NCBI GenBank assembly: GCA_023246095.1
Contig: JAHFJA010000001.1
Location: 1,062 to 65,061 of the forward strand
Direction of reading: 5' to 3'
Length of the DNA stretch: 64,000 bases
Source: a bacterium
GTDB lineage: Bacteria; Patescibacteriota; Patescibacteriia; JACQRZ01
Part shown: positions 1 to 64,000 of the stretch, in pieces
Numbering within the stretch: position 1 is the stretch's first letter
How the letters are laid out: each line of letters begins with the position of its first letter
The notes under the pieces: generated by a model
What the model saw: the letters and a program-made list of their open reading frames with translations, nothing else
What the model was told of the DNA's origin: nothing
Database searches by the model: none
Made by a program: the position numbers and the translations under genes

Positions 1-40
1 AAACTCCTCAGGCTTGATTTATTATACTTAACAGCGATTG

Positions 41-985
41 TTAGTTATTTCTCTTTTTCATGTTAGGAAAGAGCGTACTCATTGCAAAGCCTTTCATGTA
101 AGGCTGATCTTTTAAGGGCACTTGCTCATCAATATTCTTCAACAACGCATCAGCAAATAATGATTGTTGCCTTATATTTTTTTCATCCGTTGTTTGGGGA
201 GGTTCACCATATACTTTATCAAGTAGCGGTTCATACTCAGTATTAAATACTGCTTTAAAGCGTTCTTGATTTACATGTTTTGAACTCGGAAGTTTACCAT
301 TCCGAATTTCAATAATCGATGAAACGGTTTTTTTCATACGTTGTAATGCGACCTGATAACTTTCCCCTCCGTACTCTGCAAGTACTTTGTAGTTAAACTC
401 ATGGGCGCGCACTTCATCCAAAAAATATGCCTTTTCTTCAGGAGTATCAATGTCCTTATGAAGGATGAGCTGCTCATACGCATGGTATCCTTCGTGAGAA
501 AGAATGATTGCATTGGTCACTCTTGAATTCTTCGGTTCAGCTATGACCACTGTATGCTGATTAGAGTCATATATTGCAGTTGCAAATGAAAACGTTCCTT
601 CTTTAAGAAATCTCCATGATGTCGACTTCTTCAGAAAATTATCAGAGAAAGCAAGGATCGTTAGTGGACTTTTTTTCTTTCCTTGGTCCAACAAATAATA
701 ACCGCCTTCGCCATCATCATCAATAGGTACACTGACATCTGCTTGAAACAGCAAATCACGAACCGCTTGGAGATCTTTTGAGTGAACCTTCGTTGCGACC
801 AGATCAAAATCCTTTTTCCAAGATTCCCAAAGTTCCTTTACTTCCTTGTTTCGATCTATGGATACTGGTCTTAATTCTGGTAGCGTTGGAGGAGAGCTGG
901 GTTTTGGATTTACTTTTTCTTGAGACTTGAAGACAACAATGCATAATAACAACAAAATTCCGGCAACAATGAGTACTTTAGTCAT
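41..985 (-). CDS. Membrane-anchored hypothetical protein with an HExxH motif (HEGYHAYEQ); putative zinc metallopeptidase-like. Paralog of 55365..56159.
   Basis: N-terminal hydrophobic anchor (VLIVAGILLLLCIVVF). HExxH followed by E-rich helix and 'FLDEVRAHEF', shared with the 55365..56159 protein. Confidence 0.5.
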   Translation of the reverse strand: MTKVLIVAGILLLLCIVVFKSQEKVNPKPSSPPTLPELRPVSIDRNKEVKELWESWKKDFDLVATKVHSKDLQAVRDLLFQADVSVPIDDDGEGGYYLLDQGKKKSPLTILAFSDNFLKKSTSWRFLKEGTFSFATAIYDSNQHTVVIAEPKNSRVTNAIILSHEGYHAYEQLILHKDIDTPEEKAYFLDEVRAHEFNYKVLAEYGGESYQVALQRMKKTVSSIIEIRNGKLPSSKHVNQERFKAVFNTEYEPLLDKVYGEPPQTTDEKNIRQQSLFADALLKNIDEQVPLKDQPYMKGFAMSTLFPNMKKRNN

Positions 986-1083
986 CTTTATCCCCTTTCA
1001 ATGAGATTTTTAATAAATTTTAAGGTTCTGAAACCTGTGCTCAGGTTAGCATATTTTACTGTTTTTGTCAAGGTTAACGCCGT

Positions 1084-1188
1084 CAATTCGTTCTCCAAGT
1101 GCAACACCTCCCTAACTAAAAGGACATAGCGTTTTAGGGTACAGTAGAGGTTGTGATGGAATTCGTTCTCCAGGTGCAACAGTCCTAA
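1084..1188. repeat. Two imperfect 30-32 bp direct repeats, 75 bp apart, in the upstream region of the 41..985 gene.
   Basis: caattcgttctccaagtgcaacacctccctaa (1084-1115) vs gaattcgttctccaggtgcaacag-tcctaa (1159-1188). Confidence 0.5.
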
Positions 1189-1294
1189 TCCACGAGCGCG
1201 GCAAAGATGCCAAAGCCGCTTTGGGTGTTTACCTAGTTTCTTGCCCAAAAAAAGACTATTCCTCCAAAAAAACACAAAACAACACATATCTTTT

Positions 1295-1324
1295 AAAAAA
1301 TAAACCCCGCATTATTCAGCGGGG
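1295..1324 (-). terminator. Rho-independent terminator for the HicB-like gene.
   Basis: Stem ccccgc(1305-1310) / gcgggg(1319-1324) with an 8-nt loop. A-run 1295-1303 on plus strand gives a U-run on the minus transcript. Confidence 0.6.
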
Positions 1325-1515
1325 CCTTCCTTTGTTTCAATTATTTCGAAATGACCTGAAAGCGCTATGACTACTTTCCCCAGATTATCCTGGAGGAGAG
1401 CAGAGATAGCTCCTTCTTTTCTTTTGTCGACGCCTGTTACATTCGGCGAATCGGAAAAAAAGGCTTTCCACCCGCCGTACTTGGTGCGCGTTACCATGAT
1501 CTTTATCTTATCCAT
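1312..1515 (-). CDS. HicB-like / UPF0150-family small protein (putative type II antitoxin).
   Basis: 67 aa. Pattern Y-GGW-A-F-D-P-V-G-G...EA...L resembles the HicB N-terminal RNase-H-like fold. No HicA partner seen. Confidence 0.45.
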   Translation of the reverse strand: MDKIKIMVTRTKYGGWKAFFSDSPNVTGVDKRKEGAISALLQDNLGKVVIALSGHFEIIETKEGPAE

Positions 1516-1610
1516 TTTTTACCCTTTTTTTCCTAAATCAGAATTACGATATGTAATAAACTTTGACTTGTACCTCAAATAAATATCCCTCACTTCTATA
1601 CTATATAGCA

Positions 1611-2147
1611 TTACTCTTTACGGGCACGCACTCTCATTACATGGCGATTCCTCAACCACAACCTTAGATGGTCAAATGACTGGAAATACCATGCCAACAC
1701 TTCGACTGGCAGCTTTAATGTTACCTGCTTAATTTGATGCACGAAGGTTAAAGACTTTGCATCAAACTTCACGCCATGTATCTCGTAGTGCTTGAACAAT
1801 CTGCTCGCGTAGAATGCCATGGTAAATCTTCTGGAATATTCACAGAATATTACCAGCAGTTCCTCACTCACAAGAGATCCCATGCGTTCCATGTTGTCAC
1901 GAGCCGTAAAGGTATCCTCAATGAGAACGTATTCTACATCTGAAAAATCCCTCCGTCGCACAAACCAATTCAGCATTGCCCGGGCTTCGGTTAAATCAAG
2001 GCGATTAGTATAACCACCACAAAGATGCACTACACATTTCTCGGTTTGATGCGAATCAATAAACGTGCTCACCTCGCCGAGATAACGACAATAGTTACCG
2101 TCATCTACATTGTCCGTGGCACCGTAACCGTTAACAAATATCAACAT
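1611..2147 (-). CDS. DUF218 (YdcF/ElyC/SanA)-like protein.
   Basis: Motif VVHLCGGYTNRLDLTEARAMLNWF resembles the DUF218 core (vLVSGG...SEA.aM..yL). Confidence 0.4.
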   Translation of the reverse strand: MLIFVNGYGATDNVDDGNYCRYLGEVSTFIDSHQTEKCVVHLCGGYTNRLDLTEARAMLNWFVRRRDFSDVEYVLIEDTFTARDNMERMGSLVSEELLVIFCEYSRRFTMAFYASRLFKHYEIHGVKFDAKSLTFVHQIKQVTLKLPVEVLAWYFQSFDHLRLWLRNRHVMRVRARKE

Positions 2148-2511
2148 CGAACCCCCTCAGATCGTGACGATCTTCAACCTTGAGAACTATCAGATCGTTT
2201 TTTGATAGTCCCAGCATTTGCAAAAATGAATCAACATCACTCTCATACTTTTCTTGTTCATGTTTATATGCATCGATAGTATCCTTATCTGGTCCCTCTT
2301 CGGTGACACCCGCATCTTTTATGCTCTCAATAATCTGATTTTTTTCTACGGGAGTAATAAGACCATCCTTTTCCACCAACTCAAGTACTATTCGTGCGTA
2401 GTTGAGTGAAAATATCGGATCAGTGCACTTATCGTTGGTAAAATAAACATACCCGTGAGGTATGGCATTTCCACATTTACATACGCGGAATTCGTTTTTC
2501 TCAATGACCAT
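2131..2511 (-). CDS. Hypothetical protein; stop overlaps the start of 1611..2147 (translationally coupled).
   Basis: 126-aa ORF with a 17-bp overlap with the downstream gene. Confidence 0.4.
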   Translation of the reverse strand: MVIEKNEFRVCKCGNAIPHGYVYFTNDKCTDPIFSLNYARIVLELVEKDGLITPVEKNQIIESIKDAGVTEEGPDKDTIDAYKHEQEKYESDVDSFLQMLGLSKNDLIVLKVEDRHDLRGFDVDIC

Positions 2512-2658
2512 GACATTCTCCTTTTATTTTCAATAATGTACGCCACATTCAGCGCAATGAGCCAATTCCACCACAAAAACACTGCTTTGTCAACACCATT
2601 TGGGTGAAACCGAAGGTTATGTACGAAATACTTACAAAACGCCCTGTGACACTATCGC

Positions 2659-3114
2659 TTACCTATCTTTCATCAATTTCTCAATTGATTCATAGTGCTT
2701 AGTCTGCGAAACCTGACGTTCTGAGGATTTACGGTGGATAATATGGAGGTCCATAGTGCTCACTATCCTCTTCCATCCGATCGGTTGCTCGTGAATAGTT
2801 CCTTGATAACGAATTTTTTTATTGTTTTTGAAAAACCTGATTTGCCGATCAGGATATGCTGAAGTTTGTTTACCGTCAATATAGTTTTTACGGGGAAACG
2901 CAAAGGAGTCCGCTTTGATATTATTTTCGGTAAAATGCCGAAGCTCCTTCAGAAGCTTTTCCTCGTATACTTCATCTGCATCCATAACTAAAATCCAATC
3001 TCCTTTGGCGCGCTTCAGACTGATATTCCTTTGTTGAGAAAAATCCTCTTTCCACGGACGTACTATGATGTTTGCTCCAAATTTTTTTGCAATATCTACT
3101 GTTTTATCTTTAGT
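2659..3114 (-). pseudogene. 5'-truncated family-2 glycosyltransferase (GT2) remnant.
   Basis: Minus-strand frame reads TKDKTVDIAKKFGANIIVRPWKEDFSQQRNISLKRAKGDWILVMDADEV... (DxD motif). An in-frame stop lies immediately 5' at 3115-3117. No IPTYNE-type N-terminal Rossmann segment in any frame upstream. Confidence 0.55.
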
Positions 3115-3232
3115 TTACCGTACCAAATATTCATCAGACTCACAAGAACTCAAGCATTCCTTTTGCCTTCCCCGGCTAAAACAAACAAAAAGCACCGCAT
3201 ATTACTGGGTGCCTATTTATTCATCAAACGTT

Positions 3233-3649
3233 TTATTTCAAAAGCGCTATCGCTACCACACCGGCGGCAACTCCAGCCCACTGCTTGAGTGTAAGCCCTA
3301 CTCCGAGAATAGGGATACTCAATAGTGAAGCTGCCAATACGGAGCTGATTGAGACTAACGCTACAAACACACCGGCGGGAATACTCGGATCAGTAACCTT
3401 TTCCGAATATAGATAGCATCCTATCCCATTGAGTAGTCCTGCAAACACCAATATTAGAATTGCATTGCGAGAAATAGCCTGATGTCCAAATTGACCAGAT
3501 ACCAGCGACCAAATCGCAAGCGTACCGAAAGTTACAGCAAAGACGATTGTTCCCGTCCATGCGCCTCCAACCCCTGAAAAACGCGCAATGATAGGCCATG
3601 CGAAGCATGAACCGATTAATACCGCCCAACCAACAGTAGTTATACCCAT
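3233..3649 (-). CDS. Small multi-TM membrane protein, EamA/DMT-like.
   Basis: 138 aa, 4-5 predicted TM helices rich in G/A/L/V. Confidence 0.4.
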   Translation of the reverse strand: MGITTVGWAVLIGSCFAWPIIARFSGVGGAWTGTIVFAVTFGTLAIWSLVSGQFGHQAISRNAILILVFAGLLNGIGCYLYSEKVTDPSIPAGVFVALVSISSVLAASLLSIPILGVGLTLKQWAGVAAGVVAIALLK

Positions 3650-3668
3650 TTTTCTCCTCCTAAAAGCT

Positions 3669-4166
3669 TTACATTATAGAACCGTCATCTTCAAAATCAT
3701 TTGCGGAAAGTCGTCGAACCGCAATGCGAAGACATTTTTTATCAAAACCTTTCGTTAGCGGATGCAAAGTAAGCTGGGCAACACCATTATCTGTTTTCAG
3801 AACTACCACGCATAGCTCCCCGTTTCCATTAATGATTTTTTTACCAGGATTCACTAACCAGTGATCTTTAAATAGTTTTTCGGGGATTTGTAGCATTGTT
3901 GGTCCATCAGGCCAGTGTGACCACGAGGTATCATTAAACCAAGTGTCGCATTGTTCAGTCGTGTGGATTTCTATATCTATAGGGATAGCTTTGTAAATCA
4001 GTATTCCCAAGGACGGATCTCCGCAAAAATTTTCTTCGTTGATAGAGGGATCTATCACCTTCTTTGAGTCCTTGATTTGATCAAGAAACGGTAAGGTGTA
4101 ATCCACCCTAAACACTCTAGGGTCACTCCTAGAAACCTTCACTGGTCTTGTATCTACATCGAACAT
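3669..4166 (-). CDS. Hypothetical protein.
   Basis: 165-aa ORF with no recognised motif. Confidence 0.4.
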   Translation of the reverse strand: MFDVDTRPVKVSRSDPRVFRVDYTLPFLDQIKDSKKVIDPSINEENFCGDPSLGILIYKAIPIDIEIHTTEQCDTWFNDTSWSHWPDGPTMLQIPEKLFKDHWLVNPGKKIINGNGELCVVVLKTDNGVAQLTLHPLTKGFDKKCLRIAVRRLSANDFEDDGSIM

Positions 4167-4431
4167 TGTTTTTCCTCCTTTAGAAAAAACTTATAATTGT
4201 AAAGGTGCCTCTCTTGAGATGGTCTCCAAAAAAACTTTTGGTTCACCTTTTTCTTGTTTGGCAGTTTGCCATATTTATACCGTTTTGTCAAGCATACTCT
4301 CGACAGTCGATAGATGACCGTTTGTTGCATCATATACCTCGCTATCGCAATAATAATACTTTGAAGTGGCGTTGGATCCCAAAACAAAAAACACGCCTGA
4401 AGGGCGCATTTCTGCTAGCATCTGCTCACAA

Positions 4432-4576
4432 CTGTCTCTCTTGAACAAAATCCGAACTTTTTTTCAAGAGAATCCAGACGCGGAATTTTGATGCGCCTCC
4501 ATTATCCGCCAACTGGCGGAGACGGACGCCGGATTGGTACATGGCGGAATTCCCCCCACACCCCCCTTCCGCCATG
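4432..4576. repeat. IR-A: left copy of a 145-bp perfect inverted repeat; partner at 9917..10061.
   Basis: Reverse complement of 4432-4576 is identical to 9917-10061. Internal palindromes catggcggaa...ttccgccatg and ccgccagttggcgg; G6TGTG6 tract. Confidence 0.9.
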
Positions 4577-4642
4577 TTTTTGTATTACTAACAATATGCT
4601 TTTTGAGGAGAGTTTGCAAGAAGGCTATCAATGTTATTAAAA

Positions 4643-5260
4643 CTATCTACGCCATGGTGCAGGTGTCACGTCAAAAGTTGTCTGAGAGACGCCTCTTGGA
4701 AATTTCTCCATCATCGTTTTAAATATCACATCAAACACCTTTTCTGCCACATGTAAATTTAAATCATTAAAAATTTTATGTTCATCTTTATCAAGTTTAT
4801 TTTTTGTATTTTGAATATGAAGACGATTACGAACATCCCGCAAAAATTCTAGTGCTGTATAAAAATTTTTTGGTTGTTCAAAAAAATTATATTTCCTAGC
4901 TGTCGCTATGTAATGTTCAAATTTCTCAAGCTTCTTTTTTCGAAACTCAGCAACTTCTGTTTTGGTGACATTTGGTAGTTTGTCAGAAACATGTTCTTGA
5001 ATACGATCTACAAAATCATCCAGGAAGCACTCAATAATGGCGACAATCACCAGCATTATTGGTTTATTGAAATGCATCTTCCTTAAAGGAGGACTATCAT
5101 TTTTTGCATCATACAGCGTCCACAATATTTCCATATTATACAAAATGTTATCACCCTTTTTGAAGCTCCAAATAAAAGTAAAAATTGCTTTTGAAATTAA
5201 ATCTCGCTCTGATGATGTCATAAAATAAGTTAATGTGGTATAGAATACTATGTTTCTCAA
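4643..5260 (-). CDS. Hypothetical alpha-helical protein, possible HEPN-like (Rx6H: RDVRNRLH). Cargo of the IR-bounded element.
   Basis: 205-aa ORF, AT-rich. Motif LRDVRNRLHIQN. No other recognisable domain. Confidence 0.35.
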   Translation of the reverse strand: MRNIVFYTTLTYFMTSSERDLISKAIFTFIWSFKKGDNILYNMEILWTLYDAKNDSPPLRKMHFNKPIMLVIVAIIECFLDDFVDRIQEHVSDKLPNVTKTEVAEFRKKKLEKFEHYIATARKYNFFEQPKNFYTALEFLRDVRNRLHIQNTKNKLDKDEHKIFNDLNLHVAEKVFDVIFKTMMEKFPRGVSQTTFDVTPAPWRR

Positions 5261-5400
5261 GGCTTATCACACACATTATAAAGAAACTATCACGACAGGA
5301 ATAGACCACGGGTCTCTATATTGCTTATATACAACCGTGACAACTAAACTCTAGTTTAACCCTTATTTTATAAGCTTTTTTAACATTGCCTCTATTGCCT

Positions 5401-6882
5401 CTAAAAACCGAGTGTGTAATAAATATTGGTTGATGCACCGTGAGGTTTTATTACACCAGACTCTTTGAGATCCCGAAGGTCTTTATTTATGGTCGCTCTT
5501 GGTGTCTCCTTTAGAATCTTTTGACAATCACTAACTGTAAGCTTTCCCTTGATAAGCAATGAGTCAATAATTTTTATCTGACGTTCATTAATATTATGAT
5601 GTTTTGAACCAAGTAGTATTGCTTCAAAACTATTTACAGAATTTCTAAACAACGGCTCGGGTAAACCCCAATCAGACATTTTCTTTATGACTACATCAAT
5701 ACCACGACCATATTCTTCCAAATATCGCATATCTTTCAACCTCGCAGCAACCATGGAATTGCGACTGAATTGTGCTTCCTTAAGATTATCTACCGTGACA
5801 CCTGGAGGAAGTGAGCCAGGATTGGCAATTTCTATGCGATCTTGAAATACACGAATTTGTGTATATGTTTCAATAATTTTGTAATCACGATGAATAATAG
5901 CATTCGCTATTAACTCTCTAATAGCTTCTTCTGGGTATTCATACCGTTCAACACGTTTAGTACCCTCGATCACTGCATTTTTAGCAATATTTTTTAAAAC
6001 AAATTTATATACTTCATCAATTTGTGAATCAAGCGTACCAGCTATGTCTACTGCATCAATAATTTTAGAAGATGGATCACTACCAGCATAACGAATGCAA
6101 CGAATTACATAACGATCATATGGGCTTTTGTTTTGAGGTATCGCTTTTGCAAAAATCAGATAACCTCCGATAGTTGGTTTATATTGACCATCAAAAGATG
6201 CAATAATATTTAAATTTTCAAGCGTCACATCATCCACGGTAGGTGTAGCACCTCTTTGTATCTGTTCTTCACTTTGCTCGAGAAGTTTAATCACTTTTTC
6301 CTTTGCAATGTCTTCCTTGTTTGTATTCCGTGCCTCTGATAAATCAAATTGGAATTCCTTTGAAGTTGCAACGTAGGTCCTAAATTCATTATCAGTAATT
6401 TTCCTACTAGTATTACCCTCTCGAATATATGCACCATTAGGGAGCCCAATAGGACTAAAGTAACAGGGCATATAGTCTTTTGGACACTCAGGCACAAAGA
6501 CAGCTAATATAGTGACTCCTTCATACTCAATAACATGATATTCTGGCCGTAAAACAAAGCTCATTTTATCATTGAAATACTGCGTTAATTTCGTCTGCAT
6601 TTGGTCTAAATTCGTACAGCCAGTGACTTCATTTTTTTCTTGGTTCACTCCAAACACGACAAGACCCCCACCCCGACGATTAGCAAAAGCAGAGATAGTC
6701 CTCCAAATATCATTTGGAATATTATTTTTTGCGGTCTTAAACTCAAGGTCAGACAACTCACTTGATATTTCTAAACCGTATTTTATTTTTTTAAGTATTT
6801 CATCGTTTGTCATAAAACTATTTTTTGAACGTGCTATTTTTAGATGACCAATCCGTACACACAGAATGACCCGATCTGCCAA
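5401..6882 (-). CDS. AlbA_2 (Schlafen-like divergent AAA) + HATPase_c_4 + C-terminal wHTH protein; putative ATP-binding transcriptional regulator, RecG-C-terminal-like.
   Basis: N-terminus LEFKTAKNNIPNDIWRTISAFANRRGGGLVVFGV is typical of AlbA_2. Central GHKL-like region. C-terminal HTH (KLTVSDCQKILKETPRATINKDLRDLKESGVI). Confidence 0.65.
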   Translation of the reverse strand: MADRVILCVRIGHLKIARSKNSFMTNDEILKKIKYGLEISSELSDLEFKTAKNNIPNDIWRTISAFANRRGGGLVVFGVNQEKNEVTGCTNLDQMQTKLTQYFNDKMSFVLRPEYHVIEYEGVTILAVFVPECPKDYMPCYFSPIGLPNGAYIREGNTSRKITDNEFRTYVATSKEFQFDLSEARNTNKEDIAKEKVIKLLEQSEEQIQRGATPTVDDVTLENLNIIASFDGQYKPTIGGYLIFAKAIPQNKSPYDRYVIRCIRYAGSDPSSKIIDAVDIAGTLDSQIDEVYKFVLKNIAKNAVIEGTKRVERYEYPEEAIRELIANAIIHRDYKIIETYTQIRVFQDRIEIANPGSLPPGVTVDNLKEAQFSRNSMVAARLKDMRYLEEYGRGIDVVIKKMSDWGLPEPLFRNSVNSFEAILLGSKHHNINERQIKIIDSLLIKGKLTVSDCQKILKETPRATINKDLRDLKESGVIKPHGASTNIYYTLGF

Positions 6883-6884
6883 GA

Positions 6885-7493
6885 TTATTTATCATTGATA
6901 CTTTCTGACAGATCATGCATCAATATTACCAAATCTGCTACAGTTATAAAGGAAGGAAATACCTCCTTACCAGCTAGTGTATTGTCAATTGTCTTATTGC
7001 GCCAAATGACCGGGGCATCAAGACAATGTTCAAAATAAAAACTATTATTATGAGCCGATCCATTTCGAATATGCTTAACAAATCTAAAAATGTCCTCTTT
7101 GACCCAATATTTGTGATACTTGGAATACAAAGTTATATCAGATATACCCACCATCATCATTCTTGCCTGCCAATTTATTAATGGTGATAAGTCTGCCTGA
7201 ACCCTAGCACCAGCAAATTTAACGCTTGCCCTTACGTTAAAATCCTGAATTGCACTTTGTGCGGCATATTTTATGACAGGCAATCCATTAAAATCGACAG
7301 AAAGTCCGAGTTCTAACATCCCTCTCTCTTTTTTATGGTGGTCAACTAAAACCCTCTGAAAATCTTTCATAACCATCATATTCATGCCAACAAAAAAGAA
7401 TCTAAAATTTTCTTCAATTGGTCTGAATATCTCATGAATAAATATTTCTTTATCTTGTATACCTGACATAATTTTTACAAATACTCTACGCAT
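6885..7493 (-). CDS. Hypothetical protein with a HEPN-like Rx4H motif (HIRNGSAHNN).
   Basis: 202 aa. R-N-x3-H motif with a polar residue after Arg, as in HEPN RNases. Immediately downstream of the AlbA_2 gene, with a 3-bp gap. Confidence 0.4.
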   Translation of the reverse strand: MRRVFVKIMSGIQDKEIFIHEIFRPIEENFRFFFVGMNMMVMKDFQRVLVDHHKKERGMLELGLSVDFNGLPVIKYAAQSAIQDFNVRASVKFAGARVQADLSPLINWQARMMMVGISDITLYSKYHKYWVKEDIFRFVKHIRNGSAHNNSFYFEHCLDAPVIWRNKTIDNTLAGKEVFPSFITVADLVILMHDLSESINDK

Positions 7494-7515
7494 TGTCTCT
7501 CACCATTTATCGATG

Positions 7516-9780
7516 TTACAAATTCCCTGCTGGAATCTTTTCCAAGTCCTTATTTGTAATACCGATACTGTAATTACGCATTAACTTATAGGCTTCATCC
7601 CCATTTTTCAGATAATAACGCAATCCAGTTTTTGGATAGACGTACCATGCCTCTCCTTTTGATTGAACTTGAAGCAATATCTTCCCTTTTACATCTTTCA
7701 TTGTTGTTGGATAAGCTTTCTTTTCACCTACTTGTGGTAATCGTTTCAAGTCAGTATTCGTAATACCAACCCCAAATTTTCGCATCATGCTATAAGCAGA
7801 CGCACCATCTTTCATATAGTATCTTTTCCCATCTATCGGATTCACATACCATGCTTCACCTTTGGATTCGGTCTGAAGTAAAATATATCCTTTAAGTTTA
7901 TTTTGTAAGTTTTTATCAATGGATTTATTGTTTGTGCTAGCCGATGGATTATTTTGTCCTGACCCGTTACTATCGGCAATAAATAGATTCAATGAATTAA
8001 GAGTATTTAAATCAATATTTTCTAACACAGATGACACTCGTGAATAAGAATTACTACTGCCAGAGTCATAGACATAGCTAGATCCATTGATCCAGCTATT
8101 TACTTTATTTACAGACAAAAGATATCCCATAGAGTTAAGGCTACCTTTTACCACTGCCGATGGTATACCAATAAATGTGCCATTTTTAAGATAAGCACCG
8201 CCACCCGAATTGCCGTGTTCGATGATTGCAGTAGTTTTCAAGTAATTGCCATCAACACCACTAAAATCACCACTAGTATATGTTATTTTCGTACCAAACT
8301 TTGCTGGGTACCCATACGTTGTAATCTTGTCACCCAAACCAAGGTTACTACTGTTACTATTTCCAAGACTAATATAAGTAAGAATCCTATTTGTAGGATT
8401 TCTCAATTTTAATATTGCGACGTCTGTATCGCTTGATACTTTGTAAATATCGGCAATTTGTCTATCACCAAAGTACGGTTCATCATTGTAATTATCAATA
8501 AAACCAACCAAACATCCTGGAGTACCATCAACAACATGTTTATTTGTCAAAATTGTTCCGCTTGAATCAATAACCGTACCAGAACCCTGGCTTGCCATGG
8601 TTTTATCAATAGGACAAATAAGTTTGACAGTAGCTCTGATGATTGTACTTTGATTGGCAATTCCCAAATCTTCGGTCGGCGTTTGTAATTTTGGTTGATT
8701 TGGTGCAACACAGTATTGGGATGTTGGAGGCGATGCCGTTTCAACAGACGAACAATCAAATGTTTTAGTACAGCTTCTTGTTTGTATTCCTTGAGGTGAG
8801 CATGATCCCCAATCACCACATTGCCATGTATCTACAGAACAAGATGGCGCAGTATATGGCGGGACATAAGTGCAAGATTGAGTCGAAGAAGGCGAAGGTG
8901 TACCCCCTACACAATTTGATATTTTATTACAAGATCTGTTCTGAATTCCATTAGCGGCACAAGATCCCCAGCTACTACAAGACCAATCGTCTGTCGTACA
9001 GGTTAAAATAGGAGTACAACTTTGACTTAAAATTGGATTTCCACCTATACAACTAGACGGGGACGATGACACAACGGTGCGAGACTGTTGCCCCTGTGGA
9101 GAACATGCCCCCCAATCAGAATATTTAAAAGATCCGCACGCTGGTGCTAACACATTTACATCAAATGAAGGACTTTGGTAACCATTATTTTGATTACTAC
9201 TTCCGTAATATACCTTTAACGTGTTTGTTCCTATCTTAAAATAACTATTAGCCGTTGATAAAACAATCCTCGCATCCGACCAACTGGCTACAGGTAAAGC
9301 ACTTGCGTATCCTCCTACACTTAAATTTACCACTTTCCCTGCTTCAGAATTGTTAAATCCTTCTCCGTTTATTTCCAATTGATCACCAAGTGTGAGTTGT
9401 GAAGGATAAGAAGTGATCTTAAGTGAAACAAGTAGCTGGCTGGTTCCATAGACAACTCCGTCACTAGCAATAACCTTTATGTTGGCTAAACCCTCAACTT
9501 GAGGCGGGACAGTTACCGAGATAGAATCTTGTCCCCATGACGTGATTGTCGCAGGAGTATCATTTAATAAAACACTTCCTTGTGTTGTTCCAAATCCGTT
9601 TGGACATCCATTGTTATTAACTACATTAATATTAAAATCAGAGATTCTGCCAGTACCCCATGTTATATTATTTTCCGTGATAAACTGACATGGGGCTGCC
9701 ATTGCGGTTTTTGTAGCCACAGAACCAAGAGATATAAATATGATTCCGACAGCAAATAACAGAAAAAAATATTTTTTCAT
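7516..9780 (-). CDS. Secreted trypsin-like (S1) serine protease with three thrombospondin-type-1-like Cys repeats and two C-terminal ~55-aa tandem repeats.
   Basis: Signal peptide MKKYFFLLFAVGIIFISLGSVATKTAMA. Repeats W(G/S)xCSPQGxQxRxC x3. Catalytic triad contexts TNKHVV, DTDVAIL, GNSGGG. C-terminal repeats GEAWYVxPxxGxRYYxKxG...GITNxDLxxxP x2. Confidence 0.7.
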   Translation of the reverse strand: MKKYFFLLFAVGIIFISLGSVATKTAMAAPCQFITENNITWGTGRISDFNINVVNNNGCPNGFGTTQGSVLLNDTPATITSWGQDSISVTVPPQVEGLANIKVIASDGVVYGTSQLLVSLKITSYPSQLTLGDQLEINGEGFNNSEAGKVVNLSVGGYASALPVASWSDARIVLSTANSYFKIGTNTLKVYYGSSNQNNGYQSPSFDVNVLAPACGSFKYSDWGACSPQGQQSRTVVSSSPSSCIGGNPILSQSCTPILTCTTDDWSCSSWGSCAANGIQNRSCNKISNCVGGTPSPSSTQSCTYVPPYTAPSCSVDTWQCGDWGSCSPQGIQTRSCTKTFDCSSVETASPPTSQYCVAPNQPKLQTPTEDLGIANQSTIIRATVKLICPIDKTMASQGSGTVIDSSGTILTNKHVVDGTPGCLVGFIDNYNDEPYFGDRQIADIYKVSSDTDVAILKLRNPTNRILTYISLGNSNSSNLGLGDKITTYGYPAKFGTKITYTSGDFSGVDGNYLKTTAIIEHGNSGGGAYLKNGTFIGIPSAVVKGSLNSMGYLLSVNKVNSWINGSSYVYDSGSSNSYSRVSSVLENIDLNTLNSLNLFIADSNGSGQNNPSASTNNKSIDKNLQNKLKGYILLQTESKGEAWYVNPIDGKRYYMKDGASAYSMMRKFGVGITNTDLKRLPQVGEKKAYPTTMKDVKGKILLQVQSKGEAWYVYPKTGLRYYLKNGDEAYKLMRNYSIGITNKDLEKIPAGNL

Positions 9781-9916
9781 AATGTTATTAATATAGTTTA
9801 CTTGCTATTAATATGACACAAAAGATTGTCCAAGACAATAGCTCTACAATAGATTAGTGTGCCCGTTTCTTTCTTGCAAACTCTGCTCAAAAAGCATATC
9901 GTTAGTAATACAAAGA

Positions 9917-10061
9917 CATGGCGGAAGGGGGGTGTGGGGGGAATTCCGCCATGTACCAATCCGGCGTCCGTCTCCGCCAGTTGGCGGATAATGGAGGCGC
10001 ATCAAAATTCCGCGTCTGGATTCTCTTGAAAAAAAGTTCGGATTTTGTTCAAGAGAGACAG
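9917..10061. repeat. IR-A': right copy of the 145-bp perfect inverted repeat.
   Basis: Exact reverse complement of 4432-4576. Confidence 0.9.
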
Positions 10062-10185
10062 GTGTGTGTATATGCCCCCTCTTTCGCCCCCTTTGGGGGC
10101 TTGAGAGTTTTGAAACCCAATTGAACCCAACCCCATTTTTCCCCTGAATTCAAAAACAAAATCCCATGGTTTAGTAAAATCCACT
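10062..10185. repeat. IR-C: left copy of a ~124-bp near-perfect inverted repeat flanking the recombinase gene; partner at 11631..11753.
   Basis: Reverse complement matches 11631-11753 with about 3 mismatches or indels. Contains ccccctctttcgccccctttggggg. Confidence 0.85.
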
Positions 10186-10193
10186 TTCCGCCT

Positions 10194-11813
10194 ATGGCGG
10201 AAATATCCAAAGCGACACACAATATAATTCATATAGCCACCTCTAATATGAATACGTTCTTTCTCTACGCTCGCAAATCAACGGATGAACCTGACAGGCA
10301 GATCCTTTCCATTGAGGCACAAATAACCGAACTTCGTGAATTTGCCCAGCGAGAACATCTTGATATCGTGGATACCTTTATTGAATCGCAAACAGCCAAA
10401 GAACCAGGGCGCCCCATATTCAACAAAATGCTTGATCGTGTAGAGAAAGGCGGTGCTAATGGTATTTTGGCGTGGCATCCTGATAGACTTGCTCGCAACA
10501 GTGTGGACGGAGGGCGTGTAATCTATCTCACCGACACGAGAAAGCTTGTCGACCTCAAATTCCCCACCTTTTGGTTTGATGCCACGCCACAGGGCAAATT
10601 CATGCTCAATATCGCATTTGGACAGTCAAAGTACTATGTAGATAATCTCTCGGAGAATGTAAAACGAGGATTACGGCAAAAAGTACGGCGAGGCGAACAG
10701 GTCGGACGAGCACCGATGGGATATCTCAATGATCTTGTGACAAAGAAGATGATACCTGATCCCCAACACTGTCGCCTCATCCGAAAAGTATTTGAGCTGT
10801 ATGCGACAGGCAATTATTCTCTCAAATCCCTCCGAGAGATTATCTTTGACGAAGGATTGATGAGTGGAACAGGCAAAAAGCTCTCTATTTCCATGATACA
10901 AAAAATCCTCACCAATCCATTTTATTATGGTGCGTTTCTCTTTAACGGAGAGCTTTTTGCGGGTACTCATGAACCATGCGTGTCAAAGAAACTGTTTGGG
11001 CAAGTACAAGCAATCCTGACAAGCAAGACAAATCCGAAAAAACGAGGCGAGAAGCAGTATCCACTTCGAGGTTTATTTATCTGTGGCGAGTGCGGATGCA
11101 GTATCACATCAGAAACACACAAAGGACATGACTACTATCGTTGTACCAAGAAAAAGGATGTAAAATGCTCGCAAAAATATATTCGCGAAGAGCTTCTCGC
11201 CCAACAACTATCAGAGATGATACAATCAGTTTCTTTACCCACAGATTGGGCAGAAAATATGCTTGAACAACTGGAAACAGACGAAACAAGTACCGCCCAA
11301 TCTGATGTCCTTTTCGCTCAAACCATTAAGGATCAGATAAAAATGTGTGAAACAAAACTGGATACCCTGCTGGACGCGCACCTTGAGCAGGTCATAACAA
11401 GGGATGAATATACCAGCAAGAAAAACAAGGTGATGTCTCAAAAAATGGATTTGGAGCAAACACTAAATGAATTTGAGCGAAAGGGCAACGCATGGCTCGA
11501 ACGCACTCGTGCGTTCATAAATACCGCTAATCAAGCGGAAAAAGTCGCTTTGGATGAAAATTTGTTTGCAAAAAAAGATTTTCTAAAAAAACACGGCTCG
11601 AACCGCCTCCTCGCCGACAAAACGGCTCGGGTGGATTTTACCAAACCATGGGATTTTGTTTTTGAATTCAGGGAAAAAATGGGGTTGGGTTCAATTGGGT
11701 TTCAAAACTCTCAAGCCCCCAAAGGGGGCGAAAGAGGGGGCATATACACACACCTGCGGGACATGGACTCGAACCATGATACCATCCTCCAGAGGGATGT
11801 GTCCTACCATTAG
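10194..11813 (+). CDS. Large serine recombinase (resolvase/invertase catalytic domain + recombinase domain + zinc ribbon).
   Basis: YARKSTDEPDRQILSIEAQ catalytic Ser motif. LAWHPDRLARN. GRAPMGY recombinase domain. CGECGC...YYRC zinc ribbon. The ORF reads without a stop through IR-C' into the tRNA, so the true C-terminus is uncertain. The true start may be the internal MNTFFLYARKST. Confidence 0.85.
   Translation: MAEISKATHNIIHIATSNMNTFFLYARKSTDEPDRQILSIEAQITELREFAQREHLDIVDTFIESQTAKEPGRPIFNKMLDRVEKGGANGILAWHPDRLARNSVDGGRVIYLTDTRKLVDLKFPTFWFDATPQGKFMLNIAFGQSKYYVDNLSENVKRGLRQKVRRGEQVGRAPMGYLNDLVTKKMIPDPQHCRLIRKVFELYATGNYSLKSLREIIFDEGLMSGTGKKLSISMIQKILTNPFYYGAFLFNGELFAGTHEPCVSKKLFGQVQAILTSKTNPKKRGEKQYPLRGLFICGECGCSITSETHKGHDYYRCTKKKDVKCSQKYIREELLAQQLSEMIQSVSLPTDWAENMLEQLETDETSTAQSDVLFAQTIKDQIKMCETKLDTLLDAHLEQVITRDEYTSKKNKVMSQKMDLEQTLNEFERKGNAWLERTRAFINTANQAEKVALDENLFAKKDFLKKHGSNRLLADKTARVDFTKPWDFVFEFREKMGLGSIGFQNSQAPKGGERGGIYTHLRDMDSNHDTILQRDVSYH
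11631..11753. repeat. IR-C': right copy of the ~124-bp inverted repeat; ends exactly at the 3' end of tRNA-Gln.
   Basis: Reverse complement of 10062-10185. The terminal cacacacc abuts ctgcggg (tRNA 3' acceptor strand). Confidence 0.85.
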
Positions 11814-11824
11814 ACGATCCCGCA
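11754..11824 (-). tRNA. tRNA-Gln (anticodon CUG).
   Basis: Minus strand: UGCGGGA acceptor pairs with UCCCGCA. Anticodon stem CAUCC/GGAUG with loop CUCUGGA. T-arm CAUGG-UUCGAGU-CCAUG. Discriminator G; no encoded CCA. Confidence 0.85.
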
Positions 11825-11847
11825 GTTCTAAGTACATGCGATAATTT

Positions 11848-12930
11848 TTACTCTCTCATACACCCCTTCACGATGGCGACCTCAAGCGGCAATTGAGGTA
11901 ACGAAAACCATTTTGCGTCTTTTTGCGCTGACATCCAATGGCTAATCAGCGTTAATATCTCTCCCATAGAGAGAACTGATGAAAGCTCAATAAATTTCAA
12001 GTTTGCCACTTCATCAGCATCCACCAACCCTGCCACATTATTTTTGTACAACATGATGTTGCGAAGGTACTCTATCATATCCCCCACAAAGACATCAAGA
12101 TCTACCCCATTCTCAATCAATTGATCAACGAGTGTAAGGCCTTTATGCGAGTCTTTAACACTCAGTGCATCAGCCATAGCTAATACAAGCGCATGATCAG
12201 TGCGAGGTAATATCGCGGACGCATCTTTATAAGTGATCGCATCTCCCAGTGATAAGACTTGACCTAAGAGACTCTCTGCATCACGCTGACACCCTTGAGA
12301 AAGTCGAACAATATCCTGCAACACCTCTTTCTCAATTGTCTTTTTTTCACATTTCGTGATAAACGCCAAACGAGCAAACATTTCCTTTGCAGGAATTTTT
12401 TTGAAATCAAACCGTTCACATCGAGAAATAATTGTCGCGGGAACTTTATGGAGTTCAGTAGTAGCAAATATAAACACGACATGGGCTGGCGGTTCTTCAA
12501 GAAGTTTGAGTAGTGCATTAAAGGCCGAAGTGGAAAGCATGTGCACTTCATCGATAATGAATACCTTATTGACCAACTGAGCATTAGCCACTTTCGCCGC
12601 ACCTATTATATTCTCACGCACATTATCAACCCCCGTGTGTGATGCAGCATCGATTTCAATGACATCAAGAGTACGTCGATCCAAAATCGACCGACAAGGA
12701 TCACATTCGTTACATGGCTCAGCCGTCCCAGGTTTTCGTTTTATACAATTTATGGCACGCGCAAAAACACGTGCAGTTGTTGTCTTTCCCACTGCGCGAG
12801 GTCCGGAAAACATGTATGCATGGGCAATACCTCCCGCGATGATTTCGTTTTGCAACGTCAACTTGATCGGCTCTTGCCCGATGATGTCAGCAAAAAGCTG
12901 TGGACGATAGGTTCGGTAAATTGCGCTCAT
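11848..12930 (-). CDS. dnaX: DNA polymerase III subunit gamma/tau, short form (domains I-III).
   Basis: GPRAVGKTT Walker A. Zn module CNECDPC. FIIDEVHMLS. SRCERFDF. Confidence 0.85.
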   Translation of the reverse strand: MSAIYRTYRPQLFADIIGQEPIKLTLQNEIIAGGIAHAYMFSGPRAVGKTTTARVFARAINCIKRKPGTAEPCNECDPCRSILDRRTLDVIEIDAASHTGVDNVRENIIGAAKVANAQLVNKVFIIDEVHMLSTSAFNALLKLLEEPPAHVVFIFATTELHKVPATIISRCERFDFKKIPAKEMFARLAFITKCEKKTIEKEVLQDIVRLSQGCQRDAESLLGQVLSLGDAITYKDASAILPRTDHALVLAMADALSVKDSHKGLTLVDQLIENGVDLDVFVGDMIEYLRNIMLYKNNVAGLVDADEVANLKFIELSSVLSMGEILTLISHWMSAQKDAKWFSLPQLPLEVAIVKGCMRE

Positions 12931-12932
12931 TG

Positions 12933-13853
12933 TTAGAATTTTTTAATAATATTTTCTACCGCTGCCCATCGTGATGGTTTATCGCGTGGAACCAGTATGA
13001 CAACTTCGTCACCAATCACCCCTTTGAAGTATGTCACACTTGCAGTGATCACGCGCCATGAACGCCCTTCTCCTGTGACCATGAATGTATGAGTCTCAGG
13101 ATCAGTTTCGAGAATCCCTACAACACGACGACGTGCGGCAGGTCCTATCTGCTTATATATAAACGAGCCATTGTGACTGATATTGAGTTTAAGTACGTCT
13201 CCTTCAACCAGCTTTGATTTGGATGCGTAGTTTGGTGGAATTGAATACTGTTTTCCATCCGGTCCCACCATCCCCTGTCCATCAAAAATTCCCTCAATAG
13301 CATTCTCATCATCTTCCCCCACTTCATGTTCGTGAGATGGTGTGTGATGAGGAGGAACATTTGTTGGATGATACGTATGGCGCGTCGTATCAATCGCCAT
13401 ACCGGGCACTAATTGAGACAATGGATGATTGTCTCTGTCCGGATGAGGAGCTAGGTGGCCTCCTTGTTCGTCATGTATCAGATCAATCGCTTTTTGAACG
13501 TTTCTTTTTATATCTTCAAGAGTATGTTTCAAAAGCTCAAGACGAGGGCTGGGATGCGAAGGCGCTTGCTCATGAGGATGTTCGTGATGGTCATGGAGGG
13601 GTGCCGGCTTCTCTTCTGGCACGGCCACCGTGGGCATATCATGTTCAATCTCAAGAAGCGCTTCATCGAGGCTTCTCATGCCTGATTCCTGAGTGGCAGC
13701 GACCGGTTGTGGGGGCAACGAAGTGGATACAGACGGCGCCAATTCCTCAACGCGTTCAGGCTCGGGGACTATTGATGCGGTAGGCGATACATTATCAGAT
13801 ACTGAACTTTGAACATTTTGCTGTTTAGGAAAAAACCAGAAGGAGTCCGACAT
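12933..13853 (-). CDS. Hypothetical protein, His/Pro-rich low-complexity N-half and a ~120-aa C-terminal globular domain.
   Basis: 306-aa ORF whose stop overlaps the dnaX start. HDHHEHPHEQAPSHP tracts. Confidence 0.45.
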   Translation of the reverse strand: MSDSFWFFPKQQNVQSSVSDNVSPTASIVPEPERVEELAPSVSTSLPPQPVAATQESGMRSLDEALLEIEHDMPTVAVPEEKPAPLHDHHEHPHEQAPSHPSPRLELLKHTLEDIKRNVQKAIDLIHDEQGGHLAPHPDRDNHPLSQLVPGMAIDTTRHTYHPTNVPPHHTPSHEHEVGEDDENAIEGIFDGQGMVGPDGKQYSIPPNYASKSKLVEGDVLKLNISHNGSFIYKQIGPAARRRVVGILETDPETHTFMVTGEGRSWRVITASVTYFKGVIGDEVVILVPRDKPSRWAAVENIIKKF

Positions 13854-13939
13854 ATCTTTTTTGTTATATTTTAGCCTTTTTGTTATTGTTTTGATCCTAG
13901 CACAGTGATGATTTTGGTCAACACCTCCCTTTTAAAATA

Positions 13940-16456
13940 CTAAAGAACGGTTTGCTTTGCACGATCAAGTATTTCTTGCTCCACGATAGTCCTATCCCGA
14001 CCATGTTTGAGACGAGATAATTGACGAATTGCCTCTGCAACGTCAAGACTACCATGAGCAGGAGCAAACGTGCGCATGTTAAACGGGCGCGCAGCAGTAC
14101 CATTGATAAGCAATCTGACATACGCATGAGTTCGTTCAATGTTTATCACGTCAAATTGATTGAACACGGGCGCCATCTGTTTTGAGACCAGCTCAGCATC
14201 ATCTACACCAACGCGAAAGTTCACAATCGTACCCACGTTTCCAAAGACTGCATCTCGTACTTTCGTATCCCCTGCTTTTGGTGTCAACTGTGCAATATAT
14301 TGGTGACCCATGGTCAGACATAACCGATATTTTCGCGCCTCAGAAAGAATCACTGCGATACTGTCGGTAATAAAGTTTTGGAACTCGTCGATATAGAGAA
14401 AGAAATCATGTCTCTCACTTTCTGGTATTTCACCGCGCGATAGTGCAGCCATGGTAATCTTACTCACCATGATGAGTCCCAACAAGTACGCATTCAAATC
14501 TCCCAATTTACCTTTACTCAATTTGACTAACAAAATCTTTTTCTCATCCATGAGTTCACGAATATTGAATGCACTGTTTTGCTGACCTATAATAGGACGC
14601 ATGATGTCATTGGCAACAAACTGGTTCAACTTTGAAGTAATATACGGCACCATATTAGCCAGTGCTGCCTCTCCTCCCGCCTTTTGCGCCTCCTTAACCC
14701 AAAAATCATGTACGACCGGATTTTTACACTTGGAAAGTTTGTATTTACGAAACTCTTCATCGGCCAACACTTTTGAGACTTCCATCAACGTAGACCCGGA
14801 CTCTGGGTCTTCCATGATCAAAAGCAACGCATTTCGCAAATATTGTTCAAACATTGGACCACCCGTCGAACGCAAATCATACAACTTATCCAATATCATG
14901 ATAAATTCATTGATAACAAACGTTTTTTGTTCAGGAAATCGAGGATCAAATTCCAATAAGTTTAAACCCTTTGGTCGTTCGTAATCAGCCGGATCAAACA
15001 AAACAACATCATCAGCGCGTTCAGGAGGGATAGTGCTCAGGATGTGATCAATTGCTTCGCCGTGAGGATCAATGAAACAGCAACCTTCACCATTACGAAT
15101 ATCTTGAACGATCATATTTTGCATGAGCGTAGTCTTTCCCGATCCTGTCATACCAATCACATACATGTGACGCCTTCGATCATCCGCACGTATGTGGACA
15201 GGAGTAATAATGCCACGATAGAGGTTTTCTCCCAGCAAGACTCCTTCCGTCGGCATATTTTGTGGTGGGGGTGCGCTTCGTGATTTGAGCCATTCAATAT
15301 TCGGCGTTTCTGTGGTGCTCAAAGGCAAATGAAAGAGACTTGCCAATTCTTCCGCATTAAGAATGAATGACTGACGATTGTCAAAATGCCGATAAATTGA
15401 GTGTTGCACGACAGACGGTTTTTTCGCTCGCTTAATTTTAATTATGGCTACCCCTGATTCCGGCCCAGTATATTGAGCAAAGGCGTTGGTTACATTGTAT
15501 ACCTGCATATCCGCAAGAGCTTGCGTTTGTGCTGAGCCAATGACACGAATATTGGTTTGAAAACCTGCCTTTGACCCTTTTTCCTCAACAGCTTTTACCA
15601 AATCCTGCTCGAGTGGAGACATACGATGCTCTGTGGGGCCGGATTTATCGCTGGATGACTTCAACGTATCCATAGTGGCCGATCCCGTCTTTTTTAAAAC
15701 TCCCCAAGCAAGATCACCCGCCGAGCCAATATTGGCAGCACTCATTGCTTTTTTTACCGTCTTGCCGTGCTGCATTTCCTTGGCAAACGCCTGTCCTTTT
15801 GATCTCCACGATGGCGGTGCGGTGCGTATCGTCATCTGAATCACAACACCTTGCCCCTGCGCTACTTGGCTCAACGCATTTGTTAGAGCATTTAATGGAT
15901 CGGAGTCCATTTTACGGTAGGTGCGTAAAGGAAAAATCCAATGTTTACTAAGTTGTAGTGCGGCTGCACTGACACCCCCATGAGGGAGAAAAATATTATA
16001 ATCAGCGGTCTCTTCAACATATGCTGACGGGTACTGAGCAAGTAATTGTTGTTCAAAAAAAGATTGAAGATAGTCGGGAACGATGACAAAAAACTTTATC
16101 AGTCCATCAATAGCAACTATTTCAAAAGTAATCTCATCTTCTCGTCCAAAAAAATATGCTTTCCATTTGTCACGGGGACGCAATGAGCCCAGTGAAAGAT
16201 ACAGCGATTCTGCAACTGCCACTACCTCTTTATATTCTCCTTTTCCCCCTTTTTCTTCCTCTTCTTCCCGCGACCCCTCTTTTGGCACTTTTATTTGAAG
16301 TATTTTTTTCTGTAAGGCATTGTGTTCGACATATCGTTGCGTGAGCACAGATCGGAGTACGGACAGCCCTAGCACTGCCACTAATGCGGCAACACCGCCC
16401 CACCATAAAACAGACAGAAGGATGTTACCCGCAATGAGGGAAATAATAATATCCAT
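13940..16456 (-). CDS. Membrane-anchored P-loop ATPase of the TraG/VirD4/TrwB (type IV coupling protein, FtsK/HerA superfamily)-like family.
   Basis: Two N-terminal TM helices. Walker A GMTGSGKTT. DPHGE. Walker B FFLYIDEFQNF. 838 aa. Confidence 0.6.
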   Translation of the reverse strand: MDIIISLIAGNILLSVLWWGGVAALVAVLGLSVLRSVLTQRYVEHNALQKKILQIKVPKEGSREEEEEKGGKGEYKEVVAVAESLYLSLGSLRPRDKWKAYFFGREDEITFEIVAIDGLIKFFVIVPDYLQSFFEQQLLAQYPSAYVEETADYNIFLPHGGVSAAALQLSKHWIFPLRTYRKMDSDPLNALTNALSQVAQGQGVVIQMTIRTAPPSWRSKGQAFAKEMQHGKTVKKAMSAANIGSAGDLAWGVLKKTGSATMDTLKSSSDKSGPTEHRMSPLEQDLVKAVEEKGSKAGFQTNIRVIGSAQTQALADMQVYNVTNAFAQYTGPESGVAIIKIKRAKKPSVVQHSIYRHFDNRQSFILNAEELASLFHLPLSTTETPNIEWLKSRSAPPPQNMPTEGVLLGENLYRGIITPVHIRADDRRRHMYVIGMTGSGKTTLMQNMIVQDIRNGEGCCFIDPHGEAIDHILSTIPPERADDVVLFDPADYERPKGLNLLEFDPRFPEQKTFVINEFIMILDKLYDLRSTGGPMFEQYLRNALLLIMEDPESGSTLMEVSKVLADEEFRKYKLSKCKNPVVHDFWVKEAQKAGGEAALANMVPYITSKLNQFVANDIMRPIIGQQNSAFNIRELMDEKKILLVKLSKGKLGDLNAYLLGLIMVSKITMAALSRGEIPESERHDFFLYIDEFQNFITDSIAVILSEARKYRLCLTMGHQYIAQLTPKAGDTKVRDAVFGNVGTIVNFRVGVDDAELVSKQMAPVFNQFDVINIERTHAYVRLLINGTAARPFNMRTFAPAHGSLDVAEAIRQLSRLKHGRDRTIVEQEILDRAKQTVL

Positions 16457-16459
16457 ATC

Positions 16460-16945
16460 TTATTCTTTTGCGTTGAGAAATAATATTTTCTCCGCTTTTA
16501 TTTTTGACTCCTGCTCAATGAAGTAATAATTCACGCCAGGAAGAAGCGTTAACCATCGACGAATCAAATATACAAGATACGAAATCTTCATGGTCGCTTG
16601 GCCCATCAAGTACTCGATACGAGAGGCTGTCAGGTCACCTTGTTGTCGAAATATGACTCTCCTTTCGGGAGGAAGTTCCAAATACAAAAATTTAAGATCT
16701 TCTTCAAGGACCTTTTCAATATTGCGTCGAACGGGAGATTTCACGATAGGTGCCACCAAGGCAGTGGAGGTCGAGACAGCAGGAACTTCTTGCGTCGGCG
16801 TTGCTTCCTGCGCTTCTTGTGACACTTCTATCGATTTTTCAACGTTAACCGCAGGCTTTTCGTTGTGCTCGGTCACCTCAGGCGAGCGTATGACTTCAGG
16901 AATTGAAGGCATAACTTCAGCCACAGGACGAGCGAGATCAGGCAT
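16460..16945 (-). CDS. Hypothetical protein.
   Basis: 161-aa ORF, 4 bp downstream of the ATPase gene. Confidence 0.4.
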   Translation of the reverse strand: MPDLARPVAEVMPSIPEVIRSPEVTEHNEKPAVNVEKSIEVSQEAQEATPTQEVPAVSTSTALVAPIVKSPVRRNIEKVLEEDLKFLYLELPPERRVIFRQQGDLTASRIEYLMGQATMKISYLVYLIRRWLTLLPGVNYYFIEQESKIKAEKILFLNAKE

Positions 16946-16961
16946 AATGATTATCTTTATT

Positions 16962-17483
16962 TTATTTCTCAGCCTTTTTCCTCATGAATAACATTGCAAA
17001 AATCGGACCCAACATCCATATCGAACGCGGGAGAGGTGAGGTAAAAAACTGCGTTGCGACAGGACTATTGAGTGATTCCTGGGGAAGAAACATCAAAATA
17101 CTACTCATCAGTAACCCAACCTGAAACGCACTAAGGATGATGGCATGAATCCAGGAATGTCCGCCATCCGCCCGAAGCGCCATATTGTGGGAAAACAAAA
17201 CATATAATGTCAAAAATCCCACAACAAAGATGCCTAACTGATACATGAAAAACTGTGCGGGCTGTACCACAGAGAGCCAATCCTTAATCGCAGGGGTGAG
17301 CATGGTGACAGCTAAGGCAGAATAGATACTGATGAGTACAACCGTCAGACGCTCGCGACTTGCGAAAAAAGAATAAATAACTACCGCCAAGAAATAAAAC
17401 AAAATTAAAAATGTGTCCCAACTGGGATTACTGAGATTGATCAATGCCGAGTTCACGTTAACGTTCACCAGCGGCGTAAGCAT
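16962..17483 (-). CDS. Multi-pass membrane protein, hypothetical.
   Basis: 173 aa with 4-5 hydrophobic helices. Confidence 0.45.
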   Translation of the reverse strand: MLTPLVNVNVNSALINLSNPSWDTFLILFYFLAVVIYSFFASRERLTVVLISIYSALAVTMLTPAIKDWLSVVQPAQFFMYQLGIFVVGFLTLYVLFSHNMALRADGGHSWIHAIILSAFQVGLLMSSILMFLPQESLNSPVATQFFTSPLPRSIWMLGPIFAMLFMRKKAEK

Positions 17484-17556
17484 GATAGTAGCAGAAAATG
17501 ATTTTTGTACCTATATAGTATATCATGGACAACAAACAATGTGATATCCACACCTC

Positions 17557-19227
17557 CTAATATGAAATCAACAACCCAAAACCTGTAGTATCTCCCGTTA
17601 TCTTCAAAGTTTTTAATAGCGGCGCAGTCATGACCTCACCTGCCAATTTATGTAAACCATCAAACGTTACTGGATTGTGTTTTGTATCAAATGTAATTTC
17701 AAAAGAGTGCGTTCCCACGTCCCCTCTTCCTGCCCTTTGTGTCAAATAAAACGTATGGAGCAAAGACCCGTTTCCACTTTGGTCTGAATCAAGATACTGT
17801 CTCAACCCGGCATCTTCCCTATCGAAGGTAAATCCCGCCAACGCAGTGAGTAACGTCGCATACTGATTTCGTTCAGATGACTGTAAGGTTTCAATAAAAC
17901 TTCCGCCTTCTTTTTTTACCATATAATCTTTGAGGGTGTCGCGATAGATTAAAACTGTATATTCTGTCGCACCCATCCGATCGAGCCCCAGACCCAGAAA
18001 CAGCCGATCTATAGGTGTCAAATGATGATCGTTAAGCAAGTTCACTTGCTCCTGAAGATACGGCTCCCCCAGTGAGGCAAGGCCAAATGCCGACTGTGCA
18101 CGCAGCGACGCAGTGGAATTAGGTGAAAAATATATTGACCGAAAATACGCTTTAAGATCCTCGGCGGGCAACCATGTCGGATCAGTATACGCAATCAATG
18201 CAAGTAGCTCTGTGATAGACAGATCATTATCCGAATAAAAAACCGATGGTAGTTGTTCTGTGTCTGTTGATTGTGTGTCGGACACCGACACTGGTTGTGT
18301 AAGCCTTGATGTCCCTGTTCCGACATGCTCAAAAAACGCTTTCATGACATGAGCAGAAACAATACCATGCACATCATCTCGATCTTGAAAATGCAGCAAT
18401 GCCCGTTCCCATAATGATGAAATACTCTTGGGAATGATAAAAATATCCATATCTGAAAGCAGAGGCAAGCGATCAAACGGAATTGCGTCAACAAGTGATA
18501 ATGGCACAACACCATGATTTTGATCCTCATTGAGGGGAGGCGGAGAATTCAGTGGCTTACTTACGGGATAGAATCTGAATGTATCTTGTGCGAGCCTTTG
18601 TTGTGCTTCACGACTTACATCTTGAGTACTTGCATTTTCTGAAGCAATAGATGGGTGTATTGCTTCATATCCCCACTTATACAGCCTATTTACCTGGGTA
18701 TCTCCCACCTTATATGAGGTCGGCAATCGAAAATGATAAATATTCCCCTCAATAAAAGGTTCCTTTGGTTTTATCCGTATCTCACGCGGAGTAGTAGAAA
18801 CGACATCATACGCAAACACGGGATCAAGTACAAGACGAAACAACACTGCCTCAGTATCCATATCCACTTTACTAGTAAGAGAAATCTCGGACTGCAATCC
18901 CATGCCTTTTTCATCAAATTCGACTGGTTTTAAATAGAAATTATCTTCCCCTACTTCTTTGGGCACCACAACATCACCAATCTTTTTTTCGACAGGGACA
19001 GGAGTGGGAACAACAGGCTCAATGGAAGGAACAAATGGCACTGACGCCGTTTTTTTAGGTAACAAAAAAAGAAGCTGTGAACTTCCCAATATAACACCAA
19101 CGACAATTACCACGAGTACACTAATCCCCACCAAGACAACAACAACATTTCTCTTCCACCAATGGCGAGAAATAAGATTAGGTGCAGGAGTGTGAGGCCC
19201 TTGCACAGGAGGAGGTGTTGACAGCAT
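17557..19227 (-). CDS. N-terminally anchored large extracytoplasmic hypothetical protein.
   Basis: TM VVVVLVGISVLVVIVVGVILG followed by a Pro/Val-rich linker. 556 aa. Confidence 0.5.
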   Translation of the reverse strand: MLSTPPPVQGPHTPAPNLISRHWWKRNVVVVLVGISVLVVIVVGVILGSSQLLFLLPKKTASVPFVPSIEPVVPTPVPVEKKIGDVVVPKEVGEDNFYLKPVEFDEKGMGLQSEISLTSKVDMDTEAVLFRLVLDPVFAYDVVSTTPREIRIKPKEPFIEGNIYHFRLPTSYKVGDTQVNRLYKWGYEAIHPSIASENASTQDVSREAQQRLAQDTFRFYPVSKPLNSPPPLNEDQNHGVVPLSLVDAIPFDRLPLLSDMDIFIIPKSISSLWERALLHFQDRDDVHGIVSAHVMKAFFEHVGTGTSRLTQPVSVSDTQSTDTEQLPSVFYSDNDLSITELLALIAYTDPTWLPAEDLKAYFRSIYFSPNSTASLRAQSAFGLASLGEPYLQEQVNLLNDHHLTPIDRLFLGLGLDRMGATEYTVLIYRDTLKDYMVKKEGGSFIETLQSSERNQYATLLTALAGFTFDREDAGLRQYLDSDQSGNGSLLHTFYLTQRAGRGDVGTHSFEITFDTKHNPVTFDGLHKLAGEVMTAPLLKTLKITGDTTGFGLLISY

Positions 19228-19248
19228 GGGAGTGAAAAAATTCTTCCC

Positions 19249-20316
19249 TTAAAGCTTTTCGTTGCGTAATTTCTCTAAGAGTGAACGTTGAGAACGAGAA
19301 ATGTGCTTGGGCACAATGATGTCGGTATGTACCAACAAGTCACCTCGCCCACTGCGGTTGGTGTAGGGTACCCCAAGACCTCGCAAGCGGAACATCGTAC
19401 CCGTTGCTGTCCCTGCGGGAATCTGAACTTCATACGTTCCATCGGGCGCTGATACGTTTATTGTATCACCTAACACTGCTTGGGTAAACGCAATCGGAAC
19501 ACGTGTTATCAAATCGTTACCTTGGCGAGTAAAAATTTTATCAGGTCTCACGCGGATTGTCAGATACAAATCACCAGCAGCTGCACCATACAATCCTGCA
19601 TTTCCTTGACCCACCAATCGCAATAGTGAACCATCGGCAATACCAGCAGGAATATTTACTTCCAATGAAGAACGATCACGGGTCACTCCTGGACCATTAC
19701 ATATCTTGCACACCTGTTTTGGTTTGCGACCTTGGCCTTTACAGTCGGGGCAAGGAGTCGCTGTTTGGATATTTCCAATAAATGTCCGGTGAATACCTAT
19801 AATCTGTCCCGATCCTTGGCATCGACTACACGTTTCAATCGGTGTCCCCGGTTCGGCTCCTCGTCCTTCGCAATGTTTGCACGCAATCGTTCTCACTGCG
19901 CCCACTTCTCTTTTTGCGCCAAACAAAGAATCACGGAAATCGATTGTTAATTCCATAGCCAAGTCTTCTCCTTTGGGAACTCCTTGTTTTTTACGTCCTC
20001 CACCAAATCCAAAAAAATCTCCAAACATGTCGCCCAGATCATTCATATCCACATTAAATCCTTGACCCCCCATATCGCCCCATGGCGAAGCACCCGCACT
20101 CCCTTGCGAGAATGCGGCGTGGCCATATTGGTCGTACTGAGCCCGTTTCTGTGTATCCGAAAGTACTTGGTACGCTTCATTCAACTCTTTGAACTTAGCC
20201 TCATCTCCTCCCTTTTTATCGGGATGATGTTTATGGGCTTGCGTACGAAATGCTTTTTTTACCTCATCAGCAGATGCGGATTTTGAAACGCCAAGAATTT
20301 CGTAATAGTCTTTCAT
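19249..20316 (-). CDS. dnaJ: Chaperone DnaJ.
   Basis: J-domain YYEILGV...HPDK. G/F region. Four CxxCxGxG zinc-finger repeats. Confidence 0.9.
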
Positions 20317-22253
20317 TATTCTTCTTTTTTCGTAAATTCAGCGTCTACTGCTTCGTTTGGATTAGCTTGACCTTGCGCGCCTGGCTCTGGATTAGCCTGG
20401 GCAGAACCGTCTGTCGTGTTTTCCGCCCCTGGAGGAGGTGTCTGAGTTGCGGCATCTTGCTTATACATAGCCTCACCTACTTTTGACAACACTTCATTGA
20501 GCTGGTCAGATGCCGCGGCGATTGCAGCTCCATCAGTCCCTTCTTTCAGCGTTTTGAGATTGTCGATCTTTTCTTGTACTGCTTTTCGAATATCTTCCGG
20601 AACTTTTTCGCCGTGTTCCTTCATTACTTTTTCGGCTTGATATACAAGACTCTCTGCATTGTTTTTCGCTTCGATAAGTTCGCGCTTCTGTTTATCTTCC
20701 TCGGCATGAAGTTCTGCCTCTTGAGTCATGCGCTGTACTTCCTGATCAGAAAGTGATGTTGATGCGGTGATGGTAATTTTTTGTTCTTTACCTGTTGTCT
20801 TTTCTTTCGCTGAAACGTTCAATATACCGTTTGCGTCGATATCAAATGAAACTTCAACCTGTGGTACGCCACGCGGTGAAGGAGGAATGCCATCAAGAAT
20901 AAATCTCCCCAACGTTTTGTTGTCAGCTGCCATTTCGCGTTCACCTTGAACGACATTGATTTCAACCGATGTTTGGTTATCAGCCGCAGTAGAAAATATC
21001 TGAGACTTGGATGTCGGGATTGTCGTATTGCGTTCAATGATTTTTGTCGCAACTCCTCCCAATGTTTCAAGACCGACAGAAAGCGGCGTAACGTCGAGTA
21101 AAAGTACATCACGCACTTCTCCTTGTAATACACCTGCCTGTACTGCGGCACCGATTGCTACCACTTCGTCAGGGTTTACTGATGAATTCGGCTTCTTGCC
21201 AAAAAATTCTTCTACCATCTGCTGAATCAATGGCATACGTGTCATTCCACCAACCAAAATTACTTCATTGATATCTTTGTTTGTAAGTCCAGCGTCTTTA
21301 AGCGCATTACGGCACGGTTCAAGTGATTTTTGAACAAGCTCGCGAACCAATTCTTCCAACTTTGCGCGAGTCATCGTAAGTACCAAGTGCTTTGGACCGG
21401 CTGCATCAGAAGTGATAAAGGGCTGATTGATCTCAGTCTGCATCGACGATGAAAGCTCATGTTTTGCTTTTTCTGCAGCTTCCTTAAGACGTTGCAATGA
21501 AAGCTGATCCTTTGAAAGATCAATACCGTGCTCCTTTTTAAATTCATCAATAATCCAATGAATAATACGCTGGTCAAAATCATCACCACCAAGATGCGTA
21601 TCACCATTAGTCGCCTTAACCTCTACGGTGTCGGCTGCCACTTCAAGGACTGATACGTCAAATGTTCCACCTCCCATGTCATAGACAACAATCTTTTCGT
21701 CTTTTTTCTTGTTAAATCCATACGCAAGTGCTGCGGCGGTTGGTTCATTGATGATACGTTTCACATCAAGACCCGCAATTTTCCCCGCATCCTTGGTTGC
21801 TTGGCGCTGTGAGTCGTCAAAATAAGCAGGTACGGTGATGACCGCTTCGGTGATTTTTTCACCCAGACGTTCTTCGGCATCGCTCTTTAATTTTTGTAAA
21901 ATCATTGCTGAAAGTTCCTGTGGTGAATATTCTTTTCCTCCCATGGCAACCTTCAATGCATCACCGCTCTTTACTATTTTGTAAGACATCAAAGCAAGAT
22001 CCTTTTGTACTTCTGGGTCTTCAAAACGGCGTCCGATTAAACGCTTCACCGATGCAATAGTATTTTCAGGATTCGTTACCGCCTGGCGCTTGGCAAGCAA
22101 CCCAACCATGCGTTCTCCTGCTTTGGTTACCGCAACAACCGATGGAGTAGTGCGATTACCTTCTTTATTCTCAATAACGCGAGGCTCTCCTCCTTCGATC
22201 ACGGCCATACATGAATTCGTAGTACCGAGATCGATTCCGAGTATCTTTGACAT
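20316..22253 (-). CDS. dnaK: Chaperone DnaK (Hsp70).
   Basis: [24 protein letters not shown] signature blocks. Confidence 0.95.
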
Positions 22254-22350
22254 ACAGTCGTGTTAGATTACTAGTTAATGAAAACCTTGATTATGGTCGA
22301 TAGGTTCTCGATCCGAGAGGCATCAAACGATTCCTCCCGTGTTCGAGCTC

Positions 22351-22818
22351 CTATTTCTTTCCTTTCTTCAATGTTGGCTGCGTTTTCAATGCGACTTTTT
22401 TTACTTCGATCTTCTTTGCTTTTACTTGAGCAGCTTTTGGCATCGTGACTTTCAACACTCCATTTTCAAACTGCGCTTCAGTTTTGTCTCCCATCACATG
22501 GGTAGGTAATGCAATCTGTCGATAAAAACTTCCGGTATGCACTTCCTTGCGCCAATAATCCTTCTCCTGTACTTCGGATTTCTTTTCCATACTTCCTTTA
22601 ATCGTCAGGACGTCATTTTCAATGGAGATATCAACATCATCAGGGTCAACACCCGCGAGAGGCGTCTCTACCACCACACTATCATCTGTTTGATAAAGAT
22701 CGATATCGGGCACGAATCCCTTTTGTGACACCAAACCCTCGCTTTTTGGAAAGTCGCGCATCATGCGCTCCATCTCCTCGTCGAACGGCCACATGGGTGA
22801 CCAGCGAATTAACGCCAT
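22351..22818 (-). CDS. Hsp20/alpha-crystallin small heat-shock protein.
   Basis: ACD core: VPDIDLYQTDDSVVVETPLAGV...GSFYRQIALP...AQFENGVLKVTMPK. Confidence 0.85.
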   Translation of the reverse strand: MALIRWSPMWPFDEEMERMMRDFPKSEGLVSQKGFVPDIDLYQTDDSVVVETPLAGVDPDDVDISIENDVLTIKGSMEKKSEVQEKDYWRKEVHTGSFYRQIALPTHVMGDKTEAQFENGVLKVTMPKAAQVKAKKIEVKKVALKTQPTLKKGKK

Positions 22819-22829
22819 ATTATAATAAA

Positions 22830-23363
22830 TTAGGAATTAGCATGGGGATTATTAATAACCACCTTTGCCGGTGCCACCGTCCTCCCGTGGACACTATATC
22901 CTGCATTAACTTCTTTGAGAATAATACCTTCCTCTTTTGTTGGATCGACTTCCTGCGCGACCGCTTCGTGACGCATGGGGTCAAACGGCATCCCTTCTAT
23001 GCCCGTCTCTTGCTCAACACCCAACGTCTTCATCGACTCTTGTAGCTGCTTATAGATCTGCTCCACACCCTTTACCCAATCAGAGTCTGCTGTTTCCGGC
23101 GGTACATGAGAAAAAGCAAGACGAAAGCTTTCCATAACAGGAATTATTTTTACAATAGCGGAAAGACTTGCAAACTGGACCAACTCCTTCGAGCGTTTCT
23201 CTTGCTCGTTTTTATAGTTGATAAAATCGGCCTTTGCACGCTTCCAGCCGTCAAGGTAATCTTGAGCCTCTTTTTTAGCTTTTTCAAGCTCGGAAACCTC
23301 ATCCGCAACTGCCGCTGCCGGCACGTCAGATGGCTCGTCCGGAATAATAGTATTCTCTTCCAT
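22830..23363 (-). CDS. grpE: Nucleotide exchange factor GrpE.
   Basis: Coiled-coil N-terminus. DWKRAKADFINYKNE. C-terminal GVEQETGIEGMPFDPMRHEAV. Confidence 0.85.
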   Translation of the reverse strand: MEENTIIPDEPSDVPAAAVADEVSELEKAKKEAQDYLDGWKRAKADFINYKNEQEKRSKELVQFASLSAIVKIIPVMESFRLAFSHVPPETADSDWVKGVEQIYKQLQESMKTLGVEQETGIEGMPFDPMRHEAVAQEVDPTKEEGIILKEVNAGYSVHGRTVAPAKVVINNPHANS

Positions 23364-23368
23364 ACGTA

Positions 23369-24052
23369 CTAAGTATTAATAATCGTATATACTCCCTCTA
23401 GTAGTGCTTTATTAAACGCGTAATTCATACGCATTGGCCCTAAAATTCCCAAAATGCACGCGGTATTGTCCAGAGTATACCGCATCACGAGGGTACTGCA
23501 AGCACTCCCAAATCCGCTTTCAGAGCCAATATACAACGATACACCCTCTGATTGCTTCTGTAATACTCCCTCAACGACTGAATCAAGATGGTCAATGAGG
23601 CGACTAATATCGGCCAAAAGCTCCTGTTCAGCAAATTCAGGCTTCTGAACAAGGTTCGCAAGACCCGTATAATACGTATCATGCTTACCAAATGCCGCGT
23701 ACATCATTTCACCGCTACTTTCCGCCAAGTACTGTGCAAGAGATTTTACATGTTGGCGATCAAGCTCCTCTATATATGAAGCGCACTCTTGAGTTCTCTT
23801 TGTCGAAAGAGGTCGACATACGAGCTCTTTCACATATGCTCTGTATCCTTTTTCACTCGGTATGCGTCCCGCAGATGTGTGGGGCTGTTCGAGATATCCC
23901 TGTTCCTCGAGTTGTGCAAGCTCATTGCGTACCGTTGCAGGGCTTACGCTGGGCTGATGGACCGTCGCCAAATATCCGGAAGAAATAGGCTGTCCGGTAG
24001 CGATATAATGCTCAATAAGCTCAGTAAGAAGAGAATCGTGTCGAGGAGTCAT
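23369..24052 (-). CDS. hrcA: Heat-inducible transcription repressor HrcA (short form).
   Basis: N-terminal wHTH LLTELIEHYIATGQPISSGYLA. Likely start ATG at 24050-24052, or GTG at 24059-24061 inside CIRCE. Confidence 0.75.
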   Translation of the reverse strand: MTPRHDSLLTELIEHYIATGQPISSGYLATVHQPSVSPATVRNELAQLEEQGYLEQPHTSAGRIPSEKGYRAYVKELVCRPLSTKRTQECASYIEELDRQHVKSLAQYLAESSGEMMYAAFGKHDTYYTGLANLVQKPEFAEQELLADISRLIDHLDSVVEGVLQKQSEGVSLYIGSESGFGSACSTLVMRYTLDNTACILGILGPMRMNYAFNKALLEGVYTIINT

Positions 24053-24054
24053 AT

Positions 24055-24081
24055 TTAGCACTCTTAGTATTCGACTGCTAA
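24055..24081. promoter_or_regulatory. CIRCE operator (HrcA binding site) upstream of and overlapping the hrcA start.
   Basis: TTAGCACTC-N9-GACTGCTAA; one mismatch to TTAGCACTC-N9-GAGTGCTAA. Confidence 0.75.
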
Positions 24082-24174
24082 GTGTATGATAATAGGAATG
24101 AGAGGAGGTGTCAAGAGGGGTAGAAATAATAAAAACCCCGTTTATTGGGGTTTACCATCCGTGTTTATAATGAC

Positions 24175-25212
24175 TTATTCCTCTTCAATGACCTGTAATG
24201 CTTCCACAAGTTTTGCCTTTAATGCAGGGCTTGCTTCTAATTGTTTTTTTAATGCATCCATCTTAATTTCGAGATTCTTGTATTGAGTATCGGTAGAGGC
24301 GCATTTTTCTTCTGCCACAAGTGCTCGCAGCTTCCAATATGCGCACTTGCGTATCAATTTGTCGATAATAGCAACCGCTTCGTCATTGTCGTCCTGAACA
24401 GCATTCTCAGGCCCAGACGACAGAAACTTCGAAACCGCATCCAAGGAGACAGTATCCTGCTTTTGTGCAGTATCTGGTGATGAAGGAGTCGTAGATTTTC
24501 CAGGAAAGAATATCGTCGCAGGTTTAACAACCTTCTTCAACTTTTCTTCTCGCAAAAGTTGCTTCTCAAAATTCTGAAGATCATTTTGATCGTCATTCTC
24601 CTTCTTTTCCTCATCGAGAACAATATCATCCTCATTACTATCCAAAAAATCAACCTTAACTTTCTCTTTCTCTTTGGTCGGCTCTTTCTTTGCAGGAATA
24701 GATGGAGCGACTTTCTTTATGATAACCGGCGAACTTTTATGATCATCATTGAGAACTGGATTACCCGTGACTATTGGAGTTACTTTTGCAGAACCAGTTA
24801 CCTTAGGCGTACGCTGTCTAACAAGATCGCGTATTGCCTCCGGTTTTACTATATCCTTGAGATCAAACTTCTTCTGCAACGTATCACAGATCGAGTTGAG
24901 ATACACTGCCCCTCGTTTCTGAATCGAATCTTTATCATTATGTTCTTTCACTGCATCTTCGATAGAATATCCTGAGACACAAATATTAAGTAATATTACC
25001 TGTTCTGCGGGTATAAACCAACCCTTTAGGTGAGTCAAAGTATCGCTGATGTAACTTCGCACCCTTGTCTTTTCATCCCCTGTAAGTTCTTCCCGTTCTT
25101 TCTTTTCCCCCAAATCTTTCTTTGTTTTTTCTTCCTTTCCCTTTTCTTTCTTTTTACTCCTGTCGCCCACTGAACACCTCTCTTTCTTAATAATAATTTG
25201 TACAAGGTACAT
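24175..25212 (-). CDS. Lys/Glu-rich low-complexity hypothetical protein.
   Basis: 345-aa ORF with KEK/EEK repeats; ordered domains only at the termini. Confidence 0.35.
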   Translation of the reverse strand: MYLVQIIIKKERCSVGDRSKKKEKGKEEKTKKDLGEKKEREELTGDEKTRVRSYISDTLTHLKGWFIPAEQVILLNICVSGYSIEDAVKEHNDKDSIQKRGAVYLNSICDTLQKKFDLKDIVKPEAIRDLVRQRTPKVTGSAKVTPIVTGNPVLNDDHKSSPVIIKKVAPSIPAKKEPTKEKEKVKVDFLDSNEDDIVLDEEKKENDDQNDLQNFEKQLLREEKLKKVVKPATIFFPGKSTTPSSPDTAQKQDTVSLDAVSKFLSSGPENAVQDDNDEAVAIIDKLIRKCAYWKLRALVAEEKCASTDTQYKNLEIKMDALKKQLEASPALKAKLVEALQVIEEE

Positions 25213-25382
25213 GCCGCTAGACTATGATATCTTCGAAAGAATGTCAATCGTTCTCTGTGATCCAATAAATTAAAGACCCCTATTCATGTAGAGCTAAAAA
25301 ACCACTTTAAAAAATAAACCCCAAATTTGCAACAATTGCAGATCTGGGGTTTATTAATTTGCGACAAAATTTTTGCTGTCCC

Positions 25383-25928
25383 CTACTCTACCTCCTCAAA
25401 CTTCTTTTTCTGTGCAATGCCTTCCAAAAACTTTTTCACCCCCAAGCCATCGTGCTTGTCAGCACGGAGAAGTTGGGTATACAATTCCTTTGCTTTTTCT
25501 GGGTGGGCTGATCGATAGCTCAAATGCGCAAGCCCGAATAAAGTGCGTATGATAGGCCGGTCTTCTTTTTTTGACCAGTCGAGTCGTTTTGGTAATCGAC
25601 CTTCAAAATGCCGATCAAGCATGTACTGAGCTTCGTGATACCAACGCGTCGCATCAAAAAAATCTTTGTGAGCCAGACTGATCGCGCCCATACCGTTATG
25701 CGCTTCGATCACATCAAAAAACCCGATCTTGGGATCATCTTCATTGTTGAGCACTTCCTGAAAATGCTCTTCTGCCCTCTCATAGTTGCCCACTTCATAA
25801 GCCCCCCATCCTTCGGCAACTATATGGCCATATTTTGTAATAAGTAGTGCAGCAAACATATCGTAGATCGTAGGTATGTCCTTTTGGATAATATCTGTTA
25901 GTATATCACTAATATATTCACTATGCAC
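25383..25928 (-). CDS. Hypothetical protein (helical, TPR-like?).
   Basis: 181-aa ORF. Confidence 0.4.
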   Translation of the reverse strand: MHSEYISDILTDIIQKDIPTIYDMFAALLITKYGHIVAEGWGAYEVGNYERAEEHFQEVLNNEDDPKIGFFDVIEAHNGMGAISLAHKDFFDATRWYHEAQYMLDRHFEGRLPKRLDWSKKEDRPIIRTLFGLAHLSYRSAHPEKAKELYTQLLRADKHDGLGVKKFLEGIAQKKKFEEVE

Positions 25929-26465
25929 ATTGTCGATAAACTATGGGTGGATAACCACCTCGACACACTCCTCTCTGCCATAAAACGCGGCGATATTCTG
26001 ATATATCCAACCGACACGATCTATGGTATCGGTTGCGACGCCTTTAATACCACAAGCATTGAAACTCTTCGTGCATTAAAGCAACGCCCTGACAAACCTT
26101 TTTCCATCATCGCGCCCTCCAAGAAATGGGTTGACGAGCATTTTTTCGTTCCCCAAGAAGCGCTCGATATGCTTCCTGGCCCTATTACACTTATTCTTGA
26201 ACCAAAAGACACCGCAATGTTTTCCCCAGCGATCAATCCAAATGGCAACAGTATTGGCGTCCGCATTCCCGATCATTGGTTTAGTGAAATCATTCAAAAA
26301 ACAGGTATCCCTTTCATCACCACGTCGGTCAACTTGTCCGATAATCCTCACATGACTTCTCTTGATGATATCCCAGCTTCTTTTCAAAAATCTGTTACCT
26401 TTTGTGTTTATGAGAGCCCAATAAACGGTGTGTCGAGTAAAAAATTTGATTTCACAAATTGCTAG
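25923..26465 (+). CDS. tsaC: L-threonylcarbamoyladenylate synthase, YrdC/TsaC family.
   Basis: ILIYPTDTIYGIGCDA motif. About 180 aa. Confidence 0.7.
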   Translation: MHIVDKLWVDNHLDTLLSAIKRGDILIYPTDTIYGIGCDAFNTTSIETLRALKQRPDKPFSIIAPSKKWVDEHFFVPQEALDMLPGPITLILEPKDTAMFSPAINPNGNSIGVRIPDHWFSEIIQKTGIPFITTSVNLSDNPHMTSLDDIPASFQKSVTFCVYESPINGVSSKKFDFTNC

Positions 26466-26517
26466 CAAATAATAAAGCACCATCCTATTTCAAGACAGTG
26501 CTTTTGCATTTTCACTT

Positions 26518-27021
26518 TCAAAGCCAATTTTTTCTCTTACCCATAATGAATTCTAAAATCTTCTCTAAAGTGCCTTTATAGGTGGAACTTGCATGATGCT
26601 CAGGACGCTCATAGATGAAATCTATTACCGCATGTATCTTTCTAGATTCCAGATACTCCATGACTTCATCAATCCGAACCTGGTCCCCGTTCATATACTC
26701 AACAACCACAGGTTTGATAGGTGCGGCATCAAGATACGGCATTGTCTGTTTAATTACATCAATGGTGTATTCTTCATGATTGGAAGAGTATAACGCCATT
26801 ATACGAAGCTGTATTTCGTTGAATGTTTCGATGATGATGGGAACCTCTCCTGCGTGTGGCTTAGCCGCTCGCATGAGGCGCAAAAGAGCAAATAAATCTT
26901 TTGGTTTATTCTCTGCGTCAAGCAGTACTTTCCTCAAAAAGGACAATTGTGGTGGATCGTGCTTATCGACTTCAAATATCTTTGGGTATTCCTGAATTAG
27001 ATTCAGTAGTTGGGCTTTCAT
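26518..27021 (-). CDS. Hypothetical protein.
   Basis: 167-aa ORF. Confidence 0.4.
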   Translation of the reverse strand: MKAQLLNLIQEYPKIFEVDKHDPPQLSFLRKVLLDAENKPKDLFALLRLMRAAKPHAGEVPIIIETFNEIQLRIMALYSSNHEEYTIDVIKQTMPYLDAAPIKPVVVEYMNGDQVRIDEVMEYLESRKIHAVIDFIYERPEHHASSTYKGTLEKILEFIMGKRKNWL

Positions 27022-27116
27022 TGTTGTTCTCCCTTTTCAATGTTCTGCCATTACATTGGTTCTACTTATAACACAAAAACTAGGTACAGTCAACACCACC
27101 TCTGGGGCACTATCAC

Positions 27117-27539
27117 CTAACTTCCTATCTCTTTCAGTAGCTCAGATAACTGAAGGACCATGGAGTGCTTAGACTCAGGAATGACTTCCTCAGAAAGGAG
27201 TTCTGCTTTTTCAATCTTCTCTAACAGCAGACGTCGTCCACCCGGAGCCATTGAAACGTAACTTACTCGTGCGTCTCTAGAGTCGGTCTCTCTTGCAATT
27301 AAGCCAATCTTTTCCATGGGAGCAAGAAGGCGTGTTACGCCCGACGCAGTAAGTCCTATCTTGTCAGCCAGATCAACCCTTCTGAGTTTTCCATCTTCGG
27401 CCTGACTAAGATAATAAAGAATCATAAAATCACTAAAACCGATTCCACCGCCAAGCCTACTATCAAACCGACGAGACATGACTGACTCAGCTCTAGAGAG
27501 ATCTAACAAACATTGCAATGATGGTTTTATTGGAGACAT
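27117..27539 (-). CDS. MarR-family transcriptional regulator.
   Basis: wHTH DLADKIGLTASGVTRLLAPMEKIGLIARETDSRDARV. Confidence 0.7.
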   Translation of the reverse strand: MSPIKPSLQCLLDLSRAESVMSRRFDSRLGGGIGFSDFMILYYLSQAEDGKLRRVDLADKIGLTASGVTRLLAPMEKIGLIARETDSRDARVSYVSMAPGGRRLLLEKIEKAELLSEEVIPESKHSMVLQLSELLKEIGS

Positions 27540-27629
27540 AATACAAATAATTGATATATACTTGACATATCAAGTATATCACCACCTTGATACATATGTA
27601 AAGCCGATTAGCGGGAAAATGTACTCAGA

Positions 27630-29399
27630 CTATTTCAGAGGAAAATTAAGAATAGTACTAAACGGTGTATCTTTTTTATATTTATCCACCGAAGAAAATA
27701 ATGCATTCAAATGAGTCTGTTTTTCAATCCCCCTCATGAGAAATGGTTTCATCGCGTGAAAACCAATAGGTGACGGCACAAGATCAAGTCCCGTATCAGT
27801 AAATTTACCTGATACAATCAATCCATACTGGGTGGTCGCCGGGGTTACTTGGTCAAAGATAAAATTACCGAGCGAATATATAATAGGACGTCCATGATAG
27901 GCTTCCATGTCTTGCACAACATGCGGGTGAGTACCTATTATGGCGTCAGCACCGGCGTCAATCCACGAATGCGCCAGGCTCTCTTGTAGTGGAGAATGTT
28001 TGAGTGCATACTCAATACCCCAATGAGGGTATATGAGCACCTTATTTGTCGGATCTTTTTTTATTGTCTTAATCTGGTCAATTAAATCTTTCTGTAAAAA
28101 AGTACTTTCATTGATGGCAAGAACGCCGATAAGGTATAAATGATATCCTTGTCCATCGACGTGCACAATCTTGATATCCTTTGTTGCGCGAGGATCACCA
28201 AACGACATAACGTTGGCATTGCGCAACACCTGACGAGAAAGCTCGAGTCCTTTTTGTTCATCATTGAGTGCATGATTATTCGCAAGACTCACAGCCCGTA
28301 AATGGAGATACTTCAACGCCGCAAGGGCTTGTTTTGGAAAAATAAATGTGAGATCACTCGCGACTTTTTTTGAAATAGAAGTTTGATCGGTGATCGCCCC
28401 TTCGAGATTGGCAAATGGCGCATCAACACCCCAAAACACTCGATCACCTAGCTCCGCAAATAGTGATTGATAATTCGAGCCAAATTTTGTTGCCACACCC
28501 CGTGCCAGCATGATATCCCCCGCCACAGTAAACGTTACGGAGTTATCAGGAACAGTAGGTTTACCTGTCTCATACCAACCAAAAACATGGGTGGTTGTTT
28601 CAATGTCGGGATTATTAAGAAGTACACCGCTATTTGTGTGACCATAGAGATTAAAATGCTTTGTATTGTGCAATGTCGCCCAACGAGAAAGTAAATAGAG
28701 CGCTTGAGGTGAGTCAACTTCCGTTTTGTTCAGTAGTGTGTCCCCATCAACATTTTCCAAGGCCCGGACAGAAACAGTATCGTGAATGTCAGATAACGCG
28801 GCTGGTTGATAATGAGAAAAATCGACCGAAGCAATCATCAGACACGAGGGGCATGTCGTATTCAGAGATATATCAAGTGAGTCAATGGTAGTTTGGGGTG
28901 CATCCTGCCTGACAATAATAGGTACGATCTGCGCGTGGGGAAATACTGCATGAATATCGGCAAGCACATAACGTATACCATGATCATCTGTCACATCTTT
29001 GGGCTGGTCATCAGCGATATGATCGCGCAACAATGCCTCAACAGTGATTTTGTCCGGTTCCATTGTTCCTTTGGCAAGCATCCATGTCTTTGTCGTTGTC
29101 TGAATAGCTGCCTTTCCTGCACTAAAATGATTCGGCGATACAATGATAACAGTCGGAGGCTCTGATTGAGCAAAAAATGCATCTCGCACGTGAGCCAAGA
29201 ACTCTTGGCGTTTTATTTTCACAATATCGTGATGAGGAATCACGATACCCGAAATACCGACGGACTGGACCGACGGTGATAGAATAATAGCAGTTGGCGA
29301 TACACCAACATTCCCTCCCCACAAATGAGTGAAGAGGGAAAAGATGGCAAAAAGTTCTTTCACGAAATTATTTTTGTAATAACCCGCCCCATTCGACAA
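27630..29399 (-). CDS. Fusion protein: N-terminal MEMO1/AmmeMemoRadiSam-B-like domain + C-terminal CapA/PGA_cap metallophosphatase domain.
   Basis: N-half: VIPHHD, IVSPNHF, ASVDFSHY. C-half: VAGDIMLARGV, ANLEGAIT, SLANNHALN, GADAIIGTHPHVVQ, SLGNFIFDQ. Confidence 0.5.
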   Translation of the reverse strand: MSNGAGYYKNNFVKELFAIFSLFTHLWGGNVGVSPTAIILSPSVQSVGISGIVIPHHDIVKIKRQEFLAHVRDAFFAQSEPPTVIIVSPNHFSAGKAAIQTTTKTWMLAKGTMEPDKITVEALLRDHIADDQPKDVTDDHGIRYVLADIHAVFPHAQIVPIIVRQDAPQTTIDSLDISLNTTCPSCLMIASVDFSHYQPAALSDIHDTVSVRALENVDGDTLLNKTEVDSPQALYLLSRWATLHNTKHFNLYGHTNSGVLLNNPDIETTTHVFGWYETGKPTVPDNSVTFTVAGDIMLARGVATKFGSNYQSLFAELGDRVFWGVDAPFANLEGAITDQTSISKKVASDLTFIFPKQALAALKYLHLRAVSLANNHALNDEQKGLELSRQVLRNANVMSFGDPRATKDIKIVHVDGQGYHLYLIGVLAINESTFLQKDLIDQIKTIKKDPTNKVLIYPHWGIEYALKHSPLQESLAHSWIDAGADAIIGTHPHVVQDMEAYHGRPIIYSLGNFIFDQVTPATTQYGLIVSGKFTDTGLDLVPSPIGFHAMKPFLMRGIEKQTHLNALFSSVDKYKKDTPFSTILNFPLK

Positions 29400-31041
29400 G
29401 AGTAAATCCGTTACGAGCAGGTGCGCTCAATATCTGCGGATCAATCGCGACAGGCGATTCGAGTCCTTTGAAGTCGAGGAAAATGCGAATCATAGTATCT
29501 GGTTTAGGAGAAACAGTGAGCGGTGCAAGGGCGTTCATATCGCGTGTGGAAAGCCATGACAGGCGGACATACGGAGTACTTGGCATTTTTGGCAACCAGA
29601 AGGCAAGGAAATCTGAGCTTTCTTTTTTATTGAGGCCCATGGTGGCGAGTTGCGATTTCAATGTAGTCTCGATATCCTTGCGAGCCACCACAAATCCCTT
29701 ATCGATGGTTGGGTAATAACCATGACCAATCCCCTCCCAAAACAGTGAATCATAGTGAGAACCATCCGCCATGGTGAGATCACCGTTTGGTTGAGCAACC
29801 ACGTTCCACCCATCGTTATATGCAGGTTCTGATTTTGTAATTGACGCATCAACACTGACACTCACTTGAGTTGTTTTTGTAGGATAGAGATACACAACCG
29901 GTTTTCCACATTCGGCAGATGGACCATATTTTGTGTTATTCAACAAAAGGTAGCGCCCAAGTTTGTCTTTAATAACCACCAGAGAGTGACTTCTTAAAAA
30001 AAGGTCATAGGTCATCTCTCCGTAGTTGCTCGGTATTTGCTCGTACAGGTTTTTCAAGAGTGGGTGATTAGTATCGCTTATTTCATAAATTGTACTGCGA
30101 TTATCATAAGCGTGCAGATCACCCCAATCTAAGGTACCTGTTTCTTTAAGAGCCGGCACTTTCCCATCAGCAAAAATACTTACATATCCTCCCATACCAC
30201 AGCCACGTGTGTTTAAGTACTGGTACGTATCTTTGTTGCTTTCAGAAGCCCCTGCCCACGTCGCGTTTAAAACGCTATCATCTCCATACAATCGCGGGGT
30301 GTACTGATACTGTTGAAGGACGCCGTCCAATTTCTTAAGGATAAAAATCTGACTCACCACCGACTCGATGTCTCCACTCGCAACCGTGTTGTACAAGATT
30401 CCATTAGGGTACGTCTTTACTTCTTTCATCACGTCTTTTACGTCACCAAGGTGCGCACCTGATAGATATTCCTCACCAACTATATCGAGGGGTACGGTGT
30501 AGGCAACATAATCCGGTGATATAATCGATGAGTATTTTTTCTCTTTGTTGATCGTTACATTACTGGCAAAACCTCCTCCTCCATAAGTGAATCCTCCTTT
30601 ATCGTCAAATCGACTGGGTGTCATCGAGCTAAGTACATCGTATGATGTATCGCTTTGCTTCACGAAATATAGAAGAAAATCATTAGTTGGATCATCTGGT
30701 GGTACGTCGGCAATAATTACTTCCTTACCGTTATCGGTACCGATTTTATAATACTCAATTGGCGATCGAACAGTTGATCCATCTAGTGAGATACTTGCAT
30801 CAATAAGCTTCAAATCACCAAGTTTCTGTGGCTCAACAAGCCACGAGACACCAGATTCCAAGATAGTCGGTTCTGGAGCAGGCGCAGCAGGTTGTTGCAC
30901 GACAGGTGTTTCCACCACCGGCGCAACGACAGGCGCAAGTGCCGTCTTTGTCTTTACCGAATAATACGTGACCCCAACACTGACGACCGCAACAGCTACC
31001 AGCCCCACAACAATGAGGAGATAACGAGATGATTTATCCAT
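29368..31041 (-). CDS. Signal-anchored extracytoplasmic hypothetical protein.
   Basis: N-terminal TM LLIVVGLVAVAVVSVGVTYY. 557 aa. Confidence 0.5.
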   Translation of the reverse strand: MDKSSRYLLIVVGLVAVAVVSVGVTYYSVKTKTALAPVVAPVVETPVVQQPAAPAPEPTILESGVSWLVEPQKLGDLKLIDASISLDGSTVRSPIEYYKIGTDNGKEVIIADVPPDDPTNDFLLYFVKQSDTSYDVLSSMTPSRFDDKGGFTYGGGGFASNVTINKEKKYSSIISPDYVAYTVPLDIVGEEYLSGAHLGDVKDVMKEVKTYPNGILYNTVASGDIESVVSQIFILKKLDGVLQQYQYTPRLYGDDSVLNATWAGASESNKDTYQYLNTRGCGMGGYVSIFADGKVPALKETGTLDWGDLHAYDNRSTIYEISDTNHPLLKNLYEQIPSNYGEMTYDLFLRSHSLVVIKDKLGRYLLLNNTKYGPSAECGKPVVYLYPTKTTQVSVSVDASITKSEPAYNDGWNVVAQPNGDLTMADGSHYDSLFWEGIGHGYYPTIDKGFVVARKDIETTLKSQLATMGLNKKESSDFLAFWLPKMPSTPYVRLSWLSTRDMNALAPLTVSPKPDTMIRIFLDFKGLESPVAIDPQILSAPARNGFTLVEWGGLLQK

Positions 31042-31127
31042 AAAGTCAGAAAGATAAGAATAGTACTGTTACTATAGTCATTTTTGGGTTAGATAGCAAG
31101 AAGGTACTATCCAGCAATAACAATAAT

Positions 31128-31457
31128 TTGTGCTACTATAATCTTACTTATAATGAACTATTACATATGGATGCCCTCACTTTAAAAAAACATCTGAATG
31201 AAGGAGCTAGTATCTTACTGTTAGATGTCAGAGAAGCAGCTGAATACGAGCAAAGCGATAAAATAGAAGGTTCTATAAACATACCGATGACAAGAGTACT
31301 TGCCGAAGTAAATATGGGAACAATACCAAAAAACATGCCGATAGTTACGATATGCAGAAGTGGCGCCAGAGCCGAGATGGTTGCACAAGTACTTAAGCAA
31401 AAAGGCTATAATATAGAATCACTTGAGGGCGGAATGGATGCGTGGAGTGAAGTATAA
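31128..31457 (+). CDS. Single-domain rhodanese-like sulfurtransferase.
   Basis: LLDVREAAEY...CRSGARA active-site Cys loop. Confidence 0.75.
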   Translation: MCYYNLTYNELLHMDALTLKKHLNEGASILLLDVREAAEYEQSDKIEGSINIPMTRVLAEVNMGTIPKNMPIVTICRSGARAEMVAQVLKQKGYNIESLEGGMDAWSEV

Positions 31458-31514
31458 GGCCGTGGTGGAGTGGGGGCAAAAGAAAAGAGGGTTGAATACA
31501 CCCCAAAATAGTTA

Positions 31515-31853
31515 TTAGGCGATCGGAATTTGCTTCAAAAATTCAAGCGTCGCTTTTACAGAAAGATTATCGGTATGCAAAAAATGAAGTTTATTACCCC
31601 ATTGCTCTGCCAAGGGTGTAACAAATTCATCCGCCCAAGAAGGTGTAAGTACTTTAACACCTTCAAAATCAAGTTCAATCATGTCTGCTTCATCCTTTGA
31701 AGGAAATATATATGCCTGCGCGGACAGATACGCCTCTTTTCCTGATGGACGGGAAGAAAGAAAATCACCAAAATTTTTCATTATAATTTTCATAGATATC
31801 AAAACGTTAATATGGCAACCATACCCTTCAATCCATCGTCCGCCATTGTGCAT
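31515..31853 (-). CDS. STAS-like DUF4325-type small protein (likely partner of the adjacent GHKL kinase).
   Basis: ELDFEGVKVLTPSWADEF motif. Probable true start at MKIIMKNF. Confidence 0.4.
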   Translation of the reverse strand: MHNGGRWIEGYGCHINVLISMKIIMKNFGDFLSSRPSGKEAYLSAQAYIFPSKDEADMIELDFEGVKVLTPSWADEFVTPLAEQWGNKLHFLHTDNLSVKATLEFLKQIPIA

Positions 31854-32374
31854 GCAGACGCACTGGCGTCAATCACATACGTACCACAACCTGAACGATA
31901 TTCTAACTTCCATTGTTGTTCTTGCACAACCTTTGCCACGAGTTTTAAACCATTGCCTCGTCGTTCTGGGGCACGGCCAGAAAGAGTCTCAGTAAAAGCC
32001 ACCGTCAACGCTTCGCAATCATCGGCAATACTGGGTCGAACCTGACGCAGAGTAGCGAGAATTCCTTGGCCTCGGTCAGCAATTACCACCATCCTTTGAT
32101 CGGCATTATATACAAAATACGCACCTCTTTCATCGCGCCAATTACCAAGATTGTGATCAAACGTATTATTCCCTATCTCACCTATCACAAGTCCAAGAAG
32201 ATATGCATTCTCGCCAATGGAACGATCACTGGCACACTCAATAACTAATTTATCCGCTCTTGCTTGAAAAATATCCCGCGTAGGACAATGCTCGTCAGGC
32301 AACAAAAAACCCACACCATTATCCATAGAAACCCAATCAAAGGCTTTTTGAATTTGCGGAATCAGTTCTTTCAT
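31799..32374 (-). CDS. GHKL/HATPase_c-type ATP-binding protein (anti-sigma-factor/serine-kinase-like).
   Basis: IGEIGNNTFDHN (N-box), ADRGQGI (G1), GNGLK (G2). Confidence 0.5.
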   Translation of the reverse strand: MKELIPQIQKAFDWVSMDNGVGFLLPDEHCPTRDIFQARADKLVIECASDRSIGENAYLLGLVIGEIGNNTFDHNLGNWRDERGAYFVYNADQRMVVIADRGQGILATLRQVRPSIADDCEALTVAFTETLSGRAPERRGNGLKLVAKVVQEQQWKLEYRSGCGTYVIDASASACTMADDGLKGMVAILTF

Positions 32375-32488
32375 ATATGGTCAATCTATCACAGAGCTCC
32401 CATAATTTCAAGCAATAACCAGAATAAATGGGTCGGAAATAGGGGGTTTTAAGCAACTAACAGCCAATGAACCTAATTTGTACACGCT

Positions 32489-32812
32489 TTATGTAATGTC
32501 CTTTTGTATTGTGCCAAAAGAGAATTCTGGGATGTGAACTTTTGCAGGTATTTCGTAGTAAGACCCTTCCACTCTTTGAATATATGCGTATCGAAGTAAT
32601 CGGCCGTACTTATCCTTATCTCCTTGAGTATGATCGCTTTCAAGGCGCACTTTTTTATTCAACAGCATCTCTTTTGCCTTGTTTGAAGCCTCCTTGCCAA
32701 AACATTGGACAGTCTTGCGAGGGTCAACCGTCTCTGGTGTGTCGATACCGATAGAACGTGGAAGTCGAAAACATACCCCCAAAACCGAGCGCAAGCGCCA
32801 GCGGAGTGACAA
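32489..32812 (-). CDS. Thermonuclease (SNase-like) domain protein, probably frameshifted at its N-terminus.
   Basis: LPRSIGIDTPE...YGRLLRY core. A signal-peptide-like MMNQIVTPLALALGFGGMFS is in a different frame immediately upstream, at a G5 run at 32767-32771. Confidence 0.5.
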   Translation of the reverse strand: MSLRWRLRSVLGVCFRLPRSIGIDTPETVDPRKTVQCFGKEASNKAKEMLLNKKVRLESDHTQGDKDKYGRLLRYAYIQRVEGSYYEIPAKVHIPEFSFGTIQKDIT

Positions 32813-32914
32813 TTTGATTCATCATAAGGTAGAGAGATTAACCCCCATTCTGCATTATACGGTGTATCTGATCGATACTTCTTTATACCCACTTCCAATA
32901 TAACACTCCTCTCC

Positions 32915-34135
32915 TTAAAACGTTATTTTCTCCTCCCGATATCGAGTACGTTCCTTATTGGGTGACCGGAGTCGGAAATAGCGCGAAGGCATTTTTACGT
33001 GAAGTAGCGCTGATATTTTTTCTATCATTTGCAAAAATTCTTTGTTGGGCGTTTCAAAAGGAAAATTCAATTGCAGATCGATGGAATTTGTATTCTCTAA
33101 CAAGAGAATTATGCCGCTCTCCTCGATGAAATCAAATGGTTTTAATACGTTGGATATTGGCGATAAATGCTTCCAGCGAAAGTTCAAATAACAAGTAATC
33201 CACGATACGCAATCCCTCGTATATTCTTGACCATGAGCCGTATTTGCATATTTAGGAAATGGCTTCTCAGCTTCAAGAAAATCAATGCACTGTTCAAGCA
33301 TACTAAAAGGCAGTTGCCAATTTAGCTGTGAACGAAGAGGGCCTTTACTTATGAATTTTGGTTCTCCAAATAGAGCGATTGCCCTCTTGCATAGGGGTTT
33401 TGTGCTTTGGCCATTTGTATCTTTATCAGTTTCCACTATATGGAACTGAACTGCCTCGCTGTCGTCAACGAGGGTAGCAAATTCTTCAAAAAATGTATCC
33501 AATTCTTTGATTAGTTTCTTCTTATCACGCATATATACCGCCTGAAATCCATCCGCATGAGTGCTATAAGTGAGAAACGTAGGGAACGTATATTGGAATG
33601 GCGCAGGATTTTTGACGTTCAAGAAAAATTCCAGTCGTGCACCGTGTAATATCGTATTAAATCTAGCCCCATTCTTTAATTTATATCCATCAAGATCGGA
33701 AGGAGACCGTAACACTGTCTTTATGGCTTCAGCAGTTTTCAATTCATAAAGGCTTGGCAAAACATGCTCTGTGAGCGCATTCTTCAATCTTTGAATACTT
33801 TCCTTTTCGGTACAGTTGTAGATTTCGAATATCTCAATAGCTTCCTTTCGAAGCATTACCTCTTCCGCGCGTGCTCTCATATGACATTCATACTCATGCG
33901 GCCATTCAGGGACGGTGACTAATGTCACTGGCGGAAGACATCGAATATAGACACTCGCATTGAGATAATGGCTACCTCCGATACCCGTCTGAAAATTTAC
34001 AATAAGTATTGTTTCTGGAGTATGAAGATACCATGTCGAAGCGATTTTTTTGAATCCCTTTGGCTTCAATACTTCATGAATAGCTTGACGATACTTGTTG
34101 TGAATTGGGTCTGATGCCATATATATGCTGTACAT
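32915..34135 (-). CDS. Hypothetical protein, DUF4304-like N-terminus.
   Basis: 406-aa ORF; N-terminus IHNKYRQAIHEVLKPKGFKKIASTWYLH. Confidence 0.35.
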   Translation of the reverse strand: MYSIYMASDPIHNKYRQAIHEVLKPKGFKKIASTWYLHTPETILIVNFQTGIGGSHYLNASVYIRCLPPVTLVTVPEWPHEYECHMRARAEEVMLRKEAIEIFEIYNCTEKESIQRLKNALTEHVLPSLYELKTAEAIKTVLRSPSDLDGYKLKNGARFNTILHGARLEFFLNVKNPAPFQYTFPTFLTYSTHADGFQAVYMRDKKKLIKELDTFFEEFATLVDDSEAVQFHIVETDKDTNGQSTKPLCKRAIALFGEPKFISKGPLRSQLNWQLPFSMLEQCIDFLEAEKPFPKYANTAHGQEYTRDCVSWITCYLNFRWKHLSPISNVLKPFDFIEESGIILLLENTNSIDLQLNFPFETPNKEFLQMIEKISALLHVKMPSRYFRLRSPNKERTRYREEKITF

Positions 34136-34209
34136 TCAAGTGTTACTACGTTATTGCTGATAATACTGGCAGCTTCCAGGGTGAAAAGCAAATAATGTAC
34201 AAGGAAAGA

Positions 34210-34872
34210 TTAGATTTGGATAAAGTATCCAACACAACGAGAAACCTTTGCTACTTCCGTTCCACTGAGGGTGGTATTTCTATTTGTGAGCCATTTAGAG
34301 AGCTTATCTTTACCAAAGACTTTTTCAATACACTTCTTGGCACCTGATTTTTGACTGTTATAAAACGAATAGAACGTATCGCTTTGAGAAATTGCCGTGC
34401 TCACCGGCTTGATCATATCCGTAACAGAGCTTTTTTTATTTTTTTTGCTAGTCGCACTGGTTTTTTTTACTGACGTCGACAACACAGTCTGAACACCAAC
34501 TCCAAGTTTCTTTCCTTCACGTAATAACAATTTCCATGTGGTCGGTCCCACATATCCATAACCAGTACTATCAGCTGTTCCTTGACACGCAATATCGTGT
34601 GCACACTGAAAACGCTTGAGTGCCGCAAGAGTGCCAGAGCTGAATGTGTCGGTTTCATGCCCCGGTGACCCTTCACCTGTTCGTGAAATAATAAACCCAT
34701 CGTTATTTAGTATTTTTTGCAGCACCATGACCTCAGAACCTCGTGTACCTATACCCATTCCTGACGAGGCGGCATATACATTTTGCCCAAGTGCTATCGC
34801 ACAGATTATGACAATAATAACCAATAAACGGCCCATATAGAGTAGTAATAATTTCACCATACAGTCTATCAC
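34210..34872 (-). CDS. Secreted protein with a peptidoglycan-binding (PG_binding_1-like) domain.
   Basis: Signal or anchor. GSEVMVLQKILNNDGF...GTLAALKRFQ. Confidence 0.5.
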   Translation of the reverse strand: MIDCMVKLLLLYMGRLLVIIVIICAIALGQNVYAASSGMGIGTRGSEVMVLQKILNNDGFIISRTGEGSPGHETDTFSSGTLAALKRFQCAHDIACQGTADSTGYGYVGPTTWKLLLREGKKLGVGVQTVLSTSVKKTSATSKKNKKSSVTDMIKPVSTAISQSDTFYSFYNSQKSGAKKCIEKVFGKDKLSKWLTNRNTTLSGTEVAKVSRCVGYFIQI

Positions 34873-34944
34873 TTTCCTTGTATATCAAAAACACCCCAAA
34901 GTGTTAGTAAATAAAGCCGACCCAGCATTCTGAATTCTCGCCGT

Positions 34945-35907
34945 GTGCGCTATAATAACTACATGAAAAAGATTAGTCTTACAGCCATAGTGACCGCGAG
35001 TATCATTCTACTTATGGGTGTAAGTTTTCTCTATCTCAAGAAAAAAGAAATCGCATCGCCAAACAACATTGCCTGTACCCAAGAAGCAAAGCAATGTCCC
35101 GATGGTAGTTATGTTGGTCGTACAGGGAAAAATTGCGAATTTACTGATTGCCCCGCTATAGCACCCAAAACAATACCACCAACCCCGCAACAACCACCCT
35201 CAACACCGCCCCCTACACCAGTGCCAACACCAGTGCCCTTACCTAAACCAGCCCCAACACCAACACCTCCCCCAAGCGGAGTAAGTGAATGCACATCAGA
35301 CAAAGACTGTCCCTCGTCGCTCGTTTGTCACGCCGGCACGTGTACTGAACCGATAACTGCTCAGTGTAGTGGACCTGACGACACGAGCTGTTCCCCTGGT
35401 TATCGCTGTATTCAGAGCTGCGGCCCTCCTGTTGCAAGAATAGGAGACCCTCCCCCACCATATTATTGTGAACTCGAAGAAGTAGCCTCAAAACCTCGCA
35501 ACTGTCCTATTTGTTTAGCCTCAAACACAGAAGTTGCTACACCAACCGGTAATCATAATGTCAAAGATATAAAAATGGGAATGCTTATATGGTCGCTTAA
35601 CAAAAATGGAGAAAAGGTTGCAAGTACCGTAATAAAAATATCACACACTCCTGTTCCAAGAACACATCGAGTAATACATCTTACACTTTCAGATAAAAGA
35701 GAAGTATGGGTATCACCTAATCATCCGACTGTAGATGGCAGAACGATTCAAGAACTACAGAAGGGAGACCTGTATGATAGATCATACGTTCAATCGACAG
35801 AGCTGATTCCTTATTGGGATACCAATACCTACGACATCCTATCAGATAGCGATACTGGTTATTACTGGGCGAATGGAATTTTATTAGGAAGCACACTTAA
35901 AAAATAA
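34945..35907 (+). CDS. Membrane-anchored Cys/Pro-rich protein with a C-terminal Hint (Hedgehog/intein-like) domain.
   Basis: TM anchor. PTPxP linker. Cys-rich modules. Hint block CLASNTEVATPTG...VSPNHP...YWANGILLGS. Confidence 0.55.
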   Translation: MRYNNYMKKISLTAIVTASIILLMGVSFLYLKKKEIASPNNIACTQEAKQCPDGSYVGRTGKNCEFTDCPAIAPKTIPPTPQQPPSTPPPTPVPTPVPLPKPAPTPTPPPSGVSECTSDKDCPSSLVCHAGTCTEPITAQCSGPDDTSCSPGYRCIQSCGPPVARIGDPPPPYYCELEEVASKPRNCPICLASNTEVATPTGNHNVKDIKMGMLIWSLNKNGEKVASTVIKISHTPVPRTHRVIHLTLSDKREVWVSPNHPTVDGRTIQELQKGDLYDRSYVQSTELIPYWDTNTYDILSDSDTGYYWANGILLGSTLKK

Positions 35908-35964
35908 ACAAAGATCACCACTCTTTGCAATGATGACTCTCTTGGTAGAGCTATCGTACATTGT

Positions 35965-36011
35965 CTTCCCATGGGCAACAGGTGGTCAACGATTAGACAC
36001 CGAGTGGGGAG
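35965..36011. repeat. Direct-repeat copy 1 (~45 bp, imperfect) flanking the dsRBD module.
   Basis: cttcccatgggcaacaggtggtcaacgattagacaccgagtggggag vs 41045-41086. Confidence 0.6.
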
Positions 36012-36028
36012 ATGAAGATACGCGAAGA

Positions 36029-36064
36029 TAAAAAAATTCTACTGTTTTTACAGTAGAATTTTCA
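36029..36064. terminator. Bidirectional rho-independent terminator between convergent genes.
   Basis: Perfect 10-bp stem aattctactg / cagtagaatt with loop ttttta. A-run 5' and T-run 3'. Confidence 0.7.
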
Positions 36065-36166
36065 ATTATCCTCCTTTCTTCAAATAACAATTATCATATT
36101 TCAGTCGACTTCTTCCGATTCAATATTCTGTGAAAAAATCCGATTGGAAATTCTTATCATCTCCCC

Positions 36167-38614
36167 TCACCCACAAAGTAGTGGCATTACAAGAATAAGT
36201 TGCTCATACAACATAACACACGCTAAACGTCGGGCCTTTTTGTAACTCGCATGAGCTATGGGATCCGACCGCACCACGCTACCATTAATGTTCGCTTGAG
36301 CGATTACTTCTGTAAAATTTCCAACTGCTTTTTCTTCATACACAACATCAAATCTATAGGTCTTTTTTAGATTATCCAATAAATTAAGATTCTGTTTGAA
36401 GGTTGGCGAGTCATAAAATAGATTTTCATCATTTGCTGTATATGCTCGTAATATTGCCAGTAGTTGTACTGAAGCCAGTTTGCGTGCAGTTACTGAATTT
36501 CCCCCATAAACAATATCTGTTTGAAATTGGTTTCCCATAAATGTCATGGAGGCCTGACCTGCAAAGATATCAGGCTGACCAAACTGAACCCGCGGATTTA
36601 CTTCAATCAAAGGTATAACACCAAAATGATTTAAAGCAAATGTATTGAGTTTACCAATGGGATCTTCTTCGAACACTTGTTTGGGAGCGTTAATTCTTTC
36701 AACTTTCATTGAACCAACTAACTGTGGTTGTTTAGTTTCAACTGATTGCTTTGAAAGATCGTCAACATCTGTTTTTCCTTTATCGGTCTTCTCTGTCTGC
36801 AAACCAGCTCTTTCCATAGCCCCCAAAAACATGTTCATTGTTGCCTGTGTTATTGTTTCTGACTCGAGGGAAAGTACTGATTGGATCATGTGTTTTCCTG
36901 TATGAAAAACACCAAATTGACGCCGCAGAAATCCCTCAAATATAGTTTTTTCACCGGAAATATATTTTAACCGCGAAATACTATACCCCCGCTCCTCCAG
37001 CTCCTCTTTTGCAAGTTTGAGCATTTCTCCTTTATTCCCAAGGGCAATCGTATAACGTACCTCTCTTTTTTCAACAAATGAAACCTCAATTTTTGCCCGT
37101 GTTACAATGTCTTTATTTGTAATCGTACTTTGTGATTCATTCGATCGAGCTGTTTTTAGGCTTTCCACAAGATACGGAGCTCTCATACGCTCTTCGTGGG
37201 TCAATGATTGAAGGATCTTTTCCCATGTCATCCCCAAAAAACGCATTGAAAGAATTTTTTGTTCTACGGCGTGATAGTACTGTGGAGCAGCGATAAGCCC
37301 ACCATTAAATACACAATATTGACCAAATATTCCCAAGACACTTGCAAGATTATGACGCCTACTCTGGAATACACCATCAACGACCAACAAATCTTCATTG
37401 GGTACACCTGAAAATCGCATTCCACGGCCAAGCGCTTGTTTCATTTTCCATTCAGAACCCAAACCGTATGGACGCAGCATTATGACAAGATTTATGTTTG
37501 GTATATTCAAACCCTCTCCGAGTTTTTCACAACTAAACATGAGAGTAATTTCGCCCTCCCTGAATTTTCTCATCTGTTCATCGAACGTCTCACGATCCAT
37601 ACTTCCGTCAACATATGATGCGCAAAAATGTTTTTGAGGTCCATACACCCTGTGTATAGCCGGCATAAGTTCTTTGTTGCACATGTCTGCATAGTATTGC
37701 GCGTCCGCCACGCAAACCGTAAACCCAATACCTTTGCGATCTATCACCCCAGTAGCCCCTAAATCACGTAACAATCGATCATCGCTAAGATATATCTCTT
37801 TGAGGACCTCAAATCCTAAATGAGGATTTTTACCAATGATTCTAGAAACGGAAACTTCATTAAGGATTGTTTGCGCTCCCCAACGCACAGCATCGGCTCC
37901 CGATATATCTATCTTTGTCCTTGCCTCGATCCAACGAACAGGTTTTAGTTGACCTTCTTGAATCAACTCAACCATGCTTTTGTGATAACTCAAAAACCTT
38001 TTGTAGTTTGCTCCAACCACTTGTACACCCTGATCTTCATCGGATACGACAGGATCAAAGAAAAAGTAAGGAGAACGCATTAAAGGACCTTGCACTGTTC
38101 CACTTACCCCGATACAAAATGCCGACGTTTTGTTAATGAGATCAGCAACACGTTCCGTAACATTGTGACATTCATCCAACAAAATCAAACCAATATTCTT
38201 CTTAAAGTTTTCAACAAACGTTTTCTCATTAAATCCATAATAGGTCATAAATGTAACAAGCGGATCTTTTACAAGTTCATCGCGATACTCTCTGGAAGTC
38301 AGGTTTCCACTCACCAGAGTTCTTATACTTGTATCCGGTATATCCTTTAACCAGAGACGCGCCTCACCAATATCCAATCCTGCACCATCGTTTTCCTCAT
38401 CAGATACTTCGTCAGGAGTAAAGAGAAACTGTTTTACTAGGTTCGTTCTTGAGGTAAGAACAAGAACTTGCTGTGTTAAACCATGTCGACGTATTGTATT
38501 TATGTAGGCGCGAACAAGTGCTCCTAGTAGCATAGATTTCCCTGCACCTGTTGGTATTTCAGCTGCCGGGCGTGTATAGCCCCGACGAAATACTTCACAC
38601 ACAGCTAAGATCAT
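36167..38614 (-). CDS. SF2 DEAH-type helicase with two tandem C-terminal dsRNA-binding domains.
   Basis: Motif I IPTGAGKS. II LLDECHNV. III VSGTVQ. VI QALGRGMR. C-terminal dsRBD-like blocks ending GGNSVTARKLASVQLLAIL and SYKKARRLACVMLYEQL. Confidence 0.6.
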   Translation of the reverse strand: MILAVCEVFRRGYTRPAAEIPTGAGKSMLLGALVRAYINTIRRHGLTQQVLVLTSRTNLVKQFLFTPDEVSDEENDGAGLDIGEARLWLKDIPDTSIRTLVSGNLTSREYRDELVKDPLVTFMTYYGFNEKTFVENFKKNIGLILLDECHNVTERVADLINKTSAFCIGVSGTVQGPLMRSPYFFFDPVVSDEDQGVQVVGANYKRFLSYHKSMVELIQEGQLKPVRWIEARTKIDISGADAVRWGAQTILNEVSVSRIIGKNPHLGFEVLKEIYLSDDRLLRDLGATGVIDRKGIGFTVCVADAQYYADMCNKELMPAIHRVYGPQKHFCASYVDGSMDRETFDEQMRKFREGEITLMFSCEKLGEGLNIPNINLVIMLRPYGLGSEWKMKQALGRGMRFSGVPNEDLLVVDGVFQSRRHNLASVLGIFGQYCVFNGGLIAAPQYYHAVEQKILSMRFLGMTWEKILQSLTHEERMRAPYLVESLKTARSNESQSTITNKDIVTRAKIEVSFVEKREVRYTIALGNKGEMLKLAKEELEERGYSISRLKYISGEKTIFEGFLRRQFGVFHTGKHMIQSVLSLESETITQATMNMFLGAMERAGLQTEKTDKGKTDVDDLSKQSVETKQPQLVGSMKVERINAPKQVFEEDPIGKLNTFALNHFGVIPLIEVNPRVQFGQPDIFAGQASMTFMGNQFQTDIVYGGNSVTARKLASVQLLAILRAYTANDENLFYDSPTFKQNLNLLDNLKKTYRFDVVYEEKAVGNFTEVIAQANINGSVVRSDPIAHASYKKARRLACVMLYEQLILVMPLLCG

Positions 38615-38638
38615 CTCTTTTTGAACAGGCCTCCAGGT

Positions 38639-38938
38639 TCAATTAATGCCAAATCTCATTGGATATTGAATATGTTGCAACTGTTCCAAAAAAACATTCA
38701 TGAGCGGTATTATCATTTGCTGATAGTTCTTTTTAAAATCAGAATAGACTTTCGATTTACCGCTTACATTTTGAGGCTTGTTTGCGTTTTCCAATATAAT
38801 ATTGGCGATCTCGTACAGTTTCCTGTCACCTCGTATATCAAAGCCATAACCCGCGGATACCCGCACTAAATTTGTCAATGCACTAATGTTATTACCCAGT
38901 AGAGCCATGCAAAAAACCTCCTTCACGATATATACCAC
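38639..38938 (-). CDS. Small hypothetical protein between the exoribonuclease and helicase genes.
   Basis: 99-aa ORF, same strand, 25-bp gap to the helicase. Confidence 0.35.
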   Translation of the reverse strand: MVYIVKEVFCMALLGNNISALTNLVRVSAGYGFDIRGDRKLYEIANIILENANKPQNVSGKSKVYSDFKKNYQQMIIPLMNVFLEQLQHIQYPMRFGIN

Positions 38939-39069
38939 AAATTACCCCTAAAGGGCGCTCACACAATACCATACTTTTCAGAAAAGTCAAGTGGCATCGA
39001 ACAAAAAAAGAGTGTGTTATATACACACTCTCGTCGTTATTTTTCTACATTTTAAGACAAATAGAGGCA

Positions 39070-40878
39070 TTAATGCGGCGGAAGCATTGAGAGCACTGAC
39101 TCCGCTGCAAAATGTTCTGCATTTTTTTTCGTACCAGCAGAACAGGGGTTTGATTGATATCGTTTTTCAGGCGTAGAGACAGTCACCACAATAGTAAAAA
39201 TCGACCGATGTGGAGATCCTTTTTGTGAAATCACTTCGTACGCAGGACGGTTCCATTTTTTCTGTTGACATAATTCCTCCAATCGACCCTTAAAGTTGTC
39301 GGATGGCGGTGTGTTAAGTGATGGTAAAACTTCTGGAATCAAAAAATCATTTTTATTGTCTTCTTTTTCACTTTCAACACCAATTATTGTACCGATTAAA
39401 CTCACGGCGGCAGATTGCCGAGAATTTTTTAATGTATTTCCAATACACACCTTCGAACTGCACATATTGTCATTAAAAACTATACTTGCCATACTGGAAA
39501 ATCCTCCAACAACCTCATATGATTCGTATTCTAAATTGGCAAAGGGGATAGATTTATCCTGACAAGCCATTACGAGTGTCGAGACGGCTTTTTCTTTATG
39601 ATTCATCAAATGCGAAAATATCTCACTACGTATACGTTTCCACACTAAAGAATCAAATTGCAAGGTTTTAAACAATATGAAGTAAATATCTTGCACAGGC
39701 AAATCTCCTGTGTTAAGACGCCTAATTACTTCATCTTCCAGAGGTTGAGGTGGCTCAACGTTTTCGCATGCAACACGGACTACCCTATGAAACTCAACGG
39801 TACTTGCATCCTGAATTTGACTATCCTGTAAGAGCTGTTCTCCCTGCTCGCGCCTCTTAAATGCAAAATGTTCGTCTTTTTTCATGCGTTCCTGATCCAT
39901 CAACGTATTCAGATTTATCGCAAGTGTATCCAATTCTTCCGGTCTATAGGGAGTAGGATCATTTTGCAGAACTGCAAGCAAAATCCTTTGATTTACCAAA
40001 TCAGCATACCTACGGATAGGTGATGTAAAATGGCAATACACAGGAAGGTTTAACGCAAAATGGCCACGTACAAAAGAATCATAAGTCGCTCTGTTCAGAA
40101 TCAGACTGAATCGATGGCGCAAAGTCTCCGGATTCGATATAACAGAGCAAGCCCCCATGGATGCCAAATCTTCTCTCAGTATATCTCGATCTGACGCCAC
40201 AACATGTGCTGTGTGATTTCTATACAATGCTTGTGTTCTTTTCTGTACTAAATATTCTGCCACCATTTGATTGGTCAGAATCATAAACTCCTGAATAATC
40301 TGATATGCATTTATGGAATCAGGGGTATTTAGACGAATTAGTTGTCCATCCTCATTGCACACCCATCCATCCTGCATATCATACATCACAAGTGCTCCAG
40401 ATTCAGAACGTTTTCGTGCTAATCCTTTTGCAAGGGTATTCGCCACATGCAACATTGCATAGAACTCAAATGTAGTATCCTTAAGACTCTCATTCACTTG
40501 TTTATAATTTAACTTTGCCACACTCTTTCCATGTGTTTGCTGTATATCTACAGAACGACACACAAAATCTTTATCAATACCCATAGTCACCTGAAAAACG
40601 CGCTTTGAGTCGTCAGGTAGTAAACTTAACTCTCCCTCGGATAGTTCCCTTGGAAGCATTGGACTACTCCCAGCTGAAGAATACCTTGTGAACCCCTTTC
40701 TTGAAGCTTTCATGTCAATCAATGTCCCCTTCTTCACAGCAAAAGCAACATTCGCAATGGAGACGGAAAGACAATAGCGCCATCCGTCCACATTTTCTTC
40801 AACCCAGATAGCATCATCAAGATCTTTTGACGACTCACCGTCTATAGTTACCCCAATAACATTTACGTCTTCTGTCAT
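39070..40878 (-). CDS. RNase II/R-family (RNB domain) exoribonuclease with two tandem C-terminal dsRBDs; no N-terminal cold-shock or S1 domains.
   Basis: RNB motifs DLDDAIWVE and HFTSPIRRYADLVNQR. dsRBD-1 ends GNTLKNSRQSAAVSLIGTI. dsRBD-2 is LCQQKKWNRPAYEVISQKGSPHRSIFTIVVTV...GTKKNAEHFAAESVLSML. Confidence 0.7.
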   Translation of the reverse strand: MTEDVNVIGVTIDGESSKDLDDAIWVEENVDGWRYCLSVSIANVAFAVKKGTLIDMKASRKGFTRYSSAGSSPMLPRELSEGELSLLPDDSKRVFQVTMGIDKDFVCRSVDIQQTHGKSVAKLNYKQVNESLKDTTFEFYAMLHVANTLAKGLARKRSESGALVMYDMQDGWVCNEDGQLIRLNTPDSINAYQIIQEFMILTNQMVAEYLVQKRTQALYRNHTAHVVASDRDILREDLASMGACSVISNPETLRHRFSLILNRATYDSFVRGHFALNLPVYCHFTSPIRRYADLVNQRILLAVLQNDPTPYRPEELDTLAINLNTLMDQERMKKDEHFAFKRREQGEQLLQDSQIQDASTVEFHRVVRVACENVEPPQPLEDEVIRRLNTGDLPVQDIYFILFKTLQFDSLVWKRIRSEIFSHLMNHKEKAVSTLVMACQDKSIPFANLEYESYEVVGGFSSMASIVFNDNMCSSKVCIGNTLKNSRQSAAVSLIGTIIGVESEKEDNKNDFLIPEVLPSLNTPPSDNFKGRLEELCQQKKWNRPAYEVISQKGSPHRSIFTIVVTVSTPEKRYQSNPCSAGTKKNAEHFAAESVLSMLPPH

Positions 40879-41044
40879 TTATTATTCCTCCATCACACAT
40901 TTTAAATGTACTCATTCACACACGAGCCTAGCAGAAAATATATAAAAAGTCAAGAGTTTGCATGAGACTAAAAACACAGTACTAGAACGTGAACGAGTTT
41001 CTTGGTCACTACCACAGCCAGTTAATTTTTACCTCTTTTCATCA

Positions 41045-41086
41045 CTTCTTGGGCAACCGGTGGTCAACCGGACACTGAGTGGGAAG
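41045..41086. repeat. Direct-repeat copy 2 flanking the dsRBD module.
   Basis: cttcttgggcaaccggtggtcaaccggacactgagtgggaag; about 80% identical to copy 1. Confidence 0.6.
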
Positions 41087-41197
41087 TAATGGAATATTAA
41101 AAAAGCTCACTATTTTATTAGTGGCTTTTTATATTTTGTTTTTTACTTATTCGTCGTACCCTATAGCTACTTAGATATCTAGAGATCTATAACCAGC

Positions 41198-41845
41198 TTA
41201 ATATTGGTCTGGAAGTCTCTTTTTTATCTCCTTATATGTAATATCTATAAGAGAAAAAATCTCATTTTCAACAGCATTTAAAAGTGTACTTACGAGAATA
41301 GGTATTGTCTCTTCCCCTGGTTTAAACTCTGCAAATTGATACAGCTTTAATCTATTAACAATTTGATTTTTATATTTATCTACTTCCTTTATCCAGCCTT
41401 TAATAATAGGAATGTCCGTAAACAACATTGAACGATAATCAATCTTAAGTGTCTTTTCTATTAATGAATTGTCGGGATAAAAATCCAATCGCTCCACAAA
41501 ATCAGAAAAAATTACACCTTGTTGACGTAACTCACCATATGACACGTGTTCACTTGTGGTAACGAAGAATTTTCCATAGCCATGCCAACATCTCCATGTC
41601 CTAGCTCCAAGTTCATAGATATCACTAAAATGATAAATAAGAATGTGATTGCTTAGCTTGTGTATTTTTCTCAGTAGATGTAGAGCTTCAAAGACTTCCA
41701 CATTTGCAATGTCTAAGAGTATAACATCAGATTGTGTTACATCTTCAAAGGAATCTGAAACAGTTTTTCTTATACACTCATGACCTTCATGTGTTGTACT
41801 CGTATTTCCACTTGGTTTGGACGTAACAACAATAAACTTTCTCAT
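41198..41845 (-). CDS. Hypothetical protein in an AT-rich tract.
   Basis: 215-aa ORF; weak hairpin plus T-run downstream (~41100-41135). Confidence 0.4.
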   Translation of the reverse strand: MRKFIVVTSKPSGNTSTTHEGHECIRKTVSDSFEDVTQSDVILLDIANVEVFEALHLLRKIHKLSNHILIYHFSDIYELGARTWRCWHGYGKFFVTTSEHVSYGELRQQGVIFSDFVERLDFYPDNSLIEKTLKIDYRSMLFTDIPIIKGWIKEVDKYKNQIVNRLKLYQFAEFKPGEETIPILVSTLLNAVENEIFSLIDITYKEIKKRLPDQY

Positions 41846-42092
41846 TTATTATCCTCCTTCGTAAGGAAACTTATAATTGTATATTTTTCAAAGGTCTTTT
41901 TTGTTTTCTACCCAAAACACCAAAATCAACCTTCCATGGCCATAAGTATACCATAAAACTATAAATAAGTCAAGCGTTTTATAGACATTTTTTCCTTATA
42001 AATGTAGCCTTTTCTGCAATTAACGTATTTGCTTGTAAATATAAAAAACAGACTAAAGGGCTGCGAAATCAACGGTTTTGACGATTTTTGAT

Positions 42093-42116
42093 CAAAAAAC
42101 AGGGCTTTAAACCCTG
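42093..42116 (-). terminator. Terminator downstream of tRNA-Glu.
   Basis: Stem caggg / ccctg with a 7-nt loop; A7 on plus strand gives a U-run on the minus transcript. Confidence 0.5.
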
Positions 42117-42127
42117 CTTCTCGAAAT

Positions 42128-42197
42128 AGTCCCACGGGGAATCGAACCCCGATTTGGTCCGTGAGAGGGACCCGTCCTAACCGTTAGACGATGGGAC
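42128..42197 (-). tRNA. tRNA-Glu (anticodon CUC).
   Basis: Acceptor GUCCCAU / GUGGGAC. Anticodon stem GGUCC/GGACC with loop CUCUCAC. T-arm CGGGG-UUCGAUU-CCCCG. Confidence 0.85.
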
Positions 42198-42202
42198 CAA
42201 AT

Positions 42203-43495
42203 TTACGCCCACTCGGACGTTTGTCGCACCAACAACTCACTTGCTTTCTCTGGCTCTGCCATTACCTCTTTTACCACATACTCCATCCGCATTCCTTGGG
42301 AACCCTTCACCAACACAACGTCTCCTTTTTTCATGAGATTTTGAACCGTTTTACGCGCGTCAACCGATGTATCAAAACACAAGACTGATGATTTGTCAAA
42401 GCCTGCCTGTGTTGCTGAGTCGGCAATAATGCGACCAAACGATCCGACAGTCACCAGCTTATCAATTCCCAAAGACGCAATGAGCTCCCCTATCTCTTTA
42501 TGCGAGCTTTCTGTAAAACTACCCAACTCAAGCATATCCCCCAATACGGCAATTTTGCGTGCGCCCTGCACGACCTGAAAACCCGCCAAGGTTTCCAACG
42601 CTGCTCGTAGAGCCAAGGGGGACGAGTTATATGTATCATCAATCAATAAGGTGTGCTTGATTCCTGATAAAACATTCATGCGACCCGGTGGACTTTGATA
42701 TCCTCGCAAGCTCGAAGCAATTTCAGAAAGAGACATGTCATAGACGACCCCTACGCACGCAGCTGCCGCAATACCATACACATGCTGCATACCGATAATA
42801 TTAGGGAGATCCACGTCAGCGTCCTGCCCTTTATAGGACAGCTTCGCGACCATACCAATAAGCTGCTTATCATCGGGGTCAAACGAATTGTGTTGATGAA
42901 CGTGTTCGATCTTCATGTCCGCATTTGCGGATGAGCCAAACGTCATTACTCGTGCTTTGGTTGTCGGCTCCAAAGCCATAACTTTCTCATCATCAGCGTT
43001 AAGAATCGCCCATGACTGCGAGTTGGACAACTTTTTTATCAATGTCCCTTTTTCTTTAATTAGTTTTTCTAAGGTACCGAACCCTTCAAGGTGTGCAGGC
43101 GCAATCGTTGTCATCACCGCAACTTTCGGCATAGCGATATCCATCAAATATGCAATATCTCCGGGCTTGTCTGCACCCATTTCAAGGATAAGAATCCAAG
43201 GATAATTTTTTGCATAGTGAAATAACAACCCCAATCCTTTCCACAGCAATGAAATCCATTTAGACACCGATCGCCCTGCCGTGGACGAACCAAGAATGAC
43301 TAATGGCAAACCGATCTCGTTGTTATAGTTCCTCGATGCAGCACGCACGAGGTAATTCGTCTTCAATACTGTAGCAATCGCTTCTTTTGCGATTGTTTTA
43401 CCCACACTTCCAGTAATACCAACGATATCAGGCTTATACTTGCGTAATATCGCTCGACTCAAACTAAACAGTAATCGTTGGATGATTGTTTTCAT
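42203..43495 (-). CDS. murF: UDP-N-acetylmuramoyl-tripeptide--D-alanyl-D-alanine ligase.
   Basis: VGITGSVGKT P-loop; Mur ligase middle and C-terminal blocks. Confidence 0.85.
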   Translation of the reverse strand: MKTIIQRLLFSLSRAILRKYKPDIVGITGSVGKTIAKEAIATVLKTNYLVRAASRNYNNEIGLPLVILGSSTAGRSVSKWISLLWKGLGLLFHYAKNYPWILILEMGADKPGDIAYLMDIAMPKVAVMTTIAPAHLEGFGTLEKLIKEKGTLIKKLSNSQSWAILNADDEKVMALEPTTKARVMTFGSSANADMKIEHVHQHNSFDPDDKQLIGMVAKLSYKGQDADVDLPNIIGMQHVYGIAAAACVGVVYDMSLSEIASSLRGYQSPPGRMNVLSGIKHTLLIDDTYNSSPLALRAALETLAGFQVVQGARKIAVLGDMLELGSFTESSHKEIGELIASLGIDKLVTVGSFGRIIADSATQAGFDKSSVLCFDTSVDARKTVQNLMKKGDVVLVKGSQGMRMEYVVKEVMAEPEKASELLVRQTSEWA

Positions 43496-45342
43496 TTGTT
43501 TTTTTGATGAATAGGAGGTACGTCTTCTTGATAATCGTACGGAACCTCATAGTAGGTAAGTAAAAATTTTGCGAGATCCCCAAACAACGGTGCGGCGGAA
43601 CTCTCAGCCCACGTAACATCTCTTGGGTGATCGATTTTGACCAACATCGCAAAACGAGGGTTATTTACCGGCGCAAAACCCGCAAAAGAACCGATCGTTA
43701 CTCCTGATTGATACCCCCGACCATCGGCGCGCGCAACTTCTGCTGTTCCCGTCTTTCCCGCCACATAATAATGCTTTACCGCTGCTTGTTTACCATGTCC
43801 TTTTTCGACTACAGTCACCATCATACCCCCTGTCAACGCAGCAGTACGAGTAGATATGACGCGACCGCTACATTTTCCATCTTTGTCTTTTACCCTGCAT
43901 GCTTCTTTTGGCTCAGTTTTTACTTTCGTGCCATCTGGCTTGATTACTTCATCAACAATATATGGTTGCATCATGACTCCGCCATTTGCAATTGTAGAAA
44001 ATGCGCTGGTAATCTGTAATGGTGTCATACTGATTCCCTGACCAAACGACGCAGTAGCAAGATAGATTTCAGGTTTTTCATCGAGCGATGCAATATTGCC
44101 TCCAACCTCTGAATCAAGTTCGATACCGGTTGGCGCCCCAAAGCCATATGATTTTAAATATTTTCTAAAATCTTCCAGACCAACCAACTTCGAAATAAAC
44201 GCAGTGCCAGTGTTGAGAGACTTATCGAGCACATCGGTCATCGTCTGAATTCCGTGAGCCTTTCGATCGGAGTTGCGGATCGTATACTTTCCAAACACTA
44301 ATTCACCGGTATCATTGTAGGTAGTATCAGGCGACACTTTACCCAAATCAATACCAATAGACACTGTTATCGGTTTAAAAATAGAGCCCGGTTCATAAGG
44401 GGTGAAAATCGCAGGATTAGGCAATGTCGACAAAGGCACCTTTCCATACTCACTAGGATCAAAATCAGGCGTACTACACATAGCTACGATGGCACCAGTC
44501 TGAGGATTCATTATGACAACACTTCCCCCATCAGCTCCATGTTGCTTTACCCATGCTTTAAGCTTAGTACAAGCCGTCGTCTGAACTACACGATCAATAG
44601 TCAACACTAAATCACTACCATCGACCGCCTCGGTAACGTGTTTCTCCCCAATCGGAATAAGCGCACCCACCACGTCCGTTTCAAATTTCAACGATCCTTC
44701 TCGTCCTTTTAAAATGTCGTTGTAATATCCTTCCAGACCGTACTTTCCTTTATTCTTATCAGCATTACTCACGTACCCAAAAATCTGTCCCCCTAGTTCA
44801 TTTTCAGGATAAAATCGATATGTTTCTTCACTAAAGTACAATCCTGTTAAATTCAATGCTTTGATCTGATCTACTTGTTCGTCGGTGAGCTTTTTTTTTA
44901 AAATGATATAGGGTACATCAGGTTTCGAAAGCTTATCTTTAAGTTCATTGGTATCCACCTGAAGGATCGACGCGAGACTATTTGCCATGCCTTGAGGGTC
45001 GGAAATAATACGCGGATTAGCGGTAAGCATTTGGTACTGCCGATCAGTCACGGCAGGAAACAATCGTTCCCCTGCAACACTTAACAAGTAAGGCTGGTCA
45101 GACTGCTCACTGCCTCGTTCACGAAGGTAAATATTGCCACGCTTTGGATACAATTTTTGAAAAAAAACATGCTCCCCGTCCGCCAACGCTTTATATTCGG
45201 TATAACTCAAGACCTGGAGATTGAATAATCGCAAACCAAGCAAACAAGCGATCACCACAACAAACGCCTTGAGTGCACTCAAACGATCAACAGAAAACCA
45301 CCTCTTCTTTGGCTTCGATGTGGTAGTAGATTCCTCAGGCAT
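43492..45342 (-). CDS. ftsI: Penicillin-binding protein 2 / FtsI-type D,D-transpeptidase.
   Basis: N-terminal TM, dimerisation domain, transpeptidase domain. Confidence 0.8.
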   Translation of the reverse strand: MPEESTTTSKPKKRWFSVDRLSALKAFVVVIACLLGLRLFNLQVLSYTEYKALADGEHVFFQKLYPKRGNIYLRERGSEQSDQPYLLSVAGERLFPAVTDRQYQMLTANPRIISDPQGMANSLASILQVDTNELKDKLSKPDVPYIILKKKLTDEQVDQIKALNLTGLYFSEETYRFYPENELGGQIFGYVSNADKNKGKYGLEGYYNDILKGREGSLKFETDVVGALIPIGEKHVTEAVDGSDLVLTIDRVVQTTACTKLKAWVKQHGADGGSVVIMNPQTGAIVAMCSTPDFDPSEYGKVPLSTLPNPAIFTPYEPGSIFKPITVSIGIDLGKVSPDTTYNDTGELVFGKYTIRNSDRKAHGIQTMTDVLDKSLNTGTAFISKLVGLEDFRKYLKSYGFGAPTGIELDSEVGGNIASLDEKPEIYLATASFGQGISMTPLQITSAFSTIANGGVMMQPYIVDEVIKPDGTKVKTEPKEACRVKDKDGKCSGRVISTRTAALTGGMMVTVVEKGHGKQAAVKHYYVAGKTGTAEVARADGRGYQSGVTIGSFAGFAPVNNPRFAMLVKIDHPRDVTWAESSAAPLFGDLAKFLLTYYEVPYDYQEDVPPIHQKNK

Positions 45343-45451
45343 GTTAAAAAAACGTCAGTGAATAACAGGGTAGAATACCACGAGGACTATATTTGAGCAA
45401 AAATAAAAGAACTGCCTTTTACAGTTCTCTTTAATATTATTATATTGGTGT

Positions 45452-46063
45452 TTAATCGTCACCAAGAAGAGATGTCATTGCGACAAGGAAGCCAAGTGGG
45501 CCGAGGACTTCAAGTAATTCATGGCCCTTGCATTGTGCTCTACCACAACCTGGACAGACGTCTCCTGAAGTAGTTACAAGTTGCCATTTTTCATTAATTG
45601 AAAAAGCTTTTGCATTAACCACTGTTTCATCATCAAGAGTCGCAATCTGACTCAAAACAATATCAGCCTGAACAAGTTCGTCAACAATCTTCTTTTGATG
45701 CATCAGACTTCTTATTTCTCTTGCCTGTGAGATTCCAAAAGCTAATTTTTGCTTTTCAAACTCATTTTTGGTAAGAGTATAAGAAAGTTTTTCATCAAAT
45801 ACTTTTTGCTTAAGTGTTCCTAATTCTTCACTTAAGCTCCAGGATATGCCAACAAGTTGTTTTTGCTTTTCGGATAGTGTGCCAAGTACTTTTTCACCAT
45901 CCACAGCAGCGAGAGTAGGTGTTGCTTTTACAATAATTTCTGGTGTGACTTTGTCACACAATTTTTCCAACCAGTCAAAGACCATTATGTTCTCCATTTC
46001 GTACTTCCGTACTACTTTAATATCGATATAAAAACACACTACCACATTAATAAATTCTGTCAA
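45452..46063 (-). CDS. Hypothetical protein.
   Basis: 203-aa ORF with C-terminal CPGCGRAQCKGH. Confidence 0.4.
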   Translation of the reverse strand: MTEFINVVVCFYIDIKVVRKYEMENIMVFDWLEKLCDKVTPEIIVKATPTLAAVDGEKVLGTLSEKQKQLVGISWSLSEELGTLKQKVFDEKLSYTLTKNEFEKQKLAFGISQAREIRSLMHQKKIVDELVQADIVLSQIATLDDETVVNAKAFSINEKWQLVTTSGDVCPGCGRAQCKGHELLEVLGPLGFLVAMTSLLGDD

Positions 46064-46153
46064 GTCTTACACGACAAACAAAACAAGCAGCCTACAGAAA
46101 AGGGCTGCTTGTGTCGATAGGCGAAGAGTATTCTTAGATACGAAAACCTTGGT

Positions 46154-46513
46154 CTATCGAACGGCGACGGGTTGATCGGTGGAAATAAAGTCCAATTTAT
46201 CAGTAGAAACGAGTTTCATGCCATTCATCCTCTGTTGAACGTTTGACATAGACTGCTTTTCAATTGCATGAAGCTGCAGTTTTTCATTGTCTGCCTGCAG
46301 TTTTTCTACATTTCGCTGAAGTTCCTTTATACGATACCCCTTCGTCGACAAACCATTCACCTGCACGAGATACACTATCCCGAGGGTGGCGCTTGTCAAG
46401 AGAAGAATCGCATTAAGACGAGTTAATTTTTCACGAGAAATATGAGCCTTTCGAAGTTGAACAAGAGAAGAGGTAATTTGGCGCGCTTTTATTTTATAAA
46501 ACGAGTTTGACAT
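46154..46513 (-). CDS. FtsL-like cell-division protein.
   Basis: Single TM plus coiled coil (LQRNVEKLQADNEKLQL); sits between rsmH and ftsI. Confidence 0.5.
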   Translation of the reverse strand: MSNSFYKIKARQITSSLVQLRKAHISREKLTRLNAILLLTSATLGIVYLVQVNGLSTKGYRIKELQRNVEKLQADNEKLQLHAIEKQSMSNVQQRMNGMKLVSTDKLDFISTDQPVAVR

Positions 46514-46552
46514 GGCATGGGTATTTAATTTTTGAATTTGATGTAACTTTTT

Positions 46553-47431
46553 TTAGAGCCACTCGATCGCGCGCAGTTTTGCGCTTCGAGAAGGAGAGTT
46601 TTTGAGTATTTCCTGTCGAGTCGGAACAATCACTTTTTTCGTCAATACTGTCGCCCGTTTTTCCTTGCCCCAATCTCTGAACACATTTTTTACGATGCGA
46701 TCTTCCAGGGAATGGAATGTAAGGAATACCACCCGACTTCCTTTGTGGAGGATTTGAGGGAGATCTTCCATACTTCGCTGCAGTACCCCCAACTCATCAT
46801 TGACAACCATTCGTAATGCCTGAAAGGTTTTGGTTGCAGGATGTGATTTACCGTGCCGAGAAAGAACTGATTCGATGACAGTGACAAGGTCAAATGTCGT
46901 TTCGAGTCGTTTCTTACGTCGAGTCAATACGATGGCGTTTGCGATACGTCGAGACGCTCGCTCCTCCCCGTACTGGTAGATCGCATCGGCAATCTCTTTT
47001 TCCTTCCAGCTATTAACAATATCGCTGGCTGTCAGATCTTGCTCCGGATCAAGACGCATATCAAGCGGTTCATCCACTTGAAAGGAAAATCCTCGACCGC
47101 TGCTTTTCAGCAGATCCATCGAGAGACCTAAATCATAGAGAACACCGTCTACTTGACCAAACCCATGCCTGGTAGCCAAGGAAACAACGTCTCTAAAATT
47201 ACCCTGTGCAAGAACGACTCTTCTTCCATACTCTTTGAGATGGATAGCCGCCTGCGCAAGCGCGTCCGGATTGGCATCGATCCCCAAGACTCTCCCTTTG
47301 GGACCGTTGCGTTCCAAGATCATTGTCGTATGCCCCGCTCCTCCGAGCGTGCAATCGATATACTCTGCGTTGGAATGAACATCCAAATACTCGATCACCT
47401 CTTGTGGCATCACCGATTGGTGAGTTGTCAT
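46553..47431 (-). CDS. rsmH: 16S rRNA (cytosine1402-N4)-methyltransferase RsmH (MraW).
   Basis: TLGGAGHT SAM motif; family-typical length. Confidence 0.85.
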   Translation of the reverse strand: MTTHQSVMPQEVIEYLDVHSNAEYIDCTLGGAGHTTMILERNGPKGRVLGIDANPDALAQAAIHLKEYGRRVVLAQGNFRDVVSLATRHGFGQVDGVLYDLGLSMDLLKSSGRGFSFQVDEPLDMRLDPEQDLTASDIVNSWKEKEIADAIYQYGEERASRRIANAIVLTRRKKRLETTFDLVTVIESVLSRHGKSHPATKTFQALRMVVNDELGVLQRSMEDLPQILHKGSRVVFLTFHSLEDRIVKNVFRDWGKEKRATVLTKKVIVPTRQEILKNSPSRSAKLRAIEWL

Positions 47432-47859
47432 ACGCCCAGTTGCCCCAACTGTTCAGCAATCTGCTCGCTTTGACTCTCTGTGTGCTTCTTATATGTTTGC
47501 CACACTTCCTCTGACCATATCTCGATGCGATTATACAACCCCGCAACGACGACTTTTTTTCCGAGGCTGCCATATGCTCGGAGATAGTCTGGCAAAATAA
47601 TTCGACCTTGTTTGTCCAACGATACATCCATTGCCCCCGCAAGCATGTGTCGGGCGAATGCACGATTATTGGACTGCGTGATGGAAAGCGCTGATACGTC
47701 AGCAGCAATCTTTTCCCATTCTTTTGCGGTGTAGAGAACCAAACAGTTCTCTAAGCCCTTCGTGACCACCGCTCCTTTTGCTAATTCTTTACGATATTTC
47801 ACCGGTACCGCCATGCGGCCCTTTTCGTCAACAGAGTGATAGTATTCGCCGATAAACAT
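47428..47859 (-). CDS. mraZ: Transcriptional regulator MraZ.
   Basis: Duplicated DxxxR-type halves (VDEKGRMAVP / LDKQGRIILP). Confidence 0.85.
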   Translation of the reverse strand: MFIGEYYHSVDEKGRMAVPVKYRKELAKGAVVTKGLENCLVLYTAKEWEKIAADVSALSITQSNNRAFARHMLAGAMDVSLDKQGRIILPDYLRAYGSLGKKVVVAGLYNRIEIWSEEVWQTYKKHTESQSEQIAEQLGQLGV

Positions 47860-48143
47860 ACTTAGGCGAAAAATTGGTTAACGAAAACCGAAGCGTAGCT
47901 GAGAACTACGTCCTTGTGGTGGAACATCGTGAGAACAAGCTGGAACATGGGAACACTCGTTATGGATTATTTGAGGTGAACTATGCACTGATACAGTGGG
48001 GTTATCCCCACTTTTTCCCACTTTTCACCTCACAATTGGTATTATACACCACTTTAAATGCTTTTTCTAGGGGTTTATGCACAGTCCGAAGGTGCCCTTT
48101 GGGTAATCAACACCATATGACCAAAGAAATTTTTGAGAAAAAG

Positions 48144-48171
48144 AAAAAACCGCTCTTTTGAAAAGCGATTT
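48144..48171. terminator. Bidirectional hairpin terminator downstream of msrA.
   Basis: cgctcttttg / aaaagcg stem with a one-base bulge, flanked by A/T runs on both strands. Confidence 0.5.
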
Positions 48172-48180
48172 TCGTATCTA

Positions 48181-48732
48181 TTACTCTTCCCCGTGCGTCT
48201 TGAGCAACTCTTTTAACTCTTTCTTTGCTTTCGTAAGCTTTGGATTTATGACGAGCTGACAGTAAGGTTGTGAAGAGTTACGTTCGTAATAATCCTTGTG
48301 ATACGTTTCCGCTTCATAGAAGTGTTCAAGAGATTTTACTTCAGTTACAATGCACCCACCCTCTTTTGAAGTATTATTAAGCTCTCGGATATAATCATTT
48401 GCTTCTTTTCCTTGCTGATCGGTCGTGTATAAAATAATAGATCGGTACTGAGTACCTATATCAGCCCCCTGTCGATTGAGGGTCGTCGCATCATGAGAAG
48501 TAAAAAATATTGTCAAAAGTTGCTTGAAAGAGATAATCGTAGGATCATATTCAACTTGAATCACCTGAGCATGTCCTGTTTTTCCTGTCTCGATTGAATA
48601 ATAATCAGGATTTTTGGTGTGACCACCCGCATATCCAGGAGTCACCATGATCACCCCACGAAACATTTTAAAAACCGCTTCAGTACACCAAAAGCACCCT
48701 CCCCCAAACACTGCTATTTCTGTTAGTGGCAT
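48181..48732 (-). CDS. msrA: Peptide methionine sulfoxide reductase MsrA.
   Basis: GGGCFWC active-site motif. Confidence 0.85.
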   Translation of the reverse strand: MPLTEIAVFGGGCFWCTEAVFKMFRGVIMVTPGYAGGHTKNPDYYSIETGKTGHAQVIQVEYDPTIISFKQLLTIFFTSHDATTLNRQGADIGTQYRSIILYTTDQQGKEANDYIRELNNTSKEGGCIVTEVKSLEHFYEAETYHKDYYERNSSQPYCQLVINPKLTKAKKELKELLKTHGEE

Positions 48733-48734
48733 AA

Positions 48735-49148
48735 TTATCTATTTTTCGGTTTAGAAATATTCGGTTCACTTCCATACTCCGGAGAAACAATGTCCCACAC
48801 TTTCGCTTTTTTAACTTCTATAATTCCTAATGCTGCCGATTGAGCAACTGGCCGTTCATCGTGCATAGGAATACCCACAATAGGGATACCAAGACCAAAC
48901 GACAAAGTATTACCCACGACTATCCCACTACGCAACGAAGAAAACGACCCAGGACCACTATTCACGACAATCCCCTTTAAAGACTCAAGGGTGATACTAT
49001 TTTCTTTTAAAGCTCGCTGGATACCCACAAGCGGATCCATGTGTCCATTTTGCTCTGGCACAACAGACACAACACTAGCCACCCCTTCTTCATTCGCAAG
49101 GGCTATCCACGCTTTGTCCTTATATGCAGTATTTATTATCAGATACAT
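48735..49148 (-). CDS. tsaB: TsaB/YeaZ-like t6A biosynthesis protein (short form).
   Basis: MYLIINTA...ALA start; 137 aa with an ASKHA-like N-terminal half. Confidence 0.55.
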   Translation of the reverse strand: MYLIINTAYKDKAWIALANEEGVASVVSVVPEQNGHMDPLVGIQRALKENSITLESLKGIVVNSGPGSFSSLRSGIVVGNTLSFGLGIPIVGIPMHDERPVAQSAALGIIEVKKAKVWDIVSPEYGSEPNISKPKNR

Positions 49149-49149
49149 A

Positions 49150-49941
49150 TTATTTTTTAGCCTTTCTCACCGCGAGTGGGAATTCAACAGTCGCCGTAAC
49201 GATACGCCTCCATCGACGAATCGGTGAGTTGAGCAATCGGAACAACCACTCCAATCCCAACGTTCGCATCCAACGCGATGCTCGGGGAACAACGCCCGCG
49301 GCATAATCAAGCGCACCACCAACCCCCATAGCAATTTTTACCGATGGGAGTTCTTTAAGATACTGTGCAATCCACATATCTTGTTTCGGTGCACCGTACG
49401 CAACCAATAATACATCTGGAGCAGCCTTTCGAATCTCATCCAACAGTGCCTTCATCTCTGCGTCTTTAAAAAATTCCTTAAAGTAAGGCTCTTTACTTCC
49501 CTCCTTTGATACTCCCGCCCGCATGCCGACAATATGAAGCTCTGGATATGCACGACGAAATGCAATCCCTGCCTTTTGTGCCACTTCGTCAGACCGTGCG
49601 CCCAATAAGTACATCTTCTTGCCCTGCGCTGCGCATAGTCGGGCGAGTTCCCAACTAAAATCAGTGCCCGTAATGCGGGTAACTTGACCTTGCATGCCAT
49701 ATAATTTCTTCGACGCCCATACGATCCCTGCACCATCGGCGATTGCAATATCAGCATTATTGAGTACCTGAGCAAAATGTGGATCCCGCTTGGCCGCCAT
49801 CACATACTCAGGATTGACCGTCACAATATGATGTGAAGTCGGAGTCGCTACAGTGAGCCATTCTAAACAAAGCTTTCGCAATTGATCCAAAGAAATCTGA
49901 TGAACCCGCACTCCTAAAATGTCCCGAGTTTGGATAGGCAT
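49150..49941 (-). CDS. WecB/TagA/CpsF-family (GT26) glycosyltransferase.
   Basis: VTVNPEYVM...DGAGIVW...LLVAYGAPKQD. Confidence 0.75.
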   Translation of the reverse strand: MPIQTRDILGVRVHQISLDQLRKLCLEWLTVATPTSHHIVTVNPEYVMAAKRDPHFAQVLNNADIAIADGAGIVWASKKLYGMQGQVTRITGTDFSWELARLCAAQGKKMYLLGARSDEVAQKAGIAFRRAYPELHIVGMRAGVSKEGSKEPYFKEFFKDAEMKALLDEIRKAAPDVLLVAYGAPKQDMWIAQYLKELPSVKIAMGVGGALDYAAGVVPRASRWMRTLGLEWLFRLLNSPIRRWRRIVTATVEFPLAVRKAKK

Positions 49942-49947
49942 AACGAT

Positions 49948-52506
49948 CTAAAATTGATATTTCCTATAAAAAAGTCTCTTCATCCCTTCAACTAACAACA
50001 GATACAGAACCACCAACCCCGCAATGACAAACAATACCTGAACAGGGGGAGGTGAAAAACCGAACAACGCTCCCAGCGGAGTGTATGGTATTAACCAACC
50101 AATTGCAACCGCCCCAACCGTACTGATTGTTAACAATTTACTTGCGTTACTCTGTACAAACGGCAACTGCCTCGTACGAATAATATGGATCACCAACGCC
50201 TGTGTCGCCAAAGATTCCATAAACCACCCTGTTTGAAATGACGCTTCACCCAAGTGAAATAGCGAAAATAAGACAAAAAAAGTCAGAAGGTCAAACACCG
50301 AGCTAATCGGCCCAAAAACATACATAAACTTTTTTATAAACGGTAAATTCCAACGTCTTGGCTTCTTTATCCAATCTTCGTCCACAGAATCCCAAGGAAT
50401 GGTGACCTGAGAACAATCATATATGAAGTTATTGAGCAATATTTGGACCGGAAGCATCGGCAAAAATGGAATGTAGAAAAGAGCCCCGATGACGCTGAAC
50501 ATGTTGCCAAAATTGGAGCTCAACCCCATCATGATGTACTTCATTGTATTACCAAATGCACGCCTGCCTTCAATAACCCCTTCGAGTATGGGAGCCAGAT
50601 GTTTCTTCGTCAAAATAATATCAGCTGTTTCCTTTGCGATATCAACCGCATTGTCTACCGAAATACCGACATCCGCAGCTTTAAGAGAAGGTGCATCGTT
50701 TATCCCGTCACCCATAAACCCCACCACATGCTTCCGTCCACGCAGTACCGAAACCACACGCTTTTTTTCGTCAGGTGAGAACCGTGCAAATATAGTCGCT
50801 TTTTCAGCACGAACAGCAAGGGCGTCATCAGACAATGTCGCAATATCTTTTCCTAACATTATGCCACGGACTTTCAAACCCACCTCCTGACAGATCTTTT
50901 TTGTAACGAGCTCATTATCCCCTGTTATCACTTTCACTTCGACTCCATATTCCTTTAATTTAGCTAATACATTACTCACATCCTTTTTTGCCGGATCAAG
51001 AAACGCTACAAACCCCATCAATACGAGATCATCCTCATCCTTCACGGTGTAGTTCTTCTTTTCAGGAAGATTATATTTGGTTGCCAATGCAAGGACACGA
51101 TATCCTTGAGTACTTAAATCACGATAATACGTGAGCGCATCCTCGCGTATTTTTGGGGTAAATGGAAATTCCTTAGCACCTTTCTTATATACACTACACT
51201 TCTTTATAACTTCCTCCGGAGCTCCTTTTGTGATCAAAATTCTTCCCTCGGGGCCCAAAACTGCGATGCTCATCATTTTACGCACAAAATCAAAGGGAAT
51301 CTCTTCTGTTTTTACATAGGCGTCCATGTCTGCTTTTTTATATTCCAATACCGCTTTATCCAAAGGATTTTTGACGCCCGTTTGATACACGCTATTCAAA
51401 TACGTATAGAGAAAAACTTTTTCATCGTTTTTTCCGGCAATATCCGTATATGTCACTAATTGGATATTATCTTCGGTTAATGTACCTGTCTTGTCAGTAC
51501 ACAATATATCCATACTGCCAAAATTCGGGATAGACGAGAGCTTTTTAACAATGACCCCGGATTTTGACATCCGCTTCGAACTGCGTGCCATCGTGATAGA
51601 CATAATGACCGGCAAAAGCTCCGGAGTGACTCCCACCGCGATCGCCACAGCAAATATGAATGACTGCAGAATATCTCGGTGTACCAAAGCATTACCCAAA
51701 AATATGATGAGCACGATCGCCATGATAATCTTCATGATAAGAAAACCAAACTGGGTGATACCGAGCTCAAACTCGCTTTTGTCATCTTTCTCCAAAATAC
51801 TTGCCGCAATTTTGCCAAATTCAGTCGCAGCACCGATTTGGTATACCACCGCCAAAGCAGTTCCGCTGACGATACCTGAACCAAGAAATAGAATATTACT
51901 TTTGCTCGCATCTGAGGTATTAGTGTCCCCCTGAATCTCAGCAAATTTTTCACCAGGAAATGACTCCCCTGTTAAGGCTGATTGATTAACAAAACAATCA
52001 TCCGCCTCAATAATTCTCGCATCAGCAGGAACCAGGTCTCCGGAACTAAGAAAAATAATATCTCCAATACATACTTCCGAGGATTTGATTTCTGCTTTTT
52101 TGCCCCCTCGCACCACCGTTGTCGTAATACTCACCTTCTCTTTTAATTTCTTAGCGGCATTATTTGCACTATGTTCTTCAATAAAATCAAGTATCACCCC
52201 CGCTCCGACCATTATAACGATCACGACAAAATTCTTAACTTCACCAAGATACGCAGAAATGGACGCAGCAGCAAGAAGTATCAACACCAACGGATTATTG
52301 AAATGCGATAAAAATTCCAGCACAACACCGACCTCTTTCTTTTCGGAAATCATGTTTTTCCCAAACTGCTTTTGCCGCGCGATAACTTCGCTCGGTGACA
52401 GGCCGTTTTTTGTTGTTTTTAACTTTCTAAAAATTTTGTCTACCGGTTGTGATGAGAAAAACTCAAGATTTTTTGACATAGATAATGAAAACAAAGGGAT
52501 TCCCAT
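49948..52506 (-). CDS. mgtA: Mg2+-importing P-type ATPase (MgtA-like).
   Basis: CTDKTGTLT phosphorylation motif; GDGINDAPSLKAADVGI; 10 TM segments. Confidence 0.85.
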   Translation of the reverse strand: MGIPLFSLSMSKNLEFFSSQPVDKIFRKLKTTKNGLSPSEVIARQKQFGKNMISEKKEVGVVLEFLSHFNNPLVLILLAAASISAYLGEVKNFVVIVIMVGAGVILDFIEEHSANNAAKKLKEKVSITTTVVRGGKKAEIKSSEVCIGDIIFLSSGDLVPADARIIEADDCFVNQSALTGESFPGEKFAEIQGDTNTSDASKSNILFLGSGIVSGTALAVVYQIGAATEFGKIAASILEKDDKSEFELGITQFGFLIMKIIMAIVLIIFLGNALVHRDILQSFIFAVAIAVGVTPELLPVIMSITMARSSKRMSKSGVIVKKLSSIPNFGSMDILCTDKTGTLTEDNIQLVTYTDIAGKNDEKVFLYTYLNSVYQTGVKNPLDKAVLEYKKADMDAYVKTEEIPFDFVRKMMSIAVLGPEGRILITKGAPEEVIKKCSVYKKGAKEFPFTPKIREDALTYYRDLSTQGYRVLALATKYNLPEKKNYTVKDEDDLVLMGFVAFLDPAKKDVSNVLAKLKEYGVEVKVITGDNELVTKKICQEVGLKVRGIMLGKDIATLSDDALAVRAEKATIFARFSPDEKKRVVSVLRGRKHVVGFMGDGINDAPSLKAADVGISVDNAVDIAKETADIILTKKHLAPILEGVIEGRRAFGNTMKYIMMGLSSNFGNMFSVIGALFYIPFLPMLPVQILLNNFIYDCSQVTIPWDSVDEDWIKKPRRWNLPFIKKFMYVFGPISSVFDLLTFFVLFSLFHLGEASFQTGWFMESLATQALVIHIIRTRQLPFVQSNASKLLTISTVGAVAIGWLIPYTPLGALFGFSPPPVQVLFVIAGLVVLYLLLVEGMKRLFYRKYQF

Positions 52507-52651
52507 TCCCGTTTAACCAAAGAAAATGGTATAGTCACTATTATGTAATTATTATACCAGCTCAGTACTACTATTGACATCTTCTCATGGCGCGATATAG
52601 TAGTATTAGCAGTCACTCATGTAGAGTGCTAATCAACAAAAACTCCTTACG

Positions 52652-55295
52652 CTACCCTATTATGATGAACAACAAATTCACCACGCGCGCACAGGAAACA
52701 TTGCAAGCGGCACAAATGCTGTGCGCCGATAAAAATCACCAAGAACTTACCCCCACCCACCTTCTCTATTCTCTCGTCAGCCATGCGGAAGGAGTAGTCG
52801 TAAGTATTTTGCAAAAACTGGAAATTTCCAGTACCGATCTCCAAGAAAAACTTGAAGGAGAATTACAGCTTCTCCCGTTAGCACCCATGGAAATGGGCGG
52901 ACAGGTTTATGTATCCCAAGAATTTGCCCGAGTGATGAGCCAAGCGGACCGCGAAGCAAAAAATCTTGGTGACGAATATATCAGCACCGAGCATATTTTT
53001 CTTGCACTGATCCAAGTCCCATCAGTTGCACAATACATATTGCGTACTATGAACGTCGAATACGATGCGGTGCTCAAGACATTAGCCGAAGTACGAGGCA
53101 ACCACAAAATCACTGATCCCGATCCTGAAAGCAAATACCAAGTATTTGAAAAATACACCGTAAACATGACTGACCTTGCTCGTCGTGAAAAACTTGATCC
53201 CGTCATCGGTCGTGACGAAGAAATCCGTCGCGTCATGCAAGTGCTCTCTCGTCGCACCAAAAACAACCCCGTTCTTATTGGAGAGGCAGGGGTAGGTAAA
53301 ACCGCCATCGTCGAAGGACTTGCTCAACGCATCGCATCAGGCGACGTGCCTGAATCGCTCAAAGACAAAGAACTTCTTTCTTTGGATATTGGCGCGTTGG
53401 TAGCAGGGACAAAATTCCGCGGTGATTTTGAAGACAGACTCAAAGCAGTAATGAAAGAAGTAAAAAATGCCGCAGGAAAAGTTATTATGTTTGTCGATGA
53501 ACTCCATACTTTGGTGGGAGCTGGTGGCGCTGAAGGTGCCATTGATGCGTCCAATCTCCTCAAACCAGCTCTCGCTCGTGGTGAATTGAGTATGATTGGA
53601 GCGACAACGTTTAAAGAATATAGAAAGTATATTGAAAACGACGCCGCGTTCGAACGACGATTCCAACATGTTTATGTTTATGAACCAAGCGTAGATGATG
53701 CAATTGCCATTTTGCGTGGTATCAAGGAAAAATATGAAGTCCATCACGGGGTCCGCATCACTGACGCCGCTATTGTTGCTGCTGCGCAACTTTCCCATCG
53801 GTATATTTCCGATCGTTATCTCCCTGACAAAGCCATTGACCTTATTGACGAAGCCACTTCTGCTATCCGACTTCAAATCGACAGCCAACCGGTCGAGCTC
53901 GATACATTGAAACGAAATATTATAAAACGCGAAATTGAAAAACAAGCACTCCAACAAGAATCAGATGCGCATTCAAAGAAACGGCTCAAAGAGCTCCAAA
54001 AAGAACTTGCCGAAATCAAAGAGGAATCAAACCAACTTGAACTCGCATGGAAAAACGAAAAAGAACTTATCACCAGCGTACGCAACCATCGCAAAGAGAT
54101 CGAACAACTCAAACAAGAAGCTGACATCGCCGAACGTCAAGTCAATCTTTCTCGTGTAGCCGAAATCCGTTACGGTAAAATTCCTCAAATTCAAAAGGAA
54201 GTAGAAAAAGCTGAAGGAAAACTTAATGCGATGCAAAAAGATCACCGTTTCTTACGAGAGGAAGTCACGGAAGCTGATATCGCCGCTATTGTTCAACGAT
54301 GGACCGGTATCCCAGCATCGCGAATGCTTCAAAGCGAGTCAGAAAAACTCTCCCACGCAGAAAAATATCTTGCTCAACGTGTCGTAGGACAACAAACCGC
54401 CATTCAAGCAGTATCAAACGCACTCCGCCGTTCTCGTGCTGGACTTTCCGAGGAAAGCCGCCCTATAGGTTCCTTTATTTTCATCGGTCCTACTGGTGTT
54501 GGTAAAACAGAATTAGCTAAAACACTTGCCAATTTCATGTTCAATGATCCTCAGGCATTGATCCGCATCGACATGAGCGAATACGGAGAAAAGCATGCAG
54601 TCAGCCGTCTCATCGGTTCCCCTCCTGGATATGTCGGATATGATGAAGGAGGTCAGCTCACTGAACAAATCCGCCGAAAACCATACAGCGTCGTCCTTTT
54701 TGACGAAATAGAAAAAGCGCATCCGGAAATGTTTAACCTTTTGCTGCAAATTCTTGACGAAGGACATCTCACCGACTCAAAGGGACGCAAAGTAAACTTC
54801 AAAAATACGATTATTATCATGACCTCCAACCTTGGGGGCGATCTCATCCGCTCTGTTGACATGGGGTTTTCGGAAGGTGACAAGGTTAAAGCTCGCATTG
54901 ACGTTAAAGACATGGAGGCACGCATCCACACCCTCTTGCAACAGCAGTTCAAACCGGAATTCCTCAACCGTATTGATGAAGTGATCACCTTTCACCCTCT
55001 TGAACAAGAACACATCGACCATATTGTTGAGCTCCAACTTCACAACGTCGTTGCTCGTCTCGCAAAACAGGACATCACCGTAAAGTATTCAAAGAAACTG
55101 GTAGAGTTACTTGCAAAACGAGGCTTTGACCAATATTATGGCGCTCGTCCTCTCAAGCGAGTAATCCAACAAACCATTCTAGACCCTCTCGCCCTCAAGA
55201 TCGTTGATAACGAAATTAAAGAAGGAGGTAAAGTTAAACTCGACGTAAAGGATGACCAAATTATCATTCAAAACGGAAAAGAGAACGGGGCATAG
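52652..55295 (+). CDS. clpB: ATP-dependent chaperone ClpB.
   Basis: Two AAA+ modules ([16 protein letters not shown]) and a long M-domain coiled coil. The true start is probably [12 protein letters not shown] at 52652, not the upstream ORF start. Confidence 0.9.
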
Positions 55296-55315
55296 TAAAA
55301 CTCAGGTATTAAAAA

Positions 55316-55348
55316 ACTCCTCTTTGGATTTCCGAGAGGAGTTTTTTG
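55316..55348 (+). terminator. Rho-independent terminator after clpB.
   Basis: Stem actcctct / agaggagt with an 11-nt loop, followed by T6. Confidence 0.7.
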
Positions 55349-55364
55349 TATTATTACGTTTCAG

Positions 55365-56159
55365 CTATTTGCTACAAGGTACAGGCTCAACGCCTTTATG
55401 TAAATCGGTGATGAAGTTAACCCAACAAAAGCTTTTAGAGTCTTTGTTGCATTTTTTATAATTATCCCAAACAAATCGATTAAACGATTCTGCGAGAATA
55501 CTCTTTTCTCTTCCTTTTTGGATCATGATATTCATCAATCCTAGCTCATAGCTCCAAGCTTTCAACTCATAATCAAGAAATACTGCGCGAGTCTCGACAA
55601 CGTGACTATCACTACCCTCATGTTCGTAGTGATAAAATTCATGGAGTATGGTCAAAAGAAAACGATCTTTAAATGCTTCTGCATCAAGAGTTTTTCTCCC
55701 TTTGATCCAATTTTTCGCAGAAATACTGAAAATAGAATGTCCATCGCACCGACTAAATGAAGCCAACACATTGTCTCGAACCGGATCCATATTTAACTGT
55801 ATCCTCCCTGATTTACCTTCTATAGCAAACCGGTTATACGGTTCACGCAGTTCTTTTATGGGATAGTGTTCCAATTCAGTAAGAAGACCAAAAAAGTCTT
55901 TTTCAATATTTCTTTTCTCCTCTTCTGAGACAATAAGGGGTATTGAAGTCGCTGCCGAGATGGGCTTGCTTGCTGTAACTTCGTTGTTTTGTACTACAGA
56001 TGAGATATCACTCACTGTCGTATGTTGCATTTGTAACTTCACCTGAGCAAAAAATGCCAATACTACAACAATAATCCCAAAAATTATTTCTACCTTTTTC
56101 ATTGTACTTTTCTCCTGTGTTTGATTTAAAATAACGATAACTTGCCCCGAATATAGCAT
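55365..56159 (-). CDS. Membrane-anchored HExxH protein (HEFYHYEHE); paralog of 41..985.
   Basis: TM IIFGIIVVVLAFFAQ. HExxH then FLDYELKAWSYELG, parallel to the 41..985 protein. True start likely at MKKVEII. Confidence 0.5.
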   Translation of the reverse strand: MLYSGQVIVILNQTQEKSTMKKVEIIFGIIVVVLAFFAQVKLQMQHTTVSDISSVVQNNEVTASKPISAATSIPLIVSEEEKRNIEKDFFGLLTELEHYPIKELREPYNRFAIEGKSGRIQLNMDPVRDNVLASFSRCDGHSIFSISAKNWIKGRKTLDAEAFKDRFLLTILHEFYHYEHEGSDSHVVETRAVFLDYELKAWSYELGLMNIMIQKGREKSILAESFNRFVWDNYKKCNKDSKSFCWVNFITDLHKGVEPVPCSK

Positions 56160-56285
56160 ATTTTACCTATTTTGTCAAGGTTACGCCTGTCAAAATCCTT
56201 TAACTATAAGAAAAGGGAGTCAATACAAGACAAATCGCCTCCATATTGTTGTCCTAACCCTCTTTTTGTGCTATAATAGTCGCAT

Positions 56286-57716
56286 ATGAAATATCATGCT
56301 TATTCCTCAAAAAAAGGGGTATTTACTTCAATTACCGTACTTGTCGCCATGGTTTTCGCTCTTGCCGCCCCCCTTCAACCGACATACGCACTATCTTTCA
56401 ATCCTAATAAAATCATCTCTGATGGTGAATTTTTTGATACAAATGCACTGGATACAAGTGCCATTCAATCATTCCTTGAACAAAAAGGATCATCACTGGC
56501 TTCAATGACGTTTCCAGACATTGACGGCCAGATAAAACGCGCATCCGATATAATAGAAAATGCAGCCATTCAATATCATATCAACCCAAAAGTTCTGCTT
56601 GTTCTGCTTCAAAAAGAACAAAGCCTTATCGAAAATCCCACACCTCGCCAATACAACTACGACTGGGCTACGGGATATGCGGTGTGTGACAGTTGTTCCC
56701 CTACTGACCCTAAGATTCAAAAATATAAAGGCTTTGCTAACCAAGTTGAAAGTGCCGCCTATCAAAAAGTGTATTACACAACAAATCCCGATAAATTTAG
56801 CTATAGGATCGGTTCTCCTGCAGACATCGATGGACAACTAGTGATTCCAGAAAATAACGCCACCGCTGCACTCTACAACTACACCCCCCACCTTCATGGA
56901 AACGAAAACTTCTGGAAACTATGGACTCGTTATTTTGGAAAGTTTTATCCTGACGGTACCGTCGTTCAAGAAGATGGCTCTACAGCAGTATGGTTACTGC
57001 AAGATGGCAAAAAAAGACTTTTTGCCTCAGTTGGCGCTCTTATGTCTCGTTATAGCACCAGTCAAATTGTCCACATCAAAAAAGGTGACATCGATAAGTA
57101 TTCAACTGGTGATCCTATTAAGTTTGCTCAATATTCCCTGCTCAAATCACCAAAAGGTGCGATTTTCTTAATTGTTGATGATAAGAGATACGGCATCACA
57201 TCAAAAAAAGTATTCGGGCAAATTGGATTCAATCCTGAAGAAGTATCCAAAGCCTCAGATAAAGACCTTGCGGACATACCCCTAGGTGGCTTGATTACAA
57301 AGGCAGATGACAGTCCTCGTGGACAACTGTTTCAAGACAAAAAAACTGGTGGTATATTCTTTGTCAAACAAGGAATCAAGCATCCAATTTGGGCGCCTGA
57401 AATTCTTGCTGTCAACTTTCCGTACGATAAAAAAATCGCGAAGACCACCAAACAATTGGACGCAATCCCAACAGGAGAACCTACTATATTTGAAGATGGC
57501 ACCATCATCACCTCACCAGGAAGCCCTTCTATCTACATCATTTCAAATGGTCTAAAACGACCTATCGCTTCTAAGGCAGCATTTGACACTTTGGGATTCC
57601 AACAAGAAAATGTTGTTCACACATCTGACCGCGCGTTAAGTCTCCATCTCGACGGTGATCCAATCGATGTAGGAACCGATACAACCACAACGGTTACCAG
57701 CGCAACCCTTCATTAA
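56286..57716 (+). CDS. Secreted hypothetical protein with internal repeats.
   Basis: Signal peptide ending LAAPLQPTYA; 476 aa. Confidence 0.5.
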   Translation: MKYHAYSSKKGVFTSITVLVAMVFALAAPLQPTYALSFNPNKIISDGEFFDTNALDTSAIQSFLEQKGSSLASMTFPDIDGQIKRASDIIENAAIQYHINPKVLLVLLQKEQSLIENPTPRQYNYDWATGYAVCDSCSPTDPKIQKYKGFANQVESAAYQKVYYTTNPDKFSYRIGSPADIDGQLVIPENNATAALYNYTPHLHGNENFWKLWTRYFGKFYPDGTVVQEDGSTAVWLLQDGKKRLFASVGALMSRYSTSQIVHIKKGDIDKYSTGDPIKFAQYSLLKSPKGAIFLIVDDKRYGITSKKVFGQIGFNPEEVSKASDKDLADIPLGGLITKADDSPRGQLFQDKKTGGIFFVKQGIKHPIWAPEILAVNFPYDKKIAKTTKQLDAIPTGEPTIFEDGTIITSPGSPSIYIISNGLKRPIASKAAFDTLGFQQENVVHTSDRALSLHLDGDPIDVGTDTTTTVTSATLH

Positions 57717-57720
57717 CTAT

Positions 57721-58512
57721 ATGCCTCTTGTTTACGCGGCAATCCTACCTCACACTCCTCTCCTACTTCCAACCATTGGAAAAGATAAACGTGAGGAGAT
57801 GTCTCAAACTCTGGCGTCGCTCGCGACCATAAAGCAGCACATTGAAGAGCATTCTATCGATACTATCGTTATCCTCGCACCACACGCACCACACAACGAC
57901 AACGCATTTCAGCTACACCACAGCATGACGTATACCGCATCTTTCGAAGAATTCGGAGATATTGCGACAAAAAAGACATATAAACCAAACCATACCCTCA
58001 TCGATTATCTCAAACACCATTTCGATGGTTCCATTATCCCTTGGATCTATCACTCGGATGAACGGATTGAATATGCTGCATCAGTGCCTCTTATTACTCT
58101 GGGAATAGGGAGTGGCCTTCCTATTGTCATTATATATCCACCTATTTCAGCAAGCCTTTCTGATCTTGCTCGTGCAGGCGCAGGGCTGTATGATGCACTC
58201 GCAAGCCACCCAAAACGCATTGCTCTTCTTTCATCAGGGGATCTATCTCACGCGCTCTCAGAAGACGCTCCGGGGGGATATCACAAAGACGCAAAAAAAT
58301 TCGACAAACGTGTCATTTCGATGTTTGAAAAAAAAGATTCCGCAAAGCTATTAAAAACAACTCACGAAATGATCGATAATGTTAAAGTGTGCTCAATGCC
58401 CACGATAGCTGTATTGTCAGGCATCTTGAAGAATCTTTCTTATGAGCCGAAAATGCTTTCATATGAGGCCCCACTGGGAGTAGGCCACCTTATTATGGAG
58501 TATATCCTCTAA
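57721..58512 (+). CDS. Class III extradiol dioxygenase / MEMO-like (LigB superfamily) protein.
   Basis: AAILPHTP, ILAPHAPHND, SSGDLSHAL motifs. Confidence 0.5.
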   Translation: MPLVYAAILPHTPLLLPTIGKDKREEMSQTLASLATIKQHIEEHSIDTIVILAPHAPHNDNAFQLHHSMTYTASFEEFGDIATKKTYKPNHTLIDYLKHHFDGSIIPWIYHSDERIEYAASVPLITLGIGSGLPIVIIYPPISASLSDLARAGAGLYDALASHPKRIALLSSGDLSHALSEDAPGGYHKDAKKFDKRVISMFEKKDSAKLLKTTHEMIDNVKVCSMPTIAVLSGILKNLSYEPKMLSYEAPLGVGHLIMEYIL

Positions 58513-58515
58513 CAC

Positions 58516-60426
58516 ATGTTACTACGAATTACTGTCATTCCGTGTTTGAGACTTCCCAGACAGCTGGGTTTTTTTGACTATACATACGACCATGGCACAA
58601 CATGCCCCCTTTCCGTTGGTGAATTTGTTGACATCCCATTTCGCAATAAGACAGTCGTGGGTGTTGTGACACATATTTCTTCGGAAGGAATAACTGAAAA
58701 ACTAAAACCCATTGCGCGCCCAAGACCTGAGTTGGTGTCCCTTCCCAGCGAAGAAATTCAATACATCATTGCCATCGCTCGATGGTATTGCGTTTCCCCT
58801 GCCACCATCTTACGTATCGCCTATCCACTTACACTCACAAAACAATCAAAACGGAAAAGTATCGTTGCAACACAACCACCCCGTAAAGCACGTCGCCAAC
58901 TCCCTCTCAACACAACAATACACCCCACACTCTTTCATTATAAATCCCAAAATGACTGCGTTTCATATTACCGTTCCCTCACACAAGCATCTCGCAAAAA
59001 TAGTGAACAAATAATTATCGTCACCCCCAATGATGAGCGAACCGACTATCTTGCATCCCTTCTCCCAAAAACTAAAGATCTCATCATTTCTCGATCGAGT
59101 GATGGGGTACGAATAACAAAGGCAACTCGTGAAAGGGCACAAAATTCAAATTTCACTGTCCTTATTGGCACCCGTCAAGTGCTCACTATGCCTTATAAAA
59201 ATCTCAATACTATTATCGTTGACCAAAGCGATCATCGCAATCATAAATTACATGAAGGCTCGCCATTGATCGATTCCAATACGACAGCTTATCACAAAGC
59301 TTATTCGTACCGCGCACGTCTCATATATGCGTCGAATGCTCCGCGACTTGAAGAATATTCATATATCGCCTGTACTCACCCACAAAGTCCATACTCATTT
59401 TCTTCTACGCTAGTTTCTCTTCACGATGAATTTCGGGGAGGAAATACTACCCATATTTCTGATCGATTACGAGAAGAAATCACTGCATGTTTACAACGCA
59501 AAAAAGATGTGATCCTTTCACTCAACCACACAGGTATGAGCAAGTATATTTTGTGCAAAGGATGCAAAACGATATTTTCTTGTCCCACGTGCGCTGAGCC
59601 TCTGCGATATACCCAAAAAGGTCAATTACTTTCCTGCCCGACCTGTACATATACTCAATTACCCCCTGACCAGTGCCCTGTATGTCAAGATGTCAATTTT
59701 GTTTTCCCCGGCTTAGGAATTGAAAAAATTGCACAACAACTGGCGAAGGAATACTCAAACTTCCCTATAATTTTGGTCGATGCACAAAGCCCTACAATGC
59801 CACCTCCGACTGAAAGCCCCGCGATTATCATTGGAACATCCTACCTACCAAATCACTATCCCAACAGAGTATCCAACGCGGGGCTCATAGGTCTCATTGC
59901 GGTAGATCCCATTATTTCCATGGAGCAATTCCGCTCGCTCGAACACCAATGGCAAGACAATGCCTATCTCGTTTCTCTTGCATCCAACACAACCACCTGC
60001 ATAATCCAAGCATTCAATACAGACCATCCGTTTGTACAATCTCTCGCAACGTTTAATTATCATCGTTTTGCCGATACCGAATGTATGCTGCGCGCGCGTC
60101 ATTCCTTCCCTCCCGCCCGACGCCATATAGTATGTATATATAGAGGCCAACCAGGAAAAGAGCGAACAGAGATTGATTCGTTATTTAAAGCACTTAAAAA
60201 CACTATTGATTCTCCTCTCGACGCATCTACCTCAACCATTGACATTTCGCAAAAATTGCCTATAATAACGGTAATTAAGAAATCGCTGGTTCGCCCTCAC
60301 TCACAGATACTCATTAGTATTCCCGAAAAGTATAACCCGTCTCAAAACATGCCGGAAGCGATACATGAAATACTTATGAAATTATCGGTGGATTGGCTCA
60401 TTGACCCTGATCCCCGTATACTATAA
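58516..60426 (+). CDS. priA: PriA-like primosomal protein with degenerate helicase motifs (Walker A and DExH lost).
   Basis: N-terminal 3'BD-like (GEFVDIPFRNKTVVGVV). Walker-A position TLFHYKSQNDCVSYY. Motif II position IIVDQSDH. Cys4 cluster CKGCK...CPTC...CPTC...CPVC retained. Confidence 0.55.
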   Translation: MLLRITVIPCLRLPRQLGFFDYTYDHGTTCPLSVGEFVDIPFRNKTVVGVVTHISSEGITEKLKPIARPRPELVSLPSEEIQYIIAIARWYCVSPATILRIAYPLTLTKQSKRKSIVATQPPRKARRQLPLNTTIHPTLFHYKSQNDCVSYYRSLTQASRKNSEQIIIVTPNDERTDYLASLLPKTKDLIISRSSDGVRITKATRERAQNSNFTVLIGTRQVLTMPYKNLNTIIVDQSDHRNHKLHEGSPLIDSNTTAYHKAYSYRARLIYASNAPRLEEYSYIACTHPQSPYSFSSTLVSLHDEFRGGNTTHISDRLREEITACLQRKKDVILSLNHTGMSKYILCKGCKTIFSCPTCAEPLRYTQKGQLLSCPTCTYTQLPPDQCPVCQDVNFVFPGLGIEKIAQQLAKEYSNFPIILVDAQSPTMPPPTESPAIIIGTSYLPNHYPNRVSNAGLIGLIAVDPIISMEQFRSLEHQWQDNAYLVSLASNTTTCIIQAFNTDHPFVQSLATFNYHRFADTECMLRARHSFPPARRHIVCIYRGQPGKERTEIDSLFKALKNTIDSPLDASTSTIDISQKLPIITVIKKSLVRPHSQILISIPEKYNPSQNMPEAIHEILMKLSVDWLIDPDPRIL

Positions 60427-60444
60427 CTATATCCAATACACAAT

Positions 60445-60951
60445 ATGGCACGTCTCACTCTTGCGGCCGCGAACGATCCGGTCGTGCGAACCAAAACTCC
60501 CCTTATCGATATTGCAACGATTGCAGATCCTGATTTTCAAACTCTGATCGATAATATGATCCAAACGATGTACGAAACCAACGGCATCGGTCTTGCTGCT
60601 ACTCAAGTTGGCAAATCACTTCGACTTGCCACGCTGGTGCCTGACCCGGAACGCTTTGATTTTTATGATAAAGGATCTCGTGAAGCAATCGTTATTATCA
60701 ATCCTACTATTGATAGCCATTCTCTACGCACGTCGTCTTCTGAAGAAGGGTGCTTGTCAGTGCCCGGATATATGGGATTAGTAAAAAGATTTAGCGGTGT
60801 AACCGTCTCTTTTACTGACCGCACTGGTGCCCCCAAAACGATAAAGGCACGCGGATTACTCGCTCGCGTCTATCAACACGAGATTGATCATCTTGAAGGT
60901 ATTTTATTTGTCGATCGTGCTGAGAAGATATTCAAGATTCAACACATTTAA
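60445..60951 (+). CDS. def: Peptide deformylase.
   Basis: GIGLAATQVG, EGCLSVPG, HEIDHLEG motifs. Confidence 0.85.
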   Translation: MARLTLAAANDPVVRTKTPLIDIATIADPDFQTLIDNMIQTMYETNGIGLAATQVGKSLRLATLVPDPERFDFYDKGSREAIVIINPTIDSHSLRTSSSEEGCLSVPGYMGLVKRFSGVTVSFTDRTGAPKTIKARGLLARVYQHEIDHLEGILFVDRAEKIFKIQHI

Positions 60952-60955
60952 ACTT

Positions 60956-61897
60956 ATGCGCATTATATTTTTTGGTACCCCCGCCTACTCCGTTGGCTTT
61001 CTGTATAGCCTCATAGCAGCCGATATGTCACCTATAGCTGTCGTATCACAGCCAGATCGTCCTGTTGGCAGAGACAAAGAAGTCTTCCCTACTCCCGTAA
61101 AAGAATTAGCTGAAGCAAACAATATCCCTGTCCTTCAACCTGAAAATGTCAATAACCCAGAATGGATTTCAAAAATAAAAGCATTACAACCTGACCTTAT
61201 TGTCGTCGTTGCGTTTGGTCAAATTATTTCAAAAGAAATTATTGATATACCCAAATACGGATGCATCAATGTGCACCCATCAATGTTGCCATTACTCCGA
61301 GGCGCAACCCCTCTCCAAGGTGCAATTTTACAGGGACTTTCAGAGACTGGTATTACCATCATGCTCATGGATGAAAAGATGGATCACGGCCCTATCCTCG
61401 CCCAACTCCGTCTCCCTCTAGAGGAAGACGAGACATATGTTTCACTCGCAGAAAAAACAATTGACCTTGGACGAACTCTTCTGATTGATACGATTAAAAA
61501 ATGGGTGGCGGCCACGATCACTCCCCAAGTTCAAGACCACACAAAAGCGACATTTACAAAACTTTTAAAAAAGGACACAGGAAAAATTACTCCTGACATG
61601 TCAGTCATGCAAGCACAGCGTATGATTCGTGCGTTGCTTCCGTGGCCCGGAGTCTGGATGGAATATGAAAGGAAACGACTTAAAATTCTTTCGATCGGAC
61701 AAATTATCGCAAACTCAGACCAACTCGCTGGCACTCTGTTTTCCAACACATCGCTAGGAAATGCCGTATGGTATGCTGCGACCGACGGTGCGATAGAACT
61801 AATCTCCGTTCAACCTGAAGGGAAAAGCGTCATGTCAGGAGAAGAATTTGCTCGCGGATACATCCGTTCAAACACAAACGACGCAACTACAATATAA
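60956..61897 (+). CDS. fmt: Methionyl-tRNA formyltransferase.
   Basis: MRIIFFGTP start (ATG at 60956), NVHPSLLP, C-terminal domain. The listed ORF start at 60884 is an upstream out-of-context extension. Confidence 0.85.
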   Translation: MRIIFFGTPAYSVGFLYSLIAADMSPIAVVSQPDRPVGRDKEVFPTPVKELAEANNIPVLQPENVNNPEWISKIKALQPDLIVVVAFGQIISKEIIDIPKYGCINVHPSMLPLLRGATPLQGAILQGLSETGITIMLMDEKMDHGPILAQLRLPLEEDETYVSLAEKTIDLGRTLLIDTIKKWVAATITPQVQDHTKATFTKLLKKDTGKITPDMSVMQAQRMIRALLPWPGVWMEYERKRLKILSIGQIIANSDQLAGTLFSNTSLGNAVWYAATDGAIELISVQPEGKSVMSGEEFARGYIRSNTNDATTI

Positions 61898-63975
61898 GCA
61901 ATCCCGAGAGGATGATTCAAATATGGGGTAAAAAAATGAGTGACGATCACCGTAATTAGCCCCAACCACAAACCAACTGTCCATGCGTACGCCATACCGT
62001 TGTTATTTTTTTGTATATTCGAGATGGCACGCCAACCAATAAATAGTACGTATCCTAAAAAGGCTCCATAGAGTGCAAATCCCACGATACCCACCTTAAG
62101 TAGTATTTCTAAATATCCCCATTCAAACGCATACGTGGTGTATTCTCCCGTGGGGTTATTTTCTAGTATGCGAGGATCTTGTGAATTATACGTAAGAGTT
62201 TTGCCATACCCAAACCCTATAAGCGGGCTTTTTGTAATTTCATGCGCCATCACTGGCAACAGGCTCCATCGTGACCCCACAGCCGCTTCATTCGCAAATC
62301 GTCCAGAAACAGAGTTAAGACCAAGATCAGCACTTGTCGAAGGAAACGGAAAGCGTATGACGCTGATGATAATGAGAAGACTACACAGAACTATCAGTAC
62401 ACCTTTGCCAACCCAAGCACCATATCCCCTCACCATTGACCGGCGCAATCCCATCATGGCCAAAAATAAACCCGCAAATGCAAGCGCTACCCAAAAACTG
62501 CGCGACTGACCAACAATGATCCCCGCACACACAAATCCCCCTGCCCATATCGCTCGCCCTGTATATTTGGAAGCATACGACGGCTTTCCTTCTGACCCCC
62601 AACGGAGATACGCAAGAATCCCGAGAAAAAATGGCAAGAGATATATCTGACTTTGCAAAAACGTCCGATATACATTTTGACTCACCATTGTTACCTCGCC
62701 TACCCCTGTGTCACGAACCCATCGATACAGTGCAATCGTAATTTCATACCCAATACCTGGGTGCGACATAGCATAGATAAGAAAGAACGTCTTTGTGAGT
62801 TGAGCTGCAATCGCAACGCTCGTTAATCGCGCAACACGACTCAATACGCCTTTTTTTGAAAGTGCATCGTACACAATAGGCGCGATAAAAAAGTAATACC
62901 AGGCATTCGCATCTGCGAACACCAACCCAGGAGTATTTCTCATTAACCCATATACCGTGCCCGCGAGAATCAATGCACCCATAGCGGCATACCACCAACG
63001 AAATAATGAATGACGGATAACAAGAAAACCTTCCGGCAATAATGTTTTAGCGGAAATACCCGCCGCACAATACCGCAATACCCACGCGATGGCTAGAGCA
63101 GTAAAAATAATGATCCGAACGTTAATTTCATGACTGCCTATCACAAACGAGAACAGACCCCCTTTTGATCCGATAACCAATTCTGCTAATGCGATCATCA
63201 CCGCATATTCAAGTCGATACAACCCAAGTATAAAAGTCACTATTCCAATCACCCAAAACATCACATCATTTGCAGCGGGAGTAGACCATCCGACAAAGGA
63301 CAGAACTTCCACCGCCATAATTGTCAAAAATGACCACAGCCAGAATGGCAGATGGATACCTTTATTACTCTGTAATATCAGCTTTTGATTTTTTAGCCAA
63401 ACAAATAGCGTTCCTAACGGATACACTGCCAAAATGGCCAGCCACGCGAATATCCCCTTGTGCTTATAGATATATCGTCGACAACTTGCACTAAACATTC
63501 GATGCTTGGTCATTGATTCCGCTTGTGCAAAACTTGCGCCACCAACGTGAATAATTTCAGTAGTGGGAGTATACACTATTTGTATACCTGCATCAGCAAT
63601 CCGTTTGAGAAGATCTACCTCTTCAAACCATATAAAGAACTTTTCATCAAACAACCCTATCTGATCAAGCACTTTTTTTCGTATCATCATGCACGCACCC
63701 ATAATCTGCTGGACATCTTGCTCTTTTTTGTAGTCAAAATCAGCCGCAAGGTACTTACGGAATACCTTTAATTTTGGAAAAAGAAATTGCACTTTGAGCG
63801 ACGCCAGCCATTGCGATAAGAAATCAGGAAAGCGTCGAACCGAAGGTTGTAAACTCCCGTCCACATTCAAAATCTTCGGCCCAACAACCCCAACGTCAGA
63901 GTGGGTATCAAGATAATTGATCATTATGTCCAATGAGCCTTCTTTTACTTGCGCATCATCATTGAATACAAGCAC
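61810..63975 (-). CDS. GT2 glycosyltransferase domain fused to a large polytopic membrane domain (O-antigen ligase/Wzy-like); 5' end probably beyond the window edge.
   Basis: The N-terminal part matches only the C-terminal half of a GT2 fold, followed by 10+ TM helices. The ORF reaches within 25 nt of the window end. Confidence 0.5.
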   Translation of the reverse strand: MLVFNDDAQVKEGSLDIMINYLDTHSDVGVVGPKILNVDGSLQPSVRRFPDFLSQWLASLKVQFLFPKLKVFRKYLAADFDYKKEQDVQQIMGACMMIRKKVLDQIGLFDEKFFIWFEEVDLLKRIADAGIQIVYTPTTEIIHVGGASFAQAESMTKHRMFSASCRRYIYKHKGIFAWLAILAVYPLGTLFVWLKNQKLILQSNKGIHLPFWLWSFLTIMAVEVLSFVGWSTPAANDVMFWVIGIVTFILGLYRLEYAVMIALAELVIGSKGGLFSFVIGSHEINVRIIIFTALAIAWVLRYCAAGISAKTLLPEGFLVIRHSLFRWWYAAMGALILAGTVYGLMRNTPGLVFADANAWYYFFIAPIVYDALSKKGVLSRVARLTSVAIAAQLTKTFFLIYAMSHPGIGYEITIALYRWVRDTGVGEVTMVSQNVYRTFLQSQIYLLPFFLGILAYLRWGSEGKPSYASKYTGRAIWAGGFVCAGIIVGQSRSFWVALAFAGLFLAMMGLRRSMVRGYGAWVGKGVLIVLCSLLIIISVIRFPFPSTSADLGLNSVSGRFANEAAVGSRWSLLPVMAHEITKSPLIGFGYGKTLTYNSQDPRILENNPTGEYTTYAFEWGYLEILLKVGIVGFALYGAFLGYVLFIGWRAISNIQKNNNGMAYAWTVGLWLGLITVIVTHFFTPYLNHPLGIAYIVVASFVFERMYPRANSSPDMTLFPSG

Positions 63976-64000
63976 GTACTCTCCCTTTGCTTGTCGTATG

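What the first reader, a model, noticed from the sequence alone, without database searches (positions are those of the whole stretch)
4432..11824. Nested inverted-repeat element with a large serine recombinase abutting tRNA-Gln
A 145-bp perfect inverted repeat (4432-4576 / 9917-10061) encloses a 5.3-kb AT-rich cargo. Immediately adjacent, a second ~124-bp near-perfect inverted repeat (10062-10185 / 11631-11753) encloses only a large serine recombinase gene. The outer end of the second repeat coincides with the 3' nucleotide of tRNA-Gln.

Perfect identity over 145 bp implies recent homogenisation or activity. Inverted, not direct, repeats around both cargo and recombinase suggest DNA inversion (an invertase-like switch) as much as integration and excision. 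The architecture is unusual for a tRNA-integrated island, which normally has direct att repeats. I found no duplication of the tRNA 3' end near 4432.
Basis: partly seen in the sequence, partly recalled or inferred. Interest (0 to 1): 0.8.

Follow-up and report, generated by a model that had tools for sequence, protein, structure and literature searches.

The report
tRNA-inserted recombinase island with spare attP
The repeats mark a 7.3-kb mobile island inserted at the end of a tRNA-Gln gene by a large serine integrase, and it carries a second, flipped copy of its own attachment site; the same layout recurs in many, mostly candidate-phyla-radiation, bacteria and I found no description of it.

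Summary
Both inverted repeats are real, and they are not transposon ends. Window 4432-11756 is one integrated element.

- **Junctions:** attL is host flank|CTG|A at 4432. attR is C'|CTG|tRNA-Gln at 11754-11756. An intact attP (C'|CTG|A) lies between them in inverted orientation at 10059-10061.
- **What the repeats are:** IR-C is the last ~40 codons of the integrase gene. IR-A begins with a conserved 19-codon tail of that gene plus its 3' region.
- **Effect on the gene:** in the window's arrangement, integration cuts the conserved tail off the integrase.
- **Recurrence:** the nested layout is seen in 39 of 43 related loci with enough flank, at 15 different tRNA species, and in the finished Kuenenia stuttgartiensis chromosome.
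- **Empty site:** a Kuenenia strain lacks exactly the whole A-cargo-A'-C-integrase-C' unit.
- **Cargo:** unrelated between close relatives and mostly restriction-modification or other defence genes.
- **Isomers:** alternative module orientations exist in related loci.

Inferred, not shown: the free form is a circle with two inverted attP sites, like the 2-micron plasmid. The spare copy may let the integrase regain its tail. This is a new variant of a serine-integrase island.

The parts
4387..4413 (-). Host intrinsic terminator. In the reconstructed empty site it would lie about 20 nt downstream of tRNA-Gln. It is the host (B) side of attL.
   Evidence: Terminator scan. It sits immediately left of the attL core.
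4432..4434 (+). attL core CTG: host flank | core | P' arm.
   Evidence: Junction comparison. The same pattern is seen in 18+ related loci.
4432..4622 (+). IR-A left arm, which is the P' arm of attP.
- 4432-4491 encodes the orphaned natural C-terminus of the integrase, LSLLNKIRTFFQENPDAEF*.
- 4506-4519 and 4540-4576 are hairpins.
4643..9780 (-). Cargo module, four genes:
- 205 aa, unknown
- 493 aa, Schlafen AlbA_2 + HATPase_c_4 + wHTH
- 202 aa, unknown
- 754 aa, TIG + trypsin-like protease

GC is 0.36.
9871..10061 (-). IR-A right arm (A'). Read on the minus strand it is the tail coding region plus the 3' region of the integrase gene.
10059..10061 (-). Core of the internal, inverted, intact attP (P|CTG|P' on the minus strand).
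10062..10184 (-). IR-C left arm: a spare inverted copy of the last ~40 codons of the integrase gene (the P arm). With A' it forms the open frame 10002-10232 on the minus strand.
10185..10247 (+). Upstream region of the integrase gene, with hairpin TTTCCGCCTATGGCGGAAA (10185-10203). Equivalent hairpins and AAAGCGAT repeats occur in relatives.
10248..11813 (+). Large serine integrase, 521 aa as integrated. The last 19 residues are translated from the antisense strand of tRNA-Gln.
   Evidence: Fold of a 78%-identical relative.
11631..11753 (+). IR-C right arm: the true 3' end of the integrase gene (the P arm).
11754..11756 (+). attR core CTG, which is the complement of the last three nucleotides (71-73) of tRNA-Gln.
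11754..11825 (-). tRNA-Gln(CTG), intact. It is the B' half of the target site.

Best explanation
Window 4432-11756 is a single mobile element placed at the 3' end of tRNA-Gln by its own large serine integrase.

**The attachment site.** The element's attP overlaps the 3' end of the integrase gene.
- The P arm is the last ~40 codons of the gene (C').
- The core is CTG, which mimics the last three bases of the tRNA.
- The P' arm is A. It starts with a conserved 19-codon C-terminal tail, followed by the gene's 3' region.

**The duplicate.** The element carries this ~330-bp segment twice, in inverted orientation. One copy was split by integration into attL (4432) and attR (11754-11756). The other copy is intact at 9871-10184, just upstream of the integrase gene. 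The two 'nested' inverted repeats are therefore one inverted duplication seen in the integrated state.

**Inferred free form.** I infer a circle in which the two inverted attP copies separate an integrase module from an exchangeable cargo module, laid out like the yeast 2-micron plasmid. Either attP can recombine with a tRNA end.
- Using the copy at the gene's 3' end gives the window's arrangement. The genes point outward and the integrase loses its conserved tail.
- Using the other copy gives the L105 arrangement, in which the tail is kept.
- Recombination between the arms flips modules, as in L106 and L109.

**Most speculative step.** The tail matters for activity. Integration through the 3' copy would then lock the element in place, and the spare copy would allow the full-length gene to be restored by inversion. 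That would substitute for a separate directionality factor.

**Shown:** repeats, junction cores, conservation of the layout, an empty site in a relative, alternative isomers, and protein-level selection on the tail.

**Inferred:** the circle, catalysis by this protein, use of both attP copies, and the lock.
For: **Junctions**
- The three junctions share a 3-10 bp core equal to the tRNA 3' end in 18+ loci. Host flanks are unrelated between loci.
- The TCGAAC motif sits 4-5 nt further from the core in P' than in the tRNA half-site. This matches the 5-bp rule for serine-integrase attP versus attB sites (PMC11722253).

**Conservation of the layout**
- IR-C is present in 39 of 43 loci with enough flank.
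- The right arm abuts a minus-strand tRNA in 41 loci, covering 15 tRNA species.
- An abutting IR-A is present in 21 of 34 loci with enough upstream sequence.
- The same layout is in the finished Kuenenia chromosome.

**Empty site**
- Contig L084 joins L083 position 11467 to 2531 with an 8-bp overlap. It lacks exactly the whole unit.
- In the window, the tRNA's terminator lies just left of attL.

**The tail**
- It is conserved in 39 distinct sequences.
- Codon-position entropy is 0.94 / 0.45 / 1.15 for positions 1 / 2 / 3.
- AlphaFold2 predicts it as a confident helix.

**Isomers**
- L105 has both modules flipped. Its C arms are only 95% identical, so I judged the linkage reliable.
- L106 and L109 have the integrase and cargo co-directional.
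- L009, L019 and L024 have the tRNA upstream of the integrase.

**Bias and selection**
- 41 loci have the integrase reading into the tRNA, against 3 flipped.
- 13 of 174 homologues carry the natural tail.
- The integrase is under purifying selection: 47 synonymous versus 8 nonsynonymous codon differences between L066 and L079. 67 of 80 ORFs are intact.

**No conserved directionality-factor candidate.** Small elements carry a single unrelated cargo gene.

**Protein.** It has the fold of SPbeta, LI, Bxb1 and PhiC31 integrases, including a long helical hairpin inserted in the zinc-ribbon domain, as expected for the coiled-coil.
Against: - No circular form, excision junction or read-level heterogeneity was observed.
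- The window's own species has no empty-site contig.
- Canonical serine integrases recombine only attP with attB, so integrase-catalysed inversion (attP x attR or attP x attL) is not expected from known members.
- If both attP copies were used equally, isomers should be about 1:1. The 41:3 bias needs an extra assumption: the lock, selection, or preferential use of one site.
- If tail-less integrase were dead, the common isomer would be a dead end unless inversion is frequent enough. Yet flipped loci are rare, and one of them (L009) is a pseudogene.
- Alternative isomers come from short-read assemblies. Some could be wrong paths through identical arms.
- The distal part of IR-A travels with the cargo, not with the integrase. 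The lock idea only partly explains this.
Confidence: 0.6

Rival explanations
1. The duplication is a neutral relic. An ancestral element suffered an inverted duplication of its attP region. Gene conversion keeps the arms identical, and the spare copy has no role in the life cycle.
For: Arm identity of 97-100% in most loci, with a tail down to 81%, is what gene conversion between close inverted repeats gives. No function has been shown.
Against: - The layout persists across integrases only 48-65% identical, in hundreds of small streamlined genomes and at 15 tRNA species.
- Useless 300-bp repeats that permit inversion should be lost.
- A distant tRNA-adjacent serine integrase in L023 has no such repeat.
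Confidence: 0.15
2. It is primarily an invertible switch. The recombinase flips the cargo and/or its own gene to vary expression, and the tRNA position is incidental or ancient.
For: - The repeats are inverted.
- The recombinase gene lies inside one invertible segment, as hin does (my own knowledge).
- Several orientations are seen in relatives.
Against: - A precise empty site exists in a relative.
- One 90%-identity integrase lineage sits at many different tRNAs.
- Host flanks are unrelated next to 95%-identical integrase modules.
- Orientations are strongly biased at 41:3 rather than mixed.
- The protein is a 521-aa integrase-type enzyme, not a ~190-aa invertase.
Confidence: 0.1
3. Two independent repeat-bounded elements lie side by side: an IS-like unit (C-integrase-C') and a passenger unit (A-cargo-A'). 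Each inserted separately next to the tRNA.
For: - Cargo, together with the distal part of its arms, swaps independently of the integrase module.
- Many 1.6-2.0 kb contigs hold only C-integrase-C'.
Against: - C' and A form one continuous reading frame, with a tail under protein-level selection.
- The empty site lacks both units at once.
- The short contigs are what assemblers produce at identical inverted repeats.
- No locus shows the integrase unit without a P' arm beside it; even L028 keeps one.
Confidence: 0.07
4. The long inverted repeat exists so that a single-stranded copy of the element, taken up by competence or conjugation, can fold into a double-stranded attP. This would resemble CTX phage or integron attC sites.
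For: - The repeats are perfect and far longer than a ~50-bp attP.
- Module orientation is fixed in most loci.
- The hosts are thought to rely on DNA uptake (my own knowledge).
Against: - Serine recombinases cut both strands. Recombining a hairpin stem with the chromosome would leave hairpin-capped breaks, not the observed structure (my reasoning).
- L105 shows the product expected from a double-stranded circle using the other attP.
Confidence: 0.05
5. Assembly artefact, such as a collapsed or mis-joined repeat.
For: Other assemblies of this genome break at the IR-A arms.
Against: The same layout is found in dozens of genomes from many laboratories and assemblers, and in a finished chromosome.
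Confidence: 0.02

Closest known systems
Large serine integrase elements (PhiC31, Bxb1, SPbeta SprA, Listeria A118/LI, SCCmec Ccr, Anabaena XisF)
   Same: - Same domain set and fold, including a helical hairpin at the coiled-coil position.
- Short cores, with no long direct repeats.
- attP and attB half-sites carry the same motif at a ~5-bp different spacing.
   Different: - Only 13-18% identical to solved members, and below every NCBIfam cut-off.
- attP lies inside the integrase's own coding end.
- The target is the 3' end of many different tRNAs, with only one conserved half-site.
- A second, inverted attP is carried.
- No directionality factor is evident.
SSV1-type integrases of archaeal viruses (my own knowledge)
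   Same: attP lies within the integrase gene, so integration into a tRNA gene partitions the gene.
   Different: Those are tyrosine recombinases, and the gene is split in the middle. Here a serine integrase loses only its last 19 codons, and a spare copy of that end is kept.
Yeast 2-micron plasmid, Flp/FRT (my own knowledge)
   Same: The inferred circle has two unique segments separated by a pair of long inverted repeats. Each repeat contains a recombination site, the recombinase gene lies in one segment, and flipped isomers exist.
   Different: Flp is a tyrosine recombinase and the plasmid replicates autonomously. No replication function is seen here, and the circle itself has not been observed.
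Hin/Gin/Cin/Pin DNA invertases (my own knowledge)
   Same: They are serine recombinases, and the hin gene lies inside its own invertible segment.
   Different: They are small enzymes that use an enhancer and 26-34-bp sites. They do not integrate and do not target tRNAs.
Engineered cassette exchange with two inverted PhiC31 attP sites, such as MiMIC (my own knowledge)
   Same: A cargo bounded by inverted sites of a serine integrase cannot be deleted by its own sites but can be exchanged. Cargo turnover is rapid here.
   Different: That system is man-made. Integrase-mediated exchange has not been shown here, and homologous recombination in the conserved arms would explain the swaps equally well.
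tRNA-targeting cargo-shuttling islands such as tycheposons (10.1101/2020.12.28.424599, listed; not read)
   Same: Small islands at tRNA ends that carry variable cargo in streamlined genomes.
   Different: The recombinase class of those elements was not checked here. I know of no internal inverted attachment site reported for them.

Membership tests
Large serine recombinase / serine integrase | N-terminal resolvase catalytic domain with the catalytic serine | tested here: met
   PF00239, E = 4e-23. The motif YARKSTDE, with S11, is invariant in 34- and 52-sequence alignments.
Large serine recombinase / serine integrase | Recombinase domain plus zinc-ribbon domain, with an inserted coiled-coil | tested here: met
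   PF07508 and PF13408 match. The AlphaFold2 model of the 78%-identical P0002 has a long helical hairpin, residues 333-436, between zinc-ribbon strands. Best fold matches are the SPbeta, LI, Bxb1 and PhiC31 integrases.
Large serine recombinase / serine integrase | Short crossover core; attP and attB half-sites carry the DBD2 motif at a 5-bp different spacing | tested here: met
   Cores are 3-10 bp. TCGAAC lies at +13..+19 in the tRNA half and at +17..+23 in P'. The rule is as stated in PMC11722253.
Large serine recombinase / serine integrase | Unidirectional attP x attB reaction, reversed by a directionality factor | not testable with these tools
   No conserved small gene accompanies the integrase. 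Biochemistry is needed.
tRNA-integrated genomic island | Precise presence/absence polymorphism at the tRNA 3' end | tested here: met
   Met for a family member: Kuenenia L083 versus the empty site L084. Not found for the window's own species. There the only support is the tRNA terminator stranded left of attL.
tRNA-integrated genomic island | The tRNA stays intact after insertion | tested here: met
   tRNA-Gln scores 58 bits over the full model. The core supplies nucleotides 71-73.
Hin/Gin-type DNA invertase switch | Small (~190 aa) serine recombinase with a C-terminal HTH | tested here: not met
   The protein is 521 aa with integrase-type domains.
Hin/Gin-type DNA invertase switch | Both orientations coexist in one population | not testable with these tools
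   Only between-genome variation is seen. No reads are available.
IS/transposon with terminal inverted repeats (including IS607 and TnpX-type serine transposases) | The inverted repeats are the element's ends, and insertion occurs at many unrelated targets | tested here: not met
   The ends are attL and attR with a tRNA-derived core. One arm of each inverted repeat is internal. The IS607 model scores 22.8 bits against a cut-off of 110.
2-micron-like plasmid | Autonomous circular replicon with Flp-type tyrosine recombinase | tested here: not met
   The enzyme is a serine recombinase. No replication gene is seen in the small elements. The circle has not been observed.

The most novel reading that the evidence does not exclude
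[quoted passage not shown] The result would be a serine integrase that locks itself without a separate directionality factor. The inverted spare attP would serve as the reset device, by inversion, and as a natural cassette-exchange platform for defence genes.
Probability: 0.2. Interest if true: 0.85.

Novelty: new variant of a known kind. Interest (0 to 1): 0.7.

Why it matters
- **Directionality.** Serine integrases are major genome-engineering tools, and control of their direction is an active structural question. This family hints at control without a directionality factor: attP sits inside the enzyme's own coding end, one half-site (any tRNA T-arm/acceptor end) does most of the recognition, and an inverted spare attP is built in. 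It also provides ready-made natural attP/attB pairs to test.
- **Gene flow.** The family appears to be a main vehicle for restriction-modification and other defence genes in candidate-phyla-radiation bacteria. More than 586 of the species-representative genomes carry a relative, and a protein search found more than 7,900 related sequences. Few mobile elements are characterised in these hosts.
- **Assembly.** Identical inverted arms are a likely cause of many of the contig ends seen at these elements in these genomes.

Tried and rejected
- **Two independent repeat-bounded transposons.** Rejected. The reading frame runs continuously from C' into A, and the empty site lacks both units.
- **Conserved tail as only a DNA-binding-site constraint.** Rejected. 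Variability follows the codon-position pattern 2 < 1 < 3, and conservation extends to 'ENPxAEF-stop', beyond a 25-bp half-site.
- **tmRNA as target in L021, L025, L027 and L028.** Not supported. L025 and L028 are tRNA genes with group I introns. L021 and L027 gave no Rfam hit.
- **Prophage origin.** Only 2 close relatives among 2.9 million viral contigs.
- **Known RNA family for the A-arm hairpin.** None in Rfam.
- **Sigma-70 promoters around the internal attP.** Nothing above shuffles.
- **Conserved cargo gene as a directionality factor.** None found. The recurrent ~70-aa HTH proteins look like restriction-modification controller proteins and are absent from the window.
- **Single-strand dumbbell model.** Worked through on paper and set aside, because cleavage of both strands would cap the chromosome with hairpins.
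- **Empty site for the window's own species.** Exact look-ups of both flanking proteins found only contigs that end at the element.
- **Literature.** Four full-text searches found no description of this layout. This is absence of evidence within that library only.
Full report
**1. Observation**

Both inverted repeats exist at the stated places.
- IR-A has arms 4418-4622 and 9871-10075 (205 nt, 97%). About 146 bp from 4432 are perfect.
- IR-C has arms 10059-10184 and 11631-11756 (126 nt, two mismatches).
- 48-mers from each repeat occur nowhere else in the 64-kb window, and none are expected by chance.
- tRNA-Gln(CTG) lies at 11754-11825 on the minus strand.
- The gene between the IR-C arms is a large serine recombinase with Resolvase, Recombinase and Zn_ribbon_recom domains.
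- The cargo has GC 0.36, against 0.40-0.47 around it.

**2. What the repeats are**

The recombinase ORF (10248-11813) does not stop before IR-C. It runs through the right arm and on into the antisense strand of the tRNA. The left arm, read on the minus strand, is open in the same frame. It continues into A' and ends LSLLNKIRTFFQENPDAEF*. C' followed by A is therefore one continuous piece of gene, and the A'-C block at 9871-10184 is an inverted copy of it.

The three junctions share only CTG:
- ...CACAA|CTG|TCTCTC at 4432
- ...CACAC|CTG|TCTCTC at 10061, on the minus strand
- ...CACAC|CTG|CGGGAC (tRNA) at 11754-11756

This is the pattern of attL (B-core-P'), attP (P-core-P') and attR (P-core-B'). 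A minus-strand intrinsic terminator sits just left of attL (4413-4387). That is where the tRNA's own terminator would lie if the 7.3 kb were removed.

**3. Relatives**

The protein has more than 7,900 homologues at about 50-78% identity, mostly from Patescibacteria (CPR) genomes. Many lie on 1.6-2.0 kb contigs. A scan of one genome per species found more than 586 relatives, and I kept 80 loci.

Self-comparison of the 80 loci gave these counts:

| Feature | Count |
|---|---|
| IR-C detected | 63 of 80 loci |
| IR-C in loci with enough flank on both sides | 39 of 43 |
| Right arm ends within 12 bp of the 3' end of a minus-strand tRNA | 41 loci, 15 tRNA species |
| IR-A abuts the left IR-C arm, where at least 1.5 kb upstream is available | 21 of 34 (5 more with looser geometry) |
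| Median IR-C | 127 bp, 99.3% identity |
| Median IR-A | 184 bp, 99.7% identity |

Further points:
- Two apparent exceptions have tRNA genes interrupted by group I introns.
- Many contigs end at the arms, which is expected of identical inverted repeats.
- The layout is also present in the finished chromosome of Ca. Kuenenia stuttgartiensis CSTR1. There IR-A is 297 nt at 100%, IR-C is 126 nt at 99%, the target is tRNA-Asn, and the cargo is a type I restriction-modification system plus Abi.
- A distant serine integrase (32% identity) next to another tRNA in L023 has no such repeats.

**4. Junction logic across loci**

In each of 18 resolvable loci the three sites share a 3-10 bp core. The core is the reverse complement of the tRNA 3' end, for example TGGCGG or TTGGCTCCG.

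Information content of the four half-sites:

| Half-site | Information content |
|---|---|
| P' | 26 bits |
| tRNA half (B') | 20 bits |
| P plus core | 15 bits |
| Host B plus core | 8.6 bits, almost all from the core |

Recognition of the target therefore seems to rest on the tRNA half. The TCGAAC motif lies at +13..+19 in the tRNA half and at +17..+23 in P'. A 4-5 nt outward shift in attP is the rule described for serine integrases (PMC11722253).

**5. Empty site**

I rebuilt the Kuenenia attB from the outer flank of attL and the tRNA side of attR and searched metagenome contigs. One contig, L084, matches exactly. It aligns at 99.9% to both flanks of L083 and joins position 11467 to 2531 with an 8-bp overlap. 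It lacks exactly A-cargo-A'-C-integrase-C'. The whole nested structure is therefore gained or lost as one unit at the core.

For the window's own species I found only contigs that stop at the element.

**6. The tail**

The 19 residues encoded at the start of A are conserved as (L/R)xLx(E/K)(I/V)RTFFxENPxAEF-stop in 39 distinct sequences.
- Column entropy by codon position is 0.94 / 0.45 / 1.15. This is the signature of selection on a protein, not only on a DNA-binding site.
- In an AlphaFold2 model of a 78%-identical homologue with the natural tail, the tail is a helix with pLDDT about 85.
- In the window, and in more than 90% of homologues, integration has replaced this tail by tRNA-antisense residues. 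Only 13 of 174 full-length proteins keep it.
- Within one 90%-identity cluster the tails after the crossover differ. One lineage therefore sits at many tRNAs.

**7. Modules and cargo**

- L066 and L079 share 95% identity from about 45 bp inside A', through C, the integrase and C', to the tRNA. They share nothing in the distal A arms or most of the cargo, and their host flanks differ.
- The element is thus an integrase module plus an exchangeable cargo module that brings its own distal repeat.
- Cargo ORFs lie on the strand opposite the integrase in about 23 of 27 loci.
- 76 cargo proteins are dominated by type I, II and III restriction-modification enzymes, GmrSD, DpnI, AlwI, HNH and Schlafen/AlbA_2 proteins.
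- The integrase is under purifying selection: 47 synonymous versus 8 nonsynonymous codon differences between L066 and L079. 67 of 80 ORFs are intact.

**8. Isomers**

- **L105** has the same synteny as the window, with holB next to tRNA-Gln(CTG); the two holB proteins are 41% identical. Its order is tRNA | C | integrase | C' | A | cargo | A' | host. Both modules are flipped relative to the window. The junctions have the expected attR, attP and attL sequences and the natural tail is intact. Its C arms are only 95% identical, so I judged the linkage reliable.
- **L106 and L109** show the integrase and cargo co-directional. The L109 protein is found in three samples.
- **L009, L019 and L024** have the tRNA directly upstream of the integrase.
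- **L014** is a tandem array.

A circle with two inverted attP sites predicts the window form and the L105 form. Flipping one module relative to the other predicts the L106 and L109 form.

**9. Mechanism and its limits**

The att assignment, the single-unit insertion and the duplicated attP are well supported. The circular intermediate and use of both attP copies are inferred.

The 41:3 bias towards the tail-less arrangement needs a cause. I favour the idea that the tail matters, that integration through the 3' copy locks the element, and that the spare copy allows restoration by inversion. This is only a hypothesis. Selection on orientation, or preferential use of one site, would also explain the bias.

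Canonical serine integrases do not recombine attP with attR or attL. Inversion may therefore depend on host homologous recombination.

**10. Comparison and novelty**

- The enzyme is a bona fide large serine integrase by domains and fold.
- It is remote from characterised members: below all NCBIfam cut-offs and 13-18% identical to solved structures.
- attP inside the integrase gene recalls SSV1-type tyrosine integrases.
- The inferred circle recalls the 2-micron plasmid.
- Cargo bounded by inverted attP-bearing sites recalls engineered cassette exchange.
- These three comparisons rest on my own knowledge.
- Four literature searches found no description of this layout.
- I rate it a new variant of a known kind.

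Noticed in passing
window 4540-4576 and 9917-9953; also L023, L039, L043, L051, L057, L062, L079, L080: A conserved hairpin lies in the A arms. The inner part, GGCGGAA-TTCCCCCC(A/C)(A/C)ACCCCCC-TTCCGCC, is nearly invariant. The outer stem has 6 covarying pairs. A T-run follows it in the window but not in the other loci aligned, so it is probably not just a terminator. It travels with the cargo module and has no Rfam family.
   Followed up: partly
window 10185-10247; the same region upstream of the integrase gene in many loci: The upstream region is conserved across the family. It has GAGCCAATC..TTTT, then a GC-rich short-loop hairpin (TTCCGCC-NNN-GGCGGAA or TTCGCC-TTYG-GGCGAA), then two AAAGCGAT repeats just before the ATG. 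It could be a promoter or operator, or a 5' UTR structure.
   Followed up: partly
L025 2228-2426; L028 11508-11781: The target tRNA genes of these two elements carry group I introns, so ARAGORN missed them.
   Followed up: partly
L083 2377-2499: Immediately outside attL of the Kuenenia element is the 3' fragment of a tyrosine-integrase-like gene (…HTFRRSFATYLM…). This suggests an older island at the same tRNA-Asn.
   Followed up: no
L014 3-4732; L051 11341-11594; L012 2248-2430: These look like tandem or hybrid arrangements in which an integrase reads into the P' arm of a neighbouring element, or of a remnant. That implies that attR or attL of a resident element can be reused as a target.
   Followed up: partly
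window 13940-16456: An 838-aa VirD4/TraG-like coupling protein (with DUF8128 in the precomputed annotation) lies 2 kb from the element. It is flanked by unannotated genes and by DnaK/DnaJ/GrpE further on. No link to the element was examined.
   Followed up: no
window 5401-6882: The 493-aa cargo protein has Schlafen AlbA_2, HATPase_c_4 and a winged HTH. It matches PADLOC models of pAgo-associated and SIR2-PNTD proteins over part of its length. The four-gene cargo may be an undescribed defence operon that includes a secreted TIG/trypsin-like protease.
   Followed up: partly
window 4572 and about 9921 (contig ends in ENA ERZ27297709); window about 4461 and about 11795 (Logan SRR14366756): Independent assemblies of the same genome break at the IR-A arms and inside the tRNA. 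The cargo orientation in the window therefore rests on the NCBI assembly alone.
   Followed up: yes
P0012, P0015, P0016, P0025, P0060, P0065, P0077: These homologues are 865-911 aa long and look like two integrase copies fused in one ORF: a complete copy followed by a second copy starting at the AFGQSKY motif. They may be read-through across tandem or nested elements.
   Followed up: no

Follow-up and report, generated by a model that had tools for sequence, protein, structure and literature searches.

A 7.3-kb element encoding a large serine recombinase lies at the 3′ end of a tRNA-Gln gene, at positions 4432-11756 of the window, which is the whole stretch of 64,000 nucleotides that was analysed, from a candidate-phyla-radiation (CPR) bacterium. 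In the reading that we consider probable, this element carries a mosaic cargo composed of a protease, a HEPN RNase candidate, an AlbA_2 accessory protein and a separate HEPN-like gene. The region 4643-9780 would then be a variable cargo slot occupied by independent genes. The features of the element and its borders are the following.

4387..4413, minus strand: host-side terminator-like hairpin and T-run, located by the terminator scan.
4432..4434, no strand: left crossover core CTG, where attL consists of host B, core and P′ and where identity with the internal junction begins.
4435..4622, plus strand: P′ arm, the left arm of the 205-nt inverted repeat around the cargo, with a conserved hairpin at 4536-4576.
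4643..5221, minus strand: 192-aa HEPN-like protein with invariant RNxxH, D69x3R73 and E64; the ORF reaches 5260 if a TTG start is used.
5401..6813, minus strand: 470-aa AlbA_2/Schlafen and HATPase_c_4 protein with a weak C-terminal wHTH; the ORF reaches 6882 if a TTG start is used.
6885..7493, minus strand: 202-aa putative HEPN-family protein (Abi2/pEK499_p136-like) with the catalytic-type motif R143-N144-x3-H148.
7516..9780, minus strand: 754-aa predicted secreted S1 (Trypsin_2/HtrA-like) protease; besides a signal peptide and a TIG domain it has three Cys-rich repeats and, at the C-terminus, two further repeats.
9871..10184, no strand: internal junction made of the reverse complement of P′ (9871-10058), the core (10057-10059) and the reverse complement of P (10060-10184).
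10194..11813, plus strand: large serine recombinase with Resolvase, Recombinase and Zn_ribbon_recom domains (phrog_95, 1.4e-83).
11631..11756, plus strand: P arm and right crossover core, where attR consists of P, core and tRNA; right arm of the 126-nt repeat around the recombinase.
11753..11825, minus strand: tRNA-Gln(CUG), the integration target, the last 3-4 nt of which come from the element.

The location of the cargo on a recombinase-bearing element, as had been predicted, was confirmed by the attL and attR junctions that delimit it at tRNA-Gln. The GC content of the element is 35% vs 42-46% in the flanks, and the GC profile suggests that the cargo is a mosaic. The three recombinase domains, together with B-core-P′ and P-core-B′ junctions that have a short common core, identify it, by sequence features, as a large serine recombinase element. 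The bases of the left core, CTG, also end tRNA-Gln, and the recombinase ORF continues across the P arm into the antisense strand of this tRNA. The inverted repeats, of 205 nt around the cargo and 126 nt around the recombinase, meet at the internal junction, which appears to be an inverted, attP-like copy of the circle junction. The predicted sequence of the empty site is ...GCTCACAACTGCGGGACATGG.... The hairpin at 4387..4413 was read as the original tRNA-Gln terminator, displaced 7.3 kb by the insertion, and alignment revealed this spacer-hairpin-T-run layout both in a related locus (L061), immediately behind tRNA-Gln, and in the P arm of the element. The recombinase element would have inserted between tRNA-Gln(CUG) and the terminator of that tRNA. 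An Rfam scan of window positions 3500-12500 detected the tRNA only. Misassembly of the inverted repeats was considered and rejected: SNPs distinguish the arms, which are 97-98% identical, an independent Logan contig corresponds exactly to window positions 4548-9945, an ENA contig of 5620 bp has the length of the cargo plus both arms (a match in length only), and 66 of 80 relatives show the layout as well.

In these 80 related metagenomic loci the 66 are those with the repeat around the recombinase, and 17-27 have the cargo repeat too. The bracketing inverted repeats of the relatives span 85-390 nt, and their integration targets are tRNA-Gln or tRNA-Ser. In nine of them the final 4-8 nt of the tRNA recur at the outer end of the far arm. 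The recombinase was seen in both orientations with respect to the tRNA (L061, L052, L068 and L035 vs the rest). More than 586 related recombinase loci are present in public metagenomes, and a search of the literature for the architecture (inverted attP copy, double inverted repeats) found no description; the family is widespread and apparently undescribed. The three-domain recombinase is common to large-serine-recombinase elements and prophages (phiC31/Bxb1-type integrases, SCCmec Ccr, XisF), as are site-specific integration, a very short core present in both attL and attR, and a target at a tRNA 3′ end. However, the window element differs from the phiC31/Bxb1-type group in its internal inverted attP-like junction and in having both cargo and recombinase bracketed by inverted repeats. 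Multi-kb segments within inverted repeats are known from the C-segment/cin of phage P1, the G-segment/gin of Mu, the yeast 2-micron plasmid and engineered recombinase-mediated cassette exchange. As in the cin/gin modules, a serine recombinase gene is immediately beside the bracketed segment and both orientations occur among the relatives, although in this case between loci. Unlike the small invertases Hin/Gin, the window recombinase is of the large integrase type and is itself bracketed by repeats, and unlike in the cin/gin modules, the att-like core at the ends of the repeats is identical to the 3′ end of the tRNA.

The cargo of 27 relatives, 85 proteins in total, includes 16 matches to DNA-methyltransferase families and at least six type II restriction enzymes, as well as CBASS domains (SMODS and AGS_C) and AAA_13. 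Non-defence cargo was also present (aldehyde dehydrogenase, P-type ATPase and M20 peptidase). The cargo of the element family is mostly restriction-modification (R-M) systems.

The four cargo ORFs of the original prediction, and the motifs quoted for them, were all found where they had been placed. The ORFs are on the minus strand and encode 754 aa (9780..7516), 202 aa (7493..6885), 493 aa (6882..5401) and 205 aa (5260..4643). KHIRNGSAHNN occupies aa 140-150 of the 202-aa protein, RDVRNRLH aa 141-148 of the 205-aa ORF, and LEFK...SAFANRRGGGLVVFGV aa 46-79 of the 493-aa ORF. The genes had been described as co-directional and tightly spaced. They are co-directional, but the tight spacing holds at most for the first three and not for the 205-aa gene. 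The protease and 202-aa genes are separated by 22 nt, and the 202-aa and AlbA_2 genes by 2-71 nt depending on the start chosen: the 2-nt gap needs a TTG start, and the ATG called by NCBI/ENA at 6813 (470 aa) leaves 71 nt. All homologues of the 205-aa ORF start at the equivalent of M14, and the protein most likely consists of 192 aa. This gene is probably a transcription unit of its own because 140-179 nt with promoter-like hexamers lie between it and its upstream neighbour.

The HIRNGSAH string of the 202-aa protein, proposed to be a HEPN-type motif, proved to be well conserved. R143, N144 and H148 are invariant across the 18 closest relatives; in the set of 80 relatives R143 never varies, and conservation of N144 and H148 is 90% or more. 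The arrangement R143-N144-G-S-A-H148 has the HEPN Rx4-6H spacing with a polar residue after the Arg. In HEPN proteins this motif is placed where a helix ends and the next loop starts (Anantharaman et al. 2013, PMC3710099). The AF2 model of the 202-aa protein (pLDDT 95, pTM 0.88) has a helix at 134-147, H148 as the first loop residue and a final helix at 185-199, and in the models of both small proteins the motifs are predicted to sit where HEPN expects them, at a helix end and the start of the next loop. The motifs of both proteins go beyond what chance would give. The Foldseek comparison proposed with the original prediction returned no significant match, HEPN or other, for the 202-aa model in PDB and BFVD.

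Both small proteins had been called HEPN-like, but neither window protein had a direct match in Pfam, PADLOC, NCBIfam or PHROG, no meaningful match to PDB sequences came from the profiles of the two families, and only some family members matched HEPN or Abi models, weakly. In the 202-aa family ten of 80 members match HEPN families of Pfam (five pEK499_p136, four Abi_2 and one HEPN_LA2681, with a weak best E-value of 3.6e-4), and no non-HEPN family is matched by more than one member. Nine of 11 PADLOC matches, also weak, are of HEPN type (five AbiD, 6.7e-5; three Cas13b; one CARF_HEPN), the other two being single matches to uncharacterised PDC candidates. Because the window protein itself had no match in Pfam (nothing at E ≤ 0.1) or in PADLOC, including Abi_2/AbiD-AbiF (PF07751), for which the gathering threshold was not reached, it is treated as belonging to a related HEPN clade and not as an Abi_2 member. 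The family is small and has no Pfam model. Its genome matches, obtained with a six-sequence alignment, are all in Patescibacteria, and tblastn of the 202-aa protein found no match in phage genomes or plasmids.

In four of nine other loci the 202-aa homologues are inside type I/III R-M operons: between Mod and Res (L008, L009), between HsdS and HsdR (L010), or directly 3′ of an HsdR-like gene (L002). Such embedding is shared with the Abi2 and pEK499_p136 HEPNs, as is the conserved motif h-x-R-N-x-x-A-H common to the 202-aa family, Abi2/AbiD/AbiF (PF07751) and pEK499_p136 (PMC3710099). In the Abi protein of pAQ3, LSHIRNICAHH aligns with LrhiRNaaAHnNkF of the family profile, but that protein has about 300 aa and the window protein is shorter, with predicted beta-hairpin inserts. 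Unlike the Abi2/pEK499_p136 HEPNs, the window 202-aa protein falls under every threshold and its gene adjoins no R-M genes. The position of homologues between specificity or modification genes and restriction genes (L008-L010) also resembles that of the PrrC/RloC-type anticodon nucleases nested in type I R-M systems, and a HEPN-type active-site motif is present in both, a sequence likeness judged by the motif alone. In contrast to PrrC/RloC, the 202-aa protein has no ABC-ATPase domain and the window has no R-M partner.

The claim that RDVRNRLH of the 205-aa ORF is a HEPN motif stood in part. Its R, N and H residues are conserved, but the Arg on which the Rx6H reading depends, R128, is replaced by Q in some homologues. 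Among 84 relatives, 15 residues are invariant, including R131, N132, H135, D69x3R73 and E64 (192-aa numbering). The invariant motif is R131-N132-x-x-H135, an Rx3H arrangement that departs from the HEPN Rx4-6H spacing. D69-x3-R73 and E64 are within helix 45-76 of the model (pLDDT 92), in agreement with the Ex3[KR] pair of HEPN helix 2 with Asp replacing Glu. The top Foldseek matches of this model in PDB are all HEPN proteins, 1ylm (E 0.17, prob 0.99, target-normalised TM 0.54), 2hsb (E 0.29, prob 0.98, TM 0.59) and 1jog (E 2.1), but the E-values are weak. These structures, YutE/DUF86, AF_0298 and HI0074, respectively, are all-alpha like the model and have a conserved R/H at a helix end and an acidic-x3-basic pair in an earlier helix. 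The 192-aa protein differs from them in its match E-values (0.17-2), the three-residue spacer of RNxxH, an additional conserved N-terminal block (W18, D24, N25, N29) and the absence of a nucleotidyltransferase beside the gene. The family is larger than the 202-aa family and is unannotated; tblastn found no match in phage genomes. The possibility that the two small proteins are paralogues was dropped because hhalign of the family profiles was not significant. Homologues of the 192-aa protein were found in operons with KAP NTPases (L006, L018), with an OLD-like ATPase (L016), or following an ATPase and an S8 peptidase in Rhizobiaceae (L021, L022), as well as beside R-M genes. One more (L020) is the cargo of a Tn3 element, near resolvases and a HigA antitoxin.

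The 493-aa ORF was predicted to encode an AlbA_2 block, a GHKL-like ATPase region and a C-terminal wHTH. The first two were identified by Pfam, in N-to-C order and above their gathering thresholds (SLFN_AlbA_2, aa 42-162, 3.8e-18, 66.6 bits, cut-off 25.3; HATPase_c_4, aa 341-423, 2.7e-22, 79 bits, cut-off 26), whereas the wHTH is weak and sub-threshold, with TrmB (8e-4), DeoR, ArsR and HxlR models on aa 428-489 (E 8e-4 to 0.04) and Csa3-type HTH matches in PADLOC at about 1e-3. The same domain order is found in COG2865-type proteins, whose homologues are in type I R-M operons and defence islands, but the window gene has no hsd neighbours. Proteins of this type are often mislabelled 'RecG-like helicase' or 'ATP-binding protein', and the PHROG label 'DNA helicase' of the window protein was rejected as it looks like an inherited misannotation of HATPase_c_4. 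We know of no established function for the AlbA_2 plus HATPase_c_4 family. Homologues with 24-29% identity were within defence operons in four of seven plasmids inspected, the other three contexts containing nothing defence-like. They lie between HsdS and HsdR in pAQ3 and in Acidovorax and Arcobacter plasmids, and another is in a DUF1156/PLD/TIR island.

An alternative, which we judge unlikely, is that the HEPN-type genes are addiction or stabilisation (toxin-like) modules that retain the element, with the AlbA_2-wHTH protein as repressor or antitoxin. HEPN toxins are common in toxin-antitoxin pairs (PMC3710099), these HEPN-type genes are part of a small mobile element, the gene that immediately follows the 202-aa one encodes a wHTH-like tail, and the HigA antitoxin beside the Tn3 homologue is consistent with this view. 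However, no MNT or other recognised antitoxin was found, the 202-like family occurs in the nine other loci without AlbA_2 or a constant small partner, and the R-M embedding points instead to the defence-accessory role described for the Abi2 and pEK499_p136 HEPNs.

The protease was confirmed as a predicted secreted S1 enzyme by a Trypsin_2 match in Pfam (aa 399-539, 2e-16, 61.5 bits), which is accompanied by a TIG domain, and by the GNSGGG serine motif and a hydrophobic N-terminus taken as a signal peptide, MKKYFFLLFAVGIIFISLGSVATKTAMA, both read from the translation. The term 'secretion cassette' overstated the case for a single exported protease, which is probably unrelated to defence.

The four cargo genes are a mosaic and not one system, because they co-occur nowhere else among the loci examined. 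In every other one of these loci the 202-like and 205-like families were never together, nor with the AlbA_2 protein or the protease, and a conserved four-gene system was rejected. The combination had been thought to recur in defence islands; instead, the genes recur one by one in other defence operons. It is thus very improbable that protease, HEPN, ATPase regulator and HEPN co-operate in one defence-and-secretion system, despite the co-directional genes, the 22-nt and 2-71-nt spacing of the first three and the loosely similar gene set in Rhizobiaceae, since a protease with a signal peptide and domains of extracellular type cannot act on cytoplasmic partners, promoter-like hexamers precede the fourth gene in an upstream region of its own, and the GC profile suggests a mosaic.

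The defence reading of the cargo is one of association. Comparison of the cargo proteins with the known multi-gene anti-phage systems of PADLOC-DB v2 gave domain-level matches only (the protease domain of RT-protease and the N-terminal region of pAgo, a model that aligns with the AlbA_2 and HATPase_c_4 module), and the three candidate defence proteins have no direct match to PADLOC, Pfam HEPN or NCBIfam models. R-M or KAP partners elsewhere in the 64-kb window were sought and none was found. Several homologue loci contain nothing defence-like (L005, L011-L014, L017). These observations, together with the non-canonical 192-aa motif and the metabolic cargo of some related elements, would suit four unrelated non-defence passengers, in which the AlbA_2-wHTH protein is an ordinary transcription regulator, perhaps of the protease, and the small proteins have non-catalytic binding or regulatory roles. 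We consider this improbable: conservation of the catalytic-type residues is strict in 80-84 divergent homologues, R-M, KAP, OLD and PLD operons with gaps of 2-4 nt between genes repeatedly contain homologues, and the cargo of the element family is strongly biased towards R-M. The three genes look like stand-alone anti-phage genes and are candidates for that role. The proposal of a mobile defence module thus held insofar as the cargo rides on a recombinase element whose relatives overwhelmingly carry R-M and defence genes, but not as one recurring combination.

In the preferred reading, a recombinase element with mosaic cargo, the 202-aa HEPN protein may be a metal-independent RNase that, once triggered, would cause growth arrest or abortive infection. 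The AlbA_2/Schlafen-GHKL-like-wHTH protein, of a kind that elsewhere lies between hsdS and hsdR, could be a nucleic-acid-sensing or regulatory accessory, possibly controlling the 202-aa gene. The 192-aa HEPN-like protein, with its non-canonical RNxxH, would be transcribed separately. A bolder and more tentative proposal is that this family of CPR integrative elements may be a dedicated R-M/defence shuttle with an exchangeable slot, and with two new HEPN-like stand-alone effectors. Its excised circle would carry two inverted attP sites, with which the recombinase could re-insert the element either way, invert modules or swap cargo cassettes between elements, as in engineered cassette exchange. 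If this is correct, two uncharacterised families with HEPN-type signatures and defence-operon neighbourhoods, but no Pfam or PADLOC model, would join the candidate defence repertoire (at least 250 cluster representatives in one and at least 154 clusters in the other), in CPR bacteria, a lineage with poorly charted immunity. Genes usually nested within R-M operons could then move as free-standing cargo, and the element family would supply integrases whose tRNA targets are defined. Should this layout enable a large serine integrase to carry out inversion or cassette exchange, it would represent a natural equivalent of the engineered, recombinase-mediated form of such exchange.

Translation of the window confirmed four minus-strand ORFs in the cargo, together with the peptide strings that the original prediction had quoted from them.

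Features of the cargo
9780..7516, minus strand: protease, 754 aa, with Trypsin_2 and TIG domains (Pfam)
7493..6885, minus strand: 202-aa protein
6882..5401, minus strand: AlbA_2 protein, 493-aa ORF; the NCBI/ENA gene call is 470 aa, with its ATG at 6813
aa 42-162 of the 493-aa ORF: SLFN_AlbA_2 (Pfam, 3.8e-18)
aa 341-423 of the 493-aa ORF: HATPase_c_4 (Pfam, 2.7e-22)
aa 428-489 of the 493-aa ORF: wHTH, sub-threshold Pfam matches only
5260..4643, minus strand: 205-aa ORF; M14 is the start in all homologues, giving 192 aa

The gaps are 22 nt between the protease and 202-aa genes, 2 or 71 nt, depending on the start codon, between the 202-aa and AlbA_2 genes, and 140-179 nt between the AlbA_2 and 192-aa genes, this last spacer having promoter-like hexamers. 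The combination had been said to recur in defence islands. HMM and phmmer searches of every fetched locus found no second site with any two of the four families, the sole exception (L007) being this DNA assembled a second time, and a scan of the 64-kb window detected no R-M or KAP homologue.

Only two close homologues of the 202-aa protein were present among 5.8 billion clustered proteins, and an exhaustive profile search collected 250 cluster representatives at E<1e-3. The HEPN-type R-N-x3-H motif held up: in 80 relatives R143 is invariant, N144, H148, F138, F152, W164 and D194 are at least 90% conserved, and the consensus is FxRHxRNGxAHxNxF. In the AlphaFold model (pLDDT 95, pTM 0.88) helix 134-147 has R143 and N144 at its C-terminal end, and H148 opens the loop, the same helix-end/loop-start position described for the Rx4-6H motif of HEPN proteins by Anantharaman et al. 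2013 (PMC3710099). Library scans gave no match for the window protein. Ten of the 80 family members weakly matched Pfam pEK499_p136, Abi_2 or HEPN_LA2681, and no non-HEPN Pfam family was matched by more than one of them. Nine of the 11 PADLOC matches of family members were to AbiD, Cas13b or CARF_HEPN models, the other two being single matches to uncharacterised PDC candidates, and the family profile aligned the motif with RNxxAHH of an annotated Abi protein of plasmid pAQ3. All seven genome matches were Patescibacteria. The 202-like gene lies between N6_N4 methyltransferase and ResIII helicase genes with 2-nt gaps at two loci (L008, L009), between HsdS and a 1018-aa HsdR at a third (L010) and after an HsdR-like helicase at a fourth (L002); this embedding in R-M systems resembles that reported for the Abi2 and pEK499_p136 clades in the HEPN survey (PMC3710099).

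The 192-aa family comprises at least 154 clusters, has no domain in a Pfam scan and showed no detectable relation to the 202-aa family when the two were compared. Across 84 sequences, 15 residues never vary (W18, D24, N25, N29, K53, E64, D69, R73, Y121, R131, N132, H135, Q137, E147 and R176). The reading of RDVRNRLH as Rx6H did not survive, its Arg varying with Gln among homologues; the conserved motif is R-N-x-x-H, one residue short of Rx4-6H. The model is all-alpha (pLDDT 92, pTM 0.90), helix 118-135 ending in R131 to H135 and helix 45-76 containing D69x3R73. Its three best meaningful PDB matches are the HEPN proteins YutE (1ylm), AF_0298 (2hsb) and HI0074 (1jog), with probabilities of 0.98-0.99 for 1ylm and 2hsb and weak E-values of 0.17-2 across the three. 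The 192-like gene is directly upstream of a KAP NTPase gene in L006, lies between a PLD-SNF2 helicase/Eco57I-type methyltransferase pair and a KAP NTPase in L018, follows an OLD-like ATPase on an integrase island in L016, is near an HpaII R-M system in L015 and follows an ATPase and an S8 peptidase in Rhizobiaceae plasmids; one homologue is Tn3 cargo and two contexts were uninformative. The pairing with the approximately 730-aa KAP NTPases is tight (L006 8001-10776; L018 628-9782), and these sets, like those with the ATPase and S8 peptidase (L021/L022 2500-6560), may be uncharacterised multi-gene defence systems. Large serine recombinases also occur within a few kb of the 205-like gene in L003 (13529-15238, adjoining smpB) and L016 (8931-10997, on the island with a tyrosine integrase), neither with long inverted repeats.

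The AlbA_2 and GHKL-like (HATPase_c_4) parts of the architecture proposed for the 493-aa protein were recovered, the C-terminal wHTH only below threshold. A PHROG label of "DNA helicase" was set aside as reflecting the historical name of HATPase_c_4. Plasmid homologues (218 records, 24-29% identity) occupy the X position of HsdS-X-HsdR on pAQ3, an Acidovorax plasmid and an Arcobacter plasmid; a Desulfosarcina homologue is flanked by DUF1156 and PLD anti-phage genes, and three further plasmid contexts were neutral. In the protease, a GNSGG active-site motif and a TIG domain accompany a putative signal peptide, Cys-rich repeats and C-terminal repeats, and we take it for a predicted exported enzyme with no link to the other three genes. 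The three Cys-rich repeats (aa ~214-357, each ~45 aa, W..W..CS..G.Q.R) are thrombospondin-type-1-like by eye, with no Pfam match; the two C-terminal repeats (aa ~640-750, ~55 aa) read LLQ..SKGEAWYV.P..G.RYY.

The view that the cargo travels on a recombinase-bearing element was borne out; attL, attR and an internal junction could be delimited by alignment. Apart from two inverted pairs, the window has no long repeats.

Features of the element
4432-11756: element, ~7.3 kb
4387-4413, minus strand: terminator-like hairpin just outside the left end
4418-4622 with 9871-10075: cargo-bracketing inverted repeat, 205 nt, 97%
10059-10184 with 11631-11756: recombinase-bracketing inverted repeat, 126 nt, 98%
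10194..11813, plus strand: large serine recombinase
11753..11825, minus strand: target tRNA-Gln(CUG)

The left junction is host, CTG and the P' arm, and the right junction is the P arm, CTG and tRNA-Gln. Where the two repeat pairs meet, the element contains an inverted copy of its attP-like junction, 9871-10184 reading in reverse complement as P arm (recombinase gene 3' end), CTG and P' arm. From left to right come attL, cargo, inverted attP, recombinase and attR. Misassembly of the inverted repeats was rejected: the arms differ by SNPs, and both a Logan contig identical to window 4548-9945 and a 5620-bp ENA contig, which fits the cargo plus both P' arms by length only, argue against it. The 4387-4413 hairpin aligns both with the post-tRNA-Gln terminator of L061, a relative, and with the P arm of this element; it is therefore apparently the original tRNA-Gln terminator, split from its tRNA by the element and now 7.3 kb away. 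A comparable hairpin with a less pronounced T-run, contributed by the P arm, adjoins the tRNA. As a consequence of the P-arm repeat, a 76-aa ORF (10002-10232, minus strand) duplicates the C-terminal peptide of the recombinase (11631-11813, plus strand). The stop of the recombinase ORF falls only within the antisense of tRNA-Gln; in a circular or flipped configuration its end would be ...GGIYTHLSLLNKIRTFFQENPDAEF. A hairpin with a T-run after it (ATGGCGGAA - 17-nt C-rich loop - TTCCGCCAT; no Rfam match) is present in both P' arms (4536-4576, 9917-9957). The L030 and L092 arms contain near-identical copies of it, and L086, L094, L100 and L105 have matches of 31 nt, although those recombinases are only about 50-68% identical. 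Elsewhere, a 40-nt direct repeat (1047-1086 and 56154-56193, 83% identity) has its copies 55 kb apart, and a near-perfect 22-nt repeat (1085-1106 and 1160-1181, 75 nt apart) lies upstream of the 41-985 gene.

The recombinase query returned more than 586 relatives, 80 of which (metagenomic) were fetched. In 66 the recombinase gene is flanked on both sides by an 85-179-nt inverted repeat, a few arms being truncated by the contig end; in most of the remaining 14, the contig stops within that gene or right next to it. Strict criteria gave a second pair around adjacent cargo in 17-18 loci, and inspection in 27 (repeat 47-390 nt, cut short at contig ends; segment 1.8-5.8 kb), the inner arms overlapping by 3-25 nt in most relatives with both pairs. 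The tRNA adjoining the 3' end of the recombinase gene is tRNA-Gln in closer relatives and tRNA-Ser in those at 50-55% identity, and the far end repeats the last 4-8 nt of the target tRNA in the nine checked. In L061 (77% identical recombinase; 8323-8645), L052, L068 and L035, unlike in the window, tRNA-Gln precedes the recombinase on the same strand, so both orientations of the recombinase module occur. In L035 the recombinase lies between two inverted tRNA-Gln genes (CTG and TTG).

None of 107 cargo proteins from the 27 elements resembled the cargo of the window. Among the 85 of at least 95 aa there were 16 matches to DNA-methyltransferase families (7 N6_N4, 6 D12, 2 C5, 1 EcoRI methylase), EcoRI, HinP1I, ScaI, MvaI/BcnI, R.Pab1 and TdeIII endonucleases, HNH, T5orf172, AAA_13 and CBASS (SMODS and AGS_C) domains, and a few metabolic genes. 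At least 13 of the 27 segments carry a methyltransferase motif, and the relatives' cargo is mostly predicted R-M systems.

The observations of the original prediction were confirmed and its interpretation partly supported. The assignment of three of the four cargo genes as putative defence genes finds partial support in the conservation of active-site-type residues, weak and exclusively HEPN-directed similarity, and guilt by association at two levels, the operons of homologues and the cargo of the element family. The two HEPN-type proteins would be RNases acting in abortive-infection-like responses, and the AlbA_2 protein a nucleic-acid-binding accessory or regulator. In the simplest model of the architecture, the excised circle would carry two inverted attP copies and could insert either way round; inversion or exchange of cassettes would be possible. 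The literature searched gave no description of this double inverted-repeat layout. The cargo genes fall within known kinds as new members. Of the results, the carrier stands out as the most interesting, a new form of large-serine-recombinase element.

Follow-up and report, generated by a model that had tools for sequence, protein, structure and literature searches.

A predicted Hedgehog-style self-cleaving Hint domain at the C-terminus of an anchored, disulfide-rich surface protein of Patescibacteria

The gene and its surroundings

The window analyzed here, i.e., the whole stretch of 64,000 nucleotides, contains a plus-strand gene for a 314-aa surface protein, rich in cysteine and tethered to the membrane, of a Patescibacteria-type bacterium. 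The underlying ORF (34945..35907, +) is present, and the strings CLASNTEVATPTG, VSPNHP and YWANGILLGS, quoted in an earlier sequence-only reading of this DNA, were all found in its translation. The features of the locus are listed below, with residues counted from the Met at ATG 34963.

34210..34872, minus strand: divergent neighbor, a secreted protein with a PG_binding_1 domain
34963..35907 (stop codon included), plus strand: gene for the 314-aa protein, starting at ATG 34963
34963..35049, plus strand: N-terminal signal anchor, residues 1-29 (MKK, about 20 hydrophobic residues, KKKE), with an AF2 helix at 6-29
35068..35154, plus strand: Cys module 1, residues 36-64, ACTxEAKQCPDGSYVGRTGxNCEFxxCP, 4 Cys
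35155..35286, plus strand: Pro/Thr-rich linker, residues 65-108 (pLDDT 49-66)
35287..35346, plus strand: small 4-Cys module, residues 109-128 (ECTSDKDCPSSLVCHAGTC)
35359..35511, plus strand: Cys module 2, residues 133-183, ending KPRNCPI, with invariant alignment columns
35503..35514, plus strand: junction motif Cys181-Pro182-Ile183 / Cys184
35512..35898, plus strand: Hint domain, residues 184-312 (129 residues), from the AF2 model, Foldseek and the family profile
35713..35724, plus strand: block B, Ser251-Pro-Asn-His254, equivalent to TxxH
35833..35835, plus strand: block F Asp291, within TYDIL, aligning to YDLL of the Cat intein
35887..35898, plus strand: C-terminal motif Gly309-Ser310-Thr311-Leu312, in the register of intein His-Asn/(+1)
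36032..36063: hairpin (14-bp stem, flanked on either side by T/A runs) separating the convergent Hint and helicase genes

The longest ORF opens at GTG 34945, and the likely start is ATG 34963, which is backed by public gene calls (P0001, 314 aa, 100% identical) and by the homologue alignment, where the N-termini line up with its Met. The promoter scan left the start codon undecided: TATAAT at 34951-34956 lies seven bases ahead of ATG 34963, and the scan found no -35 element paired with it. The protein holds 15 Cys and has only two residues (KK) past the conserved GSTL. Searching the window by tblastn with the 314-aa protein revealed no second copy. The hairpin downstream is probably a terminator shared by the Hint gene and the helicase gene.

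The peptidoglycan-binding secreted protein that had been proposed for the opposite strand is borne out by a PG_binding_1 match above threshold (PF01471, 25.7 bits against a cut-off of 23). In the comparison of flanking ORFs at 31 loci, no homologue of this neighbor was found adjoining other family members, and by this sequence comparison it is not a conserved partner of the Hint-protein genes. Likewise, no conserved partner gene of any kind emerged when the flanking ORFs of the 31 loci were compared all-against-all, when the precomputed Pfam annotation of 5 loci was inspected, or when candidate clusters were searched with Pfam; one flanking-ORF cluster spanning 7 loci proved heterogeneous (NAGPA, fn3, PG_binding and others). 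Peptidase_C39_2 was seen near 3 distinct family loci and a YGGT-like membrane protein near 4, both too weak to call.

The N-terminal anchor and the cysteine-rich ectodomain

Export signals were observed directly across the family. A hydrophobic N-terminal segment is present in 235 of the 260 members that start with Met, 18 of which also carry a lipobox-like motif, and in some homologues a lipobox (xxGC) replaces the signal anchor. Behind the anchor, Cys module 1 shows a mean pairwise identity of 71% within the subfamily and had no match in the Pfam search; two relatives, P0160 and P0184, carry 7-10 repeats of it. The linker that follows varies in length and content among homologues, many of which have an extra Cys module in its place. 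The small 4-Cys module at residues 109-128 gave a weak Dumpy_DPY match (E=0.041) and knottin-like structural matches, all non-significant. In Cys module 2, the homologue alignment reveals six invariant cysteines (C135, C143, C149, C153, C169 and C181).

The ectodomain was also modeled separately (residues 30-183), giving a mean pLDDT of 81.8. Confidence reached about 90-94 at residues 111-150 in the full-length model and over Cys module 2 in the ectodomain-only model. A Foldseek search of the latter against the PDB returned nothing below E=2, and the sole PDB resemblance, a piece of 25-28 residues similar to squash knottin trypsin inhibitors, was not significant.

Fold of the C-terminal domain

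The sequence-only reading had placed a Hint fold in the C-terminal ~130 aa, starting from the Cys of CLAS, and the AF2 model, Foldseek and the family profile agree in confirming that predicted fold. The model, built from a 35-sequence alignment, has a mean pLDDT of 84, and the Hint is predicted confidently (82-98 over residues 181-310), which settles the structure-prediction check that the same reading had proposed. Foldseek matched it with probability 1.00 to the mini-inteins MchDnaB-1, gp41-1 and Npu/Ssp DnaB (target TM 0.75-0.77) and, with the same probability, to the Clostridium thermocellum BIL 2lwy (TM 0.77), Tetrahymena BIL2 and Hedgehog 1at0 (TM 0.68). In total, 62 PDB matches were obtained at E<=1e-3, and among the matches listed (50) all are inteins, BIL domains or Hedgehog.

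At the sequence level, phmmer with the Hint as a single query sequence had no matches in the PDB, and a family profile was needed. The Hint-only profile matched the Cat intein (1.4e-7), the gp41-1 intein nearly end to end (2.2e-5) and a BIL (0.01); its nearest solved relatives are thus true mini-inteins. The more specific assignment to the Hint_2 type held in part: the fold is that of a Hint, but the window protein stays below the Pfam Hint_2 cut-off (PF13403, 21.6 bits against a gathering cut-off of 28.4, covering profile positions 1-83 of 147) and its profile lies nearest to mini-inteins. The NCBIfam intein_Nterm model also falls short of its threshold on this protein (23.6 bits against 24.5). 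Some relatives do pass the Hint_2 cut-off (P0163 with 39.2 bits, P0173 with 36.4), and Hint_2 was matched at E<=1e-3 in 57 of the 67 long family members.

Catalytic residues, junction and C-terminal motif

Conservation was scored in 262 family sequences drawn from clusters at 50-90% identity, and the pattern is an observation in its own right: C184, L185, S251, H254, T289, D291 and Y301 are conserved in 100% of them. The residues assigned by alignment to the first step of Hint chemistry (Cys184, Ser251-x-x-His254 and Asp291) are thereby all invariant in the 262 members. The SPNH motif had been singled out earlier within VSPNHP, and it is indeed the block B TxxH equivalent, aligning to SDNH of inteins and to TPAH (T69xxH72) of Hedgehog. 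At the junction, C181 is conserved in 93%, P182 in 98%, I183 in 91% and C184 in 100% of the sequences (n=262), and the predicted scissile bond is Ile183-Cys184. About 7% of the members have no Cys at -3 and carry one at -5 or about -10 instead.

The C-terminal end is equally distinctive. Over the 262 sequences, S310 is conserved in 98%, T311 in 98% (Ser in the other 2%) and L312 in 97%, while position 309 is variable (G in 66%). The register of GSTL was taken from the gp41-1 alignment, which stops two residues short of the end of that chain; in this register the residues of intein C-terminal cleavage are replaced, the penultimate-His position being variable (G 66%) and the terminal-Asn position being Ser in 98%. 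Because asparagine cyclisation is impossible in such a Hint, splicing and C-terminal cleavage are impossible as well. By motif register (NSVAASCYA against NGILLGSTL), Hedgehog C143 falls on Ser310, the HMM alignment covering blocks A-B only. Ser310 and Thr311 thus appear to be conserved where Hedgehog and inteins have their second nucleophiles, with the register given by motif alignment.

The C-terminal position of the Hint was observed throughout the family. In 259 of the 262 members no more than 19 residues lie between the domain and the end of the chain, most having 1-3 residues after GSTL, which upholds the earlier remark that no functional segment follows it. In three relatives 97-355 residues lie past the Hint, and two of these (P0163 and P0173) end in a dockerin. 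With a mean pairwise identity of 58%, the Hint is conserved as much as the cargo and well beyond its catalytic residues, which suggests that it does more than remove itself.

Distribution and cargo of the family

A word-indexed search returned 396 homologues at E<=1e-3; apart from the identical entry, the strongest reached 1e-107. An exhaustive search, counted in representatives of 50% identity clusters, yielded 725 at E<=1e-30, rising to 3,395 at E<=1e-10. Such numbers go well beyond what chance would give. As judged from these searches, the family is very large and lies mostly in Patescibacteria, and its layout is common in the phylum; for this lineage, the earlier description of such an arrangement as uncommon among bacteria is mistaken. 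The N-terminal domains that precede the terminal Hint are diverse and include Dockerin, Kazal, Kunitz, PKD and PG_binding_1. The last of these occurs as a fusion with the Hint in P0119 and P0128; in the window, as at a second locus (L022), a neighboring gene encodes it. Some family members are already named 'Hint domain-containing protein' by NCBI. Literature searches combining the Hint domain with Patescibacteria, CPR or Saccharibacteria found no papers, and a Hint-like domain at the C-terminus of secreted bacterial proteins has been reported from other lineages (Burglin 2008, PMC2362128).

Proposed mechanism

We consider it reasonably probable, from sequence and model, that the Hint is a Hedgehog-style self-cleaving C-terminal module carried by an N-terminally anchored, disulfide-rich surface protein. 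In this layout, an N-terminal signal anchor would be followed by small disulfide-rich modules borne by a Pro-rich stalk, and the C-terminal Hint would act once, on itself. After export, Cys184 would attack the carbonyl of Ile183 in an N-to-S acyl shift aided by Ser251, His254 and Asp291, so that a thioester replaces the peptide bond between Ile183 and Cys184. From there the acyl group may move to the hydroxyl of Ser310 or Thr311, comparable to Hedgehog Cys143 or the intein +1 residue. Finally, a nucleophile would resolve the (thio)ester, releasing the Hint and leaving a membrane-held ectodomain with a new C-terminus, ...Cys-Pro-Ile. We infer that cleavage takes place, what Ser310/Thr311 do and which nucleophile acts last, by default water.

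Since nothing functional comes after the Hint, the layout is Hedgehog-like and neither intein-like nor toxin-releasing, as had been anticipated and as the terminal Hint of 259 of the 262 members attests. The autoproteolysis that had been envisaged with it requires amendment: the terminal-Hint layout stands, but the Cys-rich N-terminal part would not be freed, since it carries its own anchor or lipobox. Because this part is itself anchored in the membrane, cleavage would shed the Hint while the ectodomain stays on the cell.

Comparison with known systems

Hedgehog and Hog proteins (1at0) share with the present family an exported N-terminal domain followed by a C-terminal Hint, and in nematode Hog families many different N-terminal domains are likewise joined to one Hint. 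Because Cys1 and the block B (T/S)xxH are kept and His-Asn is absent, as in Hedgehog, only the N-terminal junction could be cut. By motif register, a conserved nucleophile-capable residue, Ser310, would stand here at the C143 position, where Hedgehog has Cys; in Hedgehog, C143 forms a branched intermediate and is equivalent to the intein +1 nucleophile (PMC12054796). In contrast to Hedgehog, the Patescibacteria protein ends in GSTLKK and has no sterol or adduct recognition region, its junction is Pro-Ile/Cys-Leu instead of Gly/Cys-Phe, and the Asp46 counterpart is absent from the alignment, an intein-type block F Asp being found instead. The structural match is also weaker to Hedgehog than to mini-inteins (TM 0.68 versus 0.76).

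Mini-inteins (gp41-1 6qaz, Cat consensus 6dsl, DnaB/DnaE) provide the best fold and profile matches, and they align in register with the window Hint over blocks A, B and F and, within block G, over ANGIL. By alignment, the +1 Cys/Ser/Thr of class 1 inteins would correspond to Thr311 and their block F Asp to Asp291. Unlike mini-inteins, however, the window Hint lacks a C-extein, the terminal Asn, the penultimate His and the His of block F, and since no host protein surrounds it, it cannot splice. BIL domains are usually internal, with protein sequence on both sides. The BIL 2lwy resembles the present case in being a Hint of a secreted bacterial protein that, here by sequence analogy, cleaves rather than splices. 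Type A BILs are defined by a C-terminal His-Asn without a +1 nucleophile (PMC4031507), whereas the Patescibacteria family has Gly-Ser-Thr; type B is described as cleaving at its junctions and having no similarity to intein block G (PMC4031507), and by that description the family, which keeps a block-G-like ANGIL aligned to inteins, may be set apart from it.

A further bacterial group, described by Burglin (2008) and by Dassa & Pietrokovski (Myxococcus MXAN_6253, Photorhabdus plu1731 and others), shares the C-terminal Hint-like domain, signal peptides, conserved upstream Cys residues and a C-terminal motif without His-Asn that has a Gly before the last conserved polar residue (...AGGxLVGD). Compared by motifs as described, it differs at the junction (Gly/Ser-Cys|Ile/Met-Ala-Glu-Gly-Thr versus Cys-Pro-Ile|Cys-Leu-Ala-Ser-Asn-Thr here) and in its ending (...VGD... 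plus about 10-20 residues versus GSTL plus 1-3 here). Moreover, its members come from Proteobacteria and Myxococcota, not Patescibacteria. Finally, redox-trapped inteins, engineered or natural (Ssp DnaE CPGC, 3nzm), also have Cys1 as the second Cys of a C-P-x-C motif, with the first at -3. In contrast to that construct, the Patescibacteria motif is natural, extracytoplasmic and conserved family-wide, and the Cys parity speaks against a C181-C184 disulfide.

Alternative explanations

The last parallel bears on a redox-gated switch, in which an extracellular Cys181-Cys184 (CPxC) disulfide would lock the nucleophile and cleavage would occur upon reduction only, e.g., by a thiol source or host contact. 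The Cys184 thiol, in an extracytoplasmic, disulfide-rich protein, may become oxidised, for example to Cys181, a point that weighs against the self-cleavage proposed above. The near-invariance of C181, P182 and C184 agrees with such a gate, as do the DnaE intein of PDB 3nzm ('N-extein in redox trap'), where a disulfide between Cys(-3) and Cys1 is a proven trap, the redox sensitivity of splicing when active-site Cys form disulfides (PMC4031507) and the need for PDI to reduce the Hedgehog C1-C143 disulfide (PMC12054796). We nevertheless regard it as rather unlikely: setting Cys184 aside, 14 Cys remain, six of them invariant in module 2 including C181, and because this count is even, C181 can find its partner within module 2, Cys184 then being the one thiol left free; the members with a Cys at -5 or about -10 have none at -3. 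Alternatively, the Hint could be a self-contained sorting or ligation module, in which the thioester or the Ser310/Thr311 ester is transferred to a specific acceptor instead of being hydrolysed. The ectodomain would then be fixed covalently at its C-terminus, by analogy with Hedgehog cholesteroylation or sortase anchoring, to a hypothetical peptidoglycan amine, envelope lipid or glycan, or host-cell surface molecule. One strongly conserved terminal domain behind diverse cargo is the pattern of C-terminal sorting domains, the conservation of the Hint reaches far past its catalytic residues, and conserved hydroxyl residues occupy the place where Hedgehog has the second nucleophile that precedes transfer. 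In addition, plain shedding seems pointless because the cargo is already anchored at its N-terminus, the loss of a 14-kDa domain having no obvious purpose if the bond is merely hydrolysed, and the PG_binding_1 fusions and neighbors described above form a weak, recurring link to peptidoglycan. Set against this, no adduct-recognition region like the Hedgehog SRR is present, most members ending 1-3 residues past GSTL; the flanking-ORF and Pfam comparisons found no conserved partner gene; and the acceptor is entirely hypothetical. Transfer is thus judged unlikely, and its fullest form quite unlikely, namely that the Hint is a sortase-independent, self-powered anchoring device for many Patescibacteria surface proteins, forming a thioester at ...Cys-Pro-Ile, relaying it through Ser310/Thr311 to an acceptor on the envelope or host surface, and possibly gated by the CPxC redox pair.

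That the Hint is a non-catalytic binding or folding domain, serving as an adhesin or scaffold with no cleavage, would fit its well-conserved surface residues and the loss of those for C-terminal cleavage, but the full conservation of Cys1, the block B Ser/His and the block F Asp in 262 sequences is hard to explain without catalysis and makes this reading very improbable. Least credible, to the point of being nearly negligible, is the reading as an intein, whether true or decayed, or as a pre-toxin Hint from which a C-terminal toxin is freed. Mini-inteins are the nearest solved sequence relatives, the +1 position is occupied by Thr311 and three relatives do extend beyond the Hint; against these stand the lack of a C-extein in 259 of the 262 members, of a terminal Asn and penultimate His, and of any homing endonuclease or interrupted host protein. 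PT-HINT and toxin domains were unmatched in Pfam searches: the pre-toxin Hint PF07591 gave no match in the window protein and is absent from the 15 families matched among the 67 long members. Intein and toxin-release readings were therefore rejected on sequence grounds, given a terminal Hint with Gly-Ser-Thr-Leu where inteins have His-Asn. Hedgehog-style self-cleavage remains the reading we favor.

Significance

Patescibacteria (CPR) form a large, mostly uncultured bacterial branch, and many of them live attached to other cells. To our knowledge, their surface proteins, although central to this attached lifestyle, are almost entirely uncharacterised. The family described here, with hundreds to thousands of clusters, joins varied extracellular domains to one shared terminal Hint, which appears from alignment to have kept exactly the residues of the first-step chemistry and lost exactly those of the intein C-terminal chemistry. 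Should the Hint only shed itself, Hedgehog-style processing would have a new bacterial example. If the cargo is transferred to an acceptor, it would represent a new protein-anchoring mechanism and a natural bacterial model for the rise of Hedgehog autoprocessing from intein-like ancestors, a link in ancestry that has been explicitly raised in recent Hedgehog work (PMC12054796). An anchoring device of this kind would be a bacterial counterpart, perhaps a forerunner, of Hedgehog lipidation. In addition, a compact Hint of 129 residues with a natural CPxC junction could interest engineers who make use of intein thioesters.

Gene structure and distribution of the family

The gene and the features around it are placed in the window as follows:

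34945..35907 (+): open reading frame of the Hint gene, whose longest reading starts at GTG
34951..34956: perfect TATAAT, seven bases 5' of the start codon, with no obvious Shine-Dalgarno sequence between the two
34963 (+): ATG, the likely start codon
36032..36063: hairpin with a 14-bp stem and A/T runs on both sides, between the Hint gene and a convergent gene for an 815-aa helicase

The reading frame is present on the plus strand and contains every string quoted from it in the sequence-only reading. Residues are numbered from the Met at ATG 34963, because public gene calls and the homologue alignment both begin there; one such call (P0001, 314 aa) is 100% identical to the window protein. A promoter scan found no -35 element paired with the TATAAT. 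Transcription from it might yield an mRNA with little or no leader. The hairpin is probably a bidirectional terminator.

Layout of the window protein, which contains 15 Cys in total
Residues 6-29: N-terminal hydrophobic helix flanked by Lys (AlphaFold2)
Residues 36-64: four-Cys module (module 1)
Residues 65-108: Pro/Thr-rich linker
Residues 109-128: small four-Cys module
Residues 133-183: six-Cys module (module 2)
Cys184 to Leu312: C-terminal segment; Lys-Lys and the stop codon are all that follows

A word-indexed search returned 396 homologues at E<=1e-3, with the top non-identical match at 1e-107, and an exhaustive profile search covering 1.84 billion cluster representatives yielded 725 at E<=1e-30, 3,395 at E<=1e-10 and 10,217 at E<=1e-3. 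Judged by these homologues, the gene is clearly real. For this lineage, the 725 closest representatives also contradict the earlier view that such proteins are uncommon in bacteria. The named records are mostly Patescibacteria (Buchanan-, Doudna-, Davies-, Uhr-, Giovannoni- and Saccharibacteria and 'Patescibacteria group'), together with a few metagenome-assembled records deposited as Gemmataceae, Binatia, Polyangiaceae and 'uncultured Gammaproteobacteria', and the GC content of the family loci ranges from 32 to 68%. Going by these homologues, the window itself probably derives from a Patescibacteria genome. A 41%-identical member is encoded on the 638,820-bp contig CBDCTZ010000005.1, labelled Polyangiaceae, whose retrieved portion has a GC content of 65%; either the family reaches beyond Patescibacteria or this label is wrong.

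Structural evidence for a Hint fold

On the single sequence, profile matches were suggestive only. For the Hint_2 assignment of the sequence-only reading, the Pfam match (E=3e-4) stayed below threshold, scoring 21.6 bits where the cut-off is 28.4 and covering only profile positions 1-83 of 147. The NCBIfam model TIGR01445 (intein_Nterm), with 23.6 bits, likewise fell short of its cut-off of 24.5. The question is settled by the predicted structure, in which the C-terminus is modelled as a Hint domain. The AlphaFold2 model, computed from a 35-sequence alignment, had a mean pLDDT of 84, with values of 82-98 across residues 181-310. A Foldseek search of the PDB gave 62 matches at E<=1e-3, and all 50 matches listed were inteins, bacterial intein-like (BIL) domains or Hedgehog. 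These included the MchDnaB-1 and gp41-1 mini-inteins (target TM 0.76), the Clostridium thermocellum BIL domain 2lwy (TM 0.77), Tetrahymena BIL2 and Hedgehog 1at0 (TM 0.68). In addition, a profile of the Hint domain only (alignment A5) matched the Cat consensus intein (1.4e-7), gp41-1 over nearly its full length (2.2e-5) and 2lwy (0.01) in the PDB, so that the core proposal of a C-terminal Hint domain was correct.

Catalytic residues and terminal position

Conservation was assessed by aligning to a family HMM the 262 family members whose Hint match was full-length.

Conservation at Hint positions (n=262)
Cys184, first Hint step (N-to-S acyl shift): 100%
Ser251-x-x-His254, first step, block B, aligned to intein SDNH and Hedgehog T69PAH72: 100%
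Asp291 in TYDLL, first step, block F: 100%
Thr298, at the intein block F His: 97%
Gly309, at the intein penultimate His: 66%, variable
Ser310, at the intein terminal Asn: 98%
Thr311, at the intein +1 position: 98%, the remainder Ser
Leu312, following the +1 position: 97%

The register of positions 309-312 was taken from the gp41-1 alignment, which pairs the family's ...YwANGILL with ...LFYANDILT and ends two residues short of the end of the 128-residue gp41-1 chain; these last two residues we take to be His-Asn. By this pattern, the thioester-forming machinery at the N-terminal junction is retained, the asparagine-cyclisation machinery is entirely lost, and a C-extein is absent. The domain is therefore not an intein, and nothing downstream is released. 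As the sequence-only reading had described, the domain follows Hedgehog logic: the chain ends no more than 19 residues past the Hint domain in 259 of the 262 proteins, usually 1-3 residues after STL. Internal Hint domains of the family type are rare, being found in P0163 (525 aa), P0173 (671 aa) and P0149 (338 aa), with 202, 355 and 97 residues following, respectively; in two of these relatives the C-terminal end is a Dockerin_1 domain.

Predicted cleavage and fate of the acyl group

Self-cleavage at the Ile183-Cys184 junction is considered moderately probable. Fold, residue pattern, terminal position and export signals are established by the analysis, while the cleavage, the relay and the acceptor are inferred. 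After Sec export, the N-terminal helix would tether the protein, with its Cys modules folding extracellularly. Aided by Ser251, His254 and Asp291, Cys184 would replace the peptide bond between Ile183 and itself by a thioester, from which the acyl group may move to Ser310 or Thr311. A nucleophile would then resolve the (thio)ester and set free the Hint domain (~14.5 kDa), while the ectodomain would remain on the membrane ending in ...Cys-Pro-Ile. Release of the N-terminal Cys-rich part, as first proposed, does not fit a protein with its own N-terminal anchor; the Hint domain would be shed instead.

A parallel for the relay step is found in Hedgehog, where a conserved C143 is required and accepts the acyl group from Cys1, giving a branched intermediate; the authors likened it to the intein +1 nucleophile (PMC12054796). 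When the Drosophila sequence from that work (…VVNSVAASCYAV…) is lined up with …WANGILLGSTLK…, C143 falls on Ser310 and the intein +1 position on Thr311, both of them hydroxyl residues. Relay through an oxy-ester is put forward as a hypothesis, because this register is motif-level; the Hedgehog HMM alignment spans blocks A-B only.

Hydrolysis is taken as the default fate of the acyl group. Transfer of the cargo to the envelope or a host surface is a serious alternative, albeit an unlikely one. Plain shedding seems pointless for a cargo that is already anchored, Hint conservation extends far past the catalytic residues, and the sharing of one terminal domain by many cargos is the pattern of a C-terminal sorting domain; against this, neither an adduct-binding region nor a partner gene is in evidence. 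Comparison of flanking genes across the examined family loci identified no consistently adjacent gene, and the peptidoglycan-binding neighbour singled out in the sequence-only reading is real but not conserved beside homologues.

The junction itself, Cys181-Pro182-Ile183 | Cys184-Leu185 (93, 98, 91, 100 and 100% conserved, respectively), was not noted in that reading, nor were the Ser310/Thr311 features. Its C-P-x-C motif, in which the first Cys occupies position -3 relative to Cys1, recalls the 'redox trap' of the DnaE intein (PDB 3nzm, one of the fold matches), and disulfides of active-site Cys make splicing redox-sensitive (PMC4031507). A simple redox switch is nevertheless argued against by the Cys count: with 15 in total, the other 14, including six invariant in module 2, can pair mutually, leaving Cys184 as the lone free thiol. 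Furthermore, the ~7% of members without a Cys at -3 carry one at -5 or about -10 instead.

Diversity of cargo modules

An N-terminal hydrophobic segment is present in ~90% of Met-starting members, and some have a lipobox. By sequence, the window protein is assigned to a subfamily with two conserved modules, ACTxEAKQCPDGSYVGRTGPNCEF..CP (71% mean pairwise identity) and C.GP.D.SCP.GY.CIQ.CGPPV.R...PPPPY.CE....KPR.CPIC (58%), neither of which had a Pfam match or a significant match in the structural search. Module 1 (C..[ED]A[KM].CPDGS.V.R.GP.C.F..CP) also forms a free-standing Cys-rich repeat, for which Pfam has no model: P0160 (682 aa) carries 10 copies and P0184 (703 aa) 7, and neither protein closes with the ...ANGIL.GSTL Hint terminus of the family.

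In more distant members, other extracellular domains precede the same Hint domain. Among 67 long members these were Dockerin_1 (9), Kazal (3), DUF5667 (3), PG_binding_1 (2), PKD (2), Kunitz (1) and Gmad2 (1). P0119 and P0128 contain a fused PG_binding_1 domain, and the gene upstream of a family member at locus L022 encodes one as well, so a peptidoglycan theme recurs, if loosely. One relative, P0230 (338 aa), has two tandem Hint domains, the first canonical and intein/PT-HINT-like, ending ...GIFVHN, with Cys1 of a family-type Hint three residues on. Tandem paralogues, with three adjacent copies on one 3.4-kb contig (L025:302-3335, 3 ORFs) and two at locus L015 (671-1114 and 2948-3961), document local family expansion in some genomes.

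Relation to described Hint proteins

Mini-inteins are nearest in sequence and fold, but the window protein fails their defining features. Hog (Hedgehog-type) proteins work similarly, but the window protein is no member of that family: it lacks the sterol recognition region, its junction differs, and an intein-type block F Asp takes the place of Hedgehog D46. Type A BIL domains are ruled out by the missing His-Asn, and the published description of type B fits poorly because the block-G-like ANGIL is retained. Among described proteins, the closest are a group noted by Burglin (2008) (PMC2362128) and by Dassa and Pietrokovski, which are secreted by bacteria and carry a Hint-like domain at the C-terminus. 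The printed alignment of the Burglin group has a similar His-Asn-less ending (...AGGxLVGD...), but its junction motif, terminal motif and taxonomic range differ. Some members already bear the NCBI label 'Hint domain-containing protein', and a literature search found no paper on the family.

Altogether, these proteins form a very large Patescibacteria family whose Hint domains are terminal, lack His-Asn and are marked by a distinctive CPxC junction and GSTL terminus. The predicted chemistry is foreseeable from known Hint biology; what makes the family worth experimental study is its scale, its resemblance in architecture to sorting domains, and its parallel to the Hedgehog mechanism as newly revised.

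Other genes in the window

27630..29399 (-): one ORF joining a Memo-like domain and a PGA_cap (capsule synthesis, CapA-type) domain
31799..32374 (-): 191-aa ORF with no Pfam match
32489..32812 (-): 107-aa ORF matching PF00565 (staphylococcal nuclease) at profile positions 5-59 of 107, the first half (E=5e-12)
39070..40878 (-): RNB-domain exoribonuclease (RNase II/R type) with a C-terminal double-stranded-RNA-binding motif (dsrm)

The 107-aa ORF, surrounded by a crowd of short overlapping ORFs (~32400-32900), probably represents a thermonuclease gene that has been truncated or has decayed. Motifs picked out by eye in the 191-aa ORF (…NNTFDHN…, …DRGQGI…, …GNGLK…) recall those of a histidine-kinase-like ATPase or an anti-sigma-factor kinase. 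To our knowledge, RNB and dsrm in one protein are an uncommon combination.
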